A stretch of DNA of 64,000 nt from Bacteroidota bacterium (GTDB lineage Bacteria > Bacteroidota > Bacteroidia > Bacteroidales > UBA10428), in NCBI GenBank assembly GCA_016699695.1, contig CP065006.1:3229435-3293434 (forward strand). Direction: 5' to 3'. Every line of letters starts with the position of its first letter. Position 1 is the first letter of the stretch. The notes under the pieces were generated by a model. That model saw only the letters and a list, made by a program, of their open reading frames with translations. It had not been told where the DNA came from and made no database searches. Both the position numbers and the translations under genes were made by a program. Below are positions 1-64,000 of this stretch, piece by piece.

Positions 1-292
1 GCTGCAGGTATTGATCTTTTTGAATTTGAAGTTCTTTAATTTCCTTGAAAATTTTTAAACCATCCAACTCTTTTAGTTCCTTGGCTGGTTCAATTTGTCG
101 TTTTTGTAGAAATGATACAAGCTGATTGTATTGCTGTATTTGTGAGAATTTTTCTCTTAAAGCTACATCTTCAATCTCTCCCGTTTTTTTTTCAATCACA
201 TGCAATACGCCTAGTTCCTGAAGTTCGCTTAGGAAATCCAAGTAATCCTTGTGATAAACCAGGAAAGCATATTTTTTCATTGGCACAATCAT
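1..292 (-). CDS. V-type ATP synthase subunit I, N-terminal fragment (runs off the window start)
   Basis: Hand translation of the minus strand from the ATG at 292..290 gives MIVPMKKYAFLVYHKDYLDFLSELQELGVLHVIEKKTGEIEDV..., open to position 1. It has an ATGA start/stop overlap with the subunit D stop (289..291). Its position after D fits the usual bacterial V-ATPase order. It is missing from the ORF track because it is truncated. MKKYAF at 280 is an alternative start. Confidence 0.75.
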   Translation of the reverse strand, partial: MIVPMKKYAFLVYHKDYLDFLSELQELGVLHVIEKKTGEIEDVALREKFSQIQQYNQLVSFLQKRQIEPAKELKELDGLKIFKEIKELQIQKDQYLQ

Positions 293-888
293 GCTTCAGC
301 CTCCTCTTGTTGACGGGTTTTTACAATTTTCTGAGACGATTTGGAGAGGTTATCCTCGTCTTCCATAAAGCGCTTTATTTTTCGAATGGCATCCTGGTAT
401 CCCGGTATCTGAACTTTCTCGAAAAGATTCACTTTCTGGGTGGTTTTTTTTCGTGCATGATCCAGTAGCTGCATCTTACGCAGAAACACCTCCTGTTCAA
501 TGGATATCTTCACCATGTTCTTCACAATGGCTATACCATCGAGGTACCATTTGGGGGCATTGAATACGCTGAAAACAGCCTGCTCAAATTCAATTTTATT
601 CAAAACAGGAGTTTTTACGCCGGCAATCTTTTTCACATCGAGTTTAACATCCACTACTTTAAGCAAGGTGTTGTCGAATTCGCCCCAAAGCGCCACCATG
701 TTGCTGTAAGATTCGATGGCAGCATTCAATTCATCTTCAAGACGTTTGCTTTCATCTTTTGCCCTTTTCACTTCGATGCGCAATGCCGACTCTTTGTTCT
801 TTATGGTTGGCAAGGCTCTTACACGCACCTTAAGCTGTTTCTCGAGGCCCTGTAACGAAGTTTTGTTATATTGAAATGATATTGCCAT
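289..888 (-). CDS. atpD: V-type ATP synthase subunit D
   Basis: 199-aa ORF with a coiled-coil-rich sequence (MAISFQYNKTSLQGLEKQLKVRVRALPTIKNKESALR...) typical of V/A-ATPase subunit D. It lies directly downstream of subunits A and B. Confidence 0.9.
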   Translation of the reverse strand: MAISFQYNKTSLQGLEKQLKVRVRALPTIKNKESALRIEVKRAKDESKRLEDELNAAIESYSNMVALWGEFDNTLLKVVDVKLDVKKIAGVKTPVLNKIEFEQAVFSVFNAPKWYLDGIAIVKNMVKISIEQEVFLRKMQLLDHARKKTTQKVNLFEKVQIPGYQDAIRKIKRFMEDEDNLSKSSQKIVKTRQQEEAEA

Positions 889-938
889 CTATTCTTTTTG
901 TAAGTTCAAAGTTTAAAGTTCAAGGTTTAAACTTTAAA

Positions 939-2258
939 CTATTTAGGCCAATATTGATCTACCAATTCTTGTTTAATACCTACTTCCTCTGGTTTAAAGT
1001 GTTTGCTGAATAAACTCCATCCTGTATCGAGCATCTCGTTTACTTCGATGTTTACATCAATGGCCAGCAGTTTATTGGAATAATCTTTGGCAAACTGAAG
1101 GCTCCTTTGGTCGTAATCAGTAAGGTCGAAACCGTTTTCGAGTTTGGTTTTGGCATTCGCTGCATCGGCAAAAAGGCGCACCGCAGCGTTCATCACTTGA
1201 GGGTGGTCGGCCCGGGTTTTTTTACCTATAACCAGCTGCTTTAAACGCGAGAGGGACCGGAAAGGGTCAACAATTACTTTTCCAATATCCGAATCGCGGC
1301 GTAAAAAGAGCTGTCCTTCGGTAATGTATCCGGTGTTATCCGGAATAGCATGGGTAATATCTCCACCAGAAAGGGTTGTTACGGCGATGATAGTTATTGA
1401 ACCTCCTTCGGGAAATTGAACGGCTTTTTCATATATTTTTGCCAGATCGGAATATAGCGATCCGGGCATAGAATCTTTCGATGGAATCTGGTCCATACGA
1501 TTCGAAACAATACTCAAGGCATCAGCATAAAGAGTCATGTCGGTGAGCAATACCAATACCGATTCGTTTTTCTTCACGGCAAAATATTCTGCTGCTGTAA
1601 GGGCCATATCAGGCACCAACAAGCGCTCCACAGGTGGATTATCGGTTGTATTTACAAAGCTTATAATGCGGTCGAGGGCACCTGCATTGTCGAAAACATT
1701 TTTATAATAGAGGTAATCGTCGTTGGTAAGCCCCATTCCTCCAAGAATAATTTTATCGGCTTTTGCACGCAAAGCTACACTTGCCATCACCTGGTTGTAA
1801 GGCTGATCGGGGTCGGCAAAGAAAGGAATTTTTTGTCCGGAAACCAGGGTATTGTTTAAGTCGATACCAGCAATACCGGTTGCAATGAGCTCAGAGGGTT
1901 GTTTGCGCCTTACAGGATTTACCGACGGGCCGCCAATTTCAACTTCCACTCCTTCTAAGGCAGGGCCACCATCGATAGGGTCGCCAAAGGCATTGAAAAA
2001 TCTTCCGGCCAGGTCATCGCTTACTTTTAAGCTTGGAGCTTTACCAAGGAAAGTTACTTCGGCATTAGTTGGGATTCCCTCTGTACCACCAAAAATCTGA
2101 AGGGTAACGTTATCACCGACAAGTTTTACCACCTGTGCCAGCTTGCCATGCACAATGGCCAGCTCTTCGTTACCTATGCCAGTGGCTTTTAGCGAGCAGG
2201 TTGCCTTTGTGATTTGCGAAATTTTTGTGTATATTTTCTGAAAAGCCTTGTTTTCCAT
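939..2258 (-). CDS. atpB: V-type ATP synthase subunit B
   Basis: 439-aa ORF with the non-catalytic nucleotide-binding subunit pattern (GQKIPFFADPDQPYNQV, TDMTLYADALSIVS, PGSLYSDLAKIYE). It is adjacent to subunit A. Confidence 0.95.
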   Translation of the reverse strand: MENKAFQKIYTKISQITKATCSLKATGIGNEELAIVHGKLAQVVKLVGDNVTLQIFGGTEGIPTNAEVTFLGKAPSLKVSDDLAGRFFNAFGDPIDGGPALEGVEVEIGGPSVNPVRRKQPSELIATGIAGIDLNNTLVSGQKIPFFADPDQPYNQVMASVALRAKADKIILGGMGLTNDDYLYYKNVFDNAGALDRIISFVNTTDNPPVERLLVPDMALTAAEYFAVKKNESVLVLLTDMTLYADALSIVSNRMDQIPSKDSMPGSLYSDLAKIYEKAVQFPEGGSITIIAVTTLSGGDITHAIPDNTGYITEGQLFLRRDSDIGKVIVDPFRSLSRLKQLVIGKKTRADHPQVMNAAVRLFADAANAKTKLENGFDLTDYDQRSLQFAKDYSNKLLAIDVNIEVNEMLDTGWSLFSKHFKPEEVGIKQELVDQYWPK

Positions 2259-2287
2259 GCTTTATTTATTTACTGTTTCGTATTTTA

Positions 2288-4045
2288 TCAGGCAGCCTGT
2301 TTCTCTTTTACCAACTCTTTGAGTTCATTTTCGAACTTGTTGAATTTTTCCGATTTAAACTCAGAATAATTCATTTGCCTACAGGTATTAATCATCTTCT
2401 TAAAATGAGCGTTTACTTCGTTAAATGAATCGAAACTAAACTCTGTGTGGCAAATATCCAATATGCTTTTCAGCATATACTCCTGGCGTTCGATAGGGGT
2501 CGACTGGTCGATCTTGTCAAAGGCATCTTGTTGAAGGATTACAAAGTCTATTAACTCCGATTTCCAATAATTAACATGGTATTCGACCGGCACGCCGTCA
2601 TCCCCAAGGATGTTGATTTGCTCATAGGTTTCTTTTCCGCGTAGTAAGATTGTTTTGGTGGTATTGACCATTTCCAGCCAATCTTCGGAAATAACACCGT
2701 TGATGTATTCAGCAAACTCGGGGTATTCGAGGTATTTCGAATAACTGTCAATTGGGTCAACCGCAGGGTAGCGTTTGCTATCGGCACGTCCCTGGGCCAA
2801 AGCATAAAAACAGCGGGCTGCCTTTTTGGTCGATTCGGTTACAGGTTCTTTGAGGTTACCACCTGCCGGAGATACTGTTCCAAGGAAGGTGATTGAACCT
2901 GATTCTCCATTATTCAAATATACATATCCTGCTCGTGCGTAAAAATTCGAAATAATCGCAGGTAAATCCATAGGGAAGGCATCCGGACCAGGGAGCTCTT
3001 CGAGCCGGTTCGACATTTCGCGCAGAGCTTGAGCCCAACGAGAAGTAGAATCGGCCAACATCAATACTCGAAGACCCATGGCACGGTAATATTCGCCGAG
3101 GGTCATAGCAGTATAAACCGAAGCTTCGCGGGCAGCAACAGGCATGTTGGAAGTGTTGGCAATGATGGTGGTACGCTCAATAAGTTTACGTCCTGTGCGG
3201 GCATCTTCCAATTCCGGAAACTCGGTAAAAATCTCTACTACTTCGTTGGCACGTTCGCCACAGGCTGCGATAATCACAATATCGGCTTCTGCTTGTTTTG
3301 AAATAGCATGCTGCAATACAGTTTTTCCTGCACCAAAGGGACCGGGAATAAAACCTGTTCCACCTTCTACAATCGGATTAAGTGTATCGATGGTACGCAC
3401 CCCTGTTTCGAGCAGTTTAAACGGACGAGGTTTTTCTTTGTAATTGGTAATGGCTACTTTTACAGGCCATTTCTGCATCATGTTGATTTTTGTCTCGTTG
3501 CCTTCTTTGTCTTCGATTACAGCAATTGTTTCCTCGATGGTATATTTTCCTGCTGCAGCTAGGCTTTTTAACTTAAAGCTTCCCTTTAGTTTAAAGGGTA
3601 CCATAATTTTGTGAGGCATGCTGTTTTCGTCTACTTCTCCTAACCAGTCGCCTGCCTGAACTGTATCGCCTACTTTTGCAAGAACCTTAAAATCCCATTT
3701 CTTTTCTATGTCCAAAGGGTGAGTATATTCGCCACGTTTCAGAAATACTCCCTTCATTTTATCGAGGTCGTTCTGAAGCCCGTCGTAGTTTTTTGAAAGG
3801 ATACCAGGTCCCAGTGTTACCTCGAGCATGTGCCCGGCAAATTCTACCTCGAACCCAATTTTTACTCCCCGTGTACTTTCAAATACCTGCACATAAGTGT
3901 TGGAACCGTTTATTTTAATTACCTCGGCCATCAGTTTCGTTTCGCCAGTAAGAATGTAGCAGATTTCGTTCTGCGAAACAGGACCATCGGCCTCCACGAT
4001 TACGAGGTTGGCAATAATACCTTTTACTTTACCTTGTGTTGACAT
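2288..4045 (-). CDS. atpA: V-type ATP synthase catalytic subunit A
   Basis: 585-aa ORF with Walker A GPFGAGKT, LADSTSRWAQALREMS and PPGDAFP-like (PGPDAFPMDL) motifs characteristic of the V/A-type A subunit. Confidence 0.95.
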   Translation of the reverse strand: MSTQGKVKGIIANLVIVEADGPVSQNEICYILTGETKLMAEVIKINGSNTYVQVFESTRGVKIGFEVEFAGHMLEVTLGPGILSKNYDGLQNDLDKMKGVFLKRGEYTHPLDIEKKWDFKVLAKVGDTVQAGDWLGEVDENSMPHKIMVPFKLKGSFKLKSLAAAGKYTIEETIAVIEDKEGNETKINMMQKWPVKVAITNYKEKPRPFKLLETGVRTIDTLNPIVEGGTGFIPGPFGAGKTVLQHAISKQAEADIVIIAACGERANEVVEIFTEFPELEDARTGRKLIERTTIIANTSNMPVAAREASVYTAMTLGEYYRAMGLRVLMLADSTSRWAQALREMSNRLEELPGPDAFPMDLPAIISNFYARAGYVYLNNGESGSITFLGTVSPAGGNLKEPVTESTKKAARCFYALAQGRADSKRYPAVDPIDSYSKYLEYPEFAEYINGVISEDWLEMVNTTKTILLRGKETYEQINILGDDGVPVEYHVNYWKSELIDFVILQQDAFDKIDQSTPIERQEYMLKSILDICHTEFSFDSFNEVNAHFKKMINTCRQMNYSEFKSEKFNKFENELKELVKEKQAA

Positions 4046-4055
4046 GTTTGTTGAC

Positions 4056-4913
4056 TTATTTTAAACTAAAATCGGCAGGAAACTCATAGCTGGTTTCGAG
4101 CTTTTTCAGCATATCTTTAAAAAATTCTAATCCTGTATTTTTATCCAAACGCATCCAGCGCTCTATGATAGCCAGTTTAATTAAAAACGTAAATAGTTTT
4201 TCTACACTGAAATAGTGAAAAAACGATTGTTCATCAAGAAGTTCCCAACGAATGGTATCAATTCGTTTTTCCTGTTCGAAAAGCTCATTTGTTTCCAAAG
4301 CCCTGAATATGGCTTCGGAATAAGGAAGCTCATCGGAATCTAATCCAAAATCACGGGCAGAGCTTCGAATGAGCTTATCTTGTATTTCATCATTGCCTAC
4401 TAACTGAGTTTCGATTGTTAGGCTGTTCTCTCGGCATTTGTATGCTGTGAGCACATTTCCGAGCTTTTGTTCAAAGAGGATCCAGGCTTGTACAAACTTG
4501 TTGGGCACTTGCAAAGCATGCTGGAAATAGAGTTCGGTAAGTTGTAAATCCCAACTTTTGTTGGGTATTATTGCCTGCTCGGCCTTGTAGGCATCGATAA
4601 AAAGCGGCAGGTAAGAAGGGCACTTAAAGGGCAGTGAATCGTATGATGCATCTTTTGCAGCAGCCAACAATTGCTCCAGCATTTCGGCACTCAGGTTACC
4701 CGATTCTGCATGGGGTTCGTCGGATCCTTTTAACCTGTTCAGAAGGTTCTGATGATCAAATGGCCAGAAGTACAGACGGATCAAATCAAAATCTTCTACT
4801 GGCAAGTGCTCCGCCAAAAATGACCGGTATTCGACTGGCGAAAGGATCATTTTTGTGTCATCCAGCAATATATCTGGTAATCCGGCAACCAGGTAATAGT
4901 ATTGTCGGCTCAT
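4056..4913 (-). CDS. DUF2764-family protein occupying the subunit C slot of the V-ATPase operon
   Basis: 285-aa ORF between subunits E and A with 8-10 nt gaps. The start MSRQYYYLVAGLPDI is the conserved N-terminus I associate with DUF2764 in Bacteroidota V-ATPase operons. Confidence 0.75.
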   Translation of the reverse strand: MSRQYYYLVAGLPDILLDDTKMILSPVEYRSFLAEHLPVEDFDLIRLYFWPFDHQNLLNRLKGSDEPHAESGNLSAEMLEQLLAAAKDASYDSLPFKCPSYLPLFIDAYKAEQAIIPNKSWDLQLTELYFQHALQVPNKFVQAWILFEQKLGNVLTAYKCRENSLTIETQLVGNDEIQDKLIRSSARDFGLDSDELPYSEAIFRALETNELFEQEKRIDTIRWELLDEQSFFHYFSVEKLFTFLIKLAIIERWMRLDKNTGLEFFKDMLKKLETSYEFPADFSLK

Positions 4914-4923
4914 AGATACTGTT

Positions 4924-5529
4924 TTACGCTTCGTATAAAAATTGAATTAGCTTAGGACGAAGGTACTGTCTGAAGAAGTTATTAAAATCTTCGTCAGTAA
5001 AGCTGATTTTGTAGCTTCCGTCCTTGGCAGTAATCTGGAATCCGGCTTTTACCGAAGCATCGTTGCTTATGGTCAGGCCTTTTTCGAACAAATCTTTTAC
5101 CGATTTTTTCAGGTGTTCGGTCAGCTCTTTTTCCTGTGCTTTGGGTATTACGAGGTTCAGGTCTGCAACCTGGCTACCTGCCCAGTTTTTTAAAGTCGAC
5201 TCAATCAGTTGCTTGGCAAACTCGGCATCGAAGGCTTTTCCTGTTGCAGAGGCGATAACTTTGCTGTTCACAGCATCGGTAATTTGTTGTTTCAAAGCAT
5301 TCAAGGCTTGTCTTGCCGAAAGCTTAATTTCCGATTCGGTGTTCTTTTTTGTTTCGGCTGCCTGTTTTTGCGCCTCTGCGAGTATGGTACCGGCTTCTTT
5401 TTTCGCATTCGCAATAATTTCCGAAGCTTCTTTTTTAGCCTTGTCAACCAGGGCGCGGCCTTCTTCATTCCCTTTGGCAAGACCTTCCTGGTATATCTTC
5501 TCGGTGAGTTCTTGAAGTTTACTTTGCAT
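4924..5529 (-). CDS. atpE: V-type ATP synthase subunit E
   Basis: 201-aa ORF and the first gene of the operon. It has a long Ala/Lys/Glu-rich N-terminal helix (KKEASEIIANAKKEAGTILAEAQKQAAETKK) followed by a globular C-terminus, the peripheral-stalk subunit E pattern. Confidence 0.85.
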   Translation of the reverse strand: MQSKLQELTEKIYQEGLAKGNEEGRALVDKAKKEASEIIANAKKEAGTILAEAQKQAAETKKNTESEIKLSARQALNALKQQITDAVNSKVIASATGKAFDAEFAKQLIESTLKNWAGSQVADLNLVIPKAQEKELTEHLKKSVKDLFEKGLTISNDASVKAGFQITAKDGSYKISFTDEDFNNFFRQYLRPKLIQFLYEA

Positions 5530-5761
5530 TTCTATATCAATTTCTTTTTCAGTTACTTATAATATTATTGTTATCCGAATAACAAAACGACCGCAATTTA
5601 ATCAAAGTTTTAATATGTAAAAGGAGTTTTTACTGATCAGGACGGATAAAAATACTTTAATTGCTTGATACTTGTTTATTAAATTGAATTAAAAATTCTT
5701 TCATTCACCCATTCAATTATTCCATCATTCACCACTTCACTCATTCATTCAAATTCTGAAC

Positions 5762-5953
5762 TTACAAGGTACGATGTTTTTTATATTGATTCGAAGGGGC
5801 CTTTTGTTTTTTAGAGCAATCGCAATCTTTGGATTTATGTCTTAGTTCCCGAGAATACTTCGAGGAAGCACATCCGGCTGAAAGAAAACCAATCATTAAC
5901 AATACAAGTATAGGGCGCATGGATAAAATTAATAAGTAGTTTTGTTGTCGCAT
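5762..5953 (-). CDS. small lysine-rich lipoprotein (hypothetical)
   Basis: The 63-aa ORF contains a canonical lipoprotein signal MRPILVLLMIGFLSAGC. If the internal ATG at 5920 is used, the product is 52 aa. The mature part is basic and carries a CDC motif. No family was recognised. Confidence 0.4.
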   Translation of the reverse strand: MRQQNYLLILSMRPILVLLMIGFLSAGCASSKYSRELRHKSKDCDCSKKQKAPSNQYKKHRTL

Positions 5954-5990
5954 CTAAGTTAAAAAGATTTAGCGTACAGGAGGAGTTTGG

Positions 5991-6719
5991 ATGAATACAA
6001 GATATACCGAAAACTTAAAAAGACATATCTGGCGAACCATACGAAAACAGGAATTGCTTTCTGAAGGCGACCGTCTGATGGTTGCTCTATCGGGAGGTAA
6101 AGATTCTCTCGTGTTATTGGAAGCAATTGCGGACCATTCCAAACGCCTGCCTTTCAAGATAGATGTGCTGGCTGTGCATGTGTTAATCGAAGAAATTGGT
6201 TATCAAACCGATATTGAATATCTCCGAACTATTTGCAACAACCTGAAAATACCATTTATGTTGGTGAGGCCCGGTTTTGAAACAAATAGTTCCGTTGAAA
6301 AATCAATGTGTTTTATCTGTTCATGGCATCGCAGAAAAGTTTTTTTTTCAATTAACCGCGAACAAGGTTATAATAAGCTTGCCTTTGGACACCATATGGA
6401 CGATGCCATTGAAACTCTTTTTATGAATATGATATACCATGGTTCCATGAGTTCCATGCCTTATAAGTTCGATATGTTCAATGGCAGGTTAACAGTAATC
6501 AGACCCATGCTGGAAGTAACTGAGGAGCAGTTAGAGCTTTATGCTTTGGAGCGAAATTTTAAAAAAGAAGTAAAGCAATGTCCCTTCGAAAACAGCAAGC
6601 GGAAAACATTGAAACATAAAATTGATTTGCTGAGCGATAATTCTAACAATGCCCGGAAGAATATTTTCAGATCGATGGAAAACATCTTCACTGAATATTT
6701 GCCTCAAAGGAAAGAGTGA
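5991..6719 (+). CDS. ttcA: PP-loop ATPase, TtcA-like tRNA 2-thiocytidine biosynthesis protein
   Basis: 242-aa ORF with the PP-loop motif SGGKDS (VALSGGKDSLVLL), Cys motifs CFICSWHRR and QCPF, and a GHHMDD motif, as in the TtcA/TilS superfamily. Confidence 0.75.
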   Translation: MNTRYTENLKRHIWRTIRKQELLSEGDRLMVALSGGKDSLVLLEAIADHSKRLPFKIDVLAVHVLIEEIGYQTDIEYLRTICNNLKIPFMLVRPGFETNSSVEKSMCFICSWHRRKVFFSINREQGYNKLAFGHHMDDAIETLFMNMIYHGSMSSMPYKFDMFNGRLTVIRPMLEVTEEQLELYALERNFKKEVKQCPFENSKRKTLKHKIDLLSDNSNNARKNIFRSMENIFTEYLPQRKE

Positions 6720-6863
6720 ACATTGTTTTTACACTTTTTTTATTACTTTTATAATAGTGCAATTTTTTTAAGATAGAATGCACCTGAAGGGAAGCATATC
6801 AGTAAAATATTTAGCAGGGAAGGGGAAGTTCTACCAGATTAAAAATATATAACATTTATAAGG

Positions 6864-7640
6864 ATGAAAACACCTAATTTGTTGGCCTTTGTCTTTTCGA
6901 TGCTTGTTACAGGCAGCCTGCTTCAGGCACAAATACCAAAAACAAGTCTCGCTGATTTTTCCGGCACCGATTGGAAGCTTGTGAAAGCTGCCAAATCGAA
7001 TATAGAGAACCTGCAAGGTCTTGCGATGCCCGAATTAGTTAAAATGCTCGATAATACGGAGAAAAAGAAGCTTGAAAATACTGGTAGCCTGATTTATCCC
7101 GGAGCCGAGAAATTTTTTGGACACGGCCAGATTATTGATTACGACATCGATTATCTTTCCATCAGAGCAGGTTGGCTTATTGAAGAGATTTCTTTTAATA
7201 ATTTCGGTTTTTCAGGCATTCATCTGCCAAAAGACGAGCTAATTACACACATCAAAGTAACCTTTCCGGCGTATTACAACAATACAACCAACCGAAAAAA
7301 ACTCGAAACAGCTACCGAAGCAATGTTGCGCGAAATAGCCCAGGCATTGGCTGTAAAAGCTGCCAAAGCCTGGTGGGAAGAGTATGGTAAAAATTTTACT
7401 CGCCTTCAATCGTTGGTCGATGCCCTTAAGAGTTTCGATGAAAAAAGACAGGTGAAAGCATTGTTTTATTTACGCAATGGCACAACAAAATGCGACGATC
7501 TTACTCGTGATTATTATTACGAAGAAATATCGAAAGAGATTGTTCGCCTGAGTGGTTCCGATGTACAACGGATTTCTGAGAATGCCAAGTTAATATTGCT
7601 CGATAGCAAACTCGAGTGGCTGAGCCTTAAAACAGAATAG
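6864..7640 (+). CDS. hypothetical exported protein
   Basis: 258-aa ORF with an N-terminal signal peptide (MKTPNLLAFVFSMLVTGSLLQAQ). No family was recognised. Confidence 0.6.
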   Translation: MKTPNLLAFVFSMLVTGSLLQAQIPKTSLADFSGTDWKLVKAAKSNIENLQGLAMPELVKMLDNTEKKKLENTGSLIYPGAEKFFGHGQIIDYDIDYLSIRAGWLIEEISFNNFGFSGIHLPKDELITHIKVTFPAYYNNTTNRKKLETATEAMLREIAQALAVKAAKAWWEEYGKNFTRLQSLVDALKSFDEKRQVKALFYLRNGTTKCDDLTRDYYYEEISKEIVRLSGSDVQRISENAKLILLDSKLEWLSLKTE

Positions 7641-7714
7641 AATTGTTTAAAATTTGTTTTTTACCTCTCCCCATTTGCATATAGCTTTATAGTGAAGACT
7701 AAATCGTGAAAATC

Positions 7715-8110
7715 ATGAAATCGTTCAAAGCCATAAGTGTAATACTCTTTTTAAGCATTGCAGCCCATCAGTCTGCTTTTGCGCAGAAAGAATTGTTTAT
7801 TAAACAGATTGAGTTTAATCTTGAGGTTGTTAGCGATATCGACTATGAGAATGAGTATTTCATCACCCTCAAACTCAATAAAGGTTCGCGCTATATTTTT
7901 GCAGTAACAAACAATGTGAACGATAAACCTGGCAAAGCTATTATCGAGCTGCTCGATGCCGATAACCTTATTATGACCAATGGAATAGGTGAGAAGTATT
8001 TTGATAAATTAAGTTTTGAATGCAATAAAACAGGCTTTTACGATCTGCTGGTACGCTTTAAGGATAATCAGGTTGGACATTCCATGGTGGATGTATCACT
8101 TATTCAATAG
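7715..8110 (+). CDS. hypothetical small exported protein
   Basis: The ORF track starts at a GTG at 7706. The ATG at 7715 gives MKSFKAISVILFLSIAAHQSAFAQ, a clean signal peptide. A rho-independent terminator follows. Confidence 0.6.
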   Translation: MKSFKAISVILFLSIAAHQSAFAQKELFIKQIEFNLEVVSDIDYENEYFITLKLNKGSRYIFAVTNNVNDKPGKAIIELLDADNLIMTNGIGEKYFDKLSFECNKTGFYDLLVRFKDNQVGHSMVDVSLIQ

Positions 8111-8131
8111 ATTTTTCTGACTAATGATAAG

Positions 8132-8156
8132 AACCCGGTATGGCCGGGTTTTTTTA
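8132..8156 (+). terminator. rho-independent terminator
   Basis: The stem is aacccgg (8132..8138) paired with ccgggtt (8144..8150), with loop tatgg and a following T-run (tttttt). It lies 22 nt after the stop at 8110. Confidence 0.8.
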
Positions 8157-8270
8157 TGGAAGTCTGTATAAATCACTAGTGCAATTTTTTCGGAAATAGC
8201 TACTTTAATGCGATTTGCCGGTAAATATAGGATCTGTGTTTTAGTAAGGTTAACTTCGCAATGATGTACT

Positions 8271-8278
8271 TAACTTTG
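8271..8278 (+). promoter_or_regulatory. Bacteroidota sigma-A -7 box (TAnnTTTG)
   Basis: TAACTTTG matches the consensus exactly and sits 26 nt upstream of the ATG at 8305. Confidence 0.5.
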
Positions 8279-8304
8279 ACCGCAAGCAAACCAATTTGCT
8301 TTTA

Positions 8305-8721
8305 ATGAAAAATCAGCCTATAATATACCTGGTCGATGCCAATGAGGCTTACCGCAAAAGAACTGTGAATTTGCTAAAATCAAAGCATTACCATAGAATT
8401 GTGGAGTTTAGCTCAGGTGAGGATTGCTATTCAACACAAATGGATGCAGCAGATATTGTGATCACTGAGAGTAATTTTGGGTTAGAATCCTGGAGTGGCC
8501 TGGAGTTTATGCTGGAATACAAACGCTTATTTGAAAATACTCAGTTTCTTTTTCTTACCTCTGAGTCAGATTTAAAAAAGGCAACACTTTGTATTCGAAG
8601 CGGTGCAAGAGATTATATTCTGAAAAGTAAAACCGGTCAGCATCGTATAGCCGACTTGGTATCTAAAATACCCATCCAACTGTCCGAACAGTCAATTTTG
8701 CCAGATTCTTTTTCAGATTAA
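8305..8721 (+). CDS. stand-alone receiver (CheY-like) domain protein with an atypical phospho-acceptor site
   Basis: The receiver layout is IIYLVDANEAY (beta1), ADIVITESNFG (beta3), FLFLTSESD (beta4 Thr/Ser) and DYILKS (beta5 Lys). Glu occupies the position normally held by the phospho-accepting Asp. The ATG at 8305 is preferred over the TTG at 8296 in the track. Confidence 0.65.
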   Translation: MKNQPIIYLVDANEAYRKRTVNLLKSKHYHRIVEFSSGEDCYSTQMDAADIVITESNFGLESWSGLEFMLEYKRLFENTQFLFLTSESDLKKATLCIRSGARDYILKSKTGQHRIADLVSKIPIQLSEQSILPDSFSD

Positions 8722-8748
8722 TTAAATCAGTGTAGAAGATATTTTCCC

Positions 8749-10746
8749 TTAAGGTTTTGAAGGTTTATAGCTGGCAGGCAACTGAGGCGAATCCATGTTT
8801 TTTTTGCTGTTCATTTCCTGCAGCGATTCGAAACTAATCCTTTCAACCTCATAGCTGGTGTTGTAATTGATAAAATTAATAGAGGTGTTGGCGAATCCCT
8901 TGTCCTGAATCAGTTTAAATTGATATTGCGATTGTGGCATATTGCCTTTTACCTGGCACACACAATTTAGAAGGCTGGGACCATATTGGCTAAAGACATC
9001 CATAAACAACAGTCCCGATTCGTAACCGAGAAAGGTAAAATTGTATGGAATATTTGAATTGAGCACTTGTTGTGGTTCGTAGCCAAGAGTTTTGCGGCAA
9101 TTTTTTATAAATGATTGCGTATGCAGGTTTTTATAATCGATAAAAAATGGAGAATAAATAACTGTGTTTAACTGATGTAAAAGTTCGATACGCAAGTTTT
9201 CAAAGGTCAACCATTCTGGAATACCGATAACATCTATATCCATTCCCCGGCTTTGATAAATGTTCAAAATACCTATCAGGTTGCTCACATTGGCTTCACG
9301 GTTCGATAGAATAACCACAATATTCCCCTTTGTTGATACAAGTTCTTTCCTTAAACCTTTTTCAAGAGTATCATTAATCGCTATTTCTTTATAGTCGATG
9401 GTTTCGTAAAAGCCACGGGCCAGTGAATAAGCAAAAATGTTTTCTTTCAACTCTTTCACCTGCAAGCTATCTGCAGATAGTTGATGATGCAGAATGATAA
9501 TTTTTTTCTCTTTAAATTGTGAAAGGTAATCGGCACAGTTTTCAATTTCCGATTTCCGGTCTGGGATCATATACAGGCTAAATGGGCTGGTCCGGATGTT
9601 GTTGTCGCTTACCTTATAGAACGGAAGCACAAGAGGTATTTTATTGGTTTCGGAATATTCCGATACAAGTTTAACGTTCTCACTGATCAACGGGCCAAAG
9701 ATTATTTCTGGTTTTATGATATCGAGTTCGGTAAGTATACTTTTTACTCTTTGTGTATCCGATTTGGTATCGTAGGTGAAGATGCTCACGGAAACACCTT
9801 TTCTTTTTAAGGAATCGACCGCTAAAAGAAAACCTTGATAATACTCGCTGGCACCATTGCTTCGGGCTTTAAACCGATAGGAGGGGTTTTTTCGCTTTAA
9901 AGAATCGGCAGGCTCAGATTCAAGGGCGATCATTTCCTCGGCATGAAAGGGCAACAAGAGGGCTATTTTTATAGTTTTAACTTTGGAGGCTTTTTGGATG
10001 GAGTCGCAAACCGGACTCTTGTATTGCCTGATAGAATGATCAACTAACAGGCTGCTGTCAGGCTCAGCCATAGCAATAAGACTGTCGGCAGACGAAATAT
10101 AGATGACCATGCCCGGTTTTAAACCCCAACGTAGGGCTGGGTTAATTTTTACCAATTCATCCATTTCAATCTCAAAACGTTGGGCAATCAGAAACAAACT
10201 ATCCCCGTCCTGAACCAAATATTGATTGCTACCTATAGTGGGTAGAGTACTGGAAGTAATTACATTCCTGGTTATTGGTATTTTTAATACCTGATTGATC
10301 TGAATACTGGTTTCACTCCCCGGATTATGGAGATAGATTGCTTCTTTCGAAACCCCATAATTCTTTGCAATGGTATGTACGGTTTCTTTTTTGCTTACCC
10401 TGTGGTAGAGAAAATTACTATCTGCCGGAATTGTTTGCGGAGCTGTAGCTTCGCTTTTCATAGTAGTTGTTTGATCAGGAATGCGCAAAACCTGTCCGGT
10501 GGATAGTACATCCAGGTTTGCTTCGGGGTTGGCTGTTTTTATGAGTTGAATATCGGTTTCGTATGCCTTACTGATCGAATAGAGGGTTTGTCCGGCCTTT
10601 ACTGTATGCATATAATAAACTTTGCCTTGCAGCAAAATCTTTTCGTTCGATTTTTCAACAGGGGCTGGCTGGAACTGTGCATGTGCAGTTTCAGGCTGGA
10701 GAAAAAATGACAGGACACTTAGAATGATCAGGAAAAGGTACCTCAT
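8749..10746 (-). CDS. exported LysM-repeat protein fused to a periplasmic-binding-protein-like domain
   Basis: 665-aa ORF with a signal peptide and three LysM-like repeats (HTVKAGQTLYSISKAY...GQVLRIP; HRVSKKETVHTIAKNY...NQVLKIP; YLVQDGDSLFLIAQRF...PGMVIYI). A roughly 400-aa type-1 PBP-like C-terminal region follows. Confidence 0.7.
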   Translation of the reverse strand: MRYLFLIILSVLSFFLQPETAHAQFQPAPVEKSNEKILLQGKVYYMHTVKAGQTLYSISKAYETDIQLIKTANPEANLDVLSTGQVLRIPDQTTTMKSEATAPQTIPADSNFLYHRVSKKETVHTIAKNYGVSKEAIYLHNPGSETSIQINQVLKIPITRNVITSSTLPTIGSNQYLVQDGDSLFLIAQRFEIEMDELVKINPALRWGLKPGMVIYISSADSLIAMAEPDSSLLVDHSIRQYKSPVCDSIQKASKVKTIKIALLLPFHAEEMIALESEPADSLKRKNPSYRFKARSNGASEYYQGFLLAVDSLKRKGVSVSIFTYDTKSDTQRVKSILTELDIIKPEIIFGPLISENVKLVSEYSETNKIPLVLPFYKVSDNNIRTSPFSLYMIPDRKSEIENCADYLSQFKEKKIIILHHQLSADSLQVKELKENIFAYSLARGFYETIDYKEIAINDTLEKGLRKELVSTKGNIVVILSNREANVSNLIGILNIYQSRGMDIDVIGIPEWLTFENLRIELLHQLNTVIYSPFFIDYKNLHTQSFIKNCRKTLGYEPQQVLNSNIPYNFTFLGYESGLLFMDVFSQYGPSLLNCVCQVKGNMPQSQYQFKLIQDKGFANTSINFINYNTSYEVERISFESLQEMNSKKNMDSPQLPASYKPSKP

Positions 10747-10850
10747 GAAACAAGTTTTTACGGAGTCGAAGTTAACATTTACACCATGATAAACGATGGA
10801 TTGATAAATGGCTTTTATTTTTCTGAACTATGCTTTGAAACTATTAAAAG

Positions 10851-10889
10851 TGGCATCCGGGTTTGGGTTTTTAACTCCTCCGGATGCCA
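10851..10889 (-). terminator. candidate terminator hairpin downstream of purC
   Basis: A 10-bp stem pairs tggcatccgg (10851..10860) with ccggatgcca (10880..10889). On the minus strand it is followed by CTTTT. The loop is long (about 19 nt), so confidence is modest. Confidence 0.4.
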
Positions 10890-10915
10890 TATTTTCTTAA
10901 TTCAATACCAATTTA

Positions 10916-11863
10916 TTATTTCGATTTTAACAAAAAGTTATTCACGTTCTGGTTAATCCTTTTTTCGAGTTGCGACAAATCGGCCCGTTCAAATTCATCT
11001 CCTGTTATGTTTTCGTAGAGCTCGATGTAACGTTCGCTGACTTGTTCAACAAATTCTTGGTTCATCTCAGGTACTTTTTGTCCTTCTTTTCCTTGAAAAC
11101 CATTGCTGATAAGCCATTCTCGCACAAATTCTTTGGAAAGCTGCTTCTGGGGCTCATTTTTCTTGAGGCGAATTTCATACCCCTCTTTGTAAAAATAACG
11201 AGATGAGTCGGGTGTATGAATTTCGTCAATCAGATAGATTTTGCCATCTTTTTTACCAAATTCATATTTGGTGTCGACCAGAATCAGGCCCATTTGTGCG
11301 GCCATTTCTGTACCACGGGCAAAAAGTTTTTGGGTATAATCTTCCATGAGCAGGTAATCGGCTTCGCTTACAAGCCCGCTTGAAATAATATCTTCTTTCG
11401 AAATGTCTTCGTCATGCCCCTCTGATGCTTTGGTGGTGGGAGTTACAATGGGGTGAGGAAATTTCTGGTGCTCTTTCAAACCTTCGGGTAGGGGAACACC
11501 GCAAAGACTTCTTTTGCCCGCTTTGTATTCGCGCCAGGCATGCCCTGTCAGGTAACCTCTTATCACCATCTCTACTTTATAAGGCTCTGCAAAATGACCG
11601 ATGGTCACCATAGGGTCGGGGGTGGCTATTTTCCAGTTCGGAACAATATCTTGTGTGGCATCCAGAAATTTCGAGGCAATCTGGTTTAAAACCTGACCTT
11701 TGTAGGGTATTCCTTCTGGCAATACCACATCAAATGCCGAAATGCGGTCGGTTACTACCATCACCAAATACTGGTCGCGGATGTTGTAGACATCGCGTAC
11801 TTTTCCGTGGTAAACACTTTTTTGACCCGGAAAACTGAAGTTAGTGTTGCTTAATGCCTGCAT
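10916..11863 (-). CDS. purC: phosphoribosylaminoimidazole-succinocarboxamide (SAICAR) synthase
   Basis: 315-aa ORF with [20 protein letters not shown] and [12 protein letters not shown] motifs of the long-form PurC. Confidence 0.9.
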
Positions 11864-11864
11864 A

Positions 11865-12830
11865 TTAATTTGTATTTATGGATTGTTTATCGGATTTATC
11901 ATAAGCTTCTATGATCTTCTTCACCAGTTTATGCCTTACTACATCGCGTACATCGAAATGGATAATGGCAATATCCGTAAGGTCCTTTAAAATTTCAAGC
12001 GCTCTTATCAGTCCGGAAGCACTTTTGCGGGGAAGGTCAATTTGAGTGGTATCGCCGGTAACAATGAATTTGGCGTTTTTACCCATGCGCGTTAAAAACA
12101 TTTTCATTTGGTTGAGAGTGGTATTCTGACCCTCATCGAGAATAACAAATGCATAATCAAGCGTTCGTCCGCGCATAAAGGCGAGAGGAGCTATTTCAAT
12201 GGTGCCGTCTTCGATATAGCTTTGCAGTTTTTTTGCCGGAATCATGTCGCGCAGTGCATCGTAAAGGGGTTGAAGATAGGGGTCGAGCTTCTCTTTCAGG
12301 TCGCCGGGTAAAAAACCAAGGTTTTCTCCTGCTTCCACGGCAGGCCGTGTTAAGATAATGCGTTTTACTTCTTTGTTGCGCAAAGCCCTCACTGCCAGAG
12401 CAATGGCGGTATATGTTTTTCCTGTACCGGCAGGCCCCAGGGCAAACAACAAATCGTTCGAATCGTACTCCTTTACAAGTGCCAACTGATTAATGGTTTT
12501 GGCTTTTATTATCTTGCCATGGTTGCCATAAAGTAAAATTCCGTCTGGATTTGGGGTTTCTCCTGTCCAAAGGGGTTCATCGCCAGAAAATACCTGTTCG
12601 ATGTCCGAAGCATTAATTTGGTTATAGCGGTGGAAATGGTTTATCAGTAGATCAATTTTCTTTTCAAAATTTCTGATCTCCGATTCTTCGCCAATAGTTA
12701 TCATCTCATTACCGCGGGCAACAATCTTAATTTTCGGAAAATAGGAAACAATCTTATCGAGCAGAACATTGTTGGTACCATAGAGATGAAGCGGGTCGAT
12801 TCCCTCTAAATATATCGACTTTTCTATCAT
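11865..12830 (-). CDS. phoH: PhoH-family ATPase
   Basis: 321-aa ORF with Walker [17 protein letters not shown] and Walker [10 protein letters not shown], plus the PhoH signature [10 protein letters not shown]. Confidence 0.9.
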
Positions 12831-12851
12831 AAATTATTGGCCAAGAATACT

Positions 12852-12859
12852 TACATTTG
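12852..12859 (+). promoter_or_regulatory. Bacteroidota sigma-A -7 box (TAnnTTTG)
   Basis: TACATTTG lies 62 nt upstream of the ATG at 12922. Confidence 0.4.
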
Positions 12860-12921
12860 AAGCCTGCAAAGTAACTCAAATTTTCAAGAAATTCAATTAA
12901 AAACAAGTGTAGAGTAGTTTC

Positions 12922-13737
12922 ATGGCCCTAATAACTCTTACAACCGATTGGCGCAAAAGCGACTATTACATAGGTGCTATAAAAGGAAAAATTCTCAGCC
13001 ATGATGCATCAACGGTTGTTGTCGATATTAACCACTTGGTGGCTCCTTATAACATGATGCAGGCAGCTTTTATTCTTCGAAACTGCTTCCACTATTTTCC
13101 TTCGGGAACGGTGCACATTGTTGGAGTAAACCCTGTGCTTTCGCGGAAAAATTCTCTGCTTATACTCGAAAAAGAAGGACATTTTTTTTTGTCTTCCGAT
13201 ACTGGTTTTCCAGGCCTGATTTTTCCTGAGCAGAATGTGAAGGTTTATCGGTTGAACCTGTCAAAAACGCCAGTGCATAGCCTGGAAAGTCTTGATTTTT
13301 TTGTGGAAACTGCATTTAGATTGATTACCGGCGAAGCACCCGCTGATTTTGCAGAAGAAACTTCGAAATATGTATTGCAATTGCCCTTAAAACCAGTAAT
13401 CGACAATAATCTTATCAATGGCAATGTGGTCTACATCGATTCTTATTCAAATGCCATTACCAACATTACACGCGAAACTTTTAACCGTGTTGGTAATGGA
13501 ATGGATTTTAAAATTTATGTCCAAAGCAACCATTATGTTATCGATAAAATAAGTCATTCATATCAGGAAGTAGCCAGTGGTGAATTGCTTGCTTTGTTTA
13601 ATTCTGCAGATGTTCTGGAAATTGCCATTTCCAATGCTCCTGCCGCTGAGCTGCTTAATCTTGACGTAAATTCAACTATTAGGGTTAAGTTTGCCCATGC
13701 CAATCAGTCGAATAAACTTTTATTAAGCGGAGAATAA
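12922..13737 (+). CDS. SAM hydrolase / SAM-dependent halogenase family protein (DUF62)
   Basis: 271-aa ORF. The N-terminus ITLTTDWRKSDYYIGAIKGKILS and the overall length fit the S-adenosyl-L-methionine hydroxide adenosyltransferase (DUF62) family. Confidence 0.7.
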   Translation: MALITLTTDWRKSDYYIGAIKGKILSHDASTVVVDINHLVAPYNMMQAAFILRNCFHYFPSGTVHIVGVNPVLSRKNSLLILEKEGHFFLSSDTGFPGLIFPEQNVKVYRLNLSKTPVHSLESLDFFVETAFRLITGEAPADFAEETSKYVLQLPLKPVIDNNLINGNVVYIDSYSNAITNITRETFNRVGNGMDFKIYVQSNHYVIDKISHSYQEVASGELLALFNSADVLEIAISNAPAAELLNLDVNSTIRVKFAHANQSNKLLLSGE

Positions 13738-13743
13738 AACTTT

Positions 13744-14520
13744 ATGGAAGAAAAATTAGAATCGTTCAGAAAATTGCTCGAAATAATGGACGACCTGCGT
13801 GTCAAATGTCCATGGGATAGGGAGCAAACCATGGAGAGTATACGCAACCTTACCATAGAAGAAACTTATGAACTGGCCGATGCAATTTTGCAGGGTGATT
13901 ATCAGCACATAAAAAAGGAGTTGGGCGATTTGCTTTTGCATATTGTGTTTTATTCGAAAATAGCCTCTGAAACGGATAAATTCGACATTAAAGATGTCAT
14001 CGATTCATTGTGTCAGAAGCTAATCTTCAGGCATCCTCATGTGTTTGGCGATGTCGATGTGCAGAACGACAGTCGCCGGGTGGTAGAAAATTGGGAAGAA
14101 CTTAAACAAAAAGAAGGAAATAAATCTGTCCTGAGCGGAGTTCCGGGCAATCTTCCTGCTTTAATAAAAGCCAACCGTATTCAGGAAAAAGTACGCGCCG
14201 TTGGTTTCGATTGGGAAAAACGTGAGCAAATATGGGAAAAGGTTCACGAAGAATTGAACGAGCTGATGGCTGAGATTAAGGTCAATAATCAGGAAAATAT
14301 TGAAAAGGAATTTGGCGATTTACTTTTTTCGGTAGTAAACGCTGCCAGACTTTACAAAGTCGATCCCGAAACAGCTCTCGAACGCACCAACCTGAAGTTT
14401 ATGGACCGCTTTAATTACCTCGAACAACATACCATTAAAAAGGGTCGTTCTTTAAAGAAAATGTCGCTTGACGAAATGAACCTTATTTGGGAAGATGCTA
14501 AAAAGTATGATAAGCAGTAG
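13744..14520 (+). CDS. mazG: nucleoside triphosphate pyrophosphohydrolase MazG
   Basis: 258-aa ORF with tandem MazG domains carrying EETYELADAI / ELGDLLLHIVF and EELNELMAEI / EFGDLLFSVVN motifs. Confidence 0.9.
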   Translation: MEEKLESFRKLLEIMDDLRVKCPWDREQTMESIRNLTIEETYELADAILQGDYQHIKKELGDLLLHIVFYSKIASETDKFDIKDVIDSLCQKLIFRHPHVFGDVDVQNDSRRVVENWEELKQKEGNKSVLSGVPGNLPALIKANRIQEKVRAVGFDWEKREQIWEKVHEELNELMAEIKVNNQENIEKEFGDLLFSVVNAARLYKVDPETALERTNLKFMDRFNYLEQHTIKKGRSLKKMSLDEMNLIWEDAKKYDKQ

Positions 14521-14610
14521 TTTTCAAAGCTTGCAATGCCTTAAATAAAATGTTCAGTTGTTTTGTTACAAGAAAACGCCAATATAAAAATTCAGAAATA
14601 TTCTAATTGA

Positions 14611-15126
14611 ATGAAAAAAAATCTTCTATCCATTGCATTCCTGGCTATTATGTTGTTTCCACTTCAAGCCCAGATAATTCAATCGAAACTCGATTTTGTC
14701 GCTGGCCTTAGTGCCCGCGAATACTTTCATGCAGGGTTTCGCTATCAATATTCCGATATAACTCAGCTGGGAATTTCGATAGGCAGCGACCTGGAGTTAC
14801 GCACCGAAAAAATTACTACTTATAGCATCGATCACATGATCCATTTCGGCACATTGTCCATGTATACCAACAGGCCAGCTTGGTATGCCCGCCAGGGATT
14901 TACGTATTCAGTCAACCTTGAAACTGTCGATAGAACCAGAAAATTTTCTTACCTGAATTTTTCACTCGGCCGCGAATTTGCAGTGAATACCTGGCTAGGT
15001 TTTAATGCCGATATGGGCATAATCTGGCAGGTAAAATCGTTAACAATAGAGAACCAGGCAGAAATTCACGACAATCTGAGGTACATTATGCCCCTTGCAC
15101 GAGTACAGGCTTTTATATCTTTTTAA
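14611..15126 (+). CDS. hypothetical outer-membrane beta-barrel-like protein
   Basis: 171-aa ORF with a signal peptide (MKKNLLSIAFLAIMLFPLQAQ), alternating aromatic/hydrophobic beta-strand pattern and a C-terminal F. Confidence 0.55.
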   Translation: MKKNLLSIAFLAIMLFPLQAQIIQSKLDFVAGLSAREYFHAGFRYQYSDITQLGISIGSDLELRTEKITTYSIDHMIHFGTLSMYTNRPAWYARQGFTYSVNLETVDRTRKFSYLNFSLGREFAVNTWLGFNADMGIIWQVKSLTIENQAEIHDNLRYIMPLARVQAFISF

Positions 15127-15189
15127 CTTTTTTTTAAATACTTGCAAACCATTATTGTAGTATTTTCGTTTTAGAATAAAAACTTGTAT

Positions 15190-15555
15190 ATGAAAAGTTT
15201 CGTTTTTATCAGCCTTGCTTCTATTATGCTACTTTCATTCAGTAGCCCGAATGCTTCGATTGAGTGGGGTTTTACAGAATACAATTTCGGTATGATTGAT
15301 CGAAATAAGCCTGTTACTGTTGAATTTACCTTTAAAAATCCTGGAATGATTCCATTGGTAATTCTTGATGTCAAATCATCCTGTGGATGTACTGTTCCTG
15401 AATATCCCAAACAGCCTCTTGCGCCTGGTGCTGAAGGTAAAATTGTAGTAACCTACGATGCCAAGTTATCGGGATATTTCAGCAAAACAGTCACTGTGCA
15501 AACCAATACATCTGAGGGTATCACACAACTTTATATAAAGGGCGAAGTCAATTAA
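15190..15555 (+). CDS. DUF1573 domain protein
   Basis: It has a signal peptide followed by FGMIDRNKPVTVEFTFKNPGMIPLVILDVKSSCGCTVPEYPKQPLAPGAEGKIVV, the DUF1573 pattern with the SCGCT motif. The ATG at 15190 is preferred over the TTG at 15184 in the track. Confidence 0.8.
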   Translation: MKSFVFISLASIMLLSFSSPNASIEWGFTEYNFGMIDRNKPVTVEFTFKNPGMIPLVILDVKSSCGCTVPEYPKQPLAPGAEGKIVVTYDAKLSGYFSKTVTVQTNTSEGITQLYIKGEVN

Positions 15556-15575
15556 TTGCCTTGGTATTCAATAAA

Positions 15576-15612
15576 AAGACCGTTTCAAAAGTTACAACTT
15601 GAAACGGTCTTT
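15576..15612. terminator. bidirectional rho-independent terminator between convergent genes
   Basis: A 13-bp stem pairs aagaccgtttcaa with ttgaaacggtctt. An A-run lies on the left and a T-run (ttttttttt) on the right. Confidence 0.85.
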
Positions 15613-15630
15613 TTTTTTTGTAAAATCATC

Positions 15631-16134
15631 TTATTTCTTTTTCGCAGGGGCCTTTTTGACTGCAGAAGGTTTTTTTGGTTTTTCCTTCTCTACAATCTCT
15701 GCAACTGGTTCTTCAGGAGTTTCATCTTTTGGGTTTTCTTCCGGTGTTTCATTCGGATCAAAAAGATTCAATTCAATTAAAGTATTGTACCAGCTTATCA
15801 CTTTCTTAATATCCGAAACATAAACCCTGTCGGCATCGTAATCGGGTATGACTTCTTCGAAGCGTTTTTTTAATTTATCGTTGGCTTGTTTAGCTTCGAT
15901 GGTTTGTTTTCCTTCTTCTTTTTCGTAGAATTTTTTAAAAACTTCGCGCAAAGGCAGGTCTTCAGTTGTTGTATAAATGGCAATATCTTCAAGGGAACTT
16001 ACCTTGGTTGCCGCACTCACAGCCATGCGCTTTTTTGTGATAAAACTCTCTACAATAATTCCATTTCTTCCTTGAGAAATGAATTGGTATAATCCGGGTT
16101 TACCAGAAATCGATAATATATCTTTTAACTTCAT
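15631..16134 (-). CDS. conserved Bacteroidota protein (DUF5606-like) with a Lys/Pro/Glu-rich tail
   Basis: 167-aa ORF. The N-terminus MKLKDILSISGKPGLYQFISQGRNGIIVES resembles a conserved family seen next to nusB. The C-terminus PEEPVAEIVEKEKPKKPSAVKKAPAKKK is histone-H1-like low complexity. The family name is from memory. Confidence 0.55.
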   Translation of the reverse strand: MKLKDILSISGKPGLYQFISQGRNGIIVESFITKKRMAVSAATKVSSLEDIAIYTTTEDLPLREVFKKFYEKEEGKQTIEAKQANDKLKKRFEEVIPDYDADRVYVSDIKKVISWYNTLIELNLFDPNETPEENPKDETPEEPVAEIVEKEKPKKPSAVKKAPAKKK

Positions 16135-16154
16135 AAAACGTTTATTTCAGTTTG

Positions 16155-16162
16155 CAAAATTA
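16155..16162 (-). promoter_or_regulatory. Bacteroidota sigma-A -7 box (TAnnTTTG)
   Basis: The minus strand reads TAATTTTG, 20 nt upstream of the start at 16134. Confidence 0.5.
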
Positions 16163-16198
16163 CAATTATGAATGAATGTAAAAAATGTTGTTTGCGTA

Positions 16199-17152
16199 TT
16201 ATAGATCACCAATTAAGCCTCGTCCGGTTTTATGTATCTGATTGTTTTCTCTGAAATGCTGAATGATTTTATCGAGTAAACCATTGATAAAGACATTGCT
16301 TCGGTTTGTGCTGTAATATTTCGATAATTCGATGTATTCGTTAAATGTTACTTTAACCGGAATACTTTCGAAATCGAGTACCTCAATAATGGCCATATTA
16401 ATTAGAAGTATATCCATAAAAGCAATGCGTTCGAGTTCCCAGTTTTTTGAATAACTCTGGATAAGCCCCTCGTATTTCTCTTTTTTGAGAATTACTTTTC
16501 TGAAAAGGTTCTTTGTGAATTCCTCATCATCGGTACTTTTATAAAGAGGTAAAAGTGGCTGATCGGGGTCGCTCTGTTCTTTGAACTTTTTAATCGTTTT
16601 TAGAATGGCACTGATAATAAATTCAACTTCATCGTTCCAATAGATGCTCTGCTCTTCCAATTCGGCAAATAGTGGTTCGTACACAGAAATAATCTGGCTG
16701 TAAAGGGCAGTTATAAAATTTTTGTCGTTTTTATATGAATCTTCCTCTGAGCTCATATATTGCTGATAGAGCTTGCTGGCCAGTATTTCGTCGAGTAAAG
16801 ATTTGATCAGTTCGGGTTGGTTCACCCAGGAAACTTTCTTTAATTCGAGATACCTTAAAAGCTGATTGTTGGTGCGTAAATCCTGTATAACCCGATTTTG
16901 AATAAATCTGAAATTAGGATTTAAGTCGGAAGGAGAGGGAAGTTTTTTCTTTTGGGCTAATTCCAACCTTTTTTCGGCCAGTTTTGCAAGTTCAACAGGA
17001 AGTATAAGCAGGTAATGATACAAATCGTAAGCCTTGTTAATGCTGAAAAAAAGCTCTTTTTCAACCTGATTTATAGAGGCCGTGCCTGAATTTTTGTAAA
17101 AGGCATAAAGAGCCTGCATGACTTTGATCCGAAGTATTCTTCTGCTTATCAT
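16199..17152 (-). CDS. nusB: transcription antitermination factor NusB (long Bacteroidota form)
   Basis: 317-aa ORF. The N-terminal RRILRIKVMQALYAF and the C-terminal NusB fold motif (ERIAFMDILLINMAIIEV...VFINGLLDKI) support the call. Confidence 0.85.
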   Translation of the reverse strand: MISRRILRIKVMQALYAFYKNSGTASINQVEKELFFSINKAYDLYHYLLILPVELAKLAEKRLELAQKKKLPSPSDLNPNFRFIQNRVIQDLRTNNQLLRYLELKKVSWVNQPELIKSLLDEILASKLYQQYMSSEEDSYKNDKNFITALYSQIISVYEPLFAELEEQSIYWNDEVEFIISAILKTIKKFKEQSDPDQPLLPLYKSTDDEEFTKNLFRKVILKKEKYEGLIQSYSKNWELERIAFMDILLINMAIIEVLDFESIPVKVTFNEYIELSKYYSTNRSNVFINGLLDKIIQHFRENNQIHKTGRGLIGDL

Positions 17153-17326
17153 CGTTTAAAAGAACCTGTTGTATAATTATTTGTGCCTGCAAAATAAACG
17201 TTTTTTTTTGTAAAAACATAATCTGCTTCAAGCCTTGATCTTTTTATTACGAAGTTGCAAGGATTATTAAAGGTAAAATAAGGTTATATTAATACACAAT
17301 CGATTAGGACTTCTAAAAATATTTTT

Positions 17327-17334
17327 TATTTTTG
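17327..17334 (+). promoter_or_regulatory. Bacteroidota sigma-A -7 box (TAnnTTTG)
   Basis: TATTTTTG lies 30 nt upstream of the ATG at 17365. Confidence 0.5.
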
Positions 17335-17364
17335 ACTACCATCAACCTGATAATACATTGAATA

Positions 17365-17766
17365 ATGGCAGAAGACAAAGATTTTGTTTTACCAGAAAGC
17401 GACTCTGAGCGGGATGAAGTTTTCTCCAAATCGGTAAGGGCTGGAAAGCGTACTTACTTCTTCGATGTGAAAGCAACCCGTAGAAATGAGTATTACATTA
17501 CCGTTACTGAAAGCAAAAAACGTTTTCATGACGATGGAAGGTTCTATTTCGAAAAGCATAAGATCTTCCTTTACAAGGAAGATTTTGAAAAGTTTAAGGA
17601 TGGTCTGGATGAAGTTTTGCAATTCATTCAAAATGCTGGCTACAATTCACTTTCTGAGCATGAAGCGATCAATGAACTTCAACCCGATGTTAATCAAGAC
17701 TATTTAAACATTAATTTTGAAGATTTAGAACTGGAAGTTTCTGCCGAACAAAAAACAGCGGAATAA
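17365..17766 (+). CDS. PUR-alpha-like nucleic-acid-binding protein (DUF3276)
   Basis: 133-aa ORF. VFSKSVRAGKRTYFFDVKATRRNEYYITVTESKKRF...KIFLYKEDFEKF matches the PUR repeat pattern of DUF3276 proteins. Confidence 0.75.
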   Translation: MAEDKDFVLPESDSERDEVFSKSVRAGKRTYFFDVKATRRNEYYITVTESKKRFHDDGRFYFEKHKIFLYKEDFEKFKDGLDEVLQFIQNAGYNSLSEHEAINELQPDVNQDYLNINFEDLELEVSAEQKTAE

Positions 17767-17794
17767 TGTTTCTAACTTCTTCTTCAATGCCTGT

Positions 17795-18085
17795 TTAGTA
17801 TTTTTCCATTTTATCTTCGATAAAAACATCCTTGTTTTTTGCTATTTGCATCTTTACATTGGCAAAAATACTTTCAGCACCCTCTTGCATGCATGTAATG
17901 TGCACTTGCTTAATCACTTCCATTATTTTGTCATACGGACCTTCCATGACTGTTTCAAACGGGCATACCTGGTATTTTAGTCCGGAGGCTTGGATGACTG
18001 CAATTGCCTTGTCAACAATTTCATAAGGATGAACTGAAGAAGAGGTTGGAAGAATTTGAAGAGAAATGTTTACAAAGTGGTTCAT
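17795..18085 (-). CDS. MTH1187/YkoF-family (UPF0045) thiamine-binding-like protein
   Basis: 96-aa ORF. VNISLQILPTSSSVHPYEIVDKAIAVIQASGLKYQVCPFETVMEG is the typical ferredoxin-like UPF0045 pattern. Confidence 0.75.
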   Translation of the reverse strand: MNHFVNISLQILPTSSSVHPYEIVDKAIAVIQASGLKYQVCPFETVMEGPYDKIMEVIKQVHITCMQEGAESIFANVKMQIAKNKDVFIEDKMEKY

Positions 18086-18107
18086 ACCGAAAAAGATTTC
18101 GGCAAAA

Positions 18108-18836
18108 CTAATAAATGTTGTTAAGAATTAACATCTCTCTGATTTCTTTGTTGCTAAGTGCTTTTACATTAGTAACAATAAAATCGTTGTAGAGAAAATT
18201 TCCAAGTTGGTTGCATTCGCAAATTATGGATTTAAACAACTGCTGAAGCGGGATATTAAGCGGGATTAAGCAAAGGAGAGAGGCAAATTCCCCTTCAAAA
18301 ACTGAATCTTCAAGTTCAGCATTGTATTGCGAGAGAGCATAATTCACTTCTTTATGAATAATCAACTGTTGAATTGGATCAAGACTTTTACCATAAGGAG
18401 TAAAAAGCACAATGAAATAGCGAAGTTTAAGGCCTTTTCCTCCTAAAGCACTTGTTATTAATACTTTACTTTCGTTGAGTAAATCACTCTCTAGGTGTAA
18501 ACGGCTTTGTTGCAAGGCCAGGCAAGCCCAGTGATACAGTTTAATATTGGGTTGTTTCGAATATTTTTCTATTGTTCTATAGGCCTCAATACTGCTAATC
18601 GAGGCTAACTCGATAAGTTTACGCTTTTTTTTGTCCAATGACATTTCGAGGTCAAAGAGATTGTCTTTGTCCCGCAGAATTTCTTCTTCCGATTTGAATT
18701 TGCTTATTTTCCTCGAACACTCGAAATATTCCATCTGAAGGTCTGAGTCGATGTTTTCTTCCAGAATGCTGATGTCCATTTGATCCATTCCCAGGAAATC
18801 ATGCAGGTGGTCATATATGTTTTCATGCGTGCTCAC
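18108..18836 (-). CDS. hypothetical protein
   Basis: 242-aa uninterrupted ORF lying 22 nt upstream of the YkoF-like gene on the same strand. It has no signal peptide and I recognised no motif. Confidence 0.5.
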   Translation of the reverse strand: MSTHENIYDHLHDFLGMDQMDISILEENIDSDLQMEYFECSRKISKFKSEEEILRDKDNLFDLEMSLDKKKRKLIELASISSIEAYRTIEKYSKQPNIKLYHWACLALQQSRLHLESDLLNESKVLITSALGGKGLKLRYFIVLFTPYGKSLDPIQQLIIHKEVNYALSQYNAELEDSVFEGEFASLLCLIPLNIPLQQLFKSIICECNQLGNFLYNDFIVTNVKALSNKEIREMLILNNIY

Positions 18837-19187
18837 TGTACTTCCATAAAAATAATAAATTGATTTACTTATAATTAAATATAGAAAAACTTTGTTTTTA
18901 TGTCAAGGTGCTGAACAAAAAAAAGAGGATTATTTCACTATTTAACACTTTTTTAGTAAACCAATAGTATACAAGTAAGTGAAACCTGCATTCAGAAGGA
19001 CTTTGAAGACTTTTTTAATATATAGAGGAATAGAGTTAGATGAGTTTTGCATAGAAGCATGAAACCCTATCGATAGATTAACGGATTAGAAAGCAAAAGG
19101 AGTTCTTAGAGTAAAATGCCTATATTTACAAAAACCTTTTTCCTTAACAACTGCCTTGCAAGTCAGATGGCATCTCATTTATAACGA

Positions 19188-19760
19188 TTGGTGGAAAGTA
19201 AAAAGCACGAACTGCTGCTGCGAGGGATAAAAAACCGCGATACACAAACTCTTAAGGCAGTGTACAAAGAGTTTTACCCTAAAGTTGCCGGTTTTATTGC
19301 CGGTAAAGGTGGGAGTGCAGACGATGCTAAAGATATCTTTCAGGAATCGCTCATGGTAATTTACAAACTTAGCTTAACAGATCAATTTACCATTGAAACC
19401 GATTTTGGAAGTTACCTGATAGGCATAGCCAAACGAATATATTTCAAACAATTACGACAAAAAGAAATTCATCATCGCTTTGTGGATGGATCGGAGAAAA
19501 CTTTTTCTGAGGATCATCCGTCTGATGTGGAAATTGAGAATGAGATTGAGCAGCATTTAATGCGTAAGTACCTTTTAGAGTTGGGCGAAATTTGTCGAAA
19601 AATACTGCTTTGGTCAGCCAGTGGAGTAAATAATGATGAAATTGCTGAGAAATTAGGGTATAAGAGCGAAAAAATTGTGCGTACAAAAAAACACAAATGC
19701 AAGAGCAGTTTAATTTCCTTAATTAAAGCCGATCCTTATTTTAAGGGTAAAAAGAGTTAA
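19188..19760 (+). CDS. ECF-type RNA polymerase sigma-70 family factor
   Basis: 190-aa ORF with region 2 (TLKAVYKEFYPKVAGFI...DAKDIFQESLMVIY...SYLIGIAKRIYFKQLR) and a region 4 HTH (CRKILLWSASGVNNDEIAEKLGYKSEKIVRTKKHKC). Only TTG (19188) or GTG (19191) start codons are available. Confidence 0.8.
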   Translation: MVESKKHELLLRGIKNRDTQTLKAVYKEFYPKVAGFIAGKGGSADDAKDIFQESLMVIYKLSLTDQFTIETDFGSYLIGIAKRIYFKQLRQKEIHHRFVDGSEKTFSEDHPSDVEIENEIEQHLMRKYLLELGEICRKILLWSASGVNNDEIAEKLGYKSEKIVRTKKHKCKSSLISLIKADPYFKGKKS

Positions 19761-19773
19761 TAGAGTCTTCTCT

Positions 19774-22548
19774 TTAATTTCTTTTTATCTTGAAGAATAA
19801 AAATCCTGCAAAAAGTATCATCGTAATGCCTCCGAAAATCCACCATGGTGACCGATAAACCGGATCTGCATTACCGATTAAGATGTAAGAAGACCAAAAA
19901 AATGGATGCTTGTATTGCTCCTGAGCGCTTTTTAGAAAATTGAGCTTTGCAAGACGCAAAGCCTCTGATTTGGATTTGCTTTTTAAAAGGTTTTTATAAA
20001 AATAATGCATCAAAGTTTTTCCCGATTCATCTTCTACTCTCCACAAGGTTATAACCAGACTTGGGCATCCGGCATAAAAAAATCCACGCGACAGACTCAT
20101 CACTCCTTCACCATTTTTAAGCTCTCCATGCCCCGAATTGCATGCGCTTAATACGGTGAGCTGTGCTTGCAGTTTTAATGAAAAAAGTTCGTTAGTATTC
20201 AAAAATCCATTGTCGTTGGTCAAGTTATTGTCTGCAAAAACCAATTTCGAAAACAATGGGTTTTTATCGTCGATAAGAGTGTGCATGGCCAAATGCAGAA
20301 TATCATAATTATTGGCAATCTCCAGGAAATTTTCTTTGGTTGCATCTTTTCCTAATGAACTGTTACCTCGTGTAAGTTTGCATACCATCAAAGCCTCTTC
20401 GAGGGCAAACGGCAATGGGAGCAGGTAATTTCGATAGTTTCTCACCTTATATTCATCGGTATTTTTTGCTTGCTGGCTAATTCTGGCAGAATAATCGGGC
20501 GCAACAGACAGGGTCTTATTCCATAATTTCTTACCTCCTCTGCCTAGCATTTCGGAATAAATCGAGGATGAATAGGCATAAGATATGGTATAATTGTAAA
20601 CCAGATAATTGAGGTTGTTAAAAGATTTGATGGGTAAGGCACTAGGTTTATCGACAAGCGCTTCAAAAGGAATATAGGAGATAAGTCCATCCGGAATTAT
20701 TACCAGGTTTTTTTTCAGCTTATCTTGATTCACTTTACTTAAAAGCTGTTGATATAGAAAAAACGCTCTTTTGTAGTACAAGCTATAAGTTGAATGGTTT
20801 TGACCTGAAAAATCAAAATTTTTAAACTCGTTGATATAGTTTCTAAGGCTGTCTTTTAGTGCATTGTTTAACTGGGTGCGATAAAAATATACCTCTTTTC
20901 GATTAATCACAAAGAGAAACAAACTCGTGTCGCTCAGGCTATATTCAAGCAAGGTTGTATTCCTATCGAGAGACGATTGCAGCGAGGGAATTGTAGAAAG
21001 ATTGGTTTTGTATTTTAGTGAGTAATATTCCGGAAAGTCTGAATCGAGTGTGTTTTTGAGCAATTCATATTGTCTGCTGAAGTTAAAGAGGTAGCTTTTC
21101 CACACATCAAGTTTAACCTGATCAGGCTTTAATTGTATGCTTTCTTCATATACTTTCTCGTTGTAAAATGCGATTTCACGTTTCAACCTGCTTTCTTTTT
21201 CTATTAGTGAATCGGGTATTCCTGCAAATTTTTTGGCTTTTTCTTCGCTCAATACTCCCAACAGCACCGAAGATTTACTTTGTTCAGCAAAATAGAATGC
21301 CTCTTCGAGGTATTGATATTGCCCGGTTACTGAGTATAATCTTTCAGCACAATCGAGACCCTTACTGTATACTTGACTTTCTTTGTCAGACAGGTATAGC
21401 TTGCTTTCTACCGATAAATACCCCTGCCTGATTTGGTGAATGACAAGCGCCAGCTCATGAAGGTTTTTGAGTGCAAATTCGAGGTATAAAAAATTCTTTT
21501 TCTGGGCGTACCAGGCAATATAGGTATCAGATAAAGTATTCAGTAAGCTTATTGTGTGAAGCAATGATCGATGCTGAATTTTAAGGGTATCGTTACCATT
21601 TTGATCCTGCAGGTATTTAAGTGCCATTTGATAATATGAAACTGCTTTTTCAAAATCATTCCTCACTTTCCAATAATTGCCATTAAGAACCATTATATCG
21701 AAGTAATACTTTGAATCGATGGACGATTGAATGTAAATAGATTCCGCTGACCTGATCGCTTTAAGAGCCAGTTCAGGCTGGTTAGTGCTCAAGTAATACT
21801 CAGCTAAGTGCTTGTATGAATCGCAATGTAGCTGAGGAGAATGATAATTGTGTTTATCGAATAATAAGAGACTTTGTTGGATAAAAAAGAAACTGCTATC
21901 TGCCATTTTTCGATTTTTAAAGCTTATTGCGGCCGTAATGTAGATATCATGCAGGGTTATGTACTGCTGAAGGTTGTGTCGCGAGAATTCACTAATGGCC
22001 AGGTTACTGAGCCGGGAGGCTTCTGAGTAATTCTTCCGGCTGTTTTCGAGCAATGCAAAGCGATTCAAGGTTTCTATTTTACGAAGGATGGCTTCTGTGG
22101 AATTCAAATTACCAAGTAGCTTCAAAGCCTCATCAAAGTATTCCACAGCCAGCGTAAAGTCACCCTTATGGCGGTATGCATTTCCCATGTTCGAATAAAG
22201 GTTAGCCATAGATAAGGCCGGGGCATCATTTAACATATAAATTTTCCTGGCACGGTTGAAATAATCTAATCCATTGTCGAAATGCCATTGATTTATGCAT
22301 AAAACGCCAAGGTTATTTAAATCGTGGGCAATATTTAAATGATTGGGTGGATAGAGTTGGAGCGATAATTCTAGTGTTTGCTTCAGAAGTGCTTCCGCTG
22401 TTATAAAATCGCCCGTGATAAATGCTTCCACACCTCTGTTGTTAAGAGTTTTGTTAGAATCTTCCAACGCACTAACTGGATTATCAGCTGGCTGACTTTT
22501 TAAACACTCGGCTGCAAAAAGTATCAAAATGATTAAGTGCAATTTCAT
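19774..22548 (-). CDS. exported TPR-repeat CHAT-domain (caspase-like) protease with a C-terminal membrane anchor
   Basis: 924-aa ORF with a signal peptide MKLHLIILILFAAECLKS. About 400 aa are TPR-like repeats (for example NLYSNMGNAYRHKGDFTLAVEYFDEALKL). The C-terminal CHAT domain carries His (ILHLAMHT) and Cys (LTVLSACNSGHG) dyad motifs. A terminal hydrophobic helix WWIFGGITMILFAGFLFF is followed by KIKRN. Confidence 0.85.
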   Translation of the reverse strand: MKLHLIILILFAAECLKSQPADNPVSALEDSNKTLNNRGVEAFITGDFITAEALLKQTLELSLQLYPPNHLNIAHDLNNLGVLCINQWHFDNGLDYFNRARKIYMLNDAPALSMANLYSNMGNAYRHKGDFTLAVEYFDEALKLLGNLNSTEAILRKIETLNRFALLENSRKNYSEASRLSNLAISEFSRHNLQQYITLHDIYITAAISFKNRKMADSSFFFIQQSLLLFDKHNYHSPQLHCDSYKHLAEYYLSTNQPELALKAIRSAESIYIQSSIDSKYYFDIMVLNGNYWKVRNDFEKAVSYYQMALKYLQDQNGNDTLKIQHRSLLHTISLLNTLSDTYIAWYAQKKNFLYLEFALKNLHELALVIHQIRQGYLSVESKLYLSDKESQVYSKGLDCAERLYSVTGQYQYLEEAFYFAEQSKSSVLLGVLSEEKAKKFAGIPDSLIEKESRLKREIAFYNEKVYEESIQLKPDQVKLDVWKSYLFNFSRQYELLKNTLDSDFPEYYSLKYKTNLSTIPSLQSSLDRNTTLLEYSLSDTSLFLFVINRKEVYFYRTQLNNALKDSLRNYINEFKNFDFSGQNHSTYSLYYKRAFFLYQQLLSKVNQDKLKKNLVIIPDGLISYIPFEALVDKPSALPIKSFNNLNYLVYNYTISYAYSSSIYSEMLGRGGKKLWNKTLSVAPDYSARISQQAKNTDEYKVRNYRNYLLPLPFALEEALMVCKLTRGNSSLGKDATKENFLEIANNYDILHLAMHTLIDDKNPLFSKLVFADNNLTNDNGFLNTNELFSLKLQAQLTVLSACNSGHGELKNGEGVMSLSRGFFYAGCPSLVITLWRVEDESGKTLMHYFYKNLLKSKSKSEALRLAKLNFLKSAQEQYKHPFFWSSYILIGNADPVYRSPWWIFGGITMILFAGFLFFKIKRN

Positions 22549-22742
22549 TCTGAAGAAATGAATAGGTAGATGAATAACATGAAAGTACTAAAATTTATTC
22601 AATTTAATATTCTAATAATCAACAAATTAATAAATAGGTGTTGTTTTTTTTTATTTTTTTCATTAGAAACCGGTGACATTTTAGTGTCCAGTGGTACTTA
22701 ATAGTAAAACAATGAATTATTATTCACTTATACATAAAAGCA

Positions 22743-22877
22743 ATGAAACTTTTTAACAAATCTTCAGAAAGAAAAAGCAGCGATTTTAATCTGGCTCAAA
22801 AGCAAGTATTAAGTGTAAAAGAATTAATGACTATACGCGGTGGCGATGAGCACGGTGGTATGATCATAAGAAAATAA
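22743..22877 (+). CDS. 44-aa peptide precursor with a double-glycine (bacteriocin/pheromone-type) leader
   Basis: Hand translation gives MKLFNKSSERKSSDFNLAQKQVLSVKELMTIRGG-DEHGGMIIRK, with stop TAA at 22875..22877. Residues LSVKELMTIRGG match the GG-leader consensus LSxxELxxIxGG at every position. It is too short for the supplied ORF track. Confidence 0.6.
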   Translation: MKLFNKSSERKSSDFNLAQKQVLSVKELMTIRGGDEHGGMIIRK

Positions 22878-22894
22878 TATCCAAATAGGCATTC

Positions 22895-22980
22895 AAATAT
22901 CCCAAAGCGGGTTTAATTTAACCTGGTTTTAACGGCACTCATTCCCTTAGAATATAATGTACCCCGCTTTGGTGATATTT
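22895..22980 (+). repeat. structured element A: 17-bp stem enclosing the conserved 18-mer TGGTTTTAACGGCACTCA
   Basis: The left arm aaatatcccaaagcggg (22895..22911) pairs with the right arm cccgctttgg(t)gatattt (about 22963..22980) with one bulge. The loop carries the 18-mer at 22924..22941. It starts 18 nt after the peptide stop codon. Confidence 0.55.
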
Positions 22981-23126
22981 GGAAAAATGGTCCAACTTTT
23001 TTTTGAGAAAGTTTGACTTAAAAAGTGGGATCAAATAACTTGGGAAACCAATTTGGCGGTTGTAAGCATTAAAGTTTAATACGTAATAGTTAGTAAAAAA
23101 ATGGAAAAATAAATTCCAACCTTCCC

Positions 23127-23195
23127 GGGCGGGACAAAGCTCTTTTGGTTTTGACGGCACTCAATATACCTCTCTTATCTTCTTTTGTTCCGCCC
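23127..23195 (+). repeat. structured element B: 13-bp stem enclosing the conserved 18-mer TGGTTTTGACGGCACTCA
   Basis: The left arm gggcgggacaaag (23127..23139) pairs with the right arm cttttgttccgccc (23182..23195), including two G-T wobbles that work only on the plus strand. The 18-mer at 23146..23163 differs from copy A at one base. In both copies the spacer from the 18-mer to the right arm is 20-21 nt (21 nt in A, 20 nt in B). Confidence 0.55.
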
Positions 23196-23378
23196 ACTTT
23201 TTTATACTTCTGAATATAGCATACAGATATAAAAGATACATAGATATTATTGTCTACTGAAACCTTAACCTTCTATTCTTTTACTGGTAACCCCAGGTAA
23301 TACGTGGATATATTTCTTTATTTTGCTCCCGAAAAATTTTTATGGGGTGCATTGGTGAATAACTGAACCCAAATTATT

Positions 23379-24140
23379 ATGGCTAAAGAACTGGATTACA
23401 CTCAATTTATTGAGCGATACCTGCAACAAGAAATGAGCCCAGCTGAAAAAGTATGGTTTGAAAAGGAATTGCAGGGAAACTCATTGTTACAGGATGAATT
23501 GCTCTTTTACCGAAAGGTAAACCAGGTGCTTGCTGAAAAAGAACTGGTCGATTTTAAGTTGCAGCTGGATGCAATTCACAGAGAAATTATACAAACTTCA
23601 GTTGGAGGTCAGCACTATATCAGACAATACAGAAAAAAGATTAACCTGCTGGCCGGAAGTGTGATGGCAGCTTCTGTCGTATTGAGTTTATATTTTCCAA
23701 ACCGTAAGATATCCGATCAGAATCTTTACAATCGCTATTTTGAACCAGCTTCCTTTTCAGTAAGTTACCGCGATGCCAGCGAGCAAGACAGAATGCTGAA
23801 GGAGGCTATGCAGTTGTACGAAAGTAAGCAGTATTCAGAAGCAATCAGTCATTTCGAAAAAATCATGATCATTGAACCTAACAAATATGGGATAAATCTT
23901 TATGCTGGGATAGCCCATATGGAATTGGCACAATACCCCCAGGCTATTCTTCGGTTCAACACGATTTTAACTCAGGATTATGGCCCATTTTCCGAATCGG
24001 CTAGCTGGTATTTGGGGCTTTGTTATTTGTATTCCAACGAGAAAACAAAGGCAAAAAATCTGTTCGAAGGTTTGATGCAATCCGACGGATATTACAAGCG
24101 CGATGCCCACCGTATACTTAAGCATATGAAAGGTAAATAG
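23379..24140 (+). CDS. single-pass membrane TPR protein, anti-sigma-factor-like
   Basis: 253-aa ORF with a soluble helical N-domain (YTQFIERYLQQEMSPAEKVWFEKELQGNSLLQDELLFYRKV) and one TM segment (LLAGSVMAASVVLSLYF). The C-terminus has TPRs (EAMQLYESKQYSEAISHFEKIM; YAGIAHMELAQYPQAILRFNTIL; WYLGLCYLYSNEKTKAKNLFEGL). There is no zf-HC2 motif, so the anti-sigma role is inferred from architecture and context. Confidence 0.6.
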   Translation: MAKELDYTQFIERYLQQEMSPAEKVWFEKELQGNSLLQDELLFYRKVNQVLAEKELVDFKLQLDAIHREIIQTSVGGQHYIRQYRKKINLLAGSVMAASVVLSLYFPNRKISDQNLYNRYFEPASFSVSYRDASEQDRMLKEAMQLYESKQYSEAISHFEKIMIIEPNKYGINLYAGIAHMELAQYPQAILRFNTILTQDYGPFSESASWYLGLCYLYSNEKTKAKNLFEGLMQSDGYYKRDAHRILKHMKGK

Positions 24141-24230
24141 TTTGATTGGAATTAGCCTTATACCAGATATTTATTAACGGGACAAATGTCTATTGCTTTA
24201 AATTGAAACAATTCTCAAAAATGATGTGAG

Positions 24231-25148
24231 ATGAACCCTATAAGGATGATCCAGGAATGGATCAAGGCATTTATGCCAAAACATCGGATTATAAGCGATT
24301 ACAATCAAATGGTAAGCCGGTTAAAACAACTTGAAATGCAAGTTGCACAAAGTTCACAGCAATTGGAGCTGGCAAAGGCAAGCTTCCTGAAAAACATCTA
24401 CCATGAAATTCGCACGCCCCTTAATTCCATAATAGGGTTTACAAATCTGCTTGATAATAAACACCTACTTGCTCCTGAAGAAAGAGAAGAATATACTAAC
24501 CTTATCAATGTAAATAGCCGTAAGTTTTTAAGCCTACTTGACGACATTATTCAAGCATCTCTGCTTGAAGCCGGTATGATAAAGATTAAGCCCGAACCTG
24601 TTTGTTTGGGCGAATTCTTTGATGAAAACCATAGTTTTTATTCTATCCGCCGACATACCCAGGAAAAGAATGCCATTGCACTTTTGCTAACGGTAGAAGA
24701 AGACATAAAGCAAAAAAGCTTTGTTTTTGACCGTTACCGAATAGCACAAGTGCTTACTCAATTAGTCGATAATGCGCTGAAGTATACTGATAAAGGAGTG
24801 GTGGAATATGGTTGCACAATTCAGAATGAACGTCTGGAGTTCTTCGTGAAAGACAATGCAATACCTATACTAATGCCTCAAAAGAGATTGCTGTTTAAAA
24901 AGTTCTCGAAATTAGAGGTATCAAAAACAAATGATGGCGGCTTAGGTTTAGGTTTGTCTATTTGCAAAGATTTGCTCCAATTAATGGAAGGAGATATTCT
25001 TGTAGAATCAAATCATGGACATGGAAACACCTTTATTTTTTCTATACCTGCCATTATCTCGAAGGATGAGAACAATTTGATAACTGAGCCAATAAAAGAA
25101 TCACGCATACATTTTTTTCAAAGAGCAACTACATATCGGGCTGTGTAA
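24231..25148 (+). CDS. cytoplasmic histidine kinase lacking a sensor domain (degenerate G1 box)
   Basis: 305-aa ORF with an N-terminal coiled coil, H-box FLKNIYHEIRTPLNSIIGF, N-box LVDNALKYT and G2 GGLGLGLSICK. Where DxGxG is expected the sequence reads VKDNAIPI. Confidence 0.75.
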   Translation: MNPIRMIQEWIKAFMPKHRIISDYNQMVSRLKQLEMQVAQSSQQLELAKASFLKNIYHEIRTPLNSIIGFTNLLDNKHLLAPEEREEYTNLINVNSRKFLSLLDDIIQASLLEAGMIKIKPEPVCLGEFFDENHSFYSIRRHTQEKNAIALLLTVEEDIKQKSFVFDRYRIAQVLTQLVDNALKYTDKGVVEYGCTIQNERLEFFVKDNAIPILMPQKRLLFKKFSKLEVSKTNDGGLGLGLSICKDLLQLMEGDILVESNHGHGNTFIFSIPAIISKDENNLITEPIKESRIHFFQRATTYRAV

Positions 25149-25160
25149 TTTGTATAATAA

Positions 25161-28100
25161 TTAACCAAGCGAATGCTCTTTTCTTGGCAACGTGAAAGAG
25201 AATGTAGTTCCCTTTCCCAGTTCACTATCGACCATTAACTCGCCTTGGTTTTTTTCAATAAACTCTTTGCAGATTATTAAACCTAAGCCAGTACCGTTTT
25301 CGCCTGCGGTACCGGTGGTAGAGAAATATTCGTCGATTCGGAAAAGTTTTTTGATATTTTCCTGCGATATTCCAATTCCGGTATCTCTTATTGCAATCAG
25401 GCATTTATCCTGCGAGATATCTGAGCAACTAATCGTGACAATTCCATTGTTTGCTGTAAATTTTATAGCATTACTCACAAGGTTACGAATAATAAGATTT
25501 ACCATATTGAAATCGGCCCATGCCTTTCCACTGCATTCCATTTTTGTTTTGATGGCAATGCTTTTTTTCTCAGCATTGCCAGTACTTAGAATAACAATCT
25601 GTTGAATTATTTCGTGCAATTGTATGTGGTCTGGTGTATACTTGATACGCTCAGTTTGGGTGCGAGCCCATTGAAGGAGATTCTCTAGCAGGTTATATGC
25701 ACTCTCTGAAGAAGTTTTAATCATACCCAAGAGATCAAGGCGCTGTTTCTCTTCAAAATCTTCAAAATTCCGCATGAGCAATTCCGAGAAGCCAAAAATG
25801 GCCTGGAATGGATTTTTTAAATCATGGGCAATTATAGAAAAGAATTTATTTTTTGTTGCATTTAGTTCCTCCAGTCGGGCATTTGTTTTTTTCAAGATAT
25901 CAGACTGCCGGTTTAACTCTTCGGCCTGTATCTGAATTTTTTCCTGCCTTTCCTCCAGTAATGTATTTACTTCTTTCAAACTTTCCGCTTGCTCAATTAA
26001 TTGCTTTTCAGTGTTTTTTTGCTTAGTAATATCCCGGCCAATGCCCACAATACCCATAATTTTACCATCGACATCTTTAAAAGGTACTTTGGTTGTTGAA
26101 ACTACTTTTTCCCTTCTTTCTTCATCAAAGCCAATTTCTTCTTTGTTAATCATGGCTTTACCCGTGCGCATAATCCTAACCTCGTCGTTGAAGTATTCTT
26201 GGGCTGCTTCTTTTGAAGGTGCAAGGTCAAAATCGGTTTTCCCAATGATATCGTCAAGGTTGTCGGTTTGCATAGTATCGAGCATTCGCTTATTCACAGT
26301 AATAAAGCGGCTTTCGGCATCTTTTATATAGATAAAGTCAGGCATGTTATCGATCAGGGTACGTAAAAGCGAACGTTCCTTTTCAATCATTTTATTTTGT
26401 TCTTCCAGCCATTCCGATTGTTTAAGTATTTCTTCCGAACGTTCCTCCAGCAATTGGTTGACTTCTTTAAGGTCTTCGGCTTGCTGTTCGAGCTGCTGTT
26501 GGTAATTTTTAAGTTCGGTGATGTCTTTTGTAATACCAACCAGTCCTAATATTCGCCCATCTTCGTCGAAATAGGGTACCTTGGTTACCGTCCGGAATAT
26601 CTTTTCTCCATCGTCAAGAACACGCAATTCTTCTTTGTTTATTACTGCCTTTTTTTGTGCAATAATTTGTTTTTCCAATTCGATGAACCTTTGCGCCTGG
26701 TCCTTTGGATAGAAGTCAAGATCGCTTTTTCCTTCAAGTTCATAGGACGAGTTAATTCCAAGTTTTTCCATCAGTGACTTGTTGGCCAGTACAAAGCGGC
26801 TTTGGGTGTCTTTGATGTAAATAGAATCGGGGATATTGTCGATAAGCACTCTTAGGAGGTTTCTTTCGTTTTCAACTATTTTATTCTGGGTTGCCAGTTC
26901 TGAGGATTGCTGTTGAATTTCTTCCTGACGTTCTTCTAGTACTACATTCACCTCTTTGAGGTAATCGGCCTGCTCCTGTAGTTTGATTTCGGTTTCTTTC
27001 AGAGATGTAATGTCTTTTCCAATTCCTACAATACCTTCTATTTCCCCATCGGCATTTCTGTATGGCACTTTGCTTGTTAGCAAATACATGAGGTTCCCGT
27101 TTTTATCCAGACTAGTTTCCTCAATGCCAATCATTGGGCTGCCTTTCGAAATAATCCGCTGATCGTCGGAAAAAAATTTCTTGGCCATTTCTTTCGGATA
27201 GATGTCAAAATCAGATTTTCCTTTAATTTCTTCCTCCGAAGCGATGTTCAAGGAATCGAGCATGTACTGATTGGCTGTAATAAAGGTGCTGTTTTTATCT
27301 TTGATGTAAACAAAATCAGGCAGGTTGTCGATCAGGGTGCGCAGCAGTTTTCGCTCACTTTCCAGTATTTTATTTTGTTCGCCTAATTCATCGGCCTGTT
27401 GGTTAATTTCTTCCTGTCTTTCTTCGAGCAATACATTAACCTCTTGCAGGTTTTGTGCCTGTTCAATTAACTTTTCTTCAGTTTCCTTAAGCTTGGTAAT
27501 ATCACGGCCAATGCCTACCAATCCTAGAATTTTTCCGTTTTCATCTTTAAATGGCACTTTAGTTGTAGAGCGAACCCTGATATTTCCTTCTTTGTCGAAG
27601 CCTATTTCTTCTTTATTAATCACCGACTGGCCGGTGTCCATTATAAATTTATCGTCCTTATAAAAGATATCAGCAATTTCTTTTGGATAGTAATCGAAAT
27701 CGGATTTTCCGAGAATTTCACTTCTCGATTTGGCTTTGGTAATCTCAATCTGTGCGATATTGGCATCTAAAAAGCAACATTCGCTATCTTTTATATAGAT
27801 GGCATCCGGCATATTATCTATCAAGGTACGTAGCAAAAGTCTTTCTTTTTCAATTTCCTCATTTTTCTGTGTCAACAACTCGTTGTAAAGATTTTGCTGA
27901 GTAGTGTCAGAAATTATTCCTAAAAGGCCTATTAATTTGCCATTTCTATTTTTAAGAGGGTATTTTCTTGTAACTGTGAATTTGAGTATTCCGTTGTTCT
28001 CGCTTCGCTGTTCCCGAAGCAATTCAGGCACATCATTGTATAGTATTTGCTGGTCTTCGTAATTGTATTTGGCAGCAATACTTTCTTCGTAAAGGTCCGA

Positions 28101-28403
28101 ATCGTGCTTACCTATTAATTCTTTCGGTGATGATTTTTTCAGTAAGCTGGCAAACTTTTCGTTTACCACGATATACTTTCCATAGGGGTCCTTAATAAAA
28201 ATGCTATCGGGAAGGTTGTTTAATAAGGTAATGAAGGGTACTGTTTCCTCGGGATTCAATTCGCTAAGGTCGCGTAGAATGCCCATTGGACCTTTGAAAT
28301 ATTTTAAATACAAGTAAATTCCAAGTGCTGTAATCAGCGCACCTGTCATAAAAGGAATAACGAATTGAAAGCTCAGGGTTGAAAAATAGGTAAGTGAAAT
28401 CAC
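25161..28403 (-). CDS. membrane-anchored multi-PAS sensor histidine kinase
   Basis: 1080-aa ORF with an N-terminal TM helix and five PAS modules separated by coiled-coil linkers. It then has H-box FFSIIAHDLKNPFQAI, N-box LVSNAIKFT, G1 IRDTGIGI and G2 GTGLGLIICKEF. Confidence 0.9.
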   Translation of the reverse strand: MISLTYFSTLSFQFVIPFMTGALITALGIYLYLKYFKGPMGILRDLSELNPEETVPFITLLNNLPDSIFIKDPYGKYIVVNEKFASLLKKSSPKELIGKHDSDLYEESIAAKYNYEDQQILYNDVPELLREQRSENNGILKFTVTRKYPLKNRNGKLIGLLGIISDTTQQNLYNELLTQKNEEIEKERLLLRTLIDNMPDAIYIKDSECCFLDANIAQIEITKAKSRSEILGKSDFDYYPKEIADIFYKDDKFIMDTGQSVINKEEIGFDKEGNIRVRSTTKVPFKDENGKILGLVGIGRDITKLKETEEKLIEQAQNLQEVNVLLEERQEEINQQADELGEQNKILESERKLLRTLIDNLPDFVYIKDKNSTFITANQYMLDSLNIASEEEIKGKSDFDIYPKEMAKKFFSDDQRIISKGSPMIGIEETSLDKNGNLMYLLTSKVPYRNADGEIEGIVGIGKDITSLKETEIKLQEQADYLKEVNVVLEERQEEIQQQSSELATQNKIVENERNLLRVLIDNIPDSIYIKDTQSRFVLANKSLMEKLGINSSYELEGKSDLDFYPKDQAQRFIELEKQIIAQKKAVINKEELRVLDDGEKIFRTVTKVPYFDEDGRILGLVGITKDITELKNYQQQLEQQAEDLKEVNQLLEERSEEILKQSEWLEEQNKMIEKERSLLRTLIDNMPDFIYIKDAESRFITVNKRMLDTMQTDNLDDIIGKTDFDLAPSKEAAQEYFNDEVRIMRTGKAMINKEEIGFDEERREKVVSTTKVPFKDVDGKIMGIVGIGRDITKQKNTEKQLIEQAESLKEVNTLLEERQEKIQIQAEELNRQSDILKKTNARLEELNATKNKFFSIIAHDLKNPFQAIFGFSELLMRNFEDFEEKQRLDLLGMIKTSSESAYNLLENLLQWARTQTERIKYTPDHIQLHEIIQQIVILSTGNAEKKSIAIKTKMECSGKAWADFNMVNLIIRNLVSNAIKFTANNGIVTISCSDISQDKCLIAIRDTGIGISQENIKKLFRIDEYFSTTGTAGENGTGLGLIICKEFIEKNQGELMVDSELGKGTTFSFTLPRKEHSLG
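25886..27845 (-). repeat. intragenic tandem array of four roughly 490-nt PAS plus coiled-coil modules
   Basis: Protein repeats begin at about aa 187, 351, 514 and 677 with ER(L/K/N/S)LLR(T/V)LIDN(M/L/I)PD..YIKD. Each ends in (E/D)IT.LK..E..L.EQA..L.EVN.LLEER.EEI. The units are also recognisably similar at DNA level. Confidence 0.8.
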
Positions 28404-28615
28404 AGGAATTATTATTAGTTGGATCAGGTTTTCGTAAGTCTACATACGTATTTATCAGAAAATTGTTTTTTCTTTCGTGGTATTTTGTTTTAACTTTTCA
28501 TGCGAAGGATTAGAGTAGTTGTTTTAGATTGAAAAGAACCCATTAGGTATCACAAAGCCTAATATGTTTAGTTTTATTAAACAAAGCTTAATTTATTATA
28601 AATTTTACAATATCC

Positions 28616-29089
28616 ATGAGTCTCATGCAAGAAATTTTCGGTTCGGCATTCGAACTGTACGGTTTTTTAAGTCAGAAATCGAAATCGAGAAACGCCACTA
28701 AGCGCATGCTCCTGCGCGAGATCCGGAACAATATAAAACGACTGGAGCATCGAAATCGCAAAGGGGTGAATAGACACATACTTATTCAAAAACTGGAAAA
28801 TGCCAGTTTGATTGCTGCCTTGGATCAAGATTTTTCTTTTAATAAACTATGCCCGGGGCAAAAAGTGAATCCGGCGATGCTCACTCAATTTGCTCCTGCG
28901 GAAAAGTATGCCGGATGGGATGCTAACCGTTTGATGAATAGCATTGACGAAAAGATAGTTCAGCTTAAAGAACTTTCGGAATTGTATTCCCCCGAAGGAA
29001 TTAAAGCCATTAACCTGACTCAAAGGTTAAACAACCTTTTTGCACAGCTATTACTCGTATCGGTGCTTATTAAGCAGGCTGAGTCATAA
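28616..29089 (+). CDS. hypothetical protein
   Basis: 157-aa ORF that is basic and helical (RMLLREIRNNIKRLEHRNRKGVNRH). No family was recognised and there is no signal peptide. Confidence 0.45.
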   Translation: MSLMQEIFGSAFELYGFLSQKSKSRNATKRMLLREIRNNIKRLEHRNRKGVNRHILIQKLENASLIAALDQDFSFNKLCPGQKVNPAMLTQFAPAEKYAGWDANRLMNSIDEKIVQLKELSELYSPEGIKAINLTQRLNNLFAQLLLVSVLIKQAES

Positions 29090-29170
29090 TTTTGGTACTA
29101 TTGGGATTGTTTGACTGTGTGTGAAACACATTTGATTAATTATAGAATAATAACTTCAATCAATTTTAGC

Positions 29171-30301
29171 ATGAAAATTATTGCCGATAAAGATATTCCA
29201 TTTCTTTTCGGAGTATTCGAGCCTTTTTGCGATATAGAGTATTTTCACCATTCCAAAATAAATAACCAGATCGTACTTGGGGCGGATGTGCTTATCATTC
29301 GAACCCGCACAATTTGTAACGCAGAACTTCTGAAAGGGTCTAAGGTAAAATTCATTGCAAGTGCCACTATAGGTTTTGATCACATTGATGTGGACTATTG
29401 CAAAAAAGAAGGCATTAGTTGGAAGAATTCCCCAGGCTGCAATTCCGGGGCTGTAAAGCAATGGTTTATGTCGGCTATTTTTGCTCTGATTGCGAAACAA
29501 AACATGAATATCAGAGATATTACCCTTGGAGTGGTAGGGGTGGGACATGTAGGTAGTAAGGTGGCCAGTTTTGCCGAAGCAATTGGTCTTCGAGTATTAT
29601 TGAACGACCCACCACGCGAAAGGGTTGAGGGCAATTGCAACTTTCGGGTAATGCAATCCATAATTCGCGAGTGCAATCTAATAAGTTTTCATGTGCCATT
29701 AATCCACAACGGACCAGATAAAACTTTTCATCTGGTGAATCAGTCGTTTATTGAATCTTTGCAGCCAGGCACAATGCTTATCAACTGCTCACGCGGCGAA
29801 GTGATAGATACCAATGCTTTTTTATCGGTTGGAAAAAAGAAAAAGCTAAAAGCTGTACTCGATGTGTTCGAAAACGAGCCAAGCATCTCTCAGGAACTTG
29901 CTAGCATGGCCTCGATTATAACCCCACATATAGCAGGCTATTCGATAGAAGGAAAGGCAAATGCTACGACGCAGGTGGTACAAAGGGTGGCAGAATATTT
30001 AGAGATTCCACTCAATGATTGGCAGCCAGATTATGAATTGCCCGGGTACCTAAACCAGTTGGTGGTTGATGCTAAAAACAAAGAAAATGACGAAGTTATG
30101 GCAGAGGTTATTTGTCGCACCTATGCCGTTGAGAAGGATGATGCTTTGTTGAGGAAAAATTTGAATAATTTTGAGAATATACGCTCCAGTTATGTCTATC
30201 GATATGAGCCACAGGATTGGACAATTGGTTTATTGAATGGTGGAGCCGAAATTATTCAGAGCCTAAAGGCAATTGGCTTTCAAGTAAAGGCAGTTGGCTA
30301 G
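29171..30301 (+). CDS. pdxB: erythronate-4-phosphate dehydrogenase
   Basis: MKIIADKDIPFLFGVFEPF... is the typical PdxB N-terminus. It has the NAD-binding GVVGVGHVGSKV, the catalytic region INCSRGEVID and HIAGYS. The ATG at 29171 is preferred over the extended track start at 29111. Confidence 0.85.
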   Translation: MKIIADKDIPFLFGVFEPFCDIEYFHHSKINNQIVLGADVLIIRTRTICNAELLKGSKVKFIASATIGFDHIDVDYCKKEGISWKNSPGCNSGAVKQWFMSAIFALIAKQNMNIRDITLGVVGVGHVGSKVASFAEAIGLRVLLNDPPRERVEGNCNFRVMQSIIRECNLISFHVPLIHNGPDKTFHLVNQSFIESLQPGTMLINCSRGEVIDTNAFLSVGKKKKLKAVLDVFENEPSISQELASMASIITPHIAGYSIEGKANATTQVVQRVAEYLEIPLNDWQPDYELPGYLNQLVVDAKNKENDEVMAEVICRTYAVEKDDALLRKNLNNFENIRSSYVYRYEPQDWTIGLLNGGAEIIQSLKAIGFQVKAVG

Positions 30302-30576
30302 TGCCAATGTGGATTCTCTAGTTGAAGCTTTTGAGCCATTCTTAAAAAGTGGGCTTTGTATTTTATGAAGTGATTGCCTTTTTCAAATTCCCAATACACA
30401 TTGTGTGCTTTGTGGATTTTACCTATGCATGATTCAAAAATCAAAATATAACTTATCCCTGTAATTTTTTCGGCCTGGAGAATGGAATTAAATCGAATGC
30501 TTTTATCTGCAAAGTGACCAATAACCGGGATGTTATATCTTCTTTTGGCTCTTTTCTCAGCGACGGTTTGTGCCAT
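30298..30576 (-). CDS. small NUMOD1-like DNA-binding domain protein (orphan)
   Basis: 92-aa ORF. VIGHFADKSIRFNSILQAEKITGISYILIFESCIGKIHKAHNVYWEF resembles the NUMOD1/IENR-type helix-turn-helix module of homing endonucleases and phage proteins. Its stop codon overlaps the pdxB stop within CTAG. Confidence 0.45.
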   Translation of the reverse strand: MAQTVAEKRAKRRYNIPVIGHFADKSIRFNSILQAEKITGISYILIFESCIGKIHKAHNVYWEFEKGNHFIKYKAHFLRMAQKLQLENPHWH

Positions 30577-30744
30577 AGGTAAAAATTTGGTTGGTAGAAT
30601 GTTGAAATAATATTGGAAGTTTCAATAAAAATACAATAAAAAATCAATTATAAGCAAACGGGCTATTTTTGGTATATTAACTTTTTCCTTTTCATGCTCA
30701 ATTCCTCTTTTTTAGTTTCTTGGGATATTTAGCTTTTACCGTGA

Positions 30745-32082
30745 TTATTTGGAGTTAGTCATTTGTTTTGGTTGACCAGTTGTTTCAAGCACATTCGACC
30801 AGAGTTCGCCCTCAATAGAAATTCTTTTGCGGGTTCTTACAGCGGTGTGTATCGGTATGGTTGTAAACTGCGAATTCCAATAACCCACAACAAATCCAGT
30901 GCGGCCAGCCATGGCTGCATGAACGGCATTTTGAGCCAAAAGGTTGCAAAACAGGCTGTCGTTGGCATTGGCCTCTGCACTGCGAATGATATAACTTGGG
31001 TCGATGTATTTTAAGGTAAAGGGAAAATTGATGGATTTGAAATTTTCTTCAATTTTTTCTTTCAGGAGTATACCAATGTCCTGATATTTTATATTTCCCG
31101 ACTTGTCTCGTTCCATGTCTTTCTTGTCAAATAAATTCTGTCCGGCACCTTCAGCCACGGCAATGAGAGCATGTTGTTTACGCTCCAGTCGACGTTTTAA
31201 TATGCTAAGAAATCCATTGGGCCCTTCGAGTTCTATTTCCATTTCCGGAATAATCACAAAATTTACCTCTTGAACCGCAAGCGAGGCATTGGCGGCAATA
31301 AACCCTGAATCGCGTCCCATAAGTTTTACCAGGGCAATTCCATTAAAAGCTCCTTTGGCTTCGTTGTGGGCACCTCGTAGTATTCTTGAGGCTACTGTAA
31401 AGGAGGTTTCGAAACCAAATGACTTTTCGATAAAATTGATATCATTGTCAATGGTTTTGGGTATTCCTGCAACGGAAATTTTAAGCCCTCGTTTAGTAAT
31501 TTCCTCTTTAATGGCATTGGCACCTCGCAGGGTCCCATCTCCACCTATGGCAAAAAGGATATTTACATTCATTCTTTCAAGGGCATCTACAATTTCTTCT
31601 ACATTCTGATCTCCCCGTGATGAACCTAGTATCGAGCCTCCCTGGTTATGAATATCTTCCACCAATTGTGGGTTTAATTCGATAATATCGTGGTTGTATT
31701 TAGGAATAAAACCCTCGTAACCATAACGTATTCCAATGGTTCTGGTAACTTTATAACGGCTATGCAGCTGCATTATGATACCCCTGATTACATTGTTTAA
31801 TCCGGGACATAATCCACCGCAGGTTACTATAGCAGCTCGAATTTTCGATGGGTCATAGTAAATAAACTCTTTTGGTCCTGCTTTTTCGAAAGTAATAGGT
31901 TCAATGCCATTTTGTTGATGTTCCTGAAAGCTTCTTAAGGAACTATCGAAAAGTACCCTCTCTTTATCGTCGATGTAATTGAATACATTGTCATCGTACT
32001 TTTTTGATAAATCAAGCGGCGAAGGAATTTTACAAGAGCCTAACCTTTCCACTAAAAAATCAGAGGCCAGAAAATTTTCCAT
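30745..32082 (-). CDS. pfkA: 6-phosphofructokinase (long form; ATP- or PPi-dependent not resolved)
   Basis: 445-aa ORF with GGLCPGLNNVIRG, GGDGTLRGA, GIPKTIDNDI and MGRDSGFIA motifs. Confidence 0.85.
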   Translation of the reverse strand: MENFLASDFLVERLGSCKIPSPLDLSKKYDDNVFNYIDDKERVLFDSSLRSFQEHQQNGIEPITFEKAGPKEFIYYDPSKIRAAIVTCGGLCPGLNNVIRGIIMQLHSRYKVTRTIGIRYGYEGFIPKYNHDIIELNPQLVEDIHNQGGSILGSSRGDQNVEEIVDALERMNVNILFAIGGDGTLRGANAIKEEITKRGLKISVAGIPKTIDNDINFIEKSFGFETSFTVASRILRGAHNEAKGAFNGIALVKLMGRDSGFIAANASLAVQEVNFVIIPEMEIELEGPNGFLSILKRRLERKQHALIAVAEGAGQNLFDKKDMERDKSGNIKYQDIGILLKEKIEENFKSINFPFTLKYIDPSYIIRSAEANANDSLFCNLLAQNAVHAAMAGRTGFVVGYWNSQFTTIPIHTAVRTRKRISIEGELWSNVLETTGQPKQMTNSK

Positions 32083-32102
32083 GAGTTCTTTTTAAGTAAA
32101 CA

Positions 32103-32110
32103 CAAATATA
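32103..32110 (-). promoter_or_regulatory. Bacteroidota sigma-A -7 box (TAnnTTTG)
   Basis: The minus strand reads TATATTTG, 20 nt upstream of the pfk start at 32082. Confidence 0.5.
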
Positions 32111-32141
32111 AAAAATGCTCGTTGTCGGTTGCTGAAATATT

Positions 32142-33215
32142 CTATTTTTTAAGCAATCGTTCTATGATAATACTGTATTTCTCTGAAATATGGCTCCATT
32201 GATACTCTTCTATAGCAATATTCTTGGCCTTTTGGGTTAATGCTGTGTTGGGCAATGGGTTTTTCTCCCGGTGCCTTAACAGTTCGTCGGCACTACAAAA
32301 GAACAAGGCTGCTTCTTGCGTAGTTGCAAGGTTAAACTCATTGCGATGACACAGCAAAGGTTTGTTGAGCCACATGGCTGCGGTAAGGGTTGGATTCGTG
32401 CCTCCTGCACTGTGTCCGTGAATATAACCTTTGCAAGCATTCAGGTGTTTTTCGAGAAAGACTTTGGAGTAATCTGCCTGTAAAAATTGAATATTCTCCA
32501 CATTGCCAAATCGCTCATAAAGCTTTTGTCCATAGGAGGTTTGACTGTAATTGCTAATTAGCTTCCAATGTTCAGTAGGTCTGCCAAGAAACGATTGTGC
32601 AATCATTTCAAGGTTGTTTTCAGGCTCAGCCCGCGCAATGGTAAGCCAATAATCTTCGTTATCAGTTGGGATATCTGAGAGTTCAAACTGGTTGCCACCA
32701 TAAGTGCAAAATTCTAATTTCGCACTAAATTGACGGTAATAGGGAAGGAGCGCTTTGTTATCGATAACAATACTGTCTGCAATTCGGCATAGTAACTGAA
32801 TGGAATAGCGCAGGTATCTGTTTGTAAACCAATTCCATTTCTTTCTTTTCCACTCAAGGCCATCGGGGTGAAAGAGAATTTTTTTCTTTCTGTAGATCAG
32901 TTGAGATAAATACAAAAAAACTCCTGCTCCTCCACCTAAAAGAATTATTATATCGGAACTTTTCAAGGCTTTTCTAAAGCTAATGGCATCGTAAAAGATG
33001 CTTTGTACACCGTTGGCTTTAAATGGAATATAATAGTAACTAAGCGTTTTGTTCCCCGAGATTCTTTCAGGTTTTGAATAAACCGCCTTACTGCAAAATA
33101 CCTTGATGTTGTAATGATGCTGAAGTTGTTTTGATAATTCTTCTACCAAAGTTTCGAACCCTCCATAACGTGCGGGTATACCAACACTTCCGACGAATGA
33201 TATCGTTTTTTTCAT
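32142..33215 (-). CDS. glycosyltransferase with an N-terminal DUF1972-like domain (GT4-like)
   Basis: 357-aa ORF. MKKTISFVGSVGIPARYGGFETLVEELSKQL is the DUF1972 N-terminal pattern, and the C-terminal half is GT1/GT4-like (GHSAGGTNPTL). Confidence 0.7.
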   Translation of the reverse strand: MKKTISFVGSVGIPARYGGFETLVEELSKQLQHHYNIKVFCSKAVYSKPERISGNKTLSYYYIPFKANGVQSIFYDAISFRKALKSSDIIILLGGGAGVFLYLSQLIYRKKKILFHPDGLEWKRKKWNWFTNRYLRYSIQLLCRIADSIVIDNKALLPYYRQFSAKLEFCTYGGNQFELSDIPTDNEDYWLTIARAEPENNLEMIAQSFLGRPTEHWKLISNYSQTSYGQKLYERFGNVENIQFLQADYSKVFLEKHLNACKGYIHGHSAGGTNPTLTAAMWLNKPLLCHRNEFNLATTQEAALFFCSADELLRHREKNPLPNTALTQKAKNIAIEEYQWSHISEKYSIIIERLLKK

Positions 33216-33230
33216 AGATATTTAAAGCTT

Positions 33231-33238
33231 CAAAGTTA
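33231..33238 (-). promoter_or_regulatory. Bacteroidota sigma-A -7 box (TAnnTTTG)
   Basis: The minus strand reads TAACTTTG, 15 nt upstream of the start at 33215. Confidence 0.45.
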
Positions 33239-33588
33239 TTAACATTCCACAATACCCAGATTACTATGCCTGTTAGCCAAAGGAGTTTGAATGTAGAATA
33301 TTTTTCTGTTTAATAAGAGTTACGGTTAACGTTTAATTAAGTTAGAATAAACATTGAATTAACTCTCTGAGGTTCTTGAAGTTCGTGTAATACGCTTATA
33401 ATCAATGTAATAAATAATTTTTATTTTTTTTTGAATTTTAATAAGCTGATAATAAACCAGGTATATTATTATTGAATTTATCAATAGCCAGAGGTCTTTT
33501 TTTTTATCTTTTTTTTCACAAAATTGCTCCTCTGTTTAATTAACAACGCCGTTCAAACTAAAAGCTTTATACCTAATACAATACAACA

Positions 33589-35010
33589 ATGCATCGGGAG
33601 GTTTGGAGTAATTGCCTAAAAGTAATAAAAGATAACGTGCCCTCAATTAGTTATCGGACTTGGTTTGAGCCTATCATACCCTTGAGGCTTGAGAATAACA
33701 TTCTGACAATTCAGGTACCTAGTCCATTTTTCTATGAATACCTCGAAGAAAAGTACATTGAAATTATCAGCAAAACCTTACGTAAAGAGCTTGGTTATGA
33801 TGCCAAACTTGAATACAGTGTTGTAATGGAATACAACCCTGTTGAAGTAAGCAGTTCAACCTTTCTTAAGTTACCAGCGCAGAACCAAAAAGAAATTAAG
33901 AACAGACCTGTTTCAGTTCCGCTGAACGATGAAGAGAAATCCATTAAGAATCCCTTCATTATTCCAGGATTAAAGAAACTCGATATTGACCCACATTTAA
34001 ATCCAGAGAATTCATTTGCCAATTTTGTGGAAGGCGAATGTAACCGACTGGCCCGTTCGGCAGGTATTGCAGTTGCCAACAGCCCGGGTGGAACTGCATT
34101 TAATCCCTTATTAATTTATGGCGATTCGGGTTTAGGAAAAACCCACCTTGTTCAGGCAGTTGGAATTGAAGTGAAAGATCGTTTCCCCGATAAAACGGTA
34201 TTGTATGTCAATGCCAATAAGTTTCAGACTCAGTTTGTCGAATCGATTCGCAACAATAACCGCAACGACTTTTTGCATTTTTACCAGATGATTGATGTGC
34301 TGATCATTGACGATGTGCATGAATTTTCGGGAAAAGAAAAAACTCAGGATACTTTCTTTCACATTTTCAATCATCTGCATCAATCGGGCAAACAACTGAT
34401 TCTAACTTCGGATAAACCACCTGTAGAATTGCAGGGAATGGAACAACGCTTACTTTCGCGGTTTAAATGGGGGCTTTCGGCAGATCTACAGACTCCTGAT
34501 TTCGAAACCCGAATTGCAATTCTCAACCAAAAAACCTATAAAGATGGCATTCAAATGCCCGACGAGGTAATTGAATACATCGCCACACATATAACCGAAA
34601 ACATTCGTGAACTCGAGGGTGCCCTTATCTCTCTTTTGGCCCAATCGACCCTAAACCGGAAAGAGATTACCCTCGACCTGGCCAAAGAGATGATTGATAA
34701 ACTCATTAAAAATACGAAACGTGAGGTTTCAATCGATTACATACAGAAGGTGGTATGCAATTACTTCGATATAGGAGTAGAGATGCTTCAATCACGTACG
34801 CGTAAGCGCGAAATTGTTCAGGCCCGTCAAGTGGCTATGTATTTTAGCAAATGCCTGACAAAATCGTCATTGGCTACAATAGGAGCGCAGATAGGAGGCA
34901 AAGACCATGCAACAGTGCTTCATGCCTGTAAAACGGTAAATAATTTGCTCGATACCGACAAACATTTCAAAAATCAGATTGAAGACATTGAAAAAAAATT
35001 GAAATTCTAA
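33589..35010 (+). CDS. dnaA: chromosomal replication initiator protein DnaA
   Basis: 473-aa ORF with Walker A GDSGLGKTHL, Walker B LIIDDVHEF, sensor motifs and the C-terminal DNA-binding helix (REIVQARQVAMYFSKCLT...IGGKDHATVLHA). Confidence 0.97.
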   Translation: MHREVWSNCLKVIKDNVPSISYRTWFEPIIPLRLENNILTIQVPSPFFYEYLEEKYIEIISKTLRKELGYDAKLEYSVVMEYNPVEVSSSTFLKLPAQNQKEIKNRPVSVPLNDEEKSIKNPFIIPGLKKLDIDPHLNPENSFANFVEGECNRLARSAGIAVANSPGGTAFNPLLIYGDSGLGKTHLVQAVGIEVKDRFPDKTVLYVNANKFQTQFVESIRNNNRNDFLHFYQMIDVLIIDDVHEFSGKEKTQDTFFHIFNHLHQSGKQLILTSDKPPVELQGMEQRLLSRFKWGLSADLQTPDFETRIAILNQKTYKDGIQMPDEVIEYIATHITENIRELEGALISLLAQSTLNRKEITLDLAKEMIDKLIKNTKREVSIDYIQKVVCNYFDIGVEMLQSRTRKREIVQARQVAMYFSKCLTKSSLATIGAQIGGKDHATVLHACKTVNNLLDTDKHFKNQIEDIEKKLKF

Positions 35011-35037
35011 TTCATTAAAACAGGTTGCTTTAAACCT
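35009..35037 (+). terminator. rho-independent terminator of dnaA
   Basis: The stem pairs aacaggtt with aacctgtt (8 bp), with loop gcttta and a following T-run (ttttttttt). Confidence 0.8.
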
Positions 35038-35182
35038 GTTTTTTTTTGCTTTATAAGTTCTATTTCCTAAAAACCGAATGTATTATCTGCATCAACCAGA
35101 GGAATGTATAAGCCCGCAATAGTTAAAGACCTGCATTCAATCATATATTTTATTTTAAGAATATATTTCTTTTAAGCTATCT

Positions 35183-35782
35183 ATGAGTTACGATGCTTAC
35201 AATACTATCACTGCTCCCTCGCAAGGTTTATTCAAAGACAAGGGAAGCCGATTTCTGGCTTTTGCTTATCCTGTTGCGCAGGAAGACGAGGTAAAGGAAC
35301 ATATTGTTCACCTAAAGAAAGAATACAACGATGCCAGACATCATTGCTATGCATACCGTTTAGGAATAATCGACGAAAAATATCGGGTAAGCGACGATGG
35401 TGAACCTTCAGGTACTGCAGGCAAACCTATTTATGGTCAATTCATCTCACGTAACTTGTCTGATTTGATGGTTGTAGTGGTGCGCTATTTTGGAGGAACA
35501 CTGCTTGGCACAGGAGGCCTCATCAATGCCTATAAAATGGCTACTTCAGAATGCCTCGATGCCGCTGAAATTGTTCCCAGGTTTGTGAAGCGTACTTTTC
35601 GTGTCGAATTCCCCTATGAGTTATCGGGGCCGGTATTAAAACTCGTGAAAGAAGAAGGAATAGAGATAATACGTCAGGATTTTAGCCAGATATGCCAGCT
35701 AACTCTTAATGTACGATTGCTCGATTACAACAGAGTTGTTTCGAGGTTTGAGCAACTTTATGGTGCTGTAATGCACACATAA
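35183..35782 (+). CDS. yigZ: YigZ / IMPACT-family protein
   Basis: 199-aa ORF. GSRFLAFAYPV...DARHHCYAYRLG...DDGEPSGTAGKPI matches the UPF0029 signature. Confidence 0.85.
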   Translation: MSYDAYNTITAPSQGLFKDKGSRFLAFAYPVAQEDEVKEHIVHLKKEYNDARHHCYAYRLGIIDEKYRVSDDGEPSGTAGKPIYGQFISRNLSDLMVVVVRYFGGTLLGTGGLINAYKMATSECLDAAEIVPRFVKRTFRVEFPYELSGPVLKLVKEEGIEIIRQDFSQICQLTLNVRLLDYNRVVSRFEQLYGAVMHT

Positions 35783-35854
35783 GTGCTGAATGATTTTAAC
35801 AAGGATTGATGTAACAATGAATTTAACTATCTTTAAAATAAACACTTTTACCGA

Positions 35855-36763
35855 ATGAAGAATAAAAGTTTAGTGTCGATTACCGATTATTCGAAAGACG
35901 ACTATCTGAAAATTATGGAGGTCGCTTCGCAGTTCGAAAGCAAATCATACCAAAATCTGCTAAACGGAAAAGTTATTTCCACCCTGTTTTTTGAGCCTTC
36001 TACACGTACCCGGTTGAGTTTCGAAAGTGCCATTAACCGACTTGGAGGAAAAGTAATTGGTTTTAGCGATTCAAGTAGTTCTTCGGTAACCAAAGGCGAA
36101 ACTCTTTACGATACAATAAGGGTAGTAGCCAATTATGCCGAACTTATTGTGATGCGACATCCACTCGAAGGAAGTGCCCGGTATGCCAGTGAAAACTCAA
36201 AGGTTCCTGTTGTCAATGCAGGCGACGGTGCCAATCAGCATCCTACTCAAACTCTTCTCGATCTTTATTCCATTCTTAAAACCCAGAAAACCCTCGAAAA
36301 TCTAAACATTTTTATGGTTGGCGACCTGAAATATGGCCGCACGGTGCACTCTCTTTTAATGGCTCTTTCTGAATTTAATGCTACCTTCTGTTTTATCTCG
36401 CCAGACGAACTGAAAATGCCAAAGGAATATAAAGATTATCTTATGAAAAGAGGCTTAAAATTTTCAGAACAGAAAGACATTGATAAACACGTTCAGAAGG
36501 CAGACATTATTTACATGACCCGTGTACAAAAAGAGCGATTCAGCGATCCGATTGAATATGAGCGTACGAAAAATGCTTATGTTCTCAAACGCGAAATGCT
36601 GGATGGATGCAAGAATAGCATGAAGGTACTGCACCCACTGCCACGTGTTAATGAAATTGATACCGATGTCGATGACAGTCCGTATGCCTATTATTTCGAA
36701 CAAACTGAAAATGGTGTTTATGTGCGCCAGGCTATTATTTCGCTCATTTTAGGACTTCAATAA
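35855..36763 (+). CDS. pyrB: aspartate carbamoyltransferase catalytic subunit
   Basis: 302-aa ORF with [21 protein letters not shown] and LHPLPR motifs. Confidence 0.95.
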
Positions 36764-36773
36764 AATCAAAACG

Positions 36774-37229
36774 ATGATAAACAAGAAACTGGAAGTAAGC
36801 GCCATTAAAGATGGTACGGTGATTGACCATATTCCGGCAGACCACCTGTTTATGGTAATTAATATACTTAAGCTCAATGAAATTGATAATACCATTACTT
36901 TTGGTACCAATTTCGAAAGTAAAAAACTGGGCCGCAAAGCTATTATTAAACTCTCGGATGTATTTTTTAAGGAAAAAGACATCAACAGAATTGCCCTTTT
37001 TGCTCCGCAGGCCAAGCTCAACATTATTAAAGACTATAAAGTTGTTGAGAAGAAGACAGTTGAACTACCCGATGAAATTTTTGGTATTATTCGCTGTGTG
37101 AATCCTAAATGCATCACAAACCACGAGAAAATTAAGACTCATTTTAAAGTGATAGACAAACAGGCACGTATGCTTCTTTGTCATTTCTGCGAAAAGGTAA
37201 CCGATCCCGAAAAAGTTGATGCATTATAA
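36774..37229 (+). CDS. pyrI: aspartate carbamoyltransferase regulatory subunit
   Basis: 151-aa ORF. LEVSAIKDGTVIDHIPA is the typical N-terminus, and the C-terminal Zn cluster is CVNPKCITN...CHFCE. Confidence 0.93.
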   Translation: MINKKLEVSAIKDGTVIDHIPADHLFMVINILKLNEIDNTITFGTNFESKKLGRKAIIKLSDVFFKEKDINRIALFAPQAKLNIIKDYKVVEKKTVELPDEIFGIIRCVNPKCITNHEKIKTHFKVIDKQARMLLCHFCEKVTDPEKVDAL

Positions 37230-37239
37230 GAAGAAAACT

Positions 37240-37265
37240 GCAATCAACCGATTGCGTTTTTTTTC
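37240..37265 (+). terminator. candidate rho-independent terminator of pyrBI
   Basis: A short stem pairs gcaatc with gattgc, with loop aacc and a following g plus T8. Confidence 0.55.
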
Positions 37266-37286
37266 TTAAATAAGACAAGTTTATAG

Positions 37287-37748
37287 CTATCGCAGGCGGT
37301 GATAGGCCTTTACGAGCAGTTCATCTTTTCTGATTCCCCTAAAGGCAAGATATAATAGGATGGCATTGGCAACCGGAATAACAAGTGCGAGCTTGTAGGA
37401 ATGTGATTCTGGTTGGAAATTCCCGTTAAAACTATTCATAAAGAAAAGGATTAAGCCTATTTCACCAATATTTAAAAGCAAACTGTAAATGCAAAACCGT
37501 ATTTGCAGCATTCGTTTTTTGTATAAAAACAAAGATACAGCTGTTAAAAACAGAATAACCCAACTAAGTATGGCCAGAGTGAAAGTGGAAAAAATCTTTT
37601 CTGCTTTTTCGGGTTGAACATAAAATCCCATTGCATAAAAGTCGACAACTTTGTTTGAAATAAAATACTGTGCAAGCGAAGCTTTCAGAAACACTACCTG
37701 CAAAACAGCAGAGACCAGAATAAAAATAGATTGTATTCGCTGTATCAT
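37287..37748 (-). CDS. DUF4293-family integral membrane protein
   Basis: 153-aa ORF with four predicted TM helices. The N-terminus MIQRIQSIFILVSAVL is typical of DUF4293. Confidence 0.7.
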   Translation of the reverse strand: MIQRIQSIFILVSAVLQVVFLKASLAQYFISNKVVDFYAMGFYVQPEKAEKIFSTFTLAILSWVILFLTAVSLFLYKKRMLQIRFCIYSLLLNIGEIGLILFFMNSFNGNFQPESHSYKLALVIPVANAILLYLAFRGIRKDELLVKAYHRLR

Positions 37749-37760
37749 GGGTTTTTATTT

Positions 37761-37768
37761 CAAAAATA
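37761..37768 (-). promoter_or_regulatory. Bacteroidota sigma-A -7 box (TAnnTTTG)
   Basis: The minus strand reads TATTTTTG, 12 nt upstream of the start at 37748. It is embedded in a gggttttt/aaaaaccc hairpin that may also terminate the upstream epimerase gene. Confidence 0.4.
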
Positions 37769-37794
37769 TTAAAAAACCCCGAGCAGTATGAATT

Positions 37795-38781
37795 TTATTG
37801 GCAATGTTTTTTAATTCCCCATTCCACTTCGTGAATTGAACCAGGAGGTAAATCGAGAAATTCTGAGTTTATGTTGAAAGCATTCGGCAGACAGGTCATA
37901 GGTTCAATGGCAATGGATTGCCTGTGATCGGGTGTATATAGCTGCAGGTAATTGTATTGGTTGTGTCCGGTATTTTGCCATACTTTTATCCCGCCTTTCA
38001 GGTTTGAATTGTACAGAATTGTCTCAGCCTGGCCGGAATTAGCGGCCACTTTAAAACACGTGTCAAACCGATTGTTCCCAATTTGCTTCAGGTTAGAAAA
38101 ATCGTTGTAGGCATCATGCTCACCTGTTGGGAGCATACGCTGATTGGTGATGTATTTTTCTGCAGCCGGAAAGCTTATTCTCAGATGATCGATCTGGCAA
38201 CCTAGTGTAAAATAAGGATGCCAACCAATACCTGCTGGTAAATTCTGGTTTCCGGTATTGGTAATGCGCGTGCAGATACTCAGCTCACTTTGCTCATTAA
38301 GCGTATATGCAATATCAATTTGAAAGGCAAATGGATAGCCAGGAAGATTCTTATCGGAATGGCTTAACACAAGGCTGCAGTGATGCTCATCGATGGTTTG
38401 TGAAATTTTTACAAATTTTTTATCGAATAACAGGCCGTGGATGGCGTTGTTTTCATTCGAAAAGTTCACATTTAGCTGATACTGCTTTCCTTTAAACTGA
38501 TATTTTCCTCCATCGATGCGATTAGGAAAAGGAAATAGAAGACAACCTTTAAAACTGTTGCCTATGGTTTCCAATAATTCAGTTTCAGTCCGATAATTTT
38601 CTAAAATAGAAATTAATTGATGGTTAACCAGAAGTCTATATCCCAGCAACATGCCTCCCATATCGGGCAATATAACCAATTGCTCTCGGGTATGCTTATT
38701 TGTTATTTCTATTGCTTTTAATCTGCCAAAACATGTTTCGGCGATTTCAAACCTGGTTGCATCCATCATTTCTGGTTGCAT
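37795..38781 (-). CDS. aldose 1-epimerase (galactose mutarotase-like) family protein
   Basis: 328-aa ORF. FPFPNRIDGGKYQFKGKQYQL...NAIHGLLF...GWHPYF...IAIEPMT matches the aldose epimerase superfamily pattern. Confidence 0.75.
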   Translation of the reverse strand: MQPEMMDATRFEIAETCFGRLKAIEITNKHTREQLVILPDMGGMLLGYRLLVNHQLISILENYRTETELLETIGNSFKGCLLFPFPNRIDGGKYQFKGKQYQLNVNFSNENNAIHGLLFDKKFVKISQTIDEHHCSLVLSHSDKNLPGYPFAFQIDIAYTLNEQSELSICTRITNTGNQNLPAGIGWHPYFTLGCQIDHLRISFPAAEKYITNQRMLPTGEHDAYNDFSNLKQIGNNRFDTCFKVAANSGQAETILYNSNLKGGIKVWQNTGHNQYNYLQLYTPDHRQSIAIEPMTCLPNAFNINSEFLDLPPGSIHEVEWGIKKHCQ

Positions 38782-39011
38782 TTAATTCTACTTCCTGGTA
38801 ATTATCGAAGCACTAACAAATGCCTTTTTGGCGAATTACTTTGCTGGTATGAAATTTCGACCCTACTGGAAATCGTACTTTCTAATTTAACAGGATTTTT
38901 TGAGTTTGCCTAATGTTTGTATCTGATATAACGCAATTGTTTCAGCAAGAATTTTAATTATGATGAGCGGAATTGTTTATAAGTTAGAAGTGAACCTGTT
39001 TAATCGTACAA

Positions 39012-39019
39012 TATATTTG
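39012..39019 (+). promoter_or_regulatory. Bacteroidota sigma-A -7 box (TAnnTTTG)
   Basis: TATATTTG lies 30 nt upstream of the ATG at 39050. Confidence 0.5.
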
Positions 39020-39049
39020 TTTCAAGCATTTAATTCTTGACATTGAATA

Positions 39050-39925
39050 ATGAGAAAGCCAATTCAGTCTTTGATATCGCTACTTGACGATAAGGATTTG
39101 GAAGTAAACAAGGCTGTAACGGCCGAATTGATGAAGCACGGACTGAAGATTATACCCCAGCTCGAAAAGGTGTGGGAATCTACCTTAGATGGGGACCTTC
39201 AGCAGCGGATTGAAAGCCTGATCCATTTTATTCAGGTTTCGCATACACATCAGCAGATAAAAGAATGGTTAGACACAGGTGCCACTAATTTGCTCGAAGG
39301 GGCTGTCACACTCGCACAAATACAATATCCGAATATTTCACTGGAGTCCATCAGTTCCGAAGTGGAACGTATAGCCTCTGATGTAAATTTTGATTCGGGC
39401 ACAAGCCTTACGGCCTATGAAAAGATAAACCTACTGAACTATGTTATTTTCGATTTGAACCACTTTACACGCAATTCTGCCAATTTTTATTCACCTTCCA
39501 ATTCTTTTATCAATTATGTTCTGGAAACCCGCAAGGGTAATCCGGTTTCGCTGGGTATTTTGTATTTGTCTATAGCCCGTAAACTTAAATTGCCGGTTTA
39601 CGGAGTAAACTTACCCAAAGCCTTTGTATTAGCCTATATCAACGAATACCGGCATGTGGAAGCCCGCGATAAATCGAACGACATTTTATTCTACATAAAC
39701 CCCTATAACAATGGAGCAATTTTAACCCGCTTCGATGTAGAACGTTTTATTGTAGCTGAAAAATTGGAACCTAAGGCAGAATATTTTCTTCCATGCAATA
39801 ACGAGATTATTATGGAAAGGCTAATTGTAAACCTTATAATAGCCTATGAAAAAATTGGTTACAACGAAAAAGTAAAGCCTCTGCAGCAATTGCTTAAAAC
39901 CATTAACAAGCAGATTGTGCGATAA
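39050..39925 (+). CDS. transglutaminase-like / SirB1-family protein
   Basis: 291-aa ORF. YSPSNSFINYVLETRKGNPVSLGILYLSIARKLKLPVYGVNLPKAFVL matches the SirB1 N-terminal transglutaminase-like region, and a TPR-like C-terminus follows. Confidence 0.65.
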   Translation: MRKPIQSLISLLDDKDLEVNKAVTAELMKHGLKIIPQLEKVWESTLDGDLQQRIESLIHFIQVSHTHQQIKEWLDTGATNLLEGAVTLAQIQYPNISLESISSEVERIASDVNFDSGTSLTAYEKINLLNYVIFDLNHFTRNSANFYSPSNSFINYVLETRKGNPVSLGILYLSIARKLKLPVYGVNLPKAFVLAYINEYRHVEARDKSNDILFYINPYNNGAILTRFDVERFIVAEKLEPKAEYFLPCNNEIIMERLIVNLIIAYEKIGYNEKVKPLQQLLKTINKQIVR

Positions 39926-39930
39926 AAAAA

Positions 39931-39953
39931 ACGCCTCCCAAGTCAGGAGGCGT
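39931..39953. terminator. bidirectional rho-independent terminator between convergent genes
   Basis: The stem pairs acgcctcc with ggaggcgt (8 bp, GC-rich) with loop caagtca. A8 lies on the left and TTTT on the right. Confidence 0.85.
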
Positions 39954-39979
39954 TTTCGCTATAAATAAGGTTAAATCTG

Positions 39980-41551
39980 CTATTTTGCATAGCTTACCGC
40001 GCGTGTTTCGCGAATGACGGTAATTTTTACTTGTCCCGGGTAAGTCATCTCGTCCTGGATACGTTTTGCAATTTCGTACGACAAGGCATCGGCCTCTTTG
40101 TCGCTTACTTTGTCACTTCCAACAATAACCCTGAGTTCGCGACCAGCTTGGATGGCATAGGTTTTTGTAACGCCGGGATATGCCAAAGCCAGATTTTCAA
40201 GATCCTTCAATCGCTTGATATAAGCCTCTACTACTTCCCTGCGGGCACCGGGTCTGGCTCCTGAAATGGCATCGCAAACCTGAACAATTGGAGAAATAAG
40301 ACTGGTCATTTCAATCTCATCGTGGTGAGCTCCTATGGCATTCACAATATCTGGCTTTTCTTTGCAACGTTCGGCCATTTTCATTCCGTAAATGGCGTGT
40401 GGCAATTCTGGTTCCTCGTCAGATACTTTTCCAATATCGTGTAATAGTCCAGCTCGTTTGGCAGTTTTCGGGTTTAAACCCAACTCCGATGCCATGATGG
40501 CACAAAGATTTGCTACTTCGCGGGAGTGCTGCAGCAGGTTCTGTCCGTAAGAGGAACGGTATTTCATTTTACCTACAAGTCGAATGAGTTCAGGATGTAA
40601 TCCATGCACACCAAGGTCAATGGCAGTGCGTTTACCAACCTCGATAATTTCTTCTTCAATTTGTTTTTTCGTTTTGGCTACCACCTCTTCAATACGTGCC
40701 GGGTGAATCCGGCCATCGGTTACCAGTTGGTGAAGCGCAAGGCGGGCAATTTCCCTGCGAACAGGGTCGAATGCAGATAGTATAATGGCTTCGGGAGTAT
40801 CGTCCACGATAATTTCTACACCAGTGGCGGCCTCGAGGGCACGAATGTTTCTACCTTCGCGTCCAATGATACGGCCTTTTATTTCGTCACTTTCGATGTT
40901 AAATACGGTTACAGCGTTCTCGATGGCAGTTTCAGTAGCTACACGCTGTATGGTTTCTATTACTACTTTTTTTGCTTCACGATTGGCAGTCATCTTAGCT
41001 TCGTCCATAATTTCGTTGATGTACGAAATCGCTTCTGTCTTGGCTTCGTCTTTGAGCGATTCTATCAATTGGTTTTTTGCTTCTTCGCCTGATAAACCAG
41101 AAATAGTCTCCAACTGCTCAACTTGTTGTTTGTGTAATTTGCTCAGTTCCTGACTTTTTTTCTCGACTAGTTCAAGTTGAACATTTAGATTTTCGCGAAT
41201 GGCATCCTGTTCGTTTTTAAGGCGTTGAAGCTCTTCGTATTTGTGAGAGAGTTGGGATTCGCGCTGGTTAAATTTCGATTCAGCCTGGGCCAGCTTGCTG
41301 TTACGTTCGTTGATGTGCTTTTCGTGTTCCGATTTAAGCTGAAGAAATCTTTCTTTAGCCTGTAACATTTTATCCTTTTTTATTACTTCGGCTTCTGCAT
41401 TGGCATCGTTAATTATGCTTTCTCTCTTCTTTTTCAGGGCAAAATTGTAGAGCACGAATGCCAACCCTCCGCCAACCAGAAAGGCAATGCTGCCTATTAC
41501 AATTCCTTGCAAAAGGAATGTCTGGCTTGCTATTGTGTTTGTTGCGTCCAT
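39980..41551 (-). CDS. rny: ribonuclease Y
   Basis: 523-aa ORF with an N-terminal TM helix, a long coiled coil, a KH domain ([15 protein letters not shown]) and an HD domain (LLHDIGK...GAHHDE). Confidence 0.95.
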
Positions 41552-41574
41552 TGGTTAATTTGAATTATATATAA

Positions 41575-41780
41575 ATAAAAATGCCCGCATATTTCCTCAA
41601 GATTTATTGAAACCCCATTCTGTCAGGGGTGAAGCCGCCGTACCATGTCGAACTTCCAATGATCTTTTACGATTCCCGACGAATCGGGATATGGCCTGTT
41701 CTTGATGACCCGAGCGATGCTTCAATGTAGAAAGTGTTGAGTTTCACAAATATTTGAAGAAACAATGCGGGCAATATCGT
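41575..41780 (-). ncRNA. ssrS: 6S RNA candidate (rod-like structured RNA between zapA and rny)
   Basis: On the minus strand, 5' UGCCCGCAU..UUUCUUCAA..UGAAACUC pairs with 3' GGGGUUUCA..UUGAGGAAA..AUGCGGGCA, closing about 190 nt. The interior holds UCCCGA-UUCG-UCGGGA and GAAGC/GCUUC helices with unpaired central stretches. A U-run follows the 3' arm. There is no ORF. Its location just downstream of zapA matches E. coli zapA-ssrS synteny. Confidence 0.55.
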
Positions 41781-41801
41781 TGCTATATGTAAAGAACCTA
41801 A

Positions 41802-42092
41802 TTACTCTCCTTTTATGTATTCGTCCAATTCTTCAGTAATATCCTTAATGTTTTCAATTACTGTGTTTACATCGTGTTTTTCTTCCAACTCCACCATTCT
41901 GGTGGTATTTTGCAAGGCTGTCATGGCAAGAAAATCAAGAACATCTTTTTCAACGTATTTCTGCTTATACTGCAGAAGTCTTTCGTTTATTAGTCTTGCG
42001 GCTTTCCTTATTCTTTCCTCTTCGTTTTTATCAATCTTTAAAGGATAAAACTTGTCGGCTATGTTTACTTTTATGGAAAGCTTTTCCTCCAT
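41802..42092 (-). CDS. zapA: cell division protein ZapA
   Basis: 96-aa ORF. KVNIADKFYPLKIDKNEEERIRKAARLINERLLQYKQKY is the ZapA pattern. Confidence 0.85.
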   Translation of the reverse strand: MEEKLSIKVNIADKFYPLKIDKNEEERIRKAARLINERLLQYKQKYVEKDVLDFLAMTALQNTTRMVELEEKHDVNTVIENIKDITEELDEYIKGE

Positions 42093-42098
42093 TCACAG

Positions 42099-42392
42099 CT
42101 ACTTATTTAAAAGAGCAATACATTTGTCAATCTCCCGCACAATTCTGTTCACTTTCAACTTCGCATCGTGTGTGTTTTCAAACGATACTTCCAGTTGTTT
42201 AGCTAATTTTAAATTGTTATATTTTGATTCAAAGTCTTCTTTTTCTCTATACAAATTTGCAACATTTTGTTCCAGCTTTTTCTTTTCTGCCTCTAAAATG
42301 CTGTTTTTTTCTTTTTCTCTTTCATGTAATTGAATGACTTTTTTTATTCTATCGCGCAGTAAAAGAATAAGTTGGTCATTACTCTGTTCCAT
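42099..42392 (-). CDS. hypothetical coiled-coil protein upstream of zapA
   Basis: 97-aa ORF, highly charged with heptad-like sequence (EREKEKNSILEAEKKKLEQNVANLYREKEDFESKYNNLK). It lies 6 nt upstream of zapA. Confidence 0.55.
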   Translation of the reverse strand: MEQSNDQLILLLRDRIKKVIQLHEREKEKNSILEAEKKKLEQNVANLYREKEDFESKYNNLKLAKQLEVSFENTHDAKLKVNRIVREIDKCIALLNK

Positions 42393-42428
42393 GAAAATAT
42401 CTTGCTATAAATTTACATAATGCTTATA

Positions 42429-42436
42429 CAAATATA
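42429..42436 (-). promoter_or_regulatory. Bacteroidota sigma-A -7 box (TAnnTTTG)
   Basis: The minus strand reads TATATTTG, 36 nt upstream of the start at 42392. Confidence 0.45.
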
Positions 42437-42510
42437 AAAAAATCTTTAAGTTATTTTTACCTCATATTAATTTATAATCTGTTTTTTACACGGCATTTAA
42501 TCTTTATTTT

Positions 42511-44223
42511 ATGGGCATTTCTTTTCAAATTCAATTTGTATTTCTGTTATTCTCTATAATAACTGCTTCACCTGTTTTTTCCCAAACATTTCAATTGGTG
42601 CCCCCTCTCGATTTGCCATTGTATTTGTCTGGTAATTTTGGAGAATTGAGGAGTACCCATTTTCATGCAGGAATCGACATTAAAACAAATGGTACTATTG
42701 GTAAGCCTGTTTATGCCGTGCAATCGGGCTATGTATCGCGTGTTAAGGTGCAGTCTGGAGGCTATGGTCATGCGGTTTATATTACGCATGCCAACGGGTA
42801 TACCTCGGTTTATGCCCATATGGAAGAGTTTTATCCGGAATTGGAAGCTTACCTGCAAAACGAACAGTACCGGCGAAAATCTTACGAGATCGACCTGAAC
42901 TTGCCCGCAGACCTATTTGTTGTGAATCAGGGGCAGAAAATAGGCTTATCAGGAAATACTGGTCGTTCGGGAGGACCCCATTTGCATTTTGAGTTGCGCG
43001 ATTCGAGACAGGTGCCTTTGAATGGACTAAAATTCAATCTTCCTGTGAAAGATTCAATTCCTCCGGTATTTATGCGTTTGGCTGTTTACAGCCAGTTAGA
43101 TACCCTTACTTTTATCCCTGCCGACAAGCGCATGTATTCGGTTGCCGGATCAAACGGGACTTACTACACTTCCGGCACTATAAAAGTCGGAAGTGCCTCA
43201 GCGTTTGGAGTAGAAGTATATGATTATCTGAATGGTTCAAACAATAAATGTGGTATTTACGAACTTGAGTTTTTGCTGGATGATACCTTAATCTATTCTT
43301 TTACAATCGACAAGATCAGCTTTGATGAGTCGCGTTTTATCAAATCTCACCTCGATTACGCTGAGAAAATGTTGAACGACCGATACGTTCACCGATTATT
43401 CTCCGAAACCAATAACCAACTTTCGATTTACAATAAAGTTCGGGATGGCGGAGTTGTAAGACTTAATAAAGACAGAACCTACAAGGCAAAGGTGCGTGTT
43501 ACCGATGTGTACCAAAACAAATCGGAACTCAATTTTAAATTGGCACTGGCTGACGATATCCCTAATACACCTTCCGATACAGGCAATGTTTATATCAGTT
43601 GTAAGCAGGAAAAGACTTATCAAAATGAATATTTCTCGCTGTATTTTCCTTCAAATGCACTTTTTTCAGATAAATGGGTATCCTTTATCAGCATTCCATA
43701 CCCCACTCAGTCTTTCTCCGATATTATTGTGGTAGGCGATGAGCTCGTTGCCTTAAATAAACAACCAGAATTATCGCTTTCTGTAACACGGCCGCTCAAT
43801 GGTATGTTGCCAGAGAAACTTTTGTTGGCACAAATTGACGAGAAAGGAGAGCTGGAATCCCTTGGAGGAAGGTATCAGTCAGGTAGGGTAATAGCTTCCA
43901 TAAGCAAGTTCGGCAAATACCTTGTGGTCTGCGATACCTTGTCGCCAGAGATTATTCCACTTTCATTCATCAACGGGGGCCGTTACAAGGCTGGCGATAT
44001 GCTGTCGTTTATTATATCCGACAACCTATCGGGAATTAAAACCTACAATGCCTATGTCGATGGGAATTGGGTCTTATTCCGTTTCGATGCAAAAACAGGT
44101 ACCTTTAGTTGCAAGCTGGACAAGAAAAGGATTGCTAACTTGAATGAACCTCATAAGCTCGAAATTTATGTGCTCGACGAGCGTAATAACCTGGCCAAGT
44201 ATTCAGCCTCTTTTTATTTCTAA
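42511..44223 (+). CDS. M23-family metallopeptidase (peptidoglycan endopeptidase-like)
   Basis: 570-aa ORF with a signal peptide. M23 motifs are HFHAGIDI, GYGHAVYITH and GGPHLHFELR, and a long C-terminal extension follows. Confidence 0.85.
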   Translation: MGISFQIQFVFLLFSIITASPVFSQTFQLVPPLDLPLYLSGNFGELRSTHFHAGIDIKTNGTIGKPVYAVQSGYVSRVKVQSGGYGHAVYITHANGYTSVYAHMEEFYPELEAYLQNEQYRRKSYEIDLNLPADLFVVNQGQKIGLSGNTGRSGGPHLHFELRDSRQVPLNGLKFNLPVKDSIPPVFMRLAVYSQLDTLTFIPADKRMYSVAGSNGTYYTSGTIKVGSASAFGVEVYDYLNGSNNKCGIYELEFLLDDTLIYSFTIDKISFDESRFIKSHLDYAEKMLNDRYVHRLFSETNNQLSIYNKVRDGGVVRLNKDRTYKAKVRVTDVYQNKSELNFKLALADDIPNTPSDTGNVYISCKQEKTYQNEYFSLYFPSNALFSDKWVSFISIPYPTQSFSDIIVVGDELVALNKQPELSLSVTRPLNGMLPEKLLLAQIDEKGELESLGGRYQSGRVIASISKFGKYLVVCDTLSPEIIPLSFINGGRYKAGDMLSFIISDNLSGIKTYNAYVDGNWVLFRFDAKTGTFSCKLDKKRIANLNEPHKLEIYVLDERNNLAKYSASFYF

Positions 44224-44226
44224 TTT

Positions 44227-45297
44227 ATGATTGCGAAAAAACATGATCACCGCGTTCTTGGCATGATGTCTGGTACCAGTCTTGACGGTCTGGACCTTGT
44301 AGTGTGTCATTTCGAAAGAAAAAGAAAAGGCTGGAAATACGAAACAATAGTTTCTAAAACAATTTCCTATCCGGTTGGAATACAAGCAGAACTTAAAAGT
44401 GTGTTTAATCAGGATGCAAACACCCTTGCCGCCTTGCACGCATCTCTTGGCAGGTTCATGGGACAGGAGGCTAAACGTTTTCTGTCTGATACCAAATCGC
44501 AGGTTGATTTTATTTCTTCTCACGGCCATACTATCTTTCATGCACCCGATAAGGGGTATACCCTGCAAATTGGCAACGGTGCTGAGATTGCGGTCGCTAC
44601 CGATAAAATCGTGGTTTGCGATTTCCGTTCGACTGATGTAGCAAGAGGCGGTCAAGGTGCTCCTTTGGTGCCTGTTGGCGATAAGCTTCTTTTTAGTGAA
44701 TTCGATGCCTGCCTCAACCTTGGTGGCTTTGCCAATGTTTCATACGACCGCTCCGATGGGGTAAGGATTGCTTTTGACATCTGCCCTGTGAATATTGTGC
44801 TGAACAAGCTGGCTAATTCCCTCGGCCATCCTTACGATTCGAATGGAGACCTTGCCCAAACGGGGCAATTATTGCCTGATCTGTTGGAGAAGCTAAATAA
44901 TCTGGACTATTACAAAGCAACATTTCCGAAATCACTCGGGCTCGAATGGGTTCATACCAACATCTTACCTTTGTTAATAGGAACTCATACTGCAAAAGAC
45001 CTGCTGCGAACATTTACTATGCATGCTGCGCAGCAGATTGCTCAAACTTTAAATGAAGGTCCCGGAAAAACTGTGCTTGTAACCGGAGGGGGAGCATACA
45101 ACGGTTTTTTGCTTGATCAGGTCAAACTCCTTTGCCATAAAGAACTGGTAATTCCGACGAATACCCTGATTGAAATGAAAGAAGCGGTAATTTTTGCTTT
45201 CCTAGGTCTTTTGCGCCTCGAAGGGAAGGTAAATACTTTGGCCAGTGTAACCGGTGCCTGGAACAATTCAGTATCAGGTGCTGTTTATTTACCATAA
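44227..45297 (+). CDS. anmK: anhydro-N-acetylmuramic acid kinase
   Basis: 356-aa ORF with GMMSGTSLDGLD at the N-terminus, plus GGQGAPLVP and TGGGAYN motifs. Confidence 0.92.
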   Translation: MIAKKHDHRVLGMMSGTSLDGLDLVVCHFERKRKGWKYETIVSKTISYPVGIQAELKSVFNQDANTLAALHASLGRFMGQEAKRFLSDTKSQVDFISSHGHTIFHAPDKGYTLQIGNGAEIAVATDKIVVCDFRSTDVARGGQGAPLVPVGDKLLFSEFDACLNLGGFANVSYDRSDGVRIAFDICPVNIVLNKLANSLGHPYDSNGDLAQTGQLLPDLLEKLNNLDYYKATFPKSLGLEWVHTNILPLLIGTHTAKDLLRTFTMHAAQQIAQTLNEGPGKTVLVTGGGAYNGFLLDQVKLLCHKELVIPTNTLIEMKEAVIFAFLGLLRLEGKVNTLASVTGAWNNSVSGAVYLP

Positions 45298-45413
45298 ATT
45301 AAACACAGTAAAATTCAAGTTGTATGAATGCCGGTATATGACGATTATTAGCATTTTTGCAATGCAAATAGTTTTTTTTTGCCATATTCAGATATAACTT
45401 AAATTACCATAGA

Positions 45414-47048
45414 ATGAAAAGAATAATAATTATTGCCTTGCTGTTTGCGGGATATGCAACAACAAAGGCATGTACTAACTTTTTAGTTACAAAAGGAGCT
45501 TCTTCCGATGGATCAACCATGATAACCTATGCAGCTGACTCGCATGTATTGTTTGGTGAATTGTACTTTTACCCTGCAGCCAAATACGGTGCCACGGATT
45601 CGCTCGAGATTTACGAATGGGATACAGGAAAATATTTAGGTAAAATTAAACAGGCTCCTGAAACATACAAGGTAGTTGGCAACATCAACGAACACCAGCT
45701 TGCTATTGGCGAAACGACTTATGGCGGCAGACCTGAACTGATTGACACAACCGGGGTAATCGACTACGGAAGTCTGATGTACATTACCCTTCAACGAGCC
45801 AAAACAGCACGCGAGGCCATTCAGATTATTGGTGAATTGCTTGCGACCTATGGTTATTACAGCAGTGGGGAGTCATTCTCTATTGCCGACCCTAACGAGG
45901 TATGGATTATGGAAATGATAGGAAAAGGTGTAGGAAACAAAGGTGCTGTTTGGGTGGCACAACGCATTCCGGATGGTTATATCAGCGGTCATGCGAACCA
46001 GGCACGTATTACCCAGTTTCCTATCAATGACCCTGAAAACTGTTTGTATGCACCCGATGTAATTAGCTTTGCAAAAGAAAAAGCTTATTACCAGGGTCCT
46101 GATAGTTTGTTTAGTTTCTCCGATGCTTATGCTCCGGTTGATTTTGGCGGTGCACGTTTTTGCGATGCGCGCGTTTATGCAGGTTTTAATAAAGTAAATT
46201 CCGGCATGAAAGCTTATGAGGATTATGCCATGGGGCACAACCTCCAAAACCGTATGCCACTTTGGGTAAAGCCGGACAAAAAACTTAACGTGAGCGATGT
46301 AATGGGCATGATGCGCGATTATTACCAGGGAACTCCTATGGACATGACCCAGGATATCGGTGCCGGTGCCAATGCCTGCATCGTGCGCTGGCGCCCTCTT
46401 ACCTGGGAGGTTGATGGTAAAACATATTTCAATGAAAGAGCCATTTCAACACAACAAACAGGATTTTCTTTTGTGGCACAAATGCGCAGTTGGTTACCCA
46501 ATCCAGTGGGTGGCATTTTATGGTTTGGTGTAGACGATACTTATAGCACGGTTTACACACCTGTTTATTGCGGAACCAATGGGGTGCCTCATGCATTTGC
46601 AGTAGGAAATGGCTCTATGATGAAATTCAGCGATGAATCGGCGTTTTGGATTTTTAACATGGTATCGAATCTGGCTTACACACGCTACAACCTGATGTTG
46701 CCTTTTATTCAGGACAAACAATCGAGGCTCGAACAAAGCTTTATCGAAAGTGTGAAAGTAATGGATGCCCGTTATCTGGCAACCAAAAAGGAAAAAGAAC
46801 AAGCCGAATTGCTAACAAACTTCACGCTCGAAGCTGGAAACCAAACGCTTAACGAATGGAAATCGCTTTACCAGTTTTTATTTGTGCGATTTATGGATGG
46901 CAATGTTAAGAGTGAAGTGCCAGTTCCGGAAGGTTATAAATATGTAACACCTAAACTAGAACAACCCGGATACAGCGAGGCCTGGTACAAGAAAGTAGCC
47001 GAAGATACCGGCGAACGTCTGAAAGTACCGGAAGGCAGCGGACATTAA
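45414..47048 (+). CDS. C69-family dipeptidase
   Basis: 544-aa ORF with a signal peptide ending at ...TKA followed by CTNFLVTKGAS, the N-terminal nucleophile Cys pattern of peptidase family C69. Confidence 0.8.
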   Translation: MKRIIIIALLFAGYATTKACTNFLVTKGASSDGSTMITYAADSHVLFGELYFYPAAKYGATDSLEIYEWDTGKYLGKIKQAPETYKVVGNINEHQLAIGETTYGGRPELIDTTGVIDYGSLMYITLQRAKTAREAIQIIGELLATYGYYSSGESFSIADPNEVWIMEMIGKGVGNKGAVWVAQRIPDGYISGHANQARITQFPINDPENCLYAPDVISFAKEKAYYQGPDSLFSFSDAYAPVDFGGARFCDARVYAGFNKVNSGMKAYEDYAMGHNLQNRMPLWVKPDKKLNVSDVMGMMRDYYQGTPMDMTQDIGAGANACIVRWRPLTWEVDGKTYFNERAISTQQTGFSFVAQMRSWLPNPVGGILWFGVDDTYSTVYTPVYCGTNGVPHAFAVGNGSMMKFSDESAFWIFNMVSNLAYTRYNLMLPFIQDKQSRLEQSFIESVKVMDARYLATKKEKEQAELLTNFTLEAGNQTLNEWKSLYQFLFVRFMDGNVKSEVPVPEGYKYVTPKLEQPGYSEAWYKKVAEDTGERLKVPEGSGH

Positions 47049-47173
47049 AACAAGGGTTGGATCGAAAATAAAAAAAACAAAAGATTTAAGCTTCGCAGCG
47101 ATACATTATTGAAAATATTTTACTAATATTGCGACCTGAAAAATCGGGGTGTAACCAATAAATATCTATTCAG

Positions 47174-47533
47174 ATGGATTTACTTAAAGTAGCTGAGAGT
47201 CATTTTACTGTTGAAAAAGAGGTTCCGGAATTTGCAGCCGGCGATACCATAACTGTTCATTACAAAATTAAAGAAGGTAATAAAGAACGCGTGCAGCAAT
47301 ATCGTGGCGTTGTTATTCAACGTAAAGGTACTGGCATTAAAGAAACATTTACCGTTCGGAAGATGTCAGGCAATATTGGTGTAGAGCGTATTTTTCCTCT
47401 TGCTTCACCTTTTATCGACAAAATTGAGGTGAATAAACACGGACGTGTACGGAGGGCCAGAATTTTCTATTTCCGCGAACTTACTGGTAAAAAGGCCCGT
47501 ATTCAGGAACGTAAAGTGGTTAAAAAAGCTTAA
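47174..47533 (+). CDS. rplS: 50S ribosomal protein L19
   Basis: 119-aa [47 protein letters not shown] is the L19 signature. Confidence 0.97.
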
Positions 47534-47554
47534 TCTAATCTCACAACATAGAAA

Positions 47555-47586
47555 AAGCCGTTCGGTATCCGAACGGCTTTTTTTGT
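47555..47586 (+). terminator. rho-independent terminator of rplS
   Basis: An 11-bp stem pairs aagccgttcgg with ccgaacggctt, with loop tat and a T-run. An A-run on the left makes it potentially bidirectional for the convergent AsmA gene. Confidence 0.85.
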
Positions 47587-47631
47587 TACATCGCCTAAGG
47601 ATAAGCTCCTAGCGAATCTTATTCCGGGGGC

Positions 47632-50400
47632 TTATTTCAGCAATTGATCTGCTTTTGCCTGAGCCTCGTCAAGCACTTTCTGGGCCTTCGTGTCGGCCTC
47701 TGACTCTATTTGCTGGGCTTTTTTCTCTCCTTCAGACTTAATTTTTGTTGCCGAGGCTTCTGCTGCTTTTTTCGCAATTGGGTTGGTTGCTTGTTTTACA
47801 AGCTTATCGGCATTAGCGTTGGATTCGGCTCTCACCAAATCTGCTGCTTTTTTTGCTTCGCTGCGAATAGTAGCAGCCTGGGTCTCCGCTTGTTTCATGA
47901 TTTTGTCGGCTTCTGCTTTTGCCTGTGCTTTAGCTTCGTCCTTTTTGGTGTCGAGCTCCTTGGTAGCAGCTGCTTTTAAAGCCTCTTTAGTGCCTCCAAG
48001 CATTTCTTTCATATCAATTTTTACATTGGGCTTAGCCATATCACCTGTAAGGCGAGCAACCAGATTAACCTCTTCGGAGGTGGCCAGGTCGATTCCTTTG
48101 TCAGCTGCGAGATTGCTTACGGCAGCATTGCTGGTACCCAGCAAAGACCTTGGAATAGCCATGCTAATGCCATAGTTGATAGTTTTGTCAATGCCCTGTT
48201 CGCCGGCAATAATTAATTTGGATTTTCCCAGCTTGGTTTCGAAGGGGTTGACAAACAATTTTCCTGCTCTGATCTCGAAATCGAATAAAAGGTCGGTTAA
48301 CTCCATGTTGTTAAAGGCATCGGAGTTGAGTTGTTTGCCAATTGCATTGAAGGCATTGGAGCTTTTAATGCCAATTTTGTTCGATCCCAGATTTCCGCTT
48401 GCTACGATGGAGTTCATTACGGGGTTCATAGTTTTGTCGAGGAAACTGCTCATTTCCATATCCACAGATATATTGCCAGTAGCCTTTGAAGCAATAGGGG
48501 CAATAACTCCAATAAAATCGAAAGCAGCAAAAGTTTTTGGAATGTCGATCTGTTTTGCCTGGAATTTAAAATCGAATAGTGGGTTGGCTATATCTTGTGT
48601 GCTGTATTCGCCACTTAATAAGAGCGATCCTCCCAGGGTATTCATCTGGAGCTTTTCCATCACAACTTTTCCGTCGCGAATGTAAATACTTCCAATAAGC
48701 TGATCGATTTCAAGTTTGTCGTAATAAACTTTGTTGATTACTGAGGCAAATGTAAAATTGATGTTGGTTGGTACTTCGAATACCTCCATGGCTGCTGTAT
48801 CTTCCAATTCAGCACTTTCTTCTGTGGTTTCGGTACCCATCAGCTCGTTGAGGTCGAGTGTATTGGATTGCAACGAAAGATTGCCACTGATTATCCCGTC
48901 GTTAAGTACATAGGGCAGGTAATTGCTCACCTTTCCCTGCAGAGCAAAATCGCTTTTGCCCATGGTGGCGTTAAAACTATTCAAAGCCATGAATTGTGGA
49001 GAGAACTCGAGGTTGGCTGTTGCTATGCCAAAGGCTTTGGGTAAATCGGACGAATTGTATTTAAAATCATTGATGAGCACTTTACCCTGAGCTTTGAAAT
49101 CTTCGTATTTTTCTTGTTCCAGTAGTGAGAGATTTCCCATCATGTCCAAATCGATATCTACTTTTCCTTTCAACTCTGTATCTTCCAAGGGTATCAGATC
49201 AGAGAATGATTCTAAATCAAGTTTGGCAATCATTCGGGCATTGATAAAGGGATCGCTGATGGGTGTTCGGAGGTTTAGTGTCATATCAATTGGATTGCCC
49301 CCAAATTCGATATGAAAACGGTTTACATCCACAGTGGTATTGTCCATCTGCCGGCCATCGTAGAAATAGTCCACATCGATATGGATGTTGTCGGCTGCTT
49401 TGGGCAGGTCGGGGTAACGAAACATGGCATTTTGCACGGTAAGTTTACCCTTTACATCGGGTGTAACCTCTTCGCCCAGCGGTCCACTGATGCTTCCGTT
49501 GAGGGCGAGTTTACCACTGGTTTGAAGCTCGGCATAGTCGCGCATGTAAATAGCAGGAACCAGTGAAAGTAGAGTTTTAAAGTCGGTGTTACTGGTAGCA
49601 TAAGTCATGTCGAGGAGCATGTCGCTGCTGTCTGGCATTTCCACACGCCCGTCGAGTGTAAGCACAAAGTCGTTGAGTGCGAAACTATTTTGTTGAAGCA
49701 CATAAATGTTTTCGGTAAGGTTTGCATCCACATTCATATCAATGTTTAGAGCTACATCGCGCAGGTAACGAATGCCGTCCATTACAAAGCAGAGTTTTTT
49801 TGTTTTTGATTGAATCAGCAGGGTGGAGAATTGTTGCGAAAAATCACCCTTCAGGTTAAAGTTGAAATCTTCCAGAGAGGCCATCATCTTGGCTTCATGG
49901 TCGTTGTAAATAATCCTGGCGTGGTTGATTTGAAAACTTTTTAGCGATATTTTGGCATTGAACTCTGTTGCTGAAGTATCGATAACTTCAGGCTCTTCGG
50001 TAGTTTCTTTGGCTATATCCCAGTTGGCTTGCCCATTTTCCAACACAAGCGCCTGCACAAAAGGCTGGTTGATGGCTATCTTTTTTACTTCGATGTTTTC
50101 CATCTTTATGGCACTGATCACATGCACAGCCACGTCGAAGGATTCGATATAAATTAAAGTGTCGCCTTCAAATGGTTCGATGCCTACTACGCATAAATCT
50201 TGGATGCTGGCGCTCAGGTATGGAAACTGTTTGAAAAAAGAGAGCTTAATATCACTAAATGATCCCTTTGCATTGATGTTGGCATTAATCTGTTCGTGCG
50301 CAACTTTAATGATTTTACCCTTGAACAATACTGGTGATACCAACATCACCAATAGAACGAAAAGCACAAAATAAAAGAGGAATTTTAAGATTTTTTTCAT
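47632..50400 (-). CDS. AsmA-family outer-membrane biogenesis protein with an Ala/Lys/Glu-rich C-terminal tail
   Basis: 922-aa ORF with an N-terminal TM anchor (ILKFLFYFVLFVLLVMLVSPVLF) and a long beta-rich AsmA-like body. The last roughly 120 aa are amphipathic low complexity (KAQAKAEADKIMKQAETQAATIRSEAKKAADL...). Confidence 0.75.
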   Translation of the reverse strand: MKKILKFLFYFVLFVLLVMLVSPVLFKGKIIKVAHEQINANINAKGSFSDIKLSFFKQFPYLSASIQDLCVVGIEPFEGDTLIYIESFDVAVHVISAIKMENIEVKKIAINQPFVQALVLENGQANWDIAKETTEEPEVIDTSATEFNAKISLKSFQINHARIIYNDHEAKMMASLEDFNFNLKGDFSQQFSTLLIQSKTKKLCFVMDGIRYLRDVALNIDMNVDANLTENIYVLQQNSFALNDFVLTLDGRVEMPDSSDMLLDMTYATSNTDFKTLLSLVPAIYMRDYAELQTSGKLALNGSISGPLGEEVTPDVKGKLTVQNAMFRYPDLPKAADNIHIDVDYFYDGRQMDNTTVDVNRFHIEFGGNPIDMTLNLRTPISDPFINARMIAKLDLESFSDLIPLEDTELKGKVDIDLDMMGNLSLLEQEKYEDFKAQGKVLINDFKYNSSDLPKAFGIATANLEFSPQFMALNSFNATMGKSDFALQGKVSNYLPYVLNDGIISGNLSLQSNTLDLNELMGTETTEESAELEDTAAMEVFEVPTNINFTFASVINKVYYDKLEIDQLIGSIYIRDGKVVMEKLQMNTLGGSLLLSGEYSTQDIANPLFDFKFQAKQIDIPKTFAAFDFIGVIAPIASKATGNISVDMEMSSFLDKTMNPVMNSIVASGNLGSNKIGIKSSNAFNAIGKQLNSDAFNNMELTDLLFDFEIRAGKLFVNPFETKLGKSKLIIAGEQGIDKTINYGISMAIPRSLLGTSNAAVSNLAADKGIDLATSEEVNLVARLTGDMAKPNVKIDMKEMLGGTKEALKAAATKELDTKKDEAKAQAKAEADKIMKQAETQAATIRSEAKKAADLVRAESNANADKLVKQATNPIAKKAAEASATKIKSEGEKKAQQIESEADTKAQKVLDEAQAKADQLLK

Positions 50401-50433
50401 GGTGTCAGGCTTGTTATGTTTTTTCGAACAAGT

Positions 50434-50441
50434 TAAGTTTG
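50434..50441 (+). promoter_or_regulatory. Bacteroidota sigma-A -7 box (TAnnTTTG)
   Basis: TAAGTTTG lies 154 nt upstream of the ATG at 50596. This implies a long CA-rich leader, so confidence is low. Confidence 0.3.
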
Positions 50442-50595
50442 CTAACTTTCAATTGTGTTGAGAAATATATCCTTAAAAATACCAAATCGGCAGATACTAT
50501 CGTTAAATTAATGTAAAAAAGTTAAAATATGTACCAATAGCTATAACATTTTCAAAACCAACCACGTAACTACCACTAACAAACCAAACTACTCC

Positions 50596-52194
50596 ATGCC
50601 TCAGAGTCAAACCACACGTCTCGACCTGCTTACACATTTAAGCGAGGAAGAATTGTTATTCAAAGGAATTATTGAAATTTCCGACGAAGCCATTTTCATT
50701 ATCAATCTGGAAAAATTTGTGATTGCCGATTGCAACCAGGCAGCCCTTAAGTTGTTTGAGGCTGAATCAAAGAACGAACTGGTTGATCTGGCAATTAACC
50801 GACTTTACAATCATGAGCCTCTGAATCTGGGCAACCATCGCCTTAAAGATGAGCTTGTTAATAATTCCAATTACTCGCACGAATTATCCTTTAAAACCCG
50901 AAAACAAAATGTGTTTTGGGGAAGGATGACGCAGAAAATCTTGCCATTCTCACATCCAGACTATGCTCTCATAAAAATCGCAAAATCGGCCAATTATCTT
51001 CGCGAAGAAGATTGGTTAGGTGAAGTGTTGCGGGTTACTTCCAAGGTAACAGGCCGACAGTTTTTTAAGGAGCTTACCAAGTTTTTATGCCACACTTTTA
51101 ATGCCAAAGCCGCTTTTATTGCCCGTCGGGTGGCCGAAAATGACTCTCAACTTAAAGTTTTTTATTGGTATGGCGAAGATATTAAAACCTATTTTATTAC
51201 AATCAAAGACTCGGTAATTGAAAATATTCTAAGGGGTTATACTTCTTTTTATCCGCAAGCCTTAGAGAAATTATTTCCTAACGATTCGTTGGTAAAGGAG
51301 ACTTCGGCCAGAAGCTTTATCGGGGCTCCTGTTTTCGATATCAGTGGCCAGGCTTTTGGTGTGATTGGGGTGTTGAGCCAGGATAGTATGGAAGAATTAC
51401 CAAATTCGCGCTATATGCTCAGTATACTCTCTTCAAGGGCAGCTTCTGAGATACAGCGAATTCGTTCCAAAGAATTACTCAGGCAGCAGACGCGTGAATT
51501 GGCAGAAATTAACCTGATGAAGGATAAACTTATTTCGGTTATTACCACCGACCTGCATGCCCCGCTGAGTACAATATTGGGTTATTCGGAAATGCTTCGA
51601 AACAAATCGCACCAGTATTCGGCTTCCGAGATGGCAGTTAAGATGAAGGCGATGGACAGCACTTTGCGTAACCTTTATGTGTTTCTTGAAAATCTGGCCG
51701 ATTGGAATAATCTTCAGCAAAACGAAATTCGTTGTCGTTTATCGACCAACAACCTGGCGAATATCTTTTCCGATACCAAGCCTTATTACGACTATTTGGC
51801 CGGTGTAAAAAGGGTAGCACTGCAGAACAAGGTTCCTTCGGCAATGAATATTATGGCCGACAGCAACCTGGTGCGCATTGCCATTCGAAATATTGCGGTT
51901 TACCTGATAAAAAACACCATGCATAAAGCATCTGTTATTTTCGATGCACGTGTGCAGGACGGCAAATGGTTTGTGGTATTGCAATCGGATAATTTTACTG
52001 CAGAACCCGAAGATGTGGAGTTTTGCCTGAATGCCAGGCCTCAGGAACTTTATAATGCCTCAAAAGCGTCCAGCGTGCCCGTGTTGGGTTTGTTTATTGC
52101 GCGAGAGTTTATAGCGCTTCAGGGAAGCCAGCTTAATTATAGATTCGATAAGAACAAGCTGGAAATCTATTTCGAGATCCATAAGTCCTTGTAG
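50596..52194 (+). CDS. PAS-GAF histidine-kinase-like protein with a degenerate ATP-binding domain
   Basis: 532-aa ORF with a PAS-like N-terminus (IIEISDEAIFIINLEKFVIADCNQAALKLF) and a GAF-like middle (FIGAPVFDISGQAFGVIGVLS). The H-box is TTDLHAPLSTILGYSEML. The C-terminal domain keeps an N-box-like IRNIAVYLIKNT but has no recognisable DxGxG or GxGxG boxes. Confidence 0.7.
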   Translation: MPQSQTTRLDLLTHLSEEELLFKGIIEISDEAIFIINLEKFVIADCNQAALKLFEAESKNELVDLAINRLYNHEPLNLGNHRLKDELVNNSNYSHELSFKTRKQNVFWGRMTQKILPFSHPDYALIKIAKSANYLREEDWLGEVLRVTSKVTGRQFFKELTKFLCHTFNAKAAFIARRVAENDSQLKVFYWYGEDIKTYFITIKDSVIENILRGYTSFYPQALEKLFPNDSLVKETSARSFIGAPVFDISGQAFGVIGVLSQDSMEELPNSRYMLSILSSRAASEIQRIRSKELLRQQTRELAEINLMKDKLISVITTDLHAPLSTILGYSEMLRNKSHQYSASEMAVKMKAMDSTLRNLYVFLENLADWNNLQQNEIRCRLSTNNLANIFSDTKPYYDYLAGVKRVALQNKVPSAMNIMADSNLVRIAIRNIAVYLIKNTMHKASVIFDARVQDGKWFVVLQSDNFTAEPEDVEFCLNARPQELYNASKASSVPVLGLFIAREFIALQGSQLNYRFDKNKLEIYFEIHKSL

Positions 52195-52297
52195 ACACTC
52201 TGCTCTGCTATGGATTGCATGAGTTAAAATTGTTTTATTGAGAGGTTTTTCTTGTTGAATAATCAACAATTGGGTTTACCATATCCAAAAAATAATT

Positions 52298-52305
52298 TAT
52301 ATTTG
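52298..52305 (+). promoter_or_regulatory. Bacteroidota sigma-A -7 box (TAnnTTTG) for the tRNA gene
   Basis: TATATTTG lies 12 nt upstream of tRNA position 1. Confidence 0.55.
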
Positions 52306-52317
52306 CACTCCCAATTT

Positions 52318-52391
52318 GGACCTGTAGCTTAATTGGATAGAGCATCTGACTACGGATCAGAAGGTTAGGGGTTCGACTCCCTTCAGGTTCA
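52318..52391 (+). tRNA. tRNA-Arg (anticodon ACG)
   Basis: The manual cloverleaf is: acceptor GGACCUG/CAGGUUC, D-arm GCUU-AAUUGGAUA-GAGC, anticodon arm UCUGA-CUACGGA-UCAGA (anticodon ACG), variable AGGUU, T-arm AGGGG-UUCGACU-CCCUU, discriminator A. It is 74 nt with no encoded CCA. Confidence 0.93.
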
Positions 52392-52397
52392 CATAAA

Positions 52398-52435
52398 AAA
52401 AGGTTAATCGTTTACCGGTTAACCTTTTGTTTTTC
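52398..52435 (+). terminator. rho-independent terminator after the tRNA
   Basis: The stem pairs aaaaggttaa with ttaacctttt around an 11-12 nt loop (12 by coordinates), followed by ttttgttttt. Confidence 0.6.
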
Positions 52436-52484
52436 ACCATTTTTCTCCTGTTAAAGGAACCCCATTCTCTGTAAATGATTGGTG

Positions 52485-52868
52485 TTAGGATTGTTTTGGT
52501 TGATTCAGAGCAATTTCAATTGCTTCACTTATCTCTTTCATATTGAACGGTTTTCGGAAGTATTGATGGATTAGTTTACTTTCCAGTGCATGTGAAATTT
52601 CAAAAGTGATGTCATAACCCGTAAGAATAAAAAAAGCCAGGTTGAAATGTTTATCTCGTGCCTTTCGTATAAATTCCAGCCCATCCATACCTGGCATTCT
52701 CATGTCGCTAACTACAACTGTGATGCTCGGGTCGAGTTCGAGTATTTCCAGTGCCAGTTCTCCGGAAAGAGCAGTGACTACCCTGTAATTCTTCCTGAAA
52801 TTGATTTCAAAAATCTGAAGATTCAGAAGTTCATCGTCGACATAAAGGATGGTAGATTTTTCAGACAT
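52485..52868 (-). CDS. stand-alone response regulator receiver protein (canonical)
   Basis: 127-aa ORF with ILYVDDE (acidic pair), VVVSDMRMPGMDG (phospho-acceptor Asp), FILTGY and YFRKPF (Lys). It lies 10 nt downstream of the kinase gene. Confidence 0.9.
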   Translation of the reverse strand: MSEKSTILYVDDELLNLQIFEINFRKNYRVVTALSGELALEILELDPSITVVVSDMRMPGMDGLEFIRKARDKHFNLAFFILTGYDITFEISHALESKLIHQYFRKPFNMKEISEAIEIALNQPKQS

Positions 52869-52878
52869 AAATTTTGAT

Positions 52879-54675
52879 TTAAACTTGTATTAAAGGTAAT
52901 ACAATTGTGACATCAGTGCCTTTACTTTTTTCAGAATTAAATGCCAATTTTCCATCTAGTTCTGTAATAATGTTGTAGGTAATGGATAAACCAAGGCCTG
53001 TACCTTTTCCGGGCTCTTTGGTAGTAAAAAATGGTTCTGTAATGCGATTTATAATTTGTTTGTCAATGCCCTCGCCGCTATCTGCAAAGAGAATATGAAG
53101 AGAATTGCCTATGATTAACGTTTTAATGGAAATTATTCCTTTTGTCGAAATTGCTTGCTCTGCATTGATTAGGATATTTAAAAATGCCTGGTGCAGTTTA
53201 CCACTGTTACCATAAATTACAGGGTTGGGGCTGCAATATTCTTTTTTTATTTCTATTTTGTTTTTAAACTGGCTTTGTAAAATTTGTAGGCAATTCTCAA
53301 TGATGGCATGTACCTGGCATTTTTCTTTTATCGAATTGCTTTGCCTGCTGAATTGGTTGAGACTCGTAACAATCGCCGAGGCTCTGTCAATACCCTCGCG
53401 GATAGCTTGCAATAAGGTAGTTGATTCATTATTTTTAAGTTCAGGTTGTTCGTTGAAGAATTCCTCGAGACCTGTTAAACCACCCTGAATAAAATTAAGA
53501 GGATTGTTGATTTCATGTGCCACTCCAGCGCTTAAAACTCCAAGTGAAGCCATTTTTTCGGCCTGCATCAGTTGCTCTTGAGCATCTTTGAGTTGCTTGA
53601 GTGTCGATTGTAATTCTTCATTCTGTGCTATGAGCTGTGTATGGCTAAAAGTTAACTGTTGGTTGGCAAGTTCTAATTTTTCGGTACGCTCAGATACCAA
53701 TTGCTCTAATTGGTTCTTGTATAGTTCGAGTTGAAGGGCTGTTTTTTTCTTTTCATCGATGTCGGTGATTACTGCGAGAATTCTGTCCTTACCTAAAATA
53801 AAGGTACGCTTTAACGATATCTCAACCCAGAAAACTCTACCGTTTTTAGCCTGTAACTTCCAATCGGTTTTTTTATTTCCTTTATCGCGAGCGTCTTTTA
53901 TGTGAGTGAGAGCCAATTCCTGAGTGTATCCTTCATTAGCTGCACTGATTGAATGGATAGAAAGGTCCTTAATTTCATTTTGTTCGTATCCAAGGTTCTG
54001 AATCATAGTTTGGTTAACTTCCAGAATGTTTCCTTCCAGATCGTACAGAATAATGGCATCAGCCGTGGCATTAAATATCTCCCGGTAACTTTGTTCGCTT
54101 TCTGCAAGTTCAATATTCTTTCTCTTTAAACTGTCGATAAAAGAAAGAAAGGATTCGTGAAAATTTTTTTCGATAATCAGAATTAAAAATGCCACCATAG
54201 TAGTAATGGTGAGATGTATAAGCCACACATCAAACTGAGTTACGCGATGATTTAAATCGGTTTTAATTTGTAAGGATTCCGTAGAAAAGAAATAGCCAAT
54301 TAGTGTGATGATAATTATACTTAAAAGGTATATAATAACAGTTTTACGTAACCCAAAGATCAGGAAGCAAAAAAAGGGAATAAGCACCATAAGGCGCACA
54401 TTGGCTGCATAAATTCCCGAATGAAAGATGTCTGTAAAAATTAGAGCAAACAAGAGTGTCAACACGGTGACCGATTTTACATACCTGCTTATTTTCTTCC
54501 GGAAAATGGTAATGCCAATCATAATAGCCAATACAAGGCTATCGCTGTAAAAGACCATGCCATATTCAGTTTCCAGATTTATTAAATAGCTCAGGATAAA
54601 AGAGATAATCCCCATTAAACTACCGAATATCAGCAGGGAGTTAATTACCCGATCTATGAGCCGGTCTTCTTCCAA
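52879..54675 (-). CDS. polytopic-membrane PAS sensor histidine kinase
   Basis: 598-aa ORF with about six N-terminal TM helices and a PAS domain ([26 protein letters not shown]). It has H-box [13 protein letters not shown]-box ILINAEQA, G1 DSGEGI and G2 GTGLGLSI. Confidence 0.9.
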
Positions 54676-54836
54676 GTGTTGAGGGATTTGTGTTATTTAA
54701 ATATAATAATAATAAAGTTATTCTGTTACCCTTTTTACCAAAGGATAGTGGATATACTATTTAATTCTGTTGTTGAAAAGGAACCTTATTCTAAAGGTTT
54801 TTATTCAATCTAGATGTTATTTCGTGATACATGCCT

Positions 54837-54844
54837 TACATTTG
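54837..54844 (+). promoter_or_regulatory. Bacteroidota sigma-A -7 box (TAnnTTTG)
   Basis: TACATTTG lies 32 nt upstream of the ATG at 54877. It falls inside the 5' extension of the track ORF, which argues for the shorter start. Confidence 0.5.
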
Positions 54845-54876
54845 CGGCTTTAAAAAAAAGAATAAATAAAAAAACA

Positions 54877-55956
54877 ATGACAGAAAGGAGAATTGAAAAC
54901 CACCATATTGTTTCTGAGACACCTATAATTGCTCCAAATCATTTAAAGGAATTATATCCATTAAACGAAAAGATTATTCATACAGTTTTCAAGGGACAGC
55001 TTGCAGTAAAAGATATTCTCGACCGCAAAGACAAACGTTTGTTAATGGTTGTGGGTCCTTGTTCTATACACGACATTAGTGCAGCAAAAGAATATGCCAG
55101 CAGGTTAAAAAAATTAGCCGATGAACTTGGGGATACGCTTTTGCTCGTGATGCGTGTTTATTTCGAAAAGCCTCGCACTACGGTGGGCTGGTCCGGACTT
55201 ATCAATGATCCGTACCTCGACAACAGTGGTAAAATTGAAGAGGGGCTGAAGCAAGCTCGTGAACTACTCTCATACATTGCCAATCTTGGACTTCCTGCAG
55301 CTGGCGAAGCCCTCGATATTGTTACCCCGCAATACATCCAGGATTTGATTTCGTGGACCGCAATCGGGGCACGTACCACCGAATCGCACAGCCACAGGAA
55401 AATGGCCAGTGGGCTTACTTCGGCAGTAGGGTTTAAAAATGGCACCGATGGAAACATCAATGTGGCTATCAATGCCTTGGAATCGGTGGCTGCCCCGCAT
55501 AGTTTTGTCAGTATCGATCCCGATGGGCATGTGGCTGTGGTGCAAACCAAAGGCAACCCCTATGGACATATTATTTTGCGCGGTGGAAAGTCACCCAACT
55601 ATGCGGCTGCGTTTATTTCGGAATACGAAACCCTTTTATCGCGCTGCGGGCTTGCGGTGAATATTATGGTCGATTGCAGTCATGCCAATAGCAGAAAAAA
55701 AGCAAGTAACCAGTGCGAGGTGCTCGACGATATTGCCGGACAGATTGAAACCGGAAACCAATCTATAATTGGCGTGATGATAGAAAGCAACCTGAAGGCC
55801 GGCAAACAACTCATTCCTGCCGATTTATCGATGCTACAATATGGTGTATCGGTAACCGACGAATGCATCGACTGGGAAACAACGGAATCAATACTTCGTA
55901 GTTTTGCGGCCAGGGTAAAGCCTTACCTTCCTGGTAGAATAGAATTGGAGAGCTAA
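54877..55956 (+). CDS. aroG: 3-deoxy-7-phosphoheptulonate (DAHP) synthase, class I
   Basis: 359 aa from the ATG at 54877. LLMVVGPCSIHD, KPRTTVGWSGLINDP and IMVDCSHANS motifs are class I-alpha signatures. The paralogue type (F/G/H) is not resolvable by eye. Confidence 0.9.
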   Translation: MTERRIENHHIVSETPIIAPNHLKELYPLNEKIIHTVFKGQLAVKDILDRKDKRLLMVVGPCSIHDISAAKEYASRLKKLADELGDTLLLVMRVYFEKPRTTVGWSGLINDPYLDNSGKIEEGLKQARELLSYIANLGLPAAGEALDIVTPQYIQDLISWTAIGARTTESHSHRKMASGLTSAVGFKNGTDGNINVAINALESVAAPHSFVSIDPDGHVAVVQTKGNPYGHIILRGGKSPNYAAAFISEYETLLSRCGLAVNIMVDCSHANSRKKASNQCEVLDDIAGQIETGNQSIIGVMIESNLKAGKQLIPADLSMLQYGVSVTDECIDWETTESILRSFAARVKPYLPGRIELES

Positions 55957-56050
55957 TCGTTCAGGCGGATAGGGTGTTTTTATTTTTTTGCATGAACACT
56001 AAAGCCAACCGGGTGTTTATATTTCGTTTTGCATCCAAGCTATTTCGTGA

Positions 56051-57826
56051 ATGAATTCAGAAACTCCCAGGAAAAAAATTAGTCTTTCGGGACTAAAAGA
56101 ACTCTTTAAACTATATCGCTTTATACGGCCCTACCGCAGGGAATATGCCCTTGGCATGCTTCTGCTGCTGATTAGTAGCGCGGCTAGTCTTGCTTTTCCT
56201 AAATTGCTTGGCGATCTGGTGGACATCGGTCAGGCCGGCATGATCAAGGAGCAGATTAACCGAATAGGATTGTTGTTGGTTGTAGTGTTGCTTTTACAGG
56301 CAACGGCTTCTTACTTCAGGATATTATTGTTTGTAAGGGTAACAGAAAAAACCCTCGCCGATTTACGGCGCAAGGTTTATAACCATTTAATTCGTTTACC
56401 GCTTAAATTTTTTCAGGGACGAAGGGTGGGCGAGCTGAATAGTCGCCTATCGGCTGATATTTCCCTGCTTCAGGATGCTATGACCACTACTCTGGCAGAA
56501 TTTATCAGGCAGATTTTGATTATTGTGGGTGGCATAAGCCTGTTGATGTTTACTTCTATGAAGCTTACCCTTTTTATGTTGGCGGTTTTGCCAGTGGTAA
56601 TGGTGCTGGTGATATTTTTTGGACGCTACATACGAAAGTTGTCGAAAGAAGCCCAGAACCAGGTGGCCGAATCGAATGTGGTGGTGGAAGAAACTCTACA
56701 AGGTATTCAATCGGTAAAATCATTTACCAACGAATATCACGAAATGGATCGCTATCGGGAAATAACCGGAAAGATTGCCCAAACCGGTATACAGAACGGA
56801 CGCATGCAGGGTGCTTTTTCGTCCTTCATCATACTAGGTCTCTTCGGGGCCATGGTGGCAGTTATCTGGAAAGGAGCTGACCTCTTAGGAAAAGGAGAAC
56901 TGCAAACCGGAGAGCTGTTTTCGTTTATTATCTATTCAGGCTTTATTGGTGGCACCATTGGTGGCCTGGCAAGTGTATTGGGTCGTGTGCAGAAATTTGT
57001 GGGAGCCACAGAAAATTTACTCGAAATCTTGGATGAAAAGGAAGAAACGGTTCAGGAAAATCTTGCATTGGTTCCCGAGCAAACCATCAAAGGTCGTATA
57101 CGTTTTGATAACCTGCGTTTCGAATACCCTTCGCGCTTAGGTACGGATGTGTTAACTGAAATTAGTTTTTCTGTCGAGCCCAATAACCTTATTGCCCTGG
57201 TAGGGCCCAGTGGTGCCGGCAAATCGACTCTTGTTTCGCTATTGATGCGCCTTTACGAACCCAGTTCGGGCCGTATTCTGTTTGATGGGAAAGAGTCGAC
57301 ACAGTATTCCTTAACGGCATTGCGTTCGCAAATGGCTGTAGTGCCTCAAGATATCTTTTTGTTTGGAGGTACCATTGCCGAAAACATTGCCTATGGACGA
57401 TGGGGAGCCAGCCATGATGAGATTGTAGAGGCTGCTAAGCAGGCTAATGCCTGGCAATTTATTTCGGAAATGAAGGATGGACTGGAAACCCTTGTAGGCG
57501 AGCGGGGTACGCAATTATCCGGAGGTCAGAGGCAACGCATTGCCATTGCCCGTGCTTTGTTGAAAAACCCGCAGATACTCATTCTCGATGAGGCCACCTC
57601 CTCGCTCGATTCTGAATCGGAACGTCTGGTTCAGGAAGCTCTGGAAAAATTGATGCAGGGACGCACTTCTATTGTCATTGCGCACAGGCTGGCAACCATT
57701 CGCAGAGCCGATAATATTATTGTGCTCGACAAAGGTCGCATAGTTGAACAGGGTACCCACGAACACCTCATGAAGCTAGACAAGGGCGTTTACCGAGGTT
57801 TAAGTGAGCTCCAGTTTGCAGTGTAG
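56051..57826 (+). CDS. ABC transporter, fused permease/ATPase (MsbA/multidrug-exporter type)
   Basis: 591-aa ORF with a six-helix type-I exporter TMD. It has Walker A GPSGAGKST, signature LSGGQRQR and Walker B ILILDEATS. There is no N-terminal C39 peptidase domain. Confidence 0.9.
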   Translation: MNSETPRKKISLSGLKELFKLYRFIRPYRREYALGMLLLLISSAASLAFPKLLGDLVDIGQAGMIKEQINRIGLLLVVVLLLQATASYFRILLFVRVTEKTLADLRRKVYNHLIRLPLKFFQGRRVGELNSRLSADISLLQDAMTTTLAEFIRQILIIVGGISLLMFTSMKLTLFMLAVLPVVMVLVIFFGRYIRKLSKEAQNQVAESNVVVEETLQGIQSVKSFTNEYHEMDRYREITGKIAQTGIQNGRMQGAFSSFIILGLFGAMVAVIWKGADLLGKGELQTGELFSFIIYSGFIGGTIGGLASVLGRVQKFVGATENLLEILDEKEETVQENLALVPEQTIKGRIRFDNLRFEYPSRLGTDVLTEISFSVEPNNLIALVGPSGAGKSTLVSLLMRLYEPSSGRILFDGKESTQYSLTALRSQMAVVPQDIFLFGGTIAENIAYGRWGASHDEIVEAAKQANAWQFISEMKDGLETLVGERGTQLSGGQRQRIAIARALLKNPQILILDEATSSLDSESERLVQEALEKLMQGRTSIVIAHRLATIRRADNIIVLDKGRIVEQGTHEHLMKLDKGVYRGLSELQFAV

Positions 57827-57834
57827 AAAAATGC

Positions 57835-59817
57835 CTAATACTCGCATTTAGTATTGTAGTAGGTAAACGAGTTTTTCGGAGCCAGACTTAAATCGCTCCA
57901 AACATTGTAAAAATTAAAAAATCCCTTTTCATTCAGCATAACCTCCTGGGCCTCGGCAGTGCCCAATAACCTCAATTGCTTACCAGAAGAAGTGTAAATG
58001 CCAAATGCCATCTTGAAGCCGGGAGCTACGCCTGTCCACTTATAATTGAGCAACAATCCCTGCTCGGTGCGCTTGTATGAATAATGCAGTACCGGTAAAT
58101 CGGTTTCGTAAAGGAATTTTGCAAAGAAAGCAGAGTAATCATCTTTTGCGTAATGATTGACAAACTGGATAAAAGTTTCAGTATCTACTATCTTTGATTG
58201 GTAGGTCAGATAAAAATCTTTGATAAGGGCTTTAAACAGCGAATCGTTATGCATGGTAGCTCTTAGGCTATGTAAAACTGTGGCACCTTTTACATAAATA
58301 TCTCCTCCGGCAAAGGCATCTTCGTTAACACCTCGGTTTTGCACCATGGGCCAGAAATTAAATATTCCTTGAATATGATGCTGCAATTCTTTTTCGGCTT
58401 CGGTATACCCCAGTTTTTCTTCCAGAAACAGATATTCGGCATAGGTGGCAAAGCCTTCGTGTATCCAGGCATCGGCCATATCACCTGCAGTAACCGAATT
58501 ACCCCACCACTCGTGGGCAGCTTCGTGCACAATAATGTAGTCATAGGATTTGCACAAATAGGCCGAAGCATTTTTTTCGTTGCTATAGGCATTGCCATAG
58601 GCAATGGCGGTTTGGTGCTCCATTCCTTCGTAAGGGGCTTCTATCATGCGAAAATTGTCTTTCCAGAAGGGAAATGGGCCGAATGCACGGTTATAAAAAT
58701 CAACTACCTCACGTGCCTGCGTAAAATGTGCTTTTGCAATTTCGAGGTTCTTTGGCAAAACATGGTAACGGGCCACCAAAGTATCATTCAGACTCAATAT
58801 GGTATCGGTAAACTCAGCAAAACGACCCATGTAAAAAGTGGCGTTATAATTGTTAATGGGGTACTGCACAAACCATTCGTATCGGGTATAGCCATCTCCG
58901 GCATCGACCACTTGCCGTAGTGTGCCGTTGCATACTGCCTGGTATTTGTCGGGTACTTCGATATGAATAGCCATTGAGTCGGGCCGGTCGGTCAGATGGT
59001 CTTTAGTGGGCCACCACACACTGGCGCCAAGATGTTCGCAGGCTACCCCAACAAAGTAATTGAATAAGCTGTCGCGCTTCCAGACAAACCCACCATCCCA
59101 CGGTGGTTTGGGCGCTATGCGAGGCTTCCCATGATAGTAGACACGAATTTTATGGTTGGAAGCAAGTTTCAATTCATTGGGGAATTCGATCCATATAGCA
59201 TCGTATTCGCGGGAAAAACCCAACTTTTTTTTGCCATACACAATGCTGTCGATCACCATATTCTCGAACAAGTCGAGCTGGATACGCCGGGAAGGGTTGA
59301 GTATTCTAAAGTGAATTTCATTGTAGCCTCTAATACTTCTACTCGGAGGCAAAATTCTTATTTGTAGCTTATAGTAAGTCACATCAAAACAAGTACGCTC
59401 AGGTCTTAGTGCGCCTCGCAGGGTATCCTTTCTGGTATAATAGGGCCGGTAGGAATTTTCAGAATCAAGGGGTACTTTTGTGTAAAAATGTTTTTTTAGC
59501 AGATCGTACTTATAGTCTTCGTTGCAATAATAGTTAAGCAGTCCTTTGTTTACCTTATAACCAAGTCTGTTTGCCTCAGTAAAACTCTCGCATGCCCCCT
59601 CCATGTCGCCCAGTTGAAACAAGGCCAGTCCTTTGTTGTAATGCAGATTCTCATTCTCTGGATAGGATTTTAACAAATTACTTGTTACCTCAAGTCCAGT
59701 ATGCCAATCGCCCTCCTTCAGTGCTTGTACGCTTAGTTCAAACGCACTGTTTATACTGGTTTGGCCAAAAACAGGGCTCAGCGCGAGCAGACAAAAAACT
59801 ATACTTAAGTACTTCAT
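57835..59817 (-). CDS. M1-family zinc metallopeptidase with an N-terminal TPR-like module
   Basis: 660-aa ORF with a signal peptide and an N-terminal TPR-like segment (NENLHYNKGLALFQLGDMEGACESFTEA). It has HEXXH (HEAAHEWWGN) plus the downstream Glu motif WIHEGFATY. Confidence 0.85.
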   Translation of the reverse strand: MKYLSIVFCLLALSPVFGQTSINSAFELSVQALKEGDWHTGLEVTSNLLKSYPENENLHYNKGLALFQLGDMEGACESFTEANRLGYKVNKGLLNYYCNEDYKYDLLKKHFYTKVPLDSENSYRPYYTRKDTLRGALRPERTCFDVTYYKLQIRILPPSRSIRGYNEIHFRILNPSRRIQLDLFENMVIDSIVYGKKKLGFSREYDAIWIEFPNELKLASNHKIRVYYHGKPRIAPKPPWDGGFVWKRDSLFNYFVGVACEHLGASVWWPTKDHLTDRPDSMAIHIEVPDKYQAVCNGTLRQVVDAGDGYTRYEWFVQYPINNYNATFYMGRFAEFTDTILSLNDTLVARYHVLPKNLEIAKAHFTQAREVVDFYNRAFGPFPFWKDNFRMIEAPYEGMEHQTAIAYGNAYSNEKNASAYLCKSYDYIIVHEAAHEWWGNSVTAGDMADAWIHEGFATYAEYLFLEEKLGYTEAEKELQHHIQGIFNFWPMVQNRGVNEDAFAGGDIYVKGATVLHSLRATMHNDSLFKALIKDFYLTYQSKIVDTETFIQFVNHYAKDDYSAFFAKFLYETDLPVLHYSYKRTEQGLLLNYKWTGVAPGFKMAFGIYTSSGKQLRLLGTAEAQEVMLNEKGFFNFYNVWSDLSLAPKNSFTYYNTKCEY

Positions 59818-59898
59818 GTAAAGGTGTTTGATTAGAATAAACCAGTTTTAATTTTTATCCCAACCCGATTTGAAATCAAATTGAGCCAATATCCTTTA

Positions 59899-61290
59899 TT
59901 AAAGGTTTCCCTTAACAGGCAAGGTAAAGCTCATTGTACTGCCCTTGCCAGGAATACTTTTGATATGGATAACTCCATTGTTTTTCTCGATAAACTCTTT
60001 ACAGATTACCAATCCCAATCCGGTGCCTTTTTCTTTTTCGGTTCCAAGTTTTAACAATCCCTTTTCTACCCTGAAAAGCCTGCTGATTTCTTCCCCGGTC
60101 ATCCCCGTACCTGTGTCTGTAATGCTTAGTTCGATTTCGTTGTTGTTTTTGTCGGTACAATGTATACTTACTTTTCCTTTTCGGGGTGTAAATTTAAGTG
60201 CATTCGAGATAAGGTTGCGTAAGACGATTGAGAGGAGGTGTTTGTCGGCAAAAACCTGTATTTCTTTATGGAGCGTGTTGTACAGCTCGATTTGTTTTTT
60301 ATCGCGCAGAAATTCATTGAATTGAAATGCTTCTTCGACCATGGAATAAAGGTTAAGGTATTCTGGACAAACCTTCAGGTGACCTGTTTGTGCTCGCGAC
60401 CATTCCAGAAGGTTCTCGAGCAAAACAGAGGTATTTTGCGATGTGCTGAACAAACTTGAAATGTAGGATTCCAGTTGATCTTTTGGAATGTCTGATGTAT
60501 CATTCATCATTAATTTCAGGAGGGCATTCATACTGGTAATGGGGCTTCTGAGGTCGTGGGCTATCACCGAGTAAATTTTTCCTTTAATGAGGTTCGAATT
60601 ATTTATTTCGTTTTGTTGAAGGCGAAGTTCTTCCAGTTGCTGGGCCAGTTGCTGGTTTAGTTGAAGCAATTCAGTTTTTTGCTGTTCAATCTGAAAGTTG
60701 GTTTGCTGAAGTTGGTATTCTTTTTTCTCTGCCAGCCGGTGAAAGATAATTATAGAGATTGTAGCTCCTATATAGCTTATCAGTATGGTAAAGCCAATGG
60801 TGATGGCATTAAATTCATCGGGGAGTGTATTGTCGGGTTTTGTTGAGAATTCGAAAAAATGAAAAAAAACAAACAAAAAGAGGTTAAGCAGATAAAAAAG
60901 AATGATCAGGTATTTTTCTTTTACCGACCAGATATAAATGGGAATAATGGCAAACAGCAAAAAAAGGATGTGAGAACCGTTTTCAGTTCCACCTTTTTTT
61001 AAAATCAATAGAAGCATGATTAGGGTATCAAAAGAAGCCACATAAAACTTTGCCAAATGATGCAATTTCAGCCTGTTCAATAAAACGGGAGTCAGGCTTA
61101 GGATGGTAAATATTGCCAGCATCAGATTCCGTTGGAGCATTAACTCAAAATCGATAAGGCTGTAATAAACAATAAAACCAGCTAATGAAAAGCCTGAAAT
61201 AATACTGATGGAATTGCTCAGCCTTATTCTTCGCTGTTCGTTCTGTGAGCTTAAATCGTTCAGACTTTTATTTTCGATATCAGGTTTCAT
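59899..61290 (-). CDS. polytopic-membrane sensor histidine kinase
   Basis: 463-aa ORF with about six TM helices and a coiled coil. It has H-box IAHDLRSPITSM, N-box LISNALKFT, G1 DTGTGM and G2 GTGLGLVICKEF. Confidence 0.9.
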   Translation of the reverse strand: MKPDIENKSLNDLSSQNEQRRIRLSNSISIISGFSLAGFIVYYSLIDFELMLQRNLMLAIFTILSLTPVLLNRLKLHHLAKFYVASFDTLIMLLLILKKGGTENGSHILFLLFAIIPIYIWSVKEKYLIILFYLLNLFLFVFFHFFEFSTKPDNTLPDEFNAITIGFTILISYIGATISIIIFHRLAEKKEYQLQQTNFQIEQQKTELLQLNQQLAQQLEELRLQQNEINNSNLIKGKIYSVIAHDLRSPITSMNALLKLMMNDTSDIPKDQLESYISSLFSTSQNTSVLLENLLEWSRAQTGHLKVCPEYLNLYSMVEEAFQFNEFLRDKKQIELYNTLHKEIQVFADKHLLSIVLRNLISNALKFTPRKGKVSIHCTDKNNNEIELSITDTGTGMTGEEISRLFRVEKGLLKLGTEKEKGTGLGLVICKEFIEKNNGVIHIKSIPGKGSTMSFTLPVKGNL

Positions 61291-61489
61291 GGTTCTCTTG
61301 CCTTTTCACTAATCAACTTTGTACTATCTGAAAACGTATCTTCCGTTTATTCTGCTTGCTGATTCACTCACATTATGTGAAAGTACATTTTAAATATACA
61401 CATTCTGCTTACAAATTAAAACCTGTGATTAAAAAATTACCCTGCTGATGGATTTTATTTACTATGGAAAGGGTTATTTTATCAAGGCA

Positions 61490-61497
61490 TAACTTTG
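61490..61497 (+). promoter_or_regulatory. Bacteroidota sigma-A -7 box (TAnnTTTG), distal
   Basis: TAACTTTG lies 152 nt upstream of the ATG at 61650. Confidence 0.3.
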
Positions 61498-61528
61498 ATA
61501 TTCCAATCCCTTTCATTCGGAAATGTGC

Positions 61529-61536
61529 TATATTTG
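61529..61536 (+). promoter_or_regulatory. Bacteroidota sigma-A -7 box (TAnnTTTG), proximal
   Basis: TATATTTG lies 113 nt upstream of the ATG at 61650. The implied leader contains two small hairpins (aacga-gcatgat-tcgtt; gatga-aaat-tcatc). Confidence 0.35.
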
Positions 61537-61649
61537 ATAAAAATCTAATTCACCATTTTTTATGAAACGAGCATGATTCGTTAAACACAAACAAGGATGA
61601 AAATTCATCATGCGAGTTCCATCCGACCCTATTAAATAATTATTTACGG

Positions 61650-62741
61650 ATGAAAACATATTCTTTGTTAAGCCTGCTTTTTTTCTCTTTGTTGTTATCG
61701 TGCAAATCTACCACAGAGGGTTTTAAAATCGAAGGCGAAATACAGGGTTTGAAACCCAGTGAAATAGTTTATCTATATGACAATAGCAGTAAAACTTATA
61801 TCGATTCCACTACTTCAGAAAAGAGTAAGTTTGAATTTACAGGAACAGTGGCAGAACCATCGCTCTATTATGTAATTGTAAAGCGACCAGCTGGCGATGT
61901 GAGATATAAAGCTTTTTGGGTCGAAAACAACCTTATTTCTATTTCGGGTGATATTGCGAAGCTCAACGATGCCATAGTTTCTGGTTCTGAAATGCAGCGG
62001 CAGGAAGATATTTATCTTGCGCAGGTAAAATACATCTACAACGAACTTGCCCGTCTCGAAGCCATCTATAATCCGGATGATATTGCCTTGGCCGAAAAGC
62101 TCGATGCCCAGTTCGATTCACTTCTCGCACTCGAAGACAAGGAAAAAGTGAAGTATATCCGGCAGTTTCCCGATTATATTTATTCTGCTTACCTTGCCAA
62201 GCGGGTTGTCCGAAGCTTGAACCACACCGAGGGTGAGGCTCTTTATGCCAGCCTATCGGCTGATATGCAGACAAGTAAATATGGTGTAAATGTAAAGGAG
62301 TATCTGGAGCTAAGTAAGGACCTGGGCATAGGAAGCCAGTCCGTTGAATTAAGTTTGCCAGATGCGAGCGGTAACATGGTGAACCTTTCTTCACTTGCGG
62401 GTAAATATGTGTTAATCGATTTCTGGGCTTCGTGGTGTGGTCCCTGCCGCAGGGAAAGTCCATTTTTACGGGCAGCCTATGAGCAATTTCAGGACAAAGG
62501 ATTTGAAATATATGGTGTGTCTATTGACAACGATACTACCAAATGGAAAGAAGCAATGGCACAGGACCAAATGACCTGGATTGGTGTACATGCCACAGGA
62601 GCATTCGACAGCCAGGCTGCTATGATGTACGGAGTGAAATACATCCCATTTAATTACCTGATCGATCGTGAAGGAAAAGTAATAGCCATGCACCTGCGAG
62701 GGGAGAAACTCATTGAAACCTTGGATAATTTGCTAAAATAG
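61650..62741 (+). CDS. TlpA-family thiol-disulfide oxidoreductase lipoprotein (DUF4369-like N-domain plus thioredoxin fold)
   Basis: 363-aa ORF with a lipoprotein signal (LLFFSLLLSC). The C-terminal thioredoxin-like domain carries the WASWCGPC active site. Confidence 0.85.
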   Translation: MKTYSLLSLLFFSLLLSCKSTTEGFKIEGEIQGLKPSEIVYLYDNSSKTYIDSTTSEKSKFEFTGTVAEPSLYYVIVKRPAGDVRYKAFWVENNLISISGDIAKLNDAIVSGSEMQRQEDIYLAQVKYIYNELARLEAIYNPDDIALAEKLDAQFDSLLALEDKEKVKYIRQFPDYIYSAYLAKRVVRSLNHTEGEALYASLSADMQTSKYGVNVKEYLELSKDLGIGSQSVELSLPDASGNMVNLSSLAGKYVLIDFWASWCGPCRRESPFLRAAYEQFQDKGFEIYGVSIDNDTTKWKEAMAQDQMTWIGVHATGAFDSQAAMMYGVKYIPFNYLIDREGKVIAMHLRGEKLIETLDNLLK

Positions 62742-62811
62742 GCTTCGCATTTCCCAATAAATACTGGCTCGGTTGGTTGCTATTTTCTCAAAAATATAAA
62801 AATAGGTAATG

Positions 62812-62835
62812 ACACTGTAAAAATCAGTGTTTTTC
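62812..62835 (+). terminator. candidate rho-independent terminator
   Basis: The stem pairs acactg with cagtgt, with loop taaaaat and a following ttttt. Confidence 0.5.
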
Positions 62836-62873
62836 ATTCCTGTCTATGCTAGCTTCGTTTAAAAGCCTATCCG

Positions 62874-64000
62874 ATGGAATCGATTAAAGCGATATATAAA
62901 ACCGGGCATGGCCCATCGAGCAGCCATACTATGGGGCCACGATTGGCAGCCAAACAGTTTCTGACAAAAAACTCCCAGGCAGCGCGTTTCGAAGTTAGTC
63001 TTTATGGCAGCCTTGCTGCTACAGGGCTTGGTCATTTGACCTTTCAAACAATCGAAGAAATTTTTGCAGGTAAGAAGCTAGCTATCGAGGGTAAGCCCAA
63101 TGAGTTTCTTAAAAAGCATTCCAATGCCATGCGCTTTAAAGCGTTTGATAAGCAGGAAAACTTGCTGCAGGAGTGGGTGGCTTACAGTGTAGGGGGTGGT
63201 AACATTATCGACGACGATACACGGCTCGAAGAGAAGATGATTTACCCGCTCCGGTCGATGGAGAAAATTCTGGAATGGTGCTACGAAAATGGCAAGAGCA
63301 TATGGGAGTATGCAGAGAAATATGAGGATAGCGATTTATGGGATTACCTGCGCGACGCCTGGGAGGTGATGAAAGACTCTATTGCCAGGGGCTTGGATTC
63401 TGAAGGTGCATTGCCAGGTAAACTTAAGCTGCCACGCAAAGCCGGGAGTGTATACCTGAAGGCACAAAACTTTAAAGACTATATTCGACGTCGAAGCATG
63501 CTTTACGCATATGCCTTGGCTGTTTCGGAAGAAAATGCCTCGGGAGGTAAAATTGTGACAGCTCCAACCTGTGGTGCCTGTGGTGTTATGCCTGCTATTT
63601 TGTATTATCACCAGAAAAACTATAAAACCTTCGACAGTAAAATTCTCAAGGCTATGGCTACGGCAGGCATTATCGGCAACCTGGTAAAAACCAATGCCTC
63701 CATTTCGGGAGCCGAAGTAGGTTGCCAGGGCGAAGTAGGCACTGCCTGTGCGATGGCTTCGGGCGCACTGACCCAATTGCACGGTGGCAGTATTTTTCAG
63801 ATTGAATATGCTGCTGAAATGGGTTTAGAGCACCATCTTGGCCTTACCTGCGATCCGGTTTTTGGGTTGGTGCAAATACCCTGTATTGAGCGGAATGCCT
63901 TTGCTGCTGCCCGGGCATTGAACCATAAAGATTATGCTATGCTTTCTGATGGAAGGCACCTCATTGGTTTCGATAAAGTAGTGGCTACCATGAACCAAAC
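62874..64000 (+). CDS. sdaA: L-serine ammonia-lyase (iron-sulfur-dependent, single-chain), 3'-truncated by the window end
   Basis: Hand translation from the ATG at 62874 is open to 64000. It reads MESIKAIYKTGHGPSSSHTMGP..., APTCGACGVMPA, GAEVGCQGEVGTACAMA and IPCIERNAFAA, which are the beta- and alpha-domain motifs. It is not in the ORF track because it has no stop in the window. Confidence 0.88.
   Translation, partial: MESIKAIYKTGHGPSSSHTMGPRLAAKQFLTKNSQAARFEVSLYGSLAATGLGHLTFQTIEEIFAGKKLAIEGKPNEFLKKHSNAMRFKAFDKQENLLQEWVAYSVGGGNIIDDDTRLEEKMIYPLRSMEKILEWCYENGKSIWEYAEKYEDSDLWDYLRDAWEVMKDSIARGLDSEGALPGKLKLPRKAGSVYLKAQNFKDYIRRRSMLYAYALAVSEENASGGKIVTAPTCGACGVMPAILYYHQKNYKTFDSKILKAMATAGIIGNLVKTNASISGAEVGCQGEVGTACAMASGALTQLHGGSIFQIEYAAEMGLEHHLGLTCDPVFGLVQIPCIERNAFAAARALNHKDYAMLSDGRHLIGFDKVVATMNQ

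Follow-up and report, generated by a model that had tools for sequence, protein, structure and literature searches.

The question raised by this locus is whether a 44-codon open reading frame with a double-glycine leader (ORF 22743-22877 of the 64-kb stretch of Bacteroidota DNA that we analysed as a whole, hereafter the window) is a gene, and what so small a product could be doing between a caspase-like protease and a TPR protein. Comparison of the ORF with its relatives shows a genuine gene, kept by selection, whose product is a very short peptide with predicted secretion. It forms part of a previously undescribed cassette (Table 1), for which we found no describing paper in a full-text literature search.

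Table 1. Coordinates of the cassette genes and associated elements in the window.
Feature	Position	Strand	Remarks
ECF-type sigma factor, 190 aa	19188..19760	+	convergent with the CHAT gene; TIGR02937
Exported TPR-CHAT (caspase-like) protease, 924 aa, C-terminally membrane-anchored (predicted)	19774..22548	-	divergent from the peptide gene
Promoter-like motif GGTGACA-N14-GGTACTTA	22672..22700	+	43 nt upstream of the ATG
Double-glycine-leader pre-peptide gene	22743..22877	+	44 aa; leader, residues 1-34; predicted mature peptide DEHGGMIIRK
Hairpin element 1	22901..22972	+	stem CCCAAAGCGGG/CCCCGCTTTGG around TGGTTTTAACGGCACTCA (22924-22941)
Hairpin element 2	23127..23195	+	stem GGGCGGGACAAAG/TTTGTTCCGCCC around TGGTTTTGACGGCACTCA (23146-23163), then a T-run; terminator-like
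Small conserved hairpin CTGGTAACCCCAGGTAATACG	23284..23304	+	5' of the membrane TPR gene
Single-pass membrane protein, 253 aa	23379..24140	+	cytoplasmic N-terminal helical domain, TM ~88-106, periplasmic 3-TPR domain
Soluble histidine kinase, 305 aa	24231..25148	+	HisKA + HATPase_c, no transmembrane segment
Junction without C39-ABC exporter and HlyD adaptor (present in L131 and L133)	25149..25160		kinase genes abut, 25148/25161

Translation from the ATG to the TAA gives MKLFNKSSERKSSDFNLAQKQVLSVKELMTIRGGDEHGGMIIRK, in which residues 23-34 (LSVKELMTIRGG) satisfy all fixed positions of the leader consensus LSxxELxxIxGG; we could thus reproduce both the translation and the perfect leader match reported in the preliminary description. 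In a six-frame translation of the window the strict consensus occurs only once, at this ORF, and it did not occur in any of 300 order-1 Markov shuffles of the window, indicating that the match is better than chance. More relaxed patterns were also rare in shuffled sequence, with 0.03 occurrences per shuffled window for [LIVMF][STN]xxE[LIVM]xx[LIVM]xGG and 0.08 for ELxxIxGG. Furthermore, the ORF is in frame in every relative sharing the locus, so the frameshifts or stops that would have spoken against a gene were not found; among three diverged alleles the sole length change is one whole codon. Across codons 20-43 these alleles differ by 3-8 synonymous versus 0-1 non-synonymous substitutions (dN/dS 0-0.08), i.e. 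this part of the ORF is under purifying selection. An identical 44-aa predicted protein (P0001) is present in the public protein collection.

A small ORF in an AT-rich intergenic region (the genome has a G+C content of 39.6%), with no match in Pfam or NCBIfam even at E <= 10, could also have arisen by chance, be non-functional or act in cis as a leader ORF (attenuation). However, the absence of the strict motif from the shuffles, the low dN/dS across leader motif and core, and the conservation of the peptide alongside a C39-peptidase ABC transporter (PCAT) in distant relatives argue against this. Given the substitution pattern and the conservation of the family, we consider such a reading to be effectively refuted and leave it virtually no chance. 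Searches of Rfam with both gathering and E-value thresholds returned nothing credible for the ORF or the 500 nt downstream of it, a RAGATH-9 match being rejected for its E-value of 0.36 and a score far under the gathering threshold. The window as a whole has a single real Rfam match, a tRNA (52318-52391).

We assembled the peptide family by combining an exhaustive HMM search, a word-indexed search and reading of the loci. Among the 1.84 billion protein representatives covered by the exhaustive search, no more than four related predicted proteins came up, and scanning the genome collection with the peptide revealed one close relative only, in a Bacteroidales MAG (L004). With no HMM family to detect it, the gene is easily missed. 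In all, 16 distinct family peptides were found, every one of them with a leader ending in [LM]x[IV][RK]GG, where the GG is invariant, followed by a core of 9-21 residues that contains no Cys, has few Ser or Thr and carries a net charge of +1 to -4. The proposal of a genuine double-glycine-leader pre-peptide is therefore supported, as is the view that so short and non-cationic a core does not fit a typical bacteriocin and is more like a signal. A second GG inside the core, pointed out before as an alternative cleavage site, is kept in 12 of the 16 members and missing in the most distant ones, and nothing marks it as a site of cleavage. Unlike in many pheromone systems, the core motif GG-I-I-[KR] is conserved among close relatives and not diversified. 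One lineage (L006) carries three tandem paralogous peptide genes. None of the members scored above the curated cut-off of any curated GG-peptide family (NCBIfam TIGR04149, TIGR01847, NF033383 EntF-type induction factor, NF046113 and others; Pfam), and the weak matches were scattered, among them two to TIGR04149 and one to a CCRG-2 RiPP model, with a best E-value of 0.0016 overall. The peptide family thus lies outside every curated family.

The order sigma factor, TPR-CHAT protease, peptide gene or genes, membrane TPR protein and histidine kinase was found in all nine lineages sampled and persists even where the membrane TPR proteins are just 29% identical, the peptide gene invariably lying between the genes for the exported protease and the membrane TPR protein. 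Previously noted as neighbours, the CHAT protease and TPR proteins are hence conserved partners and not there by accident. The sigma factor scores 47.8 bits against the NCBIfam sigma70-ECF model TIGR02937 (cut-off 42.9), with a weak match to Pfam Sigma70_r2. It is conserved in all cassettes having a left flank, with an orthologue at the same position in L005, L006, L129, L131, L132, L133 and L134. The histidine kinase gene directly follows the membrane TPR gene in every cassette, and no response regulator was called in any cassette locus, leaving the kinase without a partner regulator. We also found neither an immunity-like small membrane gene nor a modification enzyme conserved in the cassettes. 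PADLOC assigned no defence system: the sigma factor, the CHAT protein and the peptide had no match, and the TPR protein and kinase had weak generic matches only. The membrane TPR protein alone forms at least 119 sequence clusters of ~250 aa in public data, so that the system is not rare; most members come from uncultured Bacteroidales and Bacteroidota.

Two of the conserved partners are of particular relevance for where a peptide could be sensed. The TPR-CHAT protease combines TPR repeats with a clear CHAT domain (Pfam, 2.1e-59), a signal-like hydrophobic N-terminal segment and a C-terminal transmembrane helix at ~residues 901-922, and the His (HLAMHT) and Cys (LS[AS]C) of its catalytic dyad are invariant in nine family members. 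These features, together with the periplasmic TPR domain predicted for the membrane protein, argue for extracytoplasmic sensing. When the window is compared with L001, a single, sharply bounded divergent block covers the peptide gene together with the first ~100 TPR-CHAT residues, with 60-66% protein identity inside and 94-100% elsewhere, which suggests that these two parts are exchanged together. The block may reflect pherotype-like variation, but the mature cores of the two alleles differ by one residue only, so this co-variation mostly concerns the leader.

The N-terminal domain of the membrane TPR protein shows the pattern YLxGxMSxxExxWFEKEL, and the AlphaFold model of residues 1-88 has a pLDDT of 83. 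The top two PDB matches of this model in Foldseek were the anti-sigma factors RslA (3HUG) and RsiW (5WUQ), with an rmsd of 1.3-2.1 A over ~50 residues, but at non-significant E-values of 3-5. No anti-sigma model in Pfam or NCBIfam matched the protein and a PDB sequence-profile search returned generic TPR domains only. The single-pass topology fits a transmembrane anti-sigma arrangement. On the strength of the sequence pattern and these non-significant structural matches we regard the domain as a candidate anti-sigma-like domain; its gene and the sigma factor gene are not adjacent.

How would the peptide leave the cell? The preliminary description had noted that no C39-ABC transporter, radical-SAM or lanthionine enzyme is encoded nearby, which holds for the entire 64-kb window. 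A tblastn search of the window with the C39-ABC protein of L005 revealed no C39 domain, the sole match being an ABC transporter at 56051-57826 that lacks it. The further suggestion that processing may therefore be non-canonical was not supported by comparison with the relatives, as seven of the nine lineages sampled encode a C39-peptidase ABC exporter and an HlyD adaptor inside the cassette. The exporter has a Peptidase_C39 domain (Pfam, 4.5e-39) in which the candidate active-site residues Cys, His and Asp are present, and the adaptor matches HlyD_3 at 5.7e-16. In L131 and L133 this pair lies exactly between the histidine kinase gene and a PAS kinase gene, and because these two kinase genes abut in the window, the absence of the exporter reflects a loss in this clade. 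Since the pair is present in most lineages and was lost here, processing is likely to be canonical for the family, and an unlinked PCAT encoded elsewhere would process and export the peptide in this genome.

The peptide genes also share cis-elements. Every peptide gene copy in the window, L001, L004, L005, L006 (three copies), L008, L058, L091, L129 and L131 is preceded by the promoter-like motif GGTGACA-N14-GGTACTTA, and L133 has a variant of it. The motif is absent elsewhere in those loci at <= 2 mismatches and so is confined to the peptide genes. From the start of the half-site GGTGAC to that of GGTAC is 21 bp, a spacing that fits an ECF-type -35/-10 pair or, equally, a direct-repeat site for a response regulator. 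No copy of the motif precedes the sigma factor gene, so that the usual autoregulation of ECF sigma factors is not seen, and a simple scan for sigma-70 promoters and terminators gave nothing informative.

Downstream of the peptide gene, or of the array where there are several, lies a hairpin whose long stem covaries and whose loop carries the conserved motif TGGTTTTRAnGGCAC. Hairpin element 1 shows a compensatory stem change in L004 (A-T to T-A). Element 2, which is also located 3' of the peptide genes in L005, L006, L008, L058, L091, L129 and L131, shows compensatory changes at 6 of 13 stem pairs across 10 copies. Scanning metagenomes with the 18-nt hairpin motif yielded 120 stretches, of which only L058 and L091 were true relatives and the rest chance matches. 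We rejected the idea that the second hairpin marks a decayed second peptide gene (the spacer scored 21 against a promoter-plus-ORF unit, with a shuffle mean of 18.9), and likewise two promoter interpretations of the loop: the copies contain TGGCAC or CGGCAC and have no conserved -12 GC as expected for sigma-54, nor a conserved -7 box as in Bacteroidetes TTTG/TAnnTTTG promoters. The small hairpin upstream of the membrane TPR gene is invariant in the window, L001 and L004, and L129, L131 and L058 have similar elements of the form CTGG...CCAGG(T/A)TA.

The reading that we prefer, and to which we give about an even chance from sequence comparison, is that the peptide is an exported autoinducer of its own cassette, sensed by periplasmic TPR domains and acting through CHAT proteolysis of an anti-sigma factor. 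A PCAT would recognise leader residues 1-34, cut after Gly34 and export the unmodified 10-residue peptide DEHGGMIIRK, a task that would fall to the unlinked PCAT in this clade, where PCAT and HlyD adaptor have been lost from the locus. The peptide would then be a diffusible signal and not a toxin, bound in the periplasm by the TPR domain of the single-pass anti-sigma-like protein, by the TPR-CHAT protease, or by both. Clipping of the anti-sigma-like protein by the protease would free the ECF sigma factor, which would transcribe from the GGTGACA-N14-GGTACTTA motif present only before peptide genes and so create positive feedback, with the T-run hairpin closing each peptide gene or array limiting read-through into the sensor genes. 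The model gives no role to the histidine kinase of the cassette. We favour signalling over killing because the cores are short and non-cationic, no immunity or modification gene is conserved and the conserved partners are all signal-transduction proteins.

The export module itself would also suit killing. A GG leader, a PCAT and an HlyD adaptor make up the standard export module of class II bacteriocins and microcins, and the peptide could be a very short, unmodified toxin of this kind, with the sigma factor, kinase and protease merely regulating its production. The three tandem genes in L006, an arrangement frequent in bacteriocin loci, would agree with this, as would the weak matches of a few members to bacteriocin-like GG-peptide models, although all of these fall below the curated cut-off. 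Class II bacteriocins and microcins have mature peptides of ~25 residues or more that are cationic, amphipathic or Gly-rich, with an adjacent immunity gene; the predicted mature peptides of the family, by contrast, resemble them neither in size nor in charge and contain no Cys, and no conserved small immunity-like gene occurs in any cassette. Moreover, two lineages have lost the exporter at this locus while strong purifying selection on the peptide continues, all of which makes a toxin unlikely. If modified by enzymes encoded elsewhere, the peptide could instead be a RiPP precursor, for which GG leaders are common; L132 and L134 have a small radical-SAM gene at a distance of 3-4 kb, and the TIGR04149 and CCRG-2 matches point in the same direction. 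However, the seven remaining lineages do not have that gene, the cassette contains no conserved modification enzyme, the cores are without Cys and have few Ser or Thr, and the below-cut-off matches can be explained by leader similarity, so that we consider this reading very unlikely.

The constant divergent pairing of the peptide and CHAT genes, and the divergent block spanning the peptide gene and the start of the TPR-CHAT gene, could mean that the peptide serves the protease directly, as a dedicated substrate, activator or inhibitor of periplasmic TPR-CHAT (e.g. pseudo-substrate gating by envelope conditions) and not as a density signal. Yet with mature cores differing by a single residue the co-variation is mostly one of leaders, and on reading the linker of the membrane TPR protein we noticed no sequence resembling the peptide core; such a role appears improbable to us.

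Among known systems, the family resembles the ComC/BlpC pheromones of Streptococcus and their ComAB/BlpAB exporters (PMC7595303; for PCAT behaviour, PMC7018657) in its small LSxxELxxIxGG pre-peptide and short, unmodified mature peptide. As in ComC/BlpC loci, a histidine kinase is encoded nearby, and the relatives encode a C39-peptidase ABC exporter with an accessory protein at the locus; the motif confined to the peptide genes may correspond to the special promoter of the ComC/BlpC peptide genes, through which they are autoinduced. However, the host is a Gram-negative Bacteroidota, the kinase is soluble and not a polytopic receptor, and the polytopic kinase with LytTR response regulator that adjoins the peptide gene in ComCDE/BlpCHR-type systems is absent; the conserved partners here are a sigma factor of the ECF type, a membrane TPR protein of anti-sigma-like character and a TPR-CHAT protease in the periplasm. 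The mature peptides are also shorter, and acidic or neutral, whereas CSP and BlpC are cationic.

The cassette shares with DdvS/DdvA an ECF-family sigma factor, a membrane-anchored periplasmic TPR-CHAT with a His-Cys dyad and a single-pass protein with a helical cytoplasmic N-terminal domain. DdvA is the one characterised bacterial TPR-CHAT anti-sigma factor, whose activating signal is still not known and in which the CHAT domain has been proposed to act as a site-1 protease before the sigma factor is set free (PMC11506125). In DdvA the periplasmic TPR-CHAT is fused to the anti-sigma factor; here they are separate polypeptides, the protease having its own signal-like N-terminus and C-terminal anchor, so that the architecture is split and not fused. 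Further differences are an N-terminal domain without zinc ligands, no attached CBASS or CRISPR genes, and a candidate signal (the GG peptide) and exporter encoded by the cassette itself.

Bacteroidetocins, the GG-leader toxins of Bacteroidetes, come from the same phylum and have the same leader type and exporter class (PMC6671954). Our family differs from them by its short, Cys-free, non-cationic cores and by its location within a signal-transduction cassette. With the RRNPP systems of Firmicutes (Rap/NprR/PlcR/PrgX/Rgg) it shares a short peptide from the C-terminus of a small pre-peptide whose gene lies beside that of a TPR protein. RRNPP receptors, though, are cytoplasmic, their peptides are re-imported and the pre-peptides mostly carry Sec signals, not GG leaders, whereas the TPR domains of the cassette are predicted to be periplasmic.

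The export of peptide pheromones by way of double-glycine leaders is textbook knowledge for Gram-positive bacteria, and we know of no established peptide autoinducer in Bacteroidota. The cassette brings a canonical exporter of peptides together with an ECF sigma factor, a membrane protein of anti-sigma-like character and a TPR-CHAT protease that lies outside the cytoplasm. It is possible, if doubtful at present, that it represents peptide quorum sensing in this phylum, in which a PCAT-exported peptide of 9-21 residues would act through periplasmic TPR domains and TPR-CHAT to remove an anti-sigma factor and release an ECF sigma factor. As the candidate ligand is encoded in the locus and is short enough to be easily synthesised, the question is directly testable. 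If true, this would be a route not described before and would provide the first identified ligand for a TPR-CHAT/ECF-sigma pathway, as well as the first peptide autoinducer system in Bacteroidota known to us, none having been found in the literature.

The 44-codon reading frame encodes a predicted pre-peptide in which residues 23-34 match the double-glycine (GG) leader consensus LSxxELxxIxGG at all fixed positions. This is the single match in a six-frame translation of the whole 64 kb, and the strict pattern was absent from all 300 order-1 Markov shuffles of the window, in which the relaxed leader pattern came up 0.03 and ELxxIxGG 0.08 times per window. The GG-leader frame claimed in the preliminary description is thus verified in translation and motif, and chance in AT-rich sequence does not account for the match. 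Public data contain two corresponding predicted proteins, P0001 (44 aa), which is identical to the product, and P0002 (43 aa), which is 80% identical and is carried by three contigs of relatives (L001-L003) that are syntenic with the window at 97.3% identity over 20 kb. A third allele is found in L004, a Bacteroidales MAG (JAMIIA010000094). The preliminary description had named frameshifts or stops in relatives as grounds for doubt, together with a motif at chance level; the frame is kept in all three alleles, which differ in length by no more than a single whole codon. Over codons 20-43, which cover the leader motif and core, the three pairwise comparisons of these alleles gave 3-8 synonymous and 0-1 non-synonymous differences (dN/dS 0-0.08), and constraint was weaker in the N-terminal half of the leader (dN/dS 0.23-0.60). 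This substitution pattern, together with the kept frame, is the signature of purifying selection on a translated gene.

Comparison of the window with L001 (9400-10200) revealed a block with sharp edges in which nucleotide identity is 67-86%, versus 97-100% elsewhere. Inside the peptide gene, dS between the two is about 0.85. The block resembles an allele acquired by exchange, in which the protease N-terminus stays linked to the peptide gene.

Features of the window discussed in the text
Feature	Position	Strand	Remarks
242-aa protein gene	18108-18836	-	no Pfam or NCBIfam match
Divergent block	22143-22940		first ~100 TPR-CHAT residues, divergent promoter region, peptide gene
GGTGACA-N14-GGTACTTA motif	22672-22700	+	43 nt before ATG
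Peptide gene	22743-22877	+	ATG to TAA; translation MKLFNKSSERKSSDFNLAQKQVLSVKELMTIRGGDEHGGMIIRK
Hairpin copy	22901-22972	+	long stem, conserved loop
Hairpin copy	23127-23195	+	long stem, conserved loop
Small conserved hairpin CTGGTAACCCCAGGTAATACG	23284-23304	+	about 75 nt upstream of membrane TPR gene
Kinase/PAS-kinase junction	25149-25160		genes abut at 25148/25161
tRNA gene	52318-52391	+	Rfam RF00005, 66.3 bits; only gathering-score Rfam match in window
ABC transporter	56051-57826		no peptidase domain; aligns to exporter residues 155-725

Only three further relatives of the peptide emerged when 1.84 billion protein representatives were searched exhaustively with a profile, and a word-indexed search added one more. 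The downstream membrane TPR protein has homologues in 119 clusters. Reading the loci of the relatives and of these homologues brought the family to 16 distinct peptides, all of which carry ...[LM]x[IV][RK]GG ahead of a core of 9-21 residues, without cysteine and with a net charge of +1 to -4. In nearer relatives, an acidic or glycine-rich stretch is followed by GG-I-I-[KR]. None of the family peptides reached the cut-offs of curated GG-peptide HMMs. Two loci, L006 (10001-10760) and L007, hold three tandem paralogous genes with one promoter-motif copy per gene. An in-frame upstream ATG would add 13 codons (MKAQKLSHLTF...) to these genes; since the start conserved across the family is the MKLF methionine, this stretch is probably a conserved 5'-UTR rather than coding. 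On the minus strand of L058 (~210-370), a second unit with intact promoter motif and hairpin has a frame ending after 13 codons (MKRQNLLHLKLKK*), an apparent pseudogene copy.

In near and middle-distance relatives, each copy of the peptide gene is preceded by a copy of the promoter-like motif, and no others were found in those loci, including before the sigma gene, at up to 2 mismatches. Its half-sites are 21 bp apart, and it could instead be a response-regulator site. Each peptide gene or tandem array is closed by a hairpin with a stem of 12-16 bp, a loop of about 50 nt and a T-run after the stem, which also occurs in L004, L005, L006, L008, L058, L091, L129, L131 and L133. The loop opens with a conserved 18-mer, TGGTTTTRACGGCACTCA (5' part TGGTTTTRAnGGCACTCA), and the stems covary between species, with compensatory changes in 6 of 13 pairs across 10 copies. 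In the L006 array, the 3' arm is missing from the internal copies. The outer stem and T-run look like an intrinsic terminator. The loop motif does not match a sigma-54 promoter or a Bacteroidetes housekeeping promoter, Rfam holds no family for the element, and no remnant of a decayed second peptide gene was found between the two hairpins of the window. The small hairpin may act in regulation of the sensor genes; L129, L131 and L058 have similar CTGG...CCAGG elements in the equivalent position.

All sampled lineages have the peptide gene or genes between a divergent TPR-CHAT gene (924-1009 aa) and a gene for a TPR protein of ~250 aa, the latter followed by a histidine kinase gene (280-330 aa), confirming the CHAT and TPR neighbours first reported. 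The CHAT gene converges on a gene for an ECF-type sigma factor. This order persists even where the TPR protein is only 29% identical, so the linkage is functional and not accidental. In most relatives with the left flank, the 242-aa protein gene is conserved and adjoins a Thiamine_BP-domain gene and a DUF3276 gene; we place it outside the cassette because FeoAB lies between it and the sigma gene in L005, L006, L131 and L133. PADLOC assigned the cassette to no defence system, with no matches for the sigma factor, CHAT protein or peptide and weak generic ones for the TPR protein and kinase.

TPR-CHAT has a signal-like N-terminus and, at its C-terminus, a transmembrane helix and a basic tail; its His and Cys dyad is invariant in 9 of 9 homologues compared. 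It is therefore an extracytoplasmic, membrane-tethered and probably active caspase-like protease. The membrane TPR protein (about 250 aa) has a highly conserved helical domain of 85 residues at its N-terminus, crosses the membrane once by a transmembrane helix (about residues 88-106) and carries a periplasmic TPR domain of three repeats. The N-terminal pattern, Y..YIERYL.G.MS..E..WFEKEL, resembles that of class I anti-sigma domains, minus the zinc ligands. When residues 1-88 were modelled with AlphaFold (pLDDT 83), the top two PDB matches of the model were RslA and RsiW, both anti-sigma factors, superposing over about 50 residues at rmsd 1.3-2.1 A; with E-values of 3-5, these matches are not statistically secure and are only suggestive of an anti-sigma-like domain. 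The histidine kinase has no membrane segment, and no response regulator was found in any of the cassette loci.

In most lineages, namely L005, L006, L008, L131, L132, L133 and L134, the cassette has two extra genes, encoding a C39-peptidase ABC transporter (PCAT; 728-730 aa, N-terminal Peptidase_C39 at 4.5e-39, candidate active-site Cys, His and Asp retained) and a HlyD-family adaptor (HlyD_3 at 5.7e-16; TIGR01843 at 1.4e-28). In L131 and L133 the pair is flanked by the kinase gene and, on the opposite strand, by a large PAS kinase gene; this junction holds no exporter pair in the window, L129 is arranged likewise, and L001 and L004 have nothing there. By tblastn, no C39 domain was found anywhere in the 64-kb window, where the only exporter-related protein is the tabulated ABC transporter. 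Thus the first observation that no C39 transporter is nearby holds for the window, but the possible non-canonical processing proposed from it is not supported, as relatives' cassettes carry the transporter. Their gene content indicates that the export machinery of the family is canonical and that the linked copy was lost in the clade of the window, a clean two-gene loss at the junction in a clade still retaining the peptide gene. Leader and core remain under strong constraint there, and we infer that an unlinked PCAT serves this clade, for which the export of the same set of GG peptides by pneumococcal ComAB and BlpAB is a precedent (PMC7018657).

In the signalling mechanism that we propose, a PCAT would cleave after Gly34 and export DEHGGMIIRK, the periplasmic TPR domains would bind the peptide, the TPR-CHAT protease would then cut the anti-sigma-like protein, and the freed ECF sigma factor would drive the peptide promoter, giving autoinduction. 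This is a well-motivated hypothesis that we consider about equally likely to be right or wrong, and it gives the histidine kinase no role. The nearest precedent for peptide sensing, anti-sigma cleavage and sigma release is Myxococcus DdvS/DdvA, in which a periplasmic TPR-CHAT domain, proposed as a site-1 protease with an unknown activating signal, is fused to a transmembrane anti-sigma factor (PMC11506125). The sensory half of our cassette is similar, but its architecture is split. The peptide gene resembles ComC/BlpC-type pheromone genes in its presumed working; however, those systems use a membrane kinase receptor and a LytTR regulator, and this cassette has neither. The early view that the core is too short for a typical bacteriocin is supported, as core length, charge and the lack of an immunity gene set it apart from class II bacteriocins and microcins. 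By its leader, and by the exporter at the family level, the peptide belongs to the broad class of GG-leader PCAT substrates. In the library searched, no paper was found that links a GG peptide with CHAT, ECF-sigma and anti-sigma genes. The peptide gene contributes the peptide to a widespread and so far undescribed cassette of Bacteroidota and, as part of this conserved cassette, the reading frame is more than a lone orphan ORF.

Follow-up and report, generated by a model that had tools for sequence, protein, structure and literature searches.

Among the described arrangements closest to the one reported here are the leaky terminators that follow bacteriocin and lantibiotic genes such as nisA and epiA, in which a G+C-rich stem and a U-tract lie after a small peptide gene and before accessory or regulatory genes, so that peptide mRNA would be expected to outnumber the downstream mRNA. 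The loops of intrinsic terminators are usually 3-8 nt long. In prgQ of Enterococcus faecalis pCF10 the efficiency of the IRS1 terminator, just 3' of a signalling-peptide gene, decides transcription into the downstream genes of the pheromone circuit, and its regulator is a counter-transcript, Anti-Q. Protein-dependent attenuators, which include the two-hairpin targets of ANTAR proteins, the RAT sites of BglG and LicT, and the sites of PyrR and TRAP, have a short conserved RNA sequence beside or within a terminator, in more than one copy, where binding of a factor would change the terminator. To our knowledge very few cis-regulatory RNAs have been described in Bacteroidota, and our literature search found no description of peptide-based cell-cell signalling in these bacteria.

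The window, by which we mean the whole 64 kb stretch of DNA analysed, carries a gene cassette present in 15 of 15 orthologous loci from uncultured Bacteroidales/Bacteroidota, which form the sample; the cassette encodes an ECF sigma factor, a TPR-CHAT protease, a GG-leader peptide, an anti-sigma-like TPR protein and a histidine kinase. In the window the ECF-type sigma factor gene (TIGR02937, Sigma70_r2) lies on the plus strand at 19188..19760, and the gene for the TPR-CHAT protease-like protein (CHAT, E = 2e-59) lies on the minus strand at 19774..22548, divergent from the peptide gene. The latter is a plus-strand ORF at 22743..22877 encoding 44 aa with a double-glycine leader (…LMTIRGG/DEHGGMIIRK), and its orthologues have the GG leader followed by a tail of 9-17 aa at every locus. 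The anti-sigma-like protein (23379..24140, plus strand), which has 274 homologues and carries a helix region of the anti-sigma type at its N terminus together with a single transmembrane segment and a TPR domain, is encoded by the first gene 3' of the hairpins described below; the second downstream gene, conserved in the cassettes, specifies a soluble histidine kinase (HisKA + HATPase_c; 24231..25148, plus strand). A C39-peptidase ABC exporter and an HlyD-like gene are found within the cassette of seven related loci, and one locus, L044, has neither a hairpin element nor the HisKA kinase. The cassette looks like a peptide-pheromone circuit, in which the peptide is probably sensed by the cassette's own sigma/anti-sigma machinery; we found no published account of a Bacteroidetes double-glycine peptide/ECF system. 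There is a likeness, in gene context only, to DdvS/DdvA of Myxococcus xanthus, which the part of the published account considered here describes as an ECF sigma factor with a transmembrane anti-sigma factor bearing a periplasmic TPR-CHAT domain, so that an ECF sigma factor, a TPR anti-sigma factor and a TPR-CHAT caspase-like module share one locus (PMC11506125). Unlike the situation in that part of the account, the TPR-CHAT protein is separate here and a GG-leader peptide, an exporter and histidine kinases are added; RNA hairpins are not mentioned in it (PMC11506125).

Two long hairpins lie between the peptide gene and the anti-sigma-like gene. Element A (22895..22980, plus strand), recognized by direct reading, folding and comparison of eight loci, begins 18 nt past the peptide stop codon; its arms (5' AAATATCCCAAAGCGGG at 22895-22911 and 3' CCCCGCTTTGGTGATATTT at 22962-22980) form a stem of 17 bp with one bulged T around a loop of 50 nt, and its plus-strand RNA has a predicted fold of -32.2 kcal/mol (z -3.66). 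Element B (23127..23195, plus strand), recognized by direct reading, folding and a covariance model, sits 184 nt 5' of the anti-sigma-like start codon; its arms (5' GGGCGGGACAAAG at 23127-23139 and 3' TTTTGTTCCGCCC at 23183-23195) form a stem of 13 bp, with two G-T pairs and eight G-C/C-G pairs, around a loop of 43 nt, and the predicted fold is -22.4 kcal/mol (z -3.55) for plus-strand RNA against a z of only -1.67 for the minus strand. Sequence matching places one copy of a shared 18 nt motif in each loop, TGGTTTTAACGGCACTCA at 22924..22941 in A and TGGTTTTGACGGCACTCA at 23146..23163 in B, both on the plus strand. Both hairpins, the forms of their stems, the unrelated sequences of the A and B arms and the common 18-mer had been reported in the first-pass annotation, and direct reading bears all of them out. 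Its distances require correction: between the 18-mer and the 3' arm lie 20 nt (not 21) in A and 19 nt (not 20) in B; the B stem gives way to AC and six Ts (23198-23203), rather than by five Ts after 3 nt; and the run beyond A consists of eight Ts starting 17 nt after the stem (22998-23005), rather than nine at about 19 nt.

The elements are conserved as structures across the orthologous loci, as the first-pass annotation had expected of a functional element with constant architecture and complementary arms. A B-type element is present in 15 of 15 cassettes that bear the element, lying 160-335 nt 5' of the anti-sigma-like ATG at every locus, and A is kept in 8 of the 15, each time alongside B; the more distant relatives have a single element. 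Where there is one element it starts 14-26 nt after the peptide stop, the position that A occupies in two-element loci, and the spacing from copy to copy ranges from ~135 to ~940 bp. In the B stem, over 14 loci, 93.5% of cells are paired, compared with at most 58% in slid controls, and double changes affect 6 of its 13 pairs; in the A stem the corresponding values are 81.5%, at most 44%, and 9 of 19 pairs. The shuffle test for B used five measures. For three of them (cells paired, cells with a double change and covariation score) not one of 500 shuffles came up to the real alignment, and for the number of pairs with a double change 9 of 500 did; since the 15 sampled loci belong to related bacteria, common descent inflates these statistics. 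Wobble pairs had been taken earlier to indicate plus-strand RNA, and the wider sample agrees: G·U/U·G pairs far outnumber A·C/C·A pairs (15 against 3 in B, 10 against 3 in A), so it is the plus-strand RNA that folds, in keeping with the poor minus-strand fold of B. A and B are thus a real conserved structured RNA of the plus strand.

The element is also dedicated to this cassette. The 18-mer has only two matches in the window at up to three mismatches on both strands, against a chance expectation of 0.07, and none of 100 shuffles of the window gave two. Covariance-model searches of the window and 16 related loci (~205 kb in total) detected no copy outside the peptide-to-anti-sigma spacer, and among 185,579 species genomes the 18-mer occurs in 33, about the chance level, with flanking arms only in two orthologous loci (L028 and L029). 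Matches to a 15-mer in viral contigs proved to be chance coding matches (for example, in a phage protein segment …PDGFNGT…), and model scores there did not exceed 24 bits, compared with 41-92 bits for true elements and 91 bits for the window copy of B under its covariance model R1. Rfam 15 returned only tRNA for the whole window at the gathering threshold, and with E up to 10 the window region and loci L038 and L037 gave unrelated weak matches with no family common to the loci; nor was the motif sequence found in the literature. The genome-wide repeat family entertained in the first-pass annotation therefore does not stand, with two copies in the window, none elsewhere in ~205 kb and a chance-level frequency of the 18-mer across genomes. 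Two of the conditions under which that annotation would have given up a dedicated role at this locus, a motif dispersed at unrelated loci and orthologous loci devoid of the structure, are thus answered in its favour. We give almost no credence to the related readings of a dispersed MITE- or REP-like repeat, an invertible-promoter switch or chance similarity, for which the inverted repeats around a shared core are the whole case: these matches are armless except in the two orthologues, the elements keep their place with respect to one pair of genes across 15 loci, and the G·U bias marks selection on RNA. For an inverton, moreover, the 43-50 bp between the arms fall below the ~100 bp or more of known examples, and there is no recombinase among the neighbouring genes.

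Closer inspection of the tails separates the two elements. In B a run of six Ts, a candidate terminator U-tract supported by 14 loci, lies at 23198..23203 on the plus strand, 2 nt past the stem with AC between, and a T-rich tail follows the G+C-rich stem base by 0-3 nt in 14 of 14 aligned B-type elements, with eight Ts in L048. Element A has no U-tract directly 3' of its stem, and its tails are A-rich or mixed (GAAAAA, AAACGA and similar) in seven of eight loci. The two elements thus differ in kind: a terminator tail has been retained in B and lost in A. Element B accordingly has the G+C-rich stem and U-tract of an intrinsic terminator and lacks the short loop (~3-8 nt), the loops at other loci ranging from 33 to ~90 nt, far outside those of efficient intrinsic terminators, which counts against a terminator reading. 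The B stem is also near-invariant (GGCGAGAUAAAG/CUUUAUCUCGCC) between loci whose proteins are ~40% identical; on this comparison its conservation exceeds what a terminator appears to require and counts against a plain terminator. A standard terminator scan, with loops of 3-8 nt, detected nothing at this site, and a simple scan found no enrichment of canonical terminators in the window.

Comparison with the described systems sharpens this picture. Like the nisA- and epiA-type terminators, B places a G+C-rich stem and U-tract after a small peptide gene, here probably a highly expressed one, but in contrast to them it has a loop of 33 to ~90 nt with an invariant sequence and a G-depleted spacer, a stem that is near-invariant across distant loci, and a companion copy, A, without a U-tract. 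Like IRS1 of prgQ, B is a terminator-like element immediately 3' of a gene for a putative signalling peptide; unlike pCF10, the nine cassettes searched yielded no antisense or partner RNA, and the organisms and signalling proteins are unrelated. The resemblance to protein-dependent attenuators lies in the repeated, short conserved RNA sequence in a terminator-like element, but here there are no paired small hexaloop hairpins of the ANTAR type and no RAT-like hairpin over the 5' arm, the cassette has no ANTAR, CAT or PyrR-type gene, and the motif is unrelated and without an Rfam match.

The promoters around the elements bear on how the downstream genes would be expressed. Upstream of the peptide gene, comparison of loci reveals a promoter-like motif at 22672..22700 on the plus strand, composed of GGTGACA (22672-22678), 16 nt and TACTTA (22695-22700); the arrangement GGTGACA-N16-TACTTAtTAATGAAAGC is common to 12 orthologous loci. 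It differs from the housekeeping type of Bacteroidetes and is likely to be a target of the ECF sigma factor, whereas the sigma gene itself has TAnnTTTG boxes, evident upstream of it in nine of ten loci. No conserved housekeeping TAnnTTTG box was found between B and the anti-sigma gene, an argument for read-through as the source of downstream expression. In the first-pass annotation it was suggested that the elements may determine how much peptide mRNA is made relative to downstream transcript, and this fits both the universal U-rich tail of B and the lack of a recognizable housekeeping promoter before the anti-sigma gene.

Our preferred reading, in which we place about half of our confidence, is that the element is an intrinsic terminator or attenuator with an oversized, sequence-specific loop that gates the anti-sigma and kinase genes following a pheromone-like peptide gene. 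On this view a single cis-acting RNA module, belonging to the 3' end of the peptide gene, would be present twice, as A and B, and its ancestral form would have been an intrinsic terminator, kept as B and as the sole copy in distant relatives. Most transcripts from the peptide promoter, probably dependent on the ECF sigma factor, would stop at B, and the fraction that reads through would provide for expression of the anti-sigma-like and kinase genes, as well as of the exporter genes in cassettes that have them, such that the element would fix or regulate the ratio of peptide to anti-sigma. Element A would be a tandem duplicate that has kept the loop motif and long stem and lost the U-tract, and might now be a 3' hairpin of the peptide mRNA that stabilizes it, directs its processing or binds the factor that would act at B. 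Even a constitutive leaky terminator would represent a large, sequence-specific, G-depleted loop design that standard predictors miss.

The loop motif exceeds 18 nt and comprises two blocks (in A, UGGUUUUAAC as block 1 and CUCAUUCC as block 2, the latter extending to 22945), with a core, UGGUUUU-RAY-GGCAC, that is conserved as sequence; in the B loop positions G28-T32, A34 and G36-A39 (first-sequence numbering) are invariant in 14 loci, giving a GGU-UUU-A-GGCA core. The distance between the blocks and the size of the loop vary widely across loci. In the 3' half of the loop, after GGCAC, G makes up 3% and C 29% over 14 loci, compared with a local background of 16-20% G, and in the window this half contains a G-less, pyrimidine-rich tract, defined by composition, at 23164..23182 on the plus strand. 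The single A/G difference between the two 18-mers would be synonymous (TTA/TTG) in one frame; a small ORF in the loop was nevertheless rejected, there being no start codon and a 1 nt insertion in L042, and the motif is regarded as non-coding because the gaps between blocks are variable and not multiples of 3. An inner loop hairpin, GGUUUUGA-CGGCAC-UCAAUAAUC, that appeared in single-sequence folds was also discarded, as 67% of its cells pair, no better than in shuffles or slid controls. The 5' half of the loop would thus be a conserved single-stranded (Y)UGGUUUU-RAY-GGCAC-UCA and the 3' half a G-poor, C-rich spacer.

On the preferred reading such a loop is most simply taken as a docking sequence for a trans-acting protein or RNA that would alter long-range closure of the stem and so make read-through conditional; a protein-binding site in the loop had been offered as an alternative in the first-pass annotation. 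Tentatively, and with rather low confidence, we suggest that the hairpin-presented UGGUUUU-RAY-GGCAC docks an undescribed trans-acting factor and so makes both termination at B and the A-dependent fate of the peptide mRNA conditional. Candidates for such a factor are a small RNA or a response regulator that binds RNA and takes its input from the cassette's two orphan histidine kinases; no RNA-binding protein is recognizable among the cassette genes. If the suggestion is correct, Bacteroidota would have a new class of attenuator that depends on a factor, an RNA-level gate linking the output of the secreted double-glycine peptide with the stoichiometry of the ECF sigma/anti-sigma/TPR-CHAT system in Gram-negative anaerobes, and a factor that reads the loop would provide a new attenuation mechanism and a handle on the whole cassette.

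The same features of the loop can be read in other ways. Transcript ends at B, or processing at A, could yield stable 3'-derived small RNAs whose loop acts as a seed for mRNAs encoded elsewhere in the genome, perhaps beyond the DNA sampled here, a reading that would account for a loop conserved as sequence without internal pairing, for the stem-plus-U-tail end of B, which is typical of small RNAs, and for the retention of the motif in A after loss of the terminator tail. We think it unlikely, given that no complement of the 18-mer occurs in the 64 kb window at up to three mismatches, that RNAduplex found no recurrent complementary site for the loop in nine cassettes, and that there is no conserved promoter directly 5' of B: an apparent duplicated remnant of the peptide promoter and 5' UTR (23058-23113) was matched by 102 of 500 shuffles and lies in a region unconserved in L029. 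Three possible partners of the loop within the cassettes, namely a conserved CCGAACCC ahead of the anti-sigma ATG, the 5' UTR of the peptide gene and the small hairpin h3 described below, were also considered and rejected, as each offers only 5-6 bp of pairing and none covaries.

Conserved unpaired nucleotides enclosed by a stem that also has the form of a terminator, ahead of regulatory genes, could suggest a riboswitch-like leader of the anti-sigma operon, with the loop as pocket and a ligand altering closure of the terminator stem; the B stem and U-tract would provide an expression platform at all loci. A multi-helix aptamer is missing, however, with no supported internal helices or junctions, the inter-block distance and loop size (33 to ~90 nt) are highly variable, and the gene context has nothing related to a ligand, so that this reading seems to us very improbable. 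In several sequences the C-rich loop tract can form pairs with the G-rich 5' arm while the 3' arm is still to be made, and an antiterminator of this kind is a possibility in some truncated folds, where it is weak (-6 to -9, against -17 to -23.5 kcal/mol for the full hairpin) and its register shifts between sequences; conserved extra copies of the B arms that might act as alternative partners were not found elsewhere in the loci.

Strong sequence conservation without RNA pairing might alternatively reflect a role of the 18-mer as DNA, as an operator or promoter element for the downstream genes around which the inverted repeats form a terminator, and two copies plus a weakly similar GGTWATAC do lie in one intergenic region. 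This too is a reading with little to commend it in our estimate: the motif is not palindromic, the spacing of its copies varies from ~135 to ~940 bp, the sigma factor is the sole DNA-binding regulator encoded in the cassette, and alignments inspected by eye revealed no second promoter element at a fixed distance. Promoters inside the loop of the sigma-A (TTTG / TAnnTTTG, -33/-7), sigma-70-like and peptide-promoter-like types were sought by eye only and were unmatched, and a sigma-54 promoter (GG-N10-GC; TGGCAC-N5-TTGC) was set aside on like inspection for want of a second element at fixed spacing.

The hairpin element is thus an RNA motif with covarying stems and an invariant loop at the junction of a peptide gene and sigma/anti-sigma machinery, and the covariance models R1 and R2 offer a means of annotating it in metagenomes. 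The difference in kind between A and B, the single-element relatives, the longer two-block motif and a third downstream hairpin are observations additional to those of the first-pass annotation. The last of these, h3, is a small hairpin (ACUGG-UAACC-CCAGG) with a conserved tail, GUAAUACG, found by alignment at 23283..23304 on the plus strand, ~85 nt 5' of the anti-sigma-like ATG. A non-housekeeping promoter may lie near h3, and would turn B into a plain insulator. The weakly similar third copy of the loop motif, GGTWATAC, follows h3 in the same intergenic region. A regular-expression match to h3 is present in 12 of 15 loci, and compensatory variants of its stem occur as CCGG/CCGG in L042, L043 and L048 and as CUGAC/GUCAG in L039.

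The spacer between the peptide gene and the anti-sigma-like gene contains two plus-strand hairpins that belong to a real, conserved RNA element. Element A has a 17 bp stem with one bulged T (5' arm AAATATCCCAAAGCGGG, 22895–22911; 3' arm CCCCGCTTTGGTGATATTT, 22962–22980) and element B a 13 bp stem with two G-T pairs (arms GGGCGGGACAAAG, 23127–23139, and TTTTGTTCCGCCC, 23183–23195); the loop of each carries the 18-mer TGGTTTTRACGGCACTCA, read directly from the plus strand at 22924–22941 and 23146–23163. The 64 kb window contains no further match (3 or fewer mismatches, both strands); 0.07 are expected by chance, and two were reached in none of 100 shuffles. Folded as plus-strand RNA, A gives -32.2 kcal/mol (z = -3.66) and B -22.4 kcal/mol (z = -3.55), the minus strand of B reaching only z = -1.67. 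The first-pass annotation had described both hairpins and their common 18-mer, and they are present as it reported, although its numbers are slightly off: the spacers from 18-mer to 3' arm are 20 nt (A) and 19 nt (B) rather than 21 and 20, and the T-runs are indeed offset from the arms but consist of T6 starting 2 nt past B and T8 starting 17 nt past A, not five and nine Ts at 3 and about 19 nt.

The hairpins lie in a gene cassette (19188–28403) that appears to be a so far undescribed Bacteroidales module for signalling by a secreted peptide, given the mature peptides of 9–17 aa past GG across loci and the C39 exporter. In the window, an ECF-type sigma factor gene (19188–19760, plus strand) and a TPR-CHAT protein gene (19774–22548, minus strand) are followed on the plus strand by the gene for a 44-aa peptide with a double-glycine leader (…MTIRGG/DEHGGMIIRK; 22743–22877), both hairpins, an anti-sigma-like single-pass membrane protein with a TPR domain (23379–24140) and a soluble histidine kinase (HisKA; 24231–25148), with a convergent gene for a 1080-aa multi-PAS kinase downstream; the cassette contains no response regulator. 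Metagenomic data contain 274 homologues of the anti-sigma-like protein (E ≤ 1e-10), and our comparison covers the window and the DNA of 15 further distinct loci from uncultured Bacteroidales and Bacteroidota, in which the order (FeoB), sigma →, ← TPR-CHAT, peptide →, element(s), anti-sigma-TPR →, kinase →, (C39-peptidase ABC exporter →, HlyD-like →), ← PAS kinase is conserved. Both A and B are present in eight loci (the window, L029, L028, L035, L038, L039, L040 and L047), a lone B-type element stands directly past the peptide gene in seven more distant ones (L037, L041, L042, L043, L045, L046 and L048), and L044, the most distant, is without the element. Two elements coincide with the absence of the exporter genes: the C39 ABC and HlyD-like genes are in the cassettes of all seven single-element loci and are missing from the two-element cassettes for which downstream DNA was fetched (the window, L038, L039, L040 and L047). 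No C39 exporter is found elsewhere in the 64 kb window, the ABC transporter at 56051–57826 lacking a C39 domain. Two ORFs with no Pfam matches (28616–29089 and 18108–18836) flank the cassette; L038 and L039 also have the 157-aa one beside the PAS kinase. In its proteins the cassette brings to mind DdvS/DdvA, an ECF sigma with a TPR-CHAT anti-sigma (PMC11506125), from which it differs in architecture.

The first-pass annotation had allowed that the hairpins might be members of a genome-wide repeat family and had proposed searching other genomes for the 18-mer. An exact-match scan of one genome per species (185,579 species) found it at 33 places, about the chance expectation; 31 of these are isolated hits in unrelated DNA, mostly coding, without complementary arms, and the other two are the Bacteroidales MAG loci L029 and L028, which have the arms and the gene order of the window, L029 with its two copies spaced about 220 bp, like those of the window. 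The search thus recovered orthologous loci and no repeat family. R1, a covariance model built on the B-type elements and run on both strands of the window and 16 related loci (205 kb), had no matches but the B and A elements between the peptide and anti-sigma genes, and we reject a repeat family on these grounds; the element is dedicated to one gene cassette. A looser 15-mer scan of viral contigs gave chance matches, several inside one conserved phage coding segment, scoring at most 24 bits against 41–92 bits for true elements.

The stems covary across loci. In the 14 sequences aligned to the B model, 93.5 % of cells are standard pairs, against at most 58 % when the partner is moved by 1–3 columns, and six of 13 pairs have changed on both sides. 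In 500 column shuffles, whose statistics are inflated because the loci are related by ancestry, the observed values for cells paired, double-change cells and covariation score were never reached, and that for pairs with a double change was reached nine times; despite this kinship, the stems are convincing in view of the slid controls and the large number of independent double changes. In A (eight sequences), 81.5 % of cells are paired against at most 44 % in the control, with double changes in nine of 19 pairs; the sequence of the outer stem (AAAUAUCCC/GG-U-GAUAUUU) is conserved and that of the inner stem varies freely, with compensation. The conserved architecture that had been read as a functional structure is therefore borne out, as RNA, and the explanation by a repeat, an inverton or chance is rejected as highly improbable by the copy-number, conservation and covariation data. 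Since G·U/U·G pairs outnumber A·C/C·A pairs (15 to 3 in B, 10 to 3 in A), the selected molecule is plus-strand RNA, the strand of the peptide and anti-sigma genes, as the G-T wobbles of B had already hinted. An operator or promoter acting at the DNA level is improbable, there being no partner element at a fixed spacing.

Conservation in the loop is at the level of primary sequence. In 14 loci the B-type loops have an invariant core, GGU-UUU-(R)A(Y)-GGCA, and L048 has a shortened motif (AUGGUUUGGCACAU) in a loop of about 90 nt; in A the motif is split into two blocks, YUGGUUUUAAC and CUCAUUCC, by gaps of varying length. These gaps are not multiples of three, the motif of L042 has a 1 nt insertion and a start codon is missing, which excludes a coding role. 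An inner loop hairpin, suggested by single-sequence folds, gets no support from the comparison of loci (67 % of cells paired, no better than shuffles), and with no supported internal structure a riboswitch-like sensor is very doubtful. That the hairpins give 3'-derived sRNAs with the loop as seed is unlikely, though less so, since the DNA sampled gave no target. In the B loop, the 3' half (23164–23182 and homologues) contains 3 % G and 29 % C over 323 nt from 14 loci, against a background of 16–20 % G, and is 9–37 nt long in the 14 aligned elements, the L048 loop being much longer; this near-absence of G recalls Rho-utilisation sites, or a spacer under selection to remain unpaired. Rfam gave no match for the element in three loci, the literature searched contained no mention of the loop motif, and neither source yielded a description of the element.

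Every B-type element has a T-rich tail within 0–3 nt (ACTTTTTT, TTTTTTCTTT and similar), and B, with its G+C-rich stem base, has the anatomy of an intrinsic terminator, loop size excepted; the short loop is a defining feature of the canonical form, and this is the one feature in which the element fails. B stands at a fixed position 160–335 nt upstream of the anti-sigma-like start, A lies just past the peptide stop codon, and A tails are A-rich or mixed in seven of eight elements. The B stem GGCGAGAUAAAG/CUUUAUCUCGCC retains the ancestral sequence and is almost identical between loci whose proteins are about 40 % identical. The simplest history would be a tandem duplication of the 3' module, after which the upstream copy, A, lost terminator function and kept the loop motif and long stem. 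A possible vestige of a duplicated promoter and 5' UTR upstream of B in the window had an alignment score that was not significant. The sequence at 22992–23002 (CCAACTTTTTT), offset 12 nt past A, resembles the B tail at 23193–23203 (CCCACTTTTTT), and AAAAAGTGGG (23020–23029) is complementary to both; neither feature is kept in L029, so the likeness is probably a leftover of duplication. A C-rich stretch, (A)AUAUCCCC, is conserved immediately 5' of the B-type stem (CTTCCC at 23121–23126 in the window, AATATCCCC in single-element loci), and in A it is now the outer 5' arm. L038 has two tandem peptide genes (4134–4528); a complete A element follows the second, and past the first there is just a fragment like block 2 of the A loop (gctcattctcaaa).

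The structure is solid and its gene context intriguing, and the data show strand, conservation, confinement to the cassette and terminator anatomy; the mechanism, with termination itself, read-through and any factor, is inferential. In the most likely reading, to which we give an even chance, the module closes the peptide gene as a terminator/attenuator with a large sequence-specific loop. Most transcripts would end at B, and the read-through fraction would express the anti-sigma-like protein and the kinase, as well as the exporter in loci that have one. Efficiency would be set, or controlled by a trans factor, through the unusually large loop and the invariant single-stranded sequence in it, and A might serve the 3' end of the peptide mRNA through stability, processing or binding of the same factor. 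Leaky terminators follow bacteriocin or lantibiotic precursor genes, and the IRS1 terminator sits past the prgQ peptide gene of pCF10; the element would work like the former and share a similar logic with the latter. It has no match among the described attenuator families (ANTAR, RAT, PyrR and TRAP).

Upstream of the sigma gene, nine of ten loci have a clear housekeeping -7 box of the Bacteroidetes type, TAnnTTTG (e.g. TATATTTG). The peptide gene has a different conserved motif, GGTGACA-N16-TACTTAtTAATGAAAGC (22672–22700), found in the extended form GGTGACA-N16-TACTTA(T)TAATGAAAGC in 12 loci; the ECF sigma of the cassette plausibly recognises it. From B to the anti-sigma-like gene there is no conserved housekeeping box, and the downstream genes therefore probably depend, at least in part, on read-through. 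The only conserved blocks in this spacer are CCGAAYCC, which in most loci precedes the anti-sigma-like start codon by 8–10 nt (ctgaaccc, 23360–23367, plus strand, just upstream of the ATG at 23379) and may be a translation-initiation element, and a third, small plus-strand hairpin, ACUGG-loop-CCAGG with the tail GUWAUAC(G) (23283–23304), about 70–180 nt upstream of that ATG. This hairpin was found by regular expression in 12 of 15 loci, a variant in L039 being seen by eye, and shows compensatory changes (CCGG/CCGG in L042, L043 and L048; CUGAC/GUCAG in L039). Its tail is weakly similar to block 1 of the A/B loop motif (L037: CCAGGUUUUACG).
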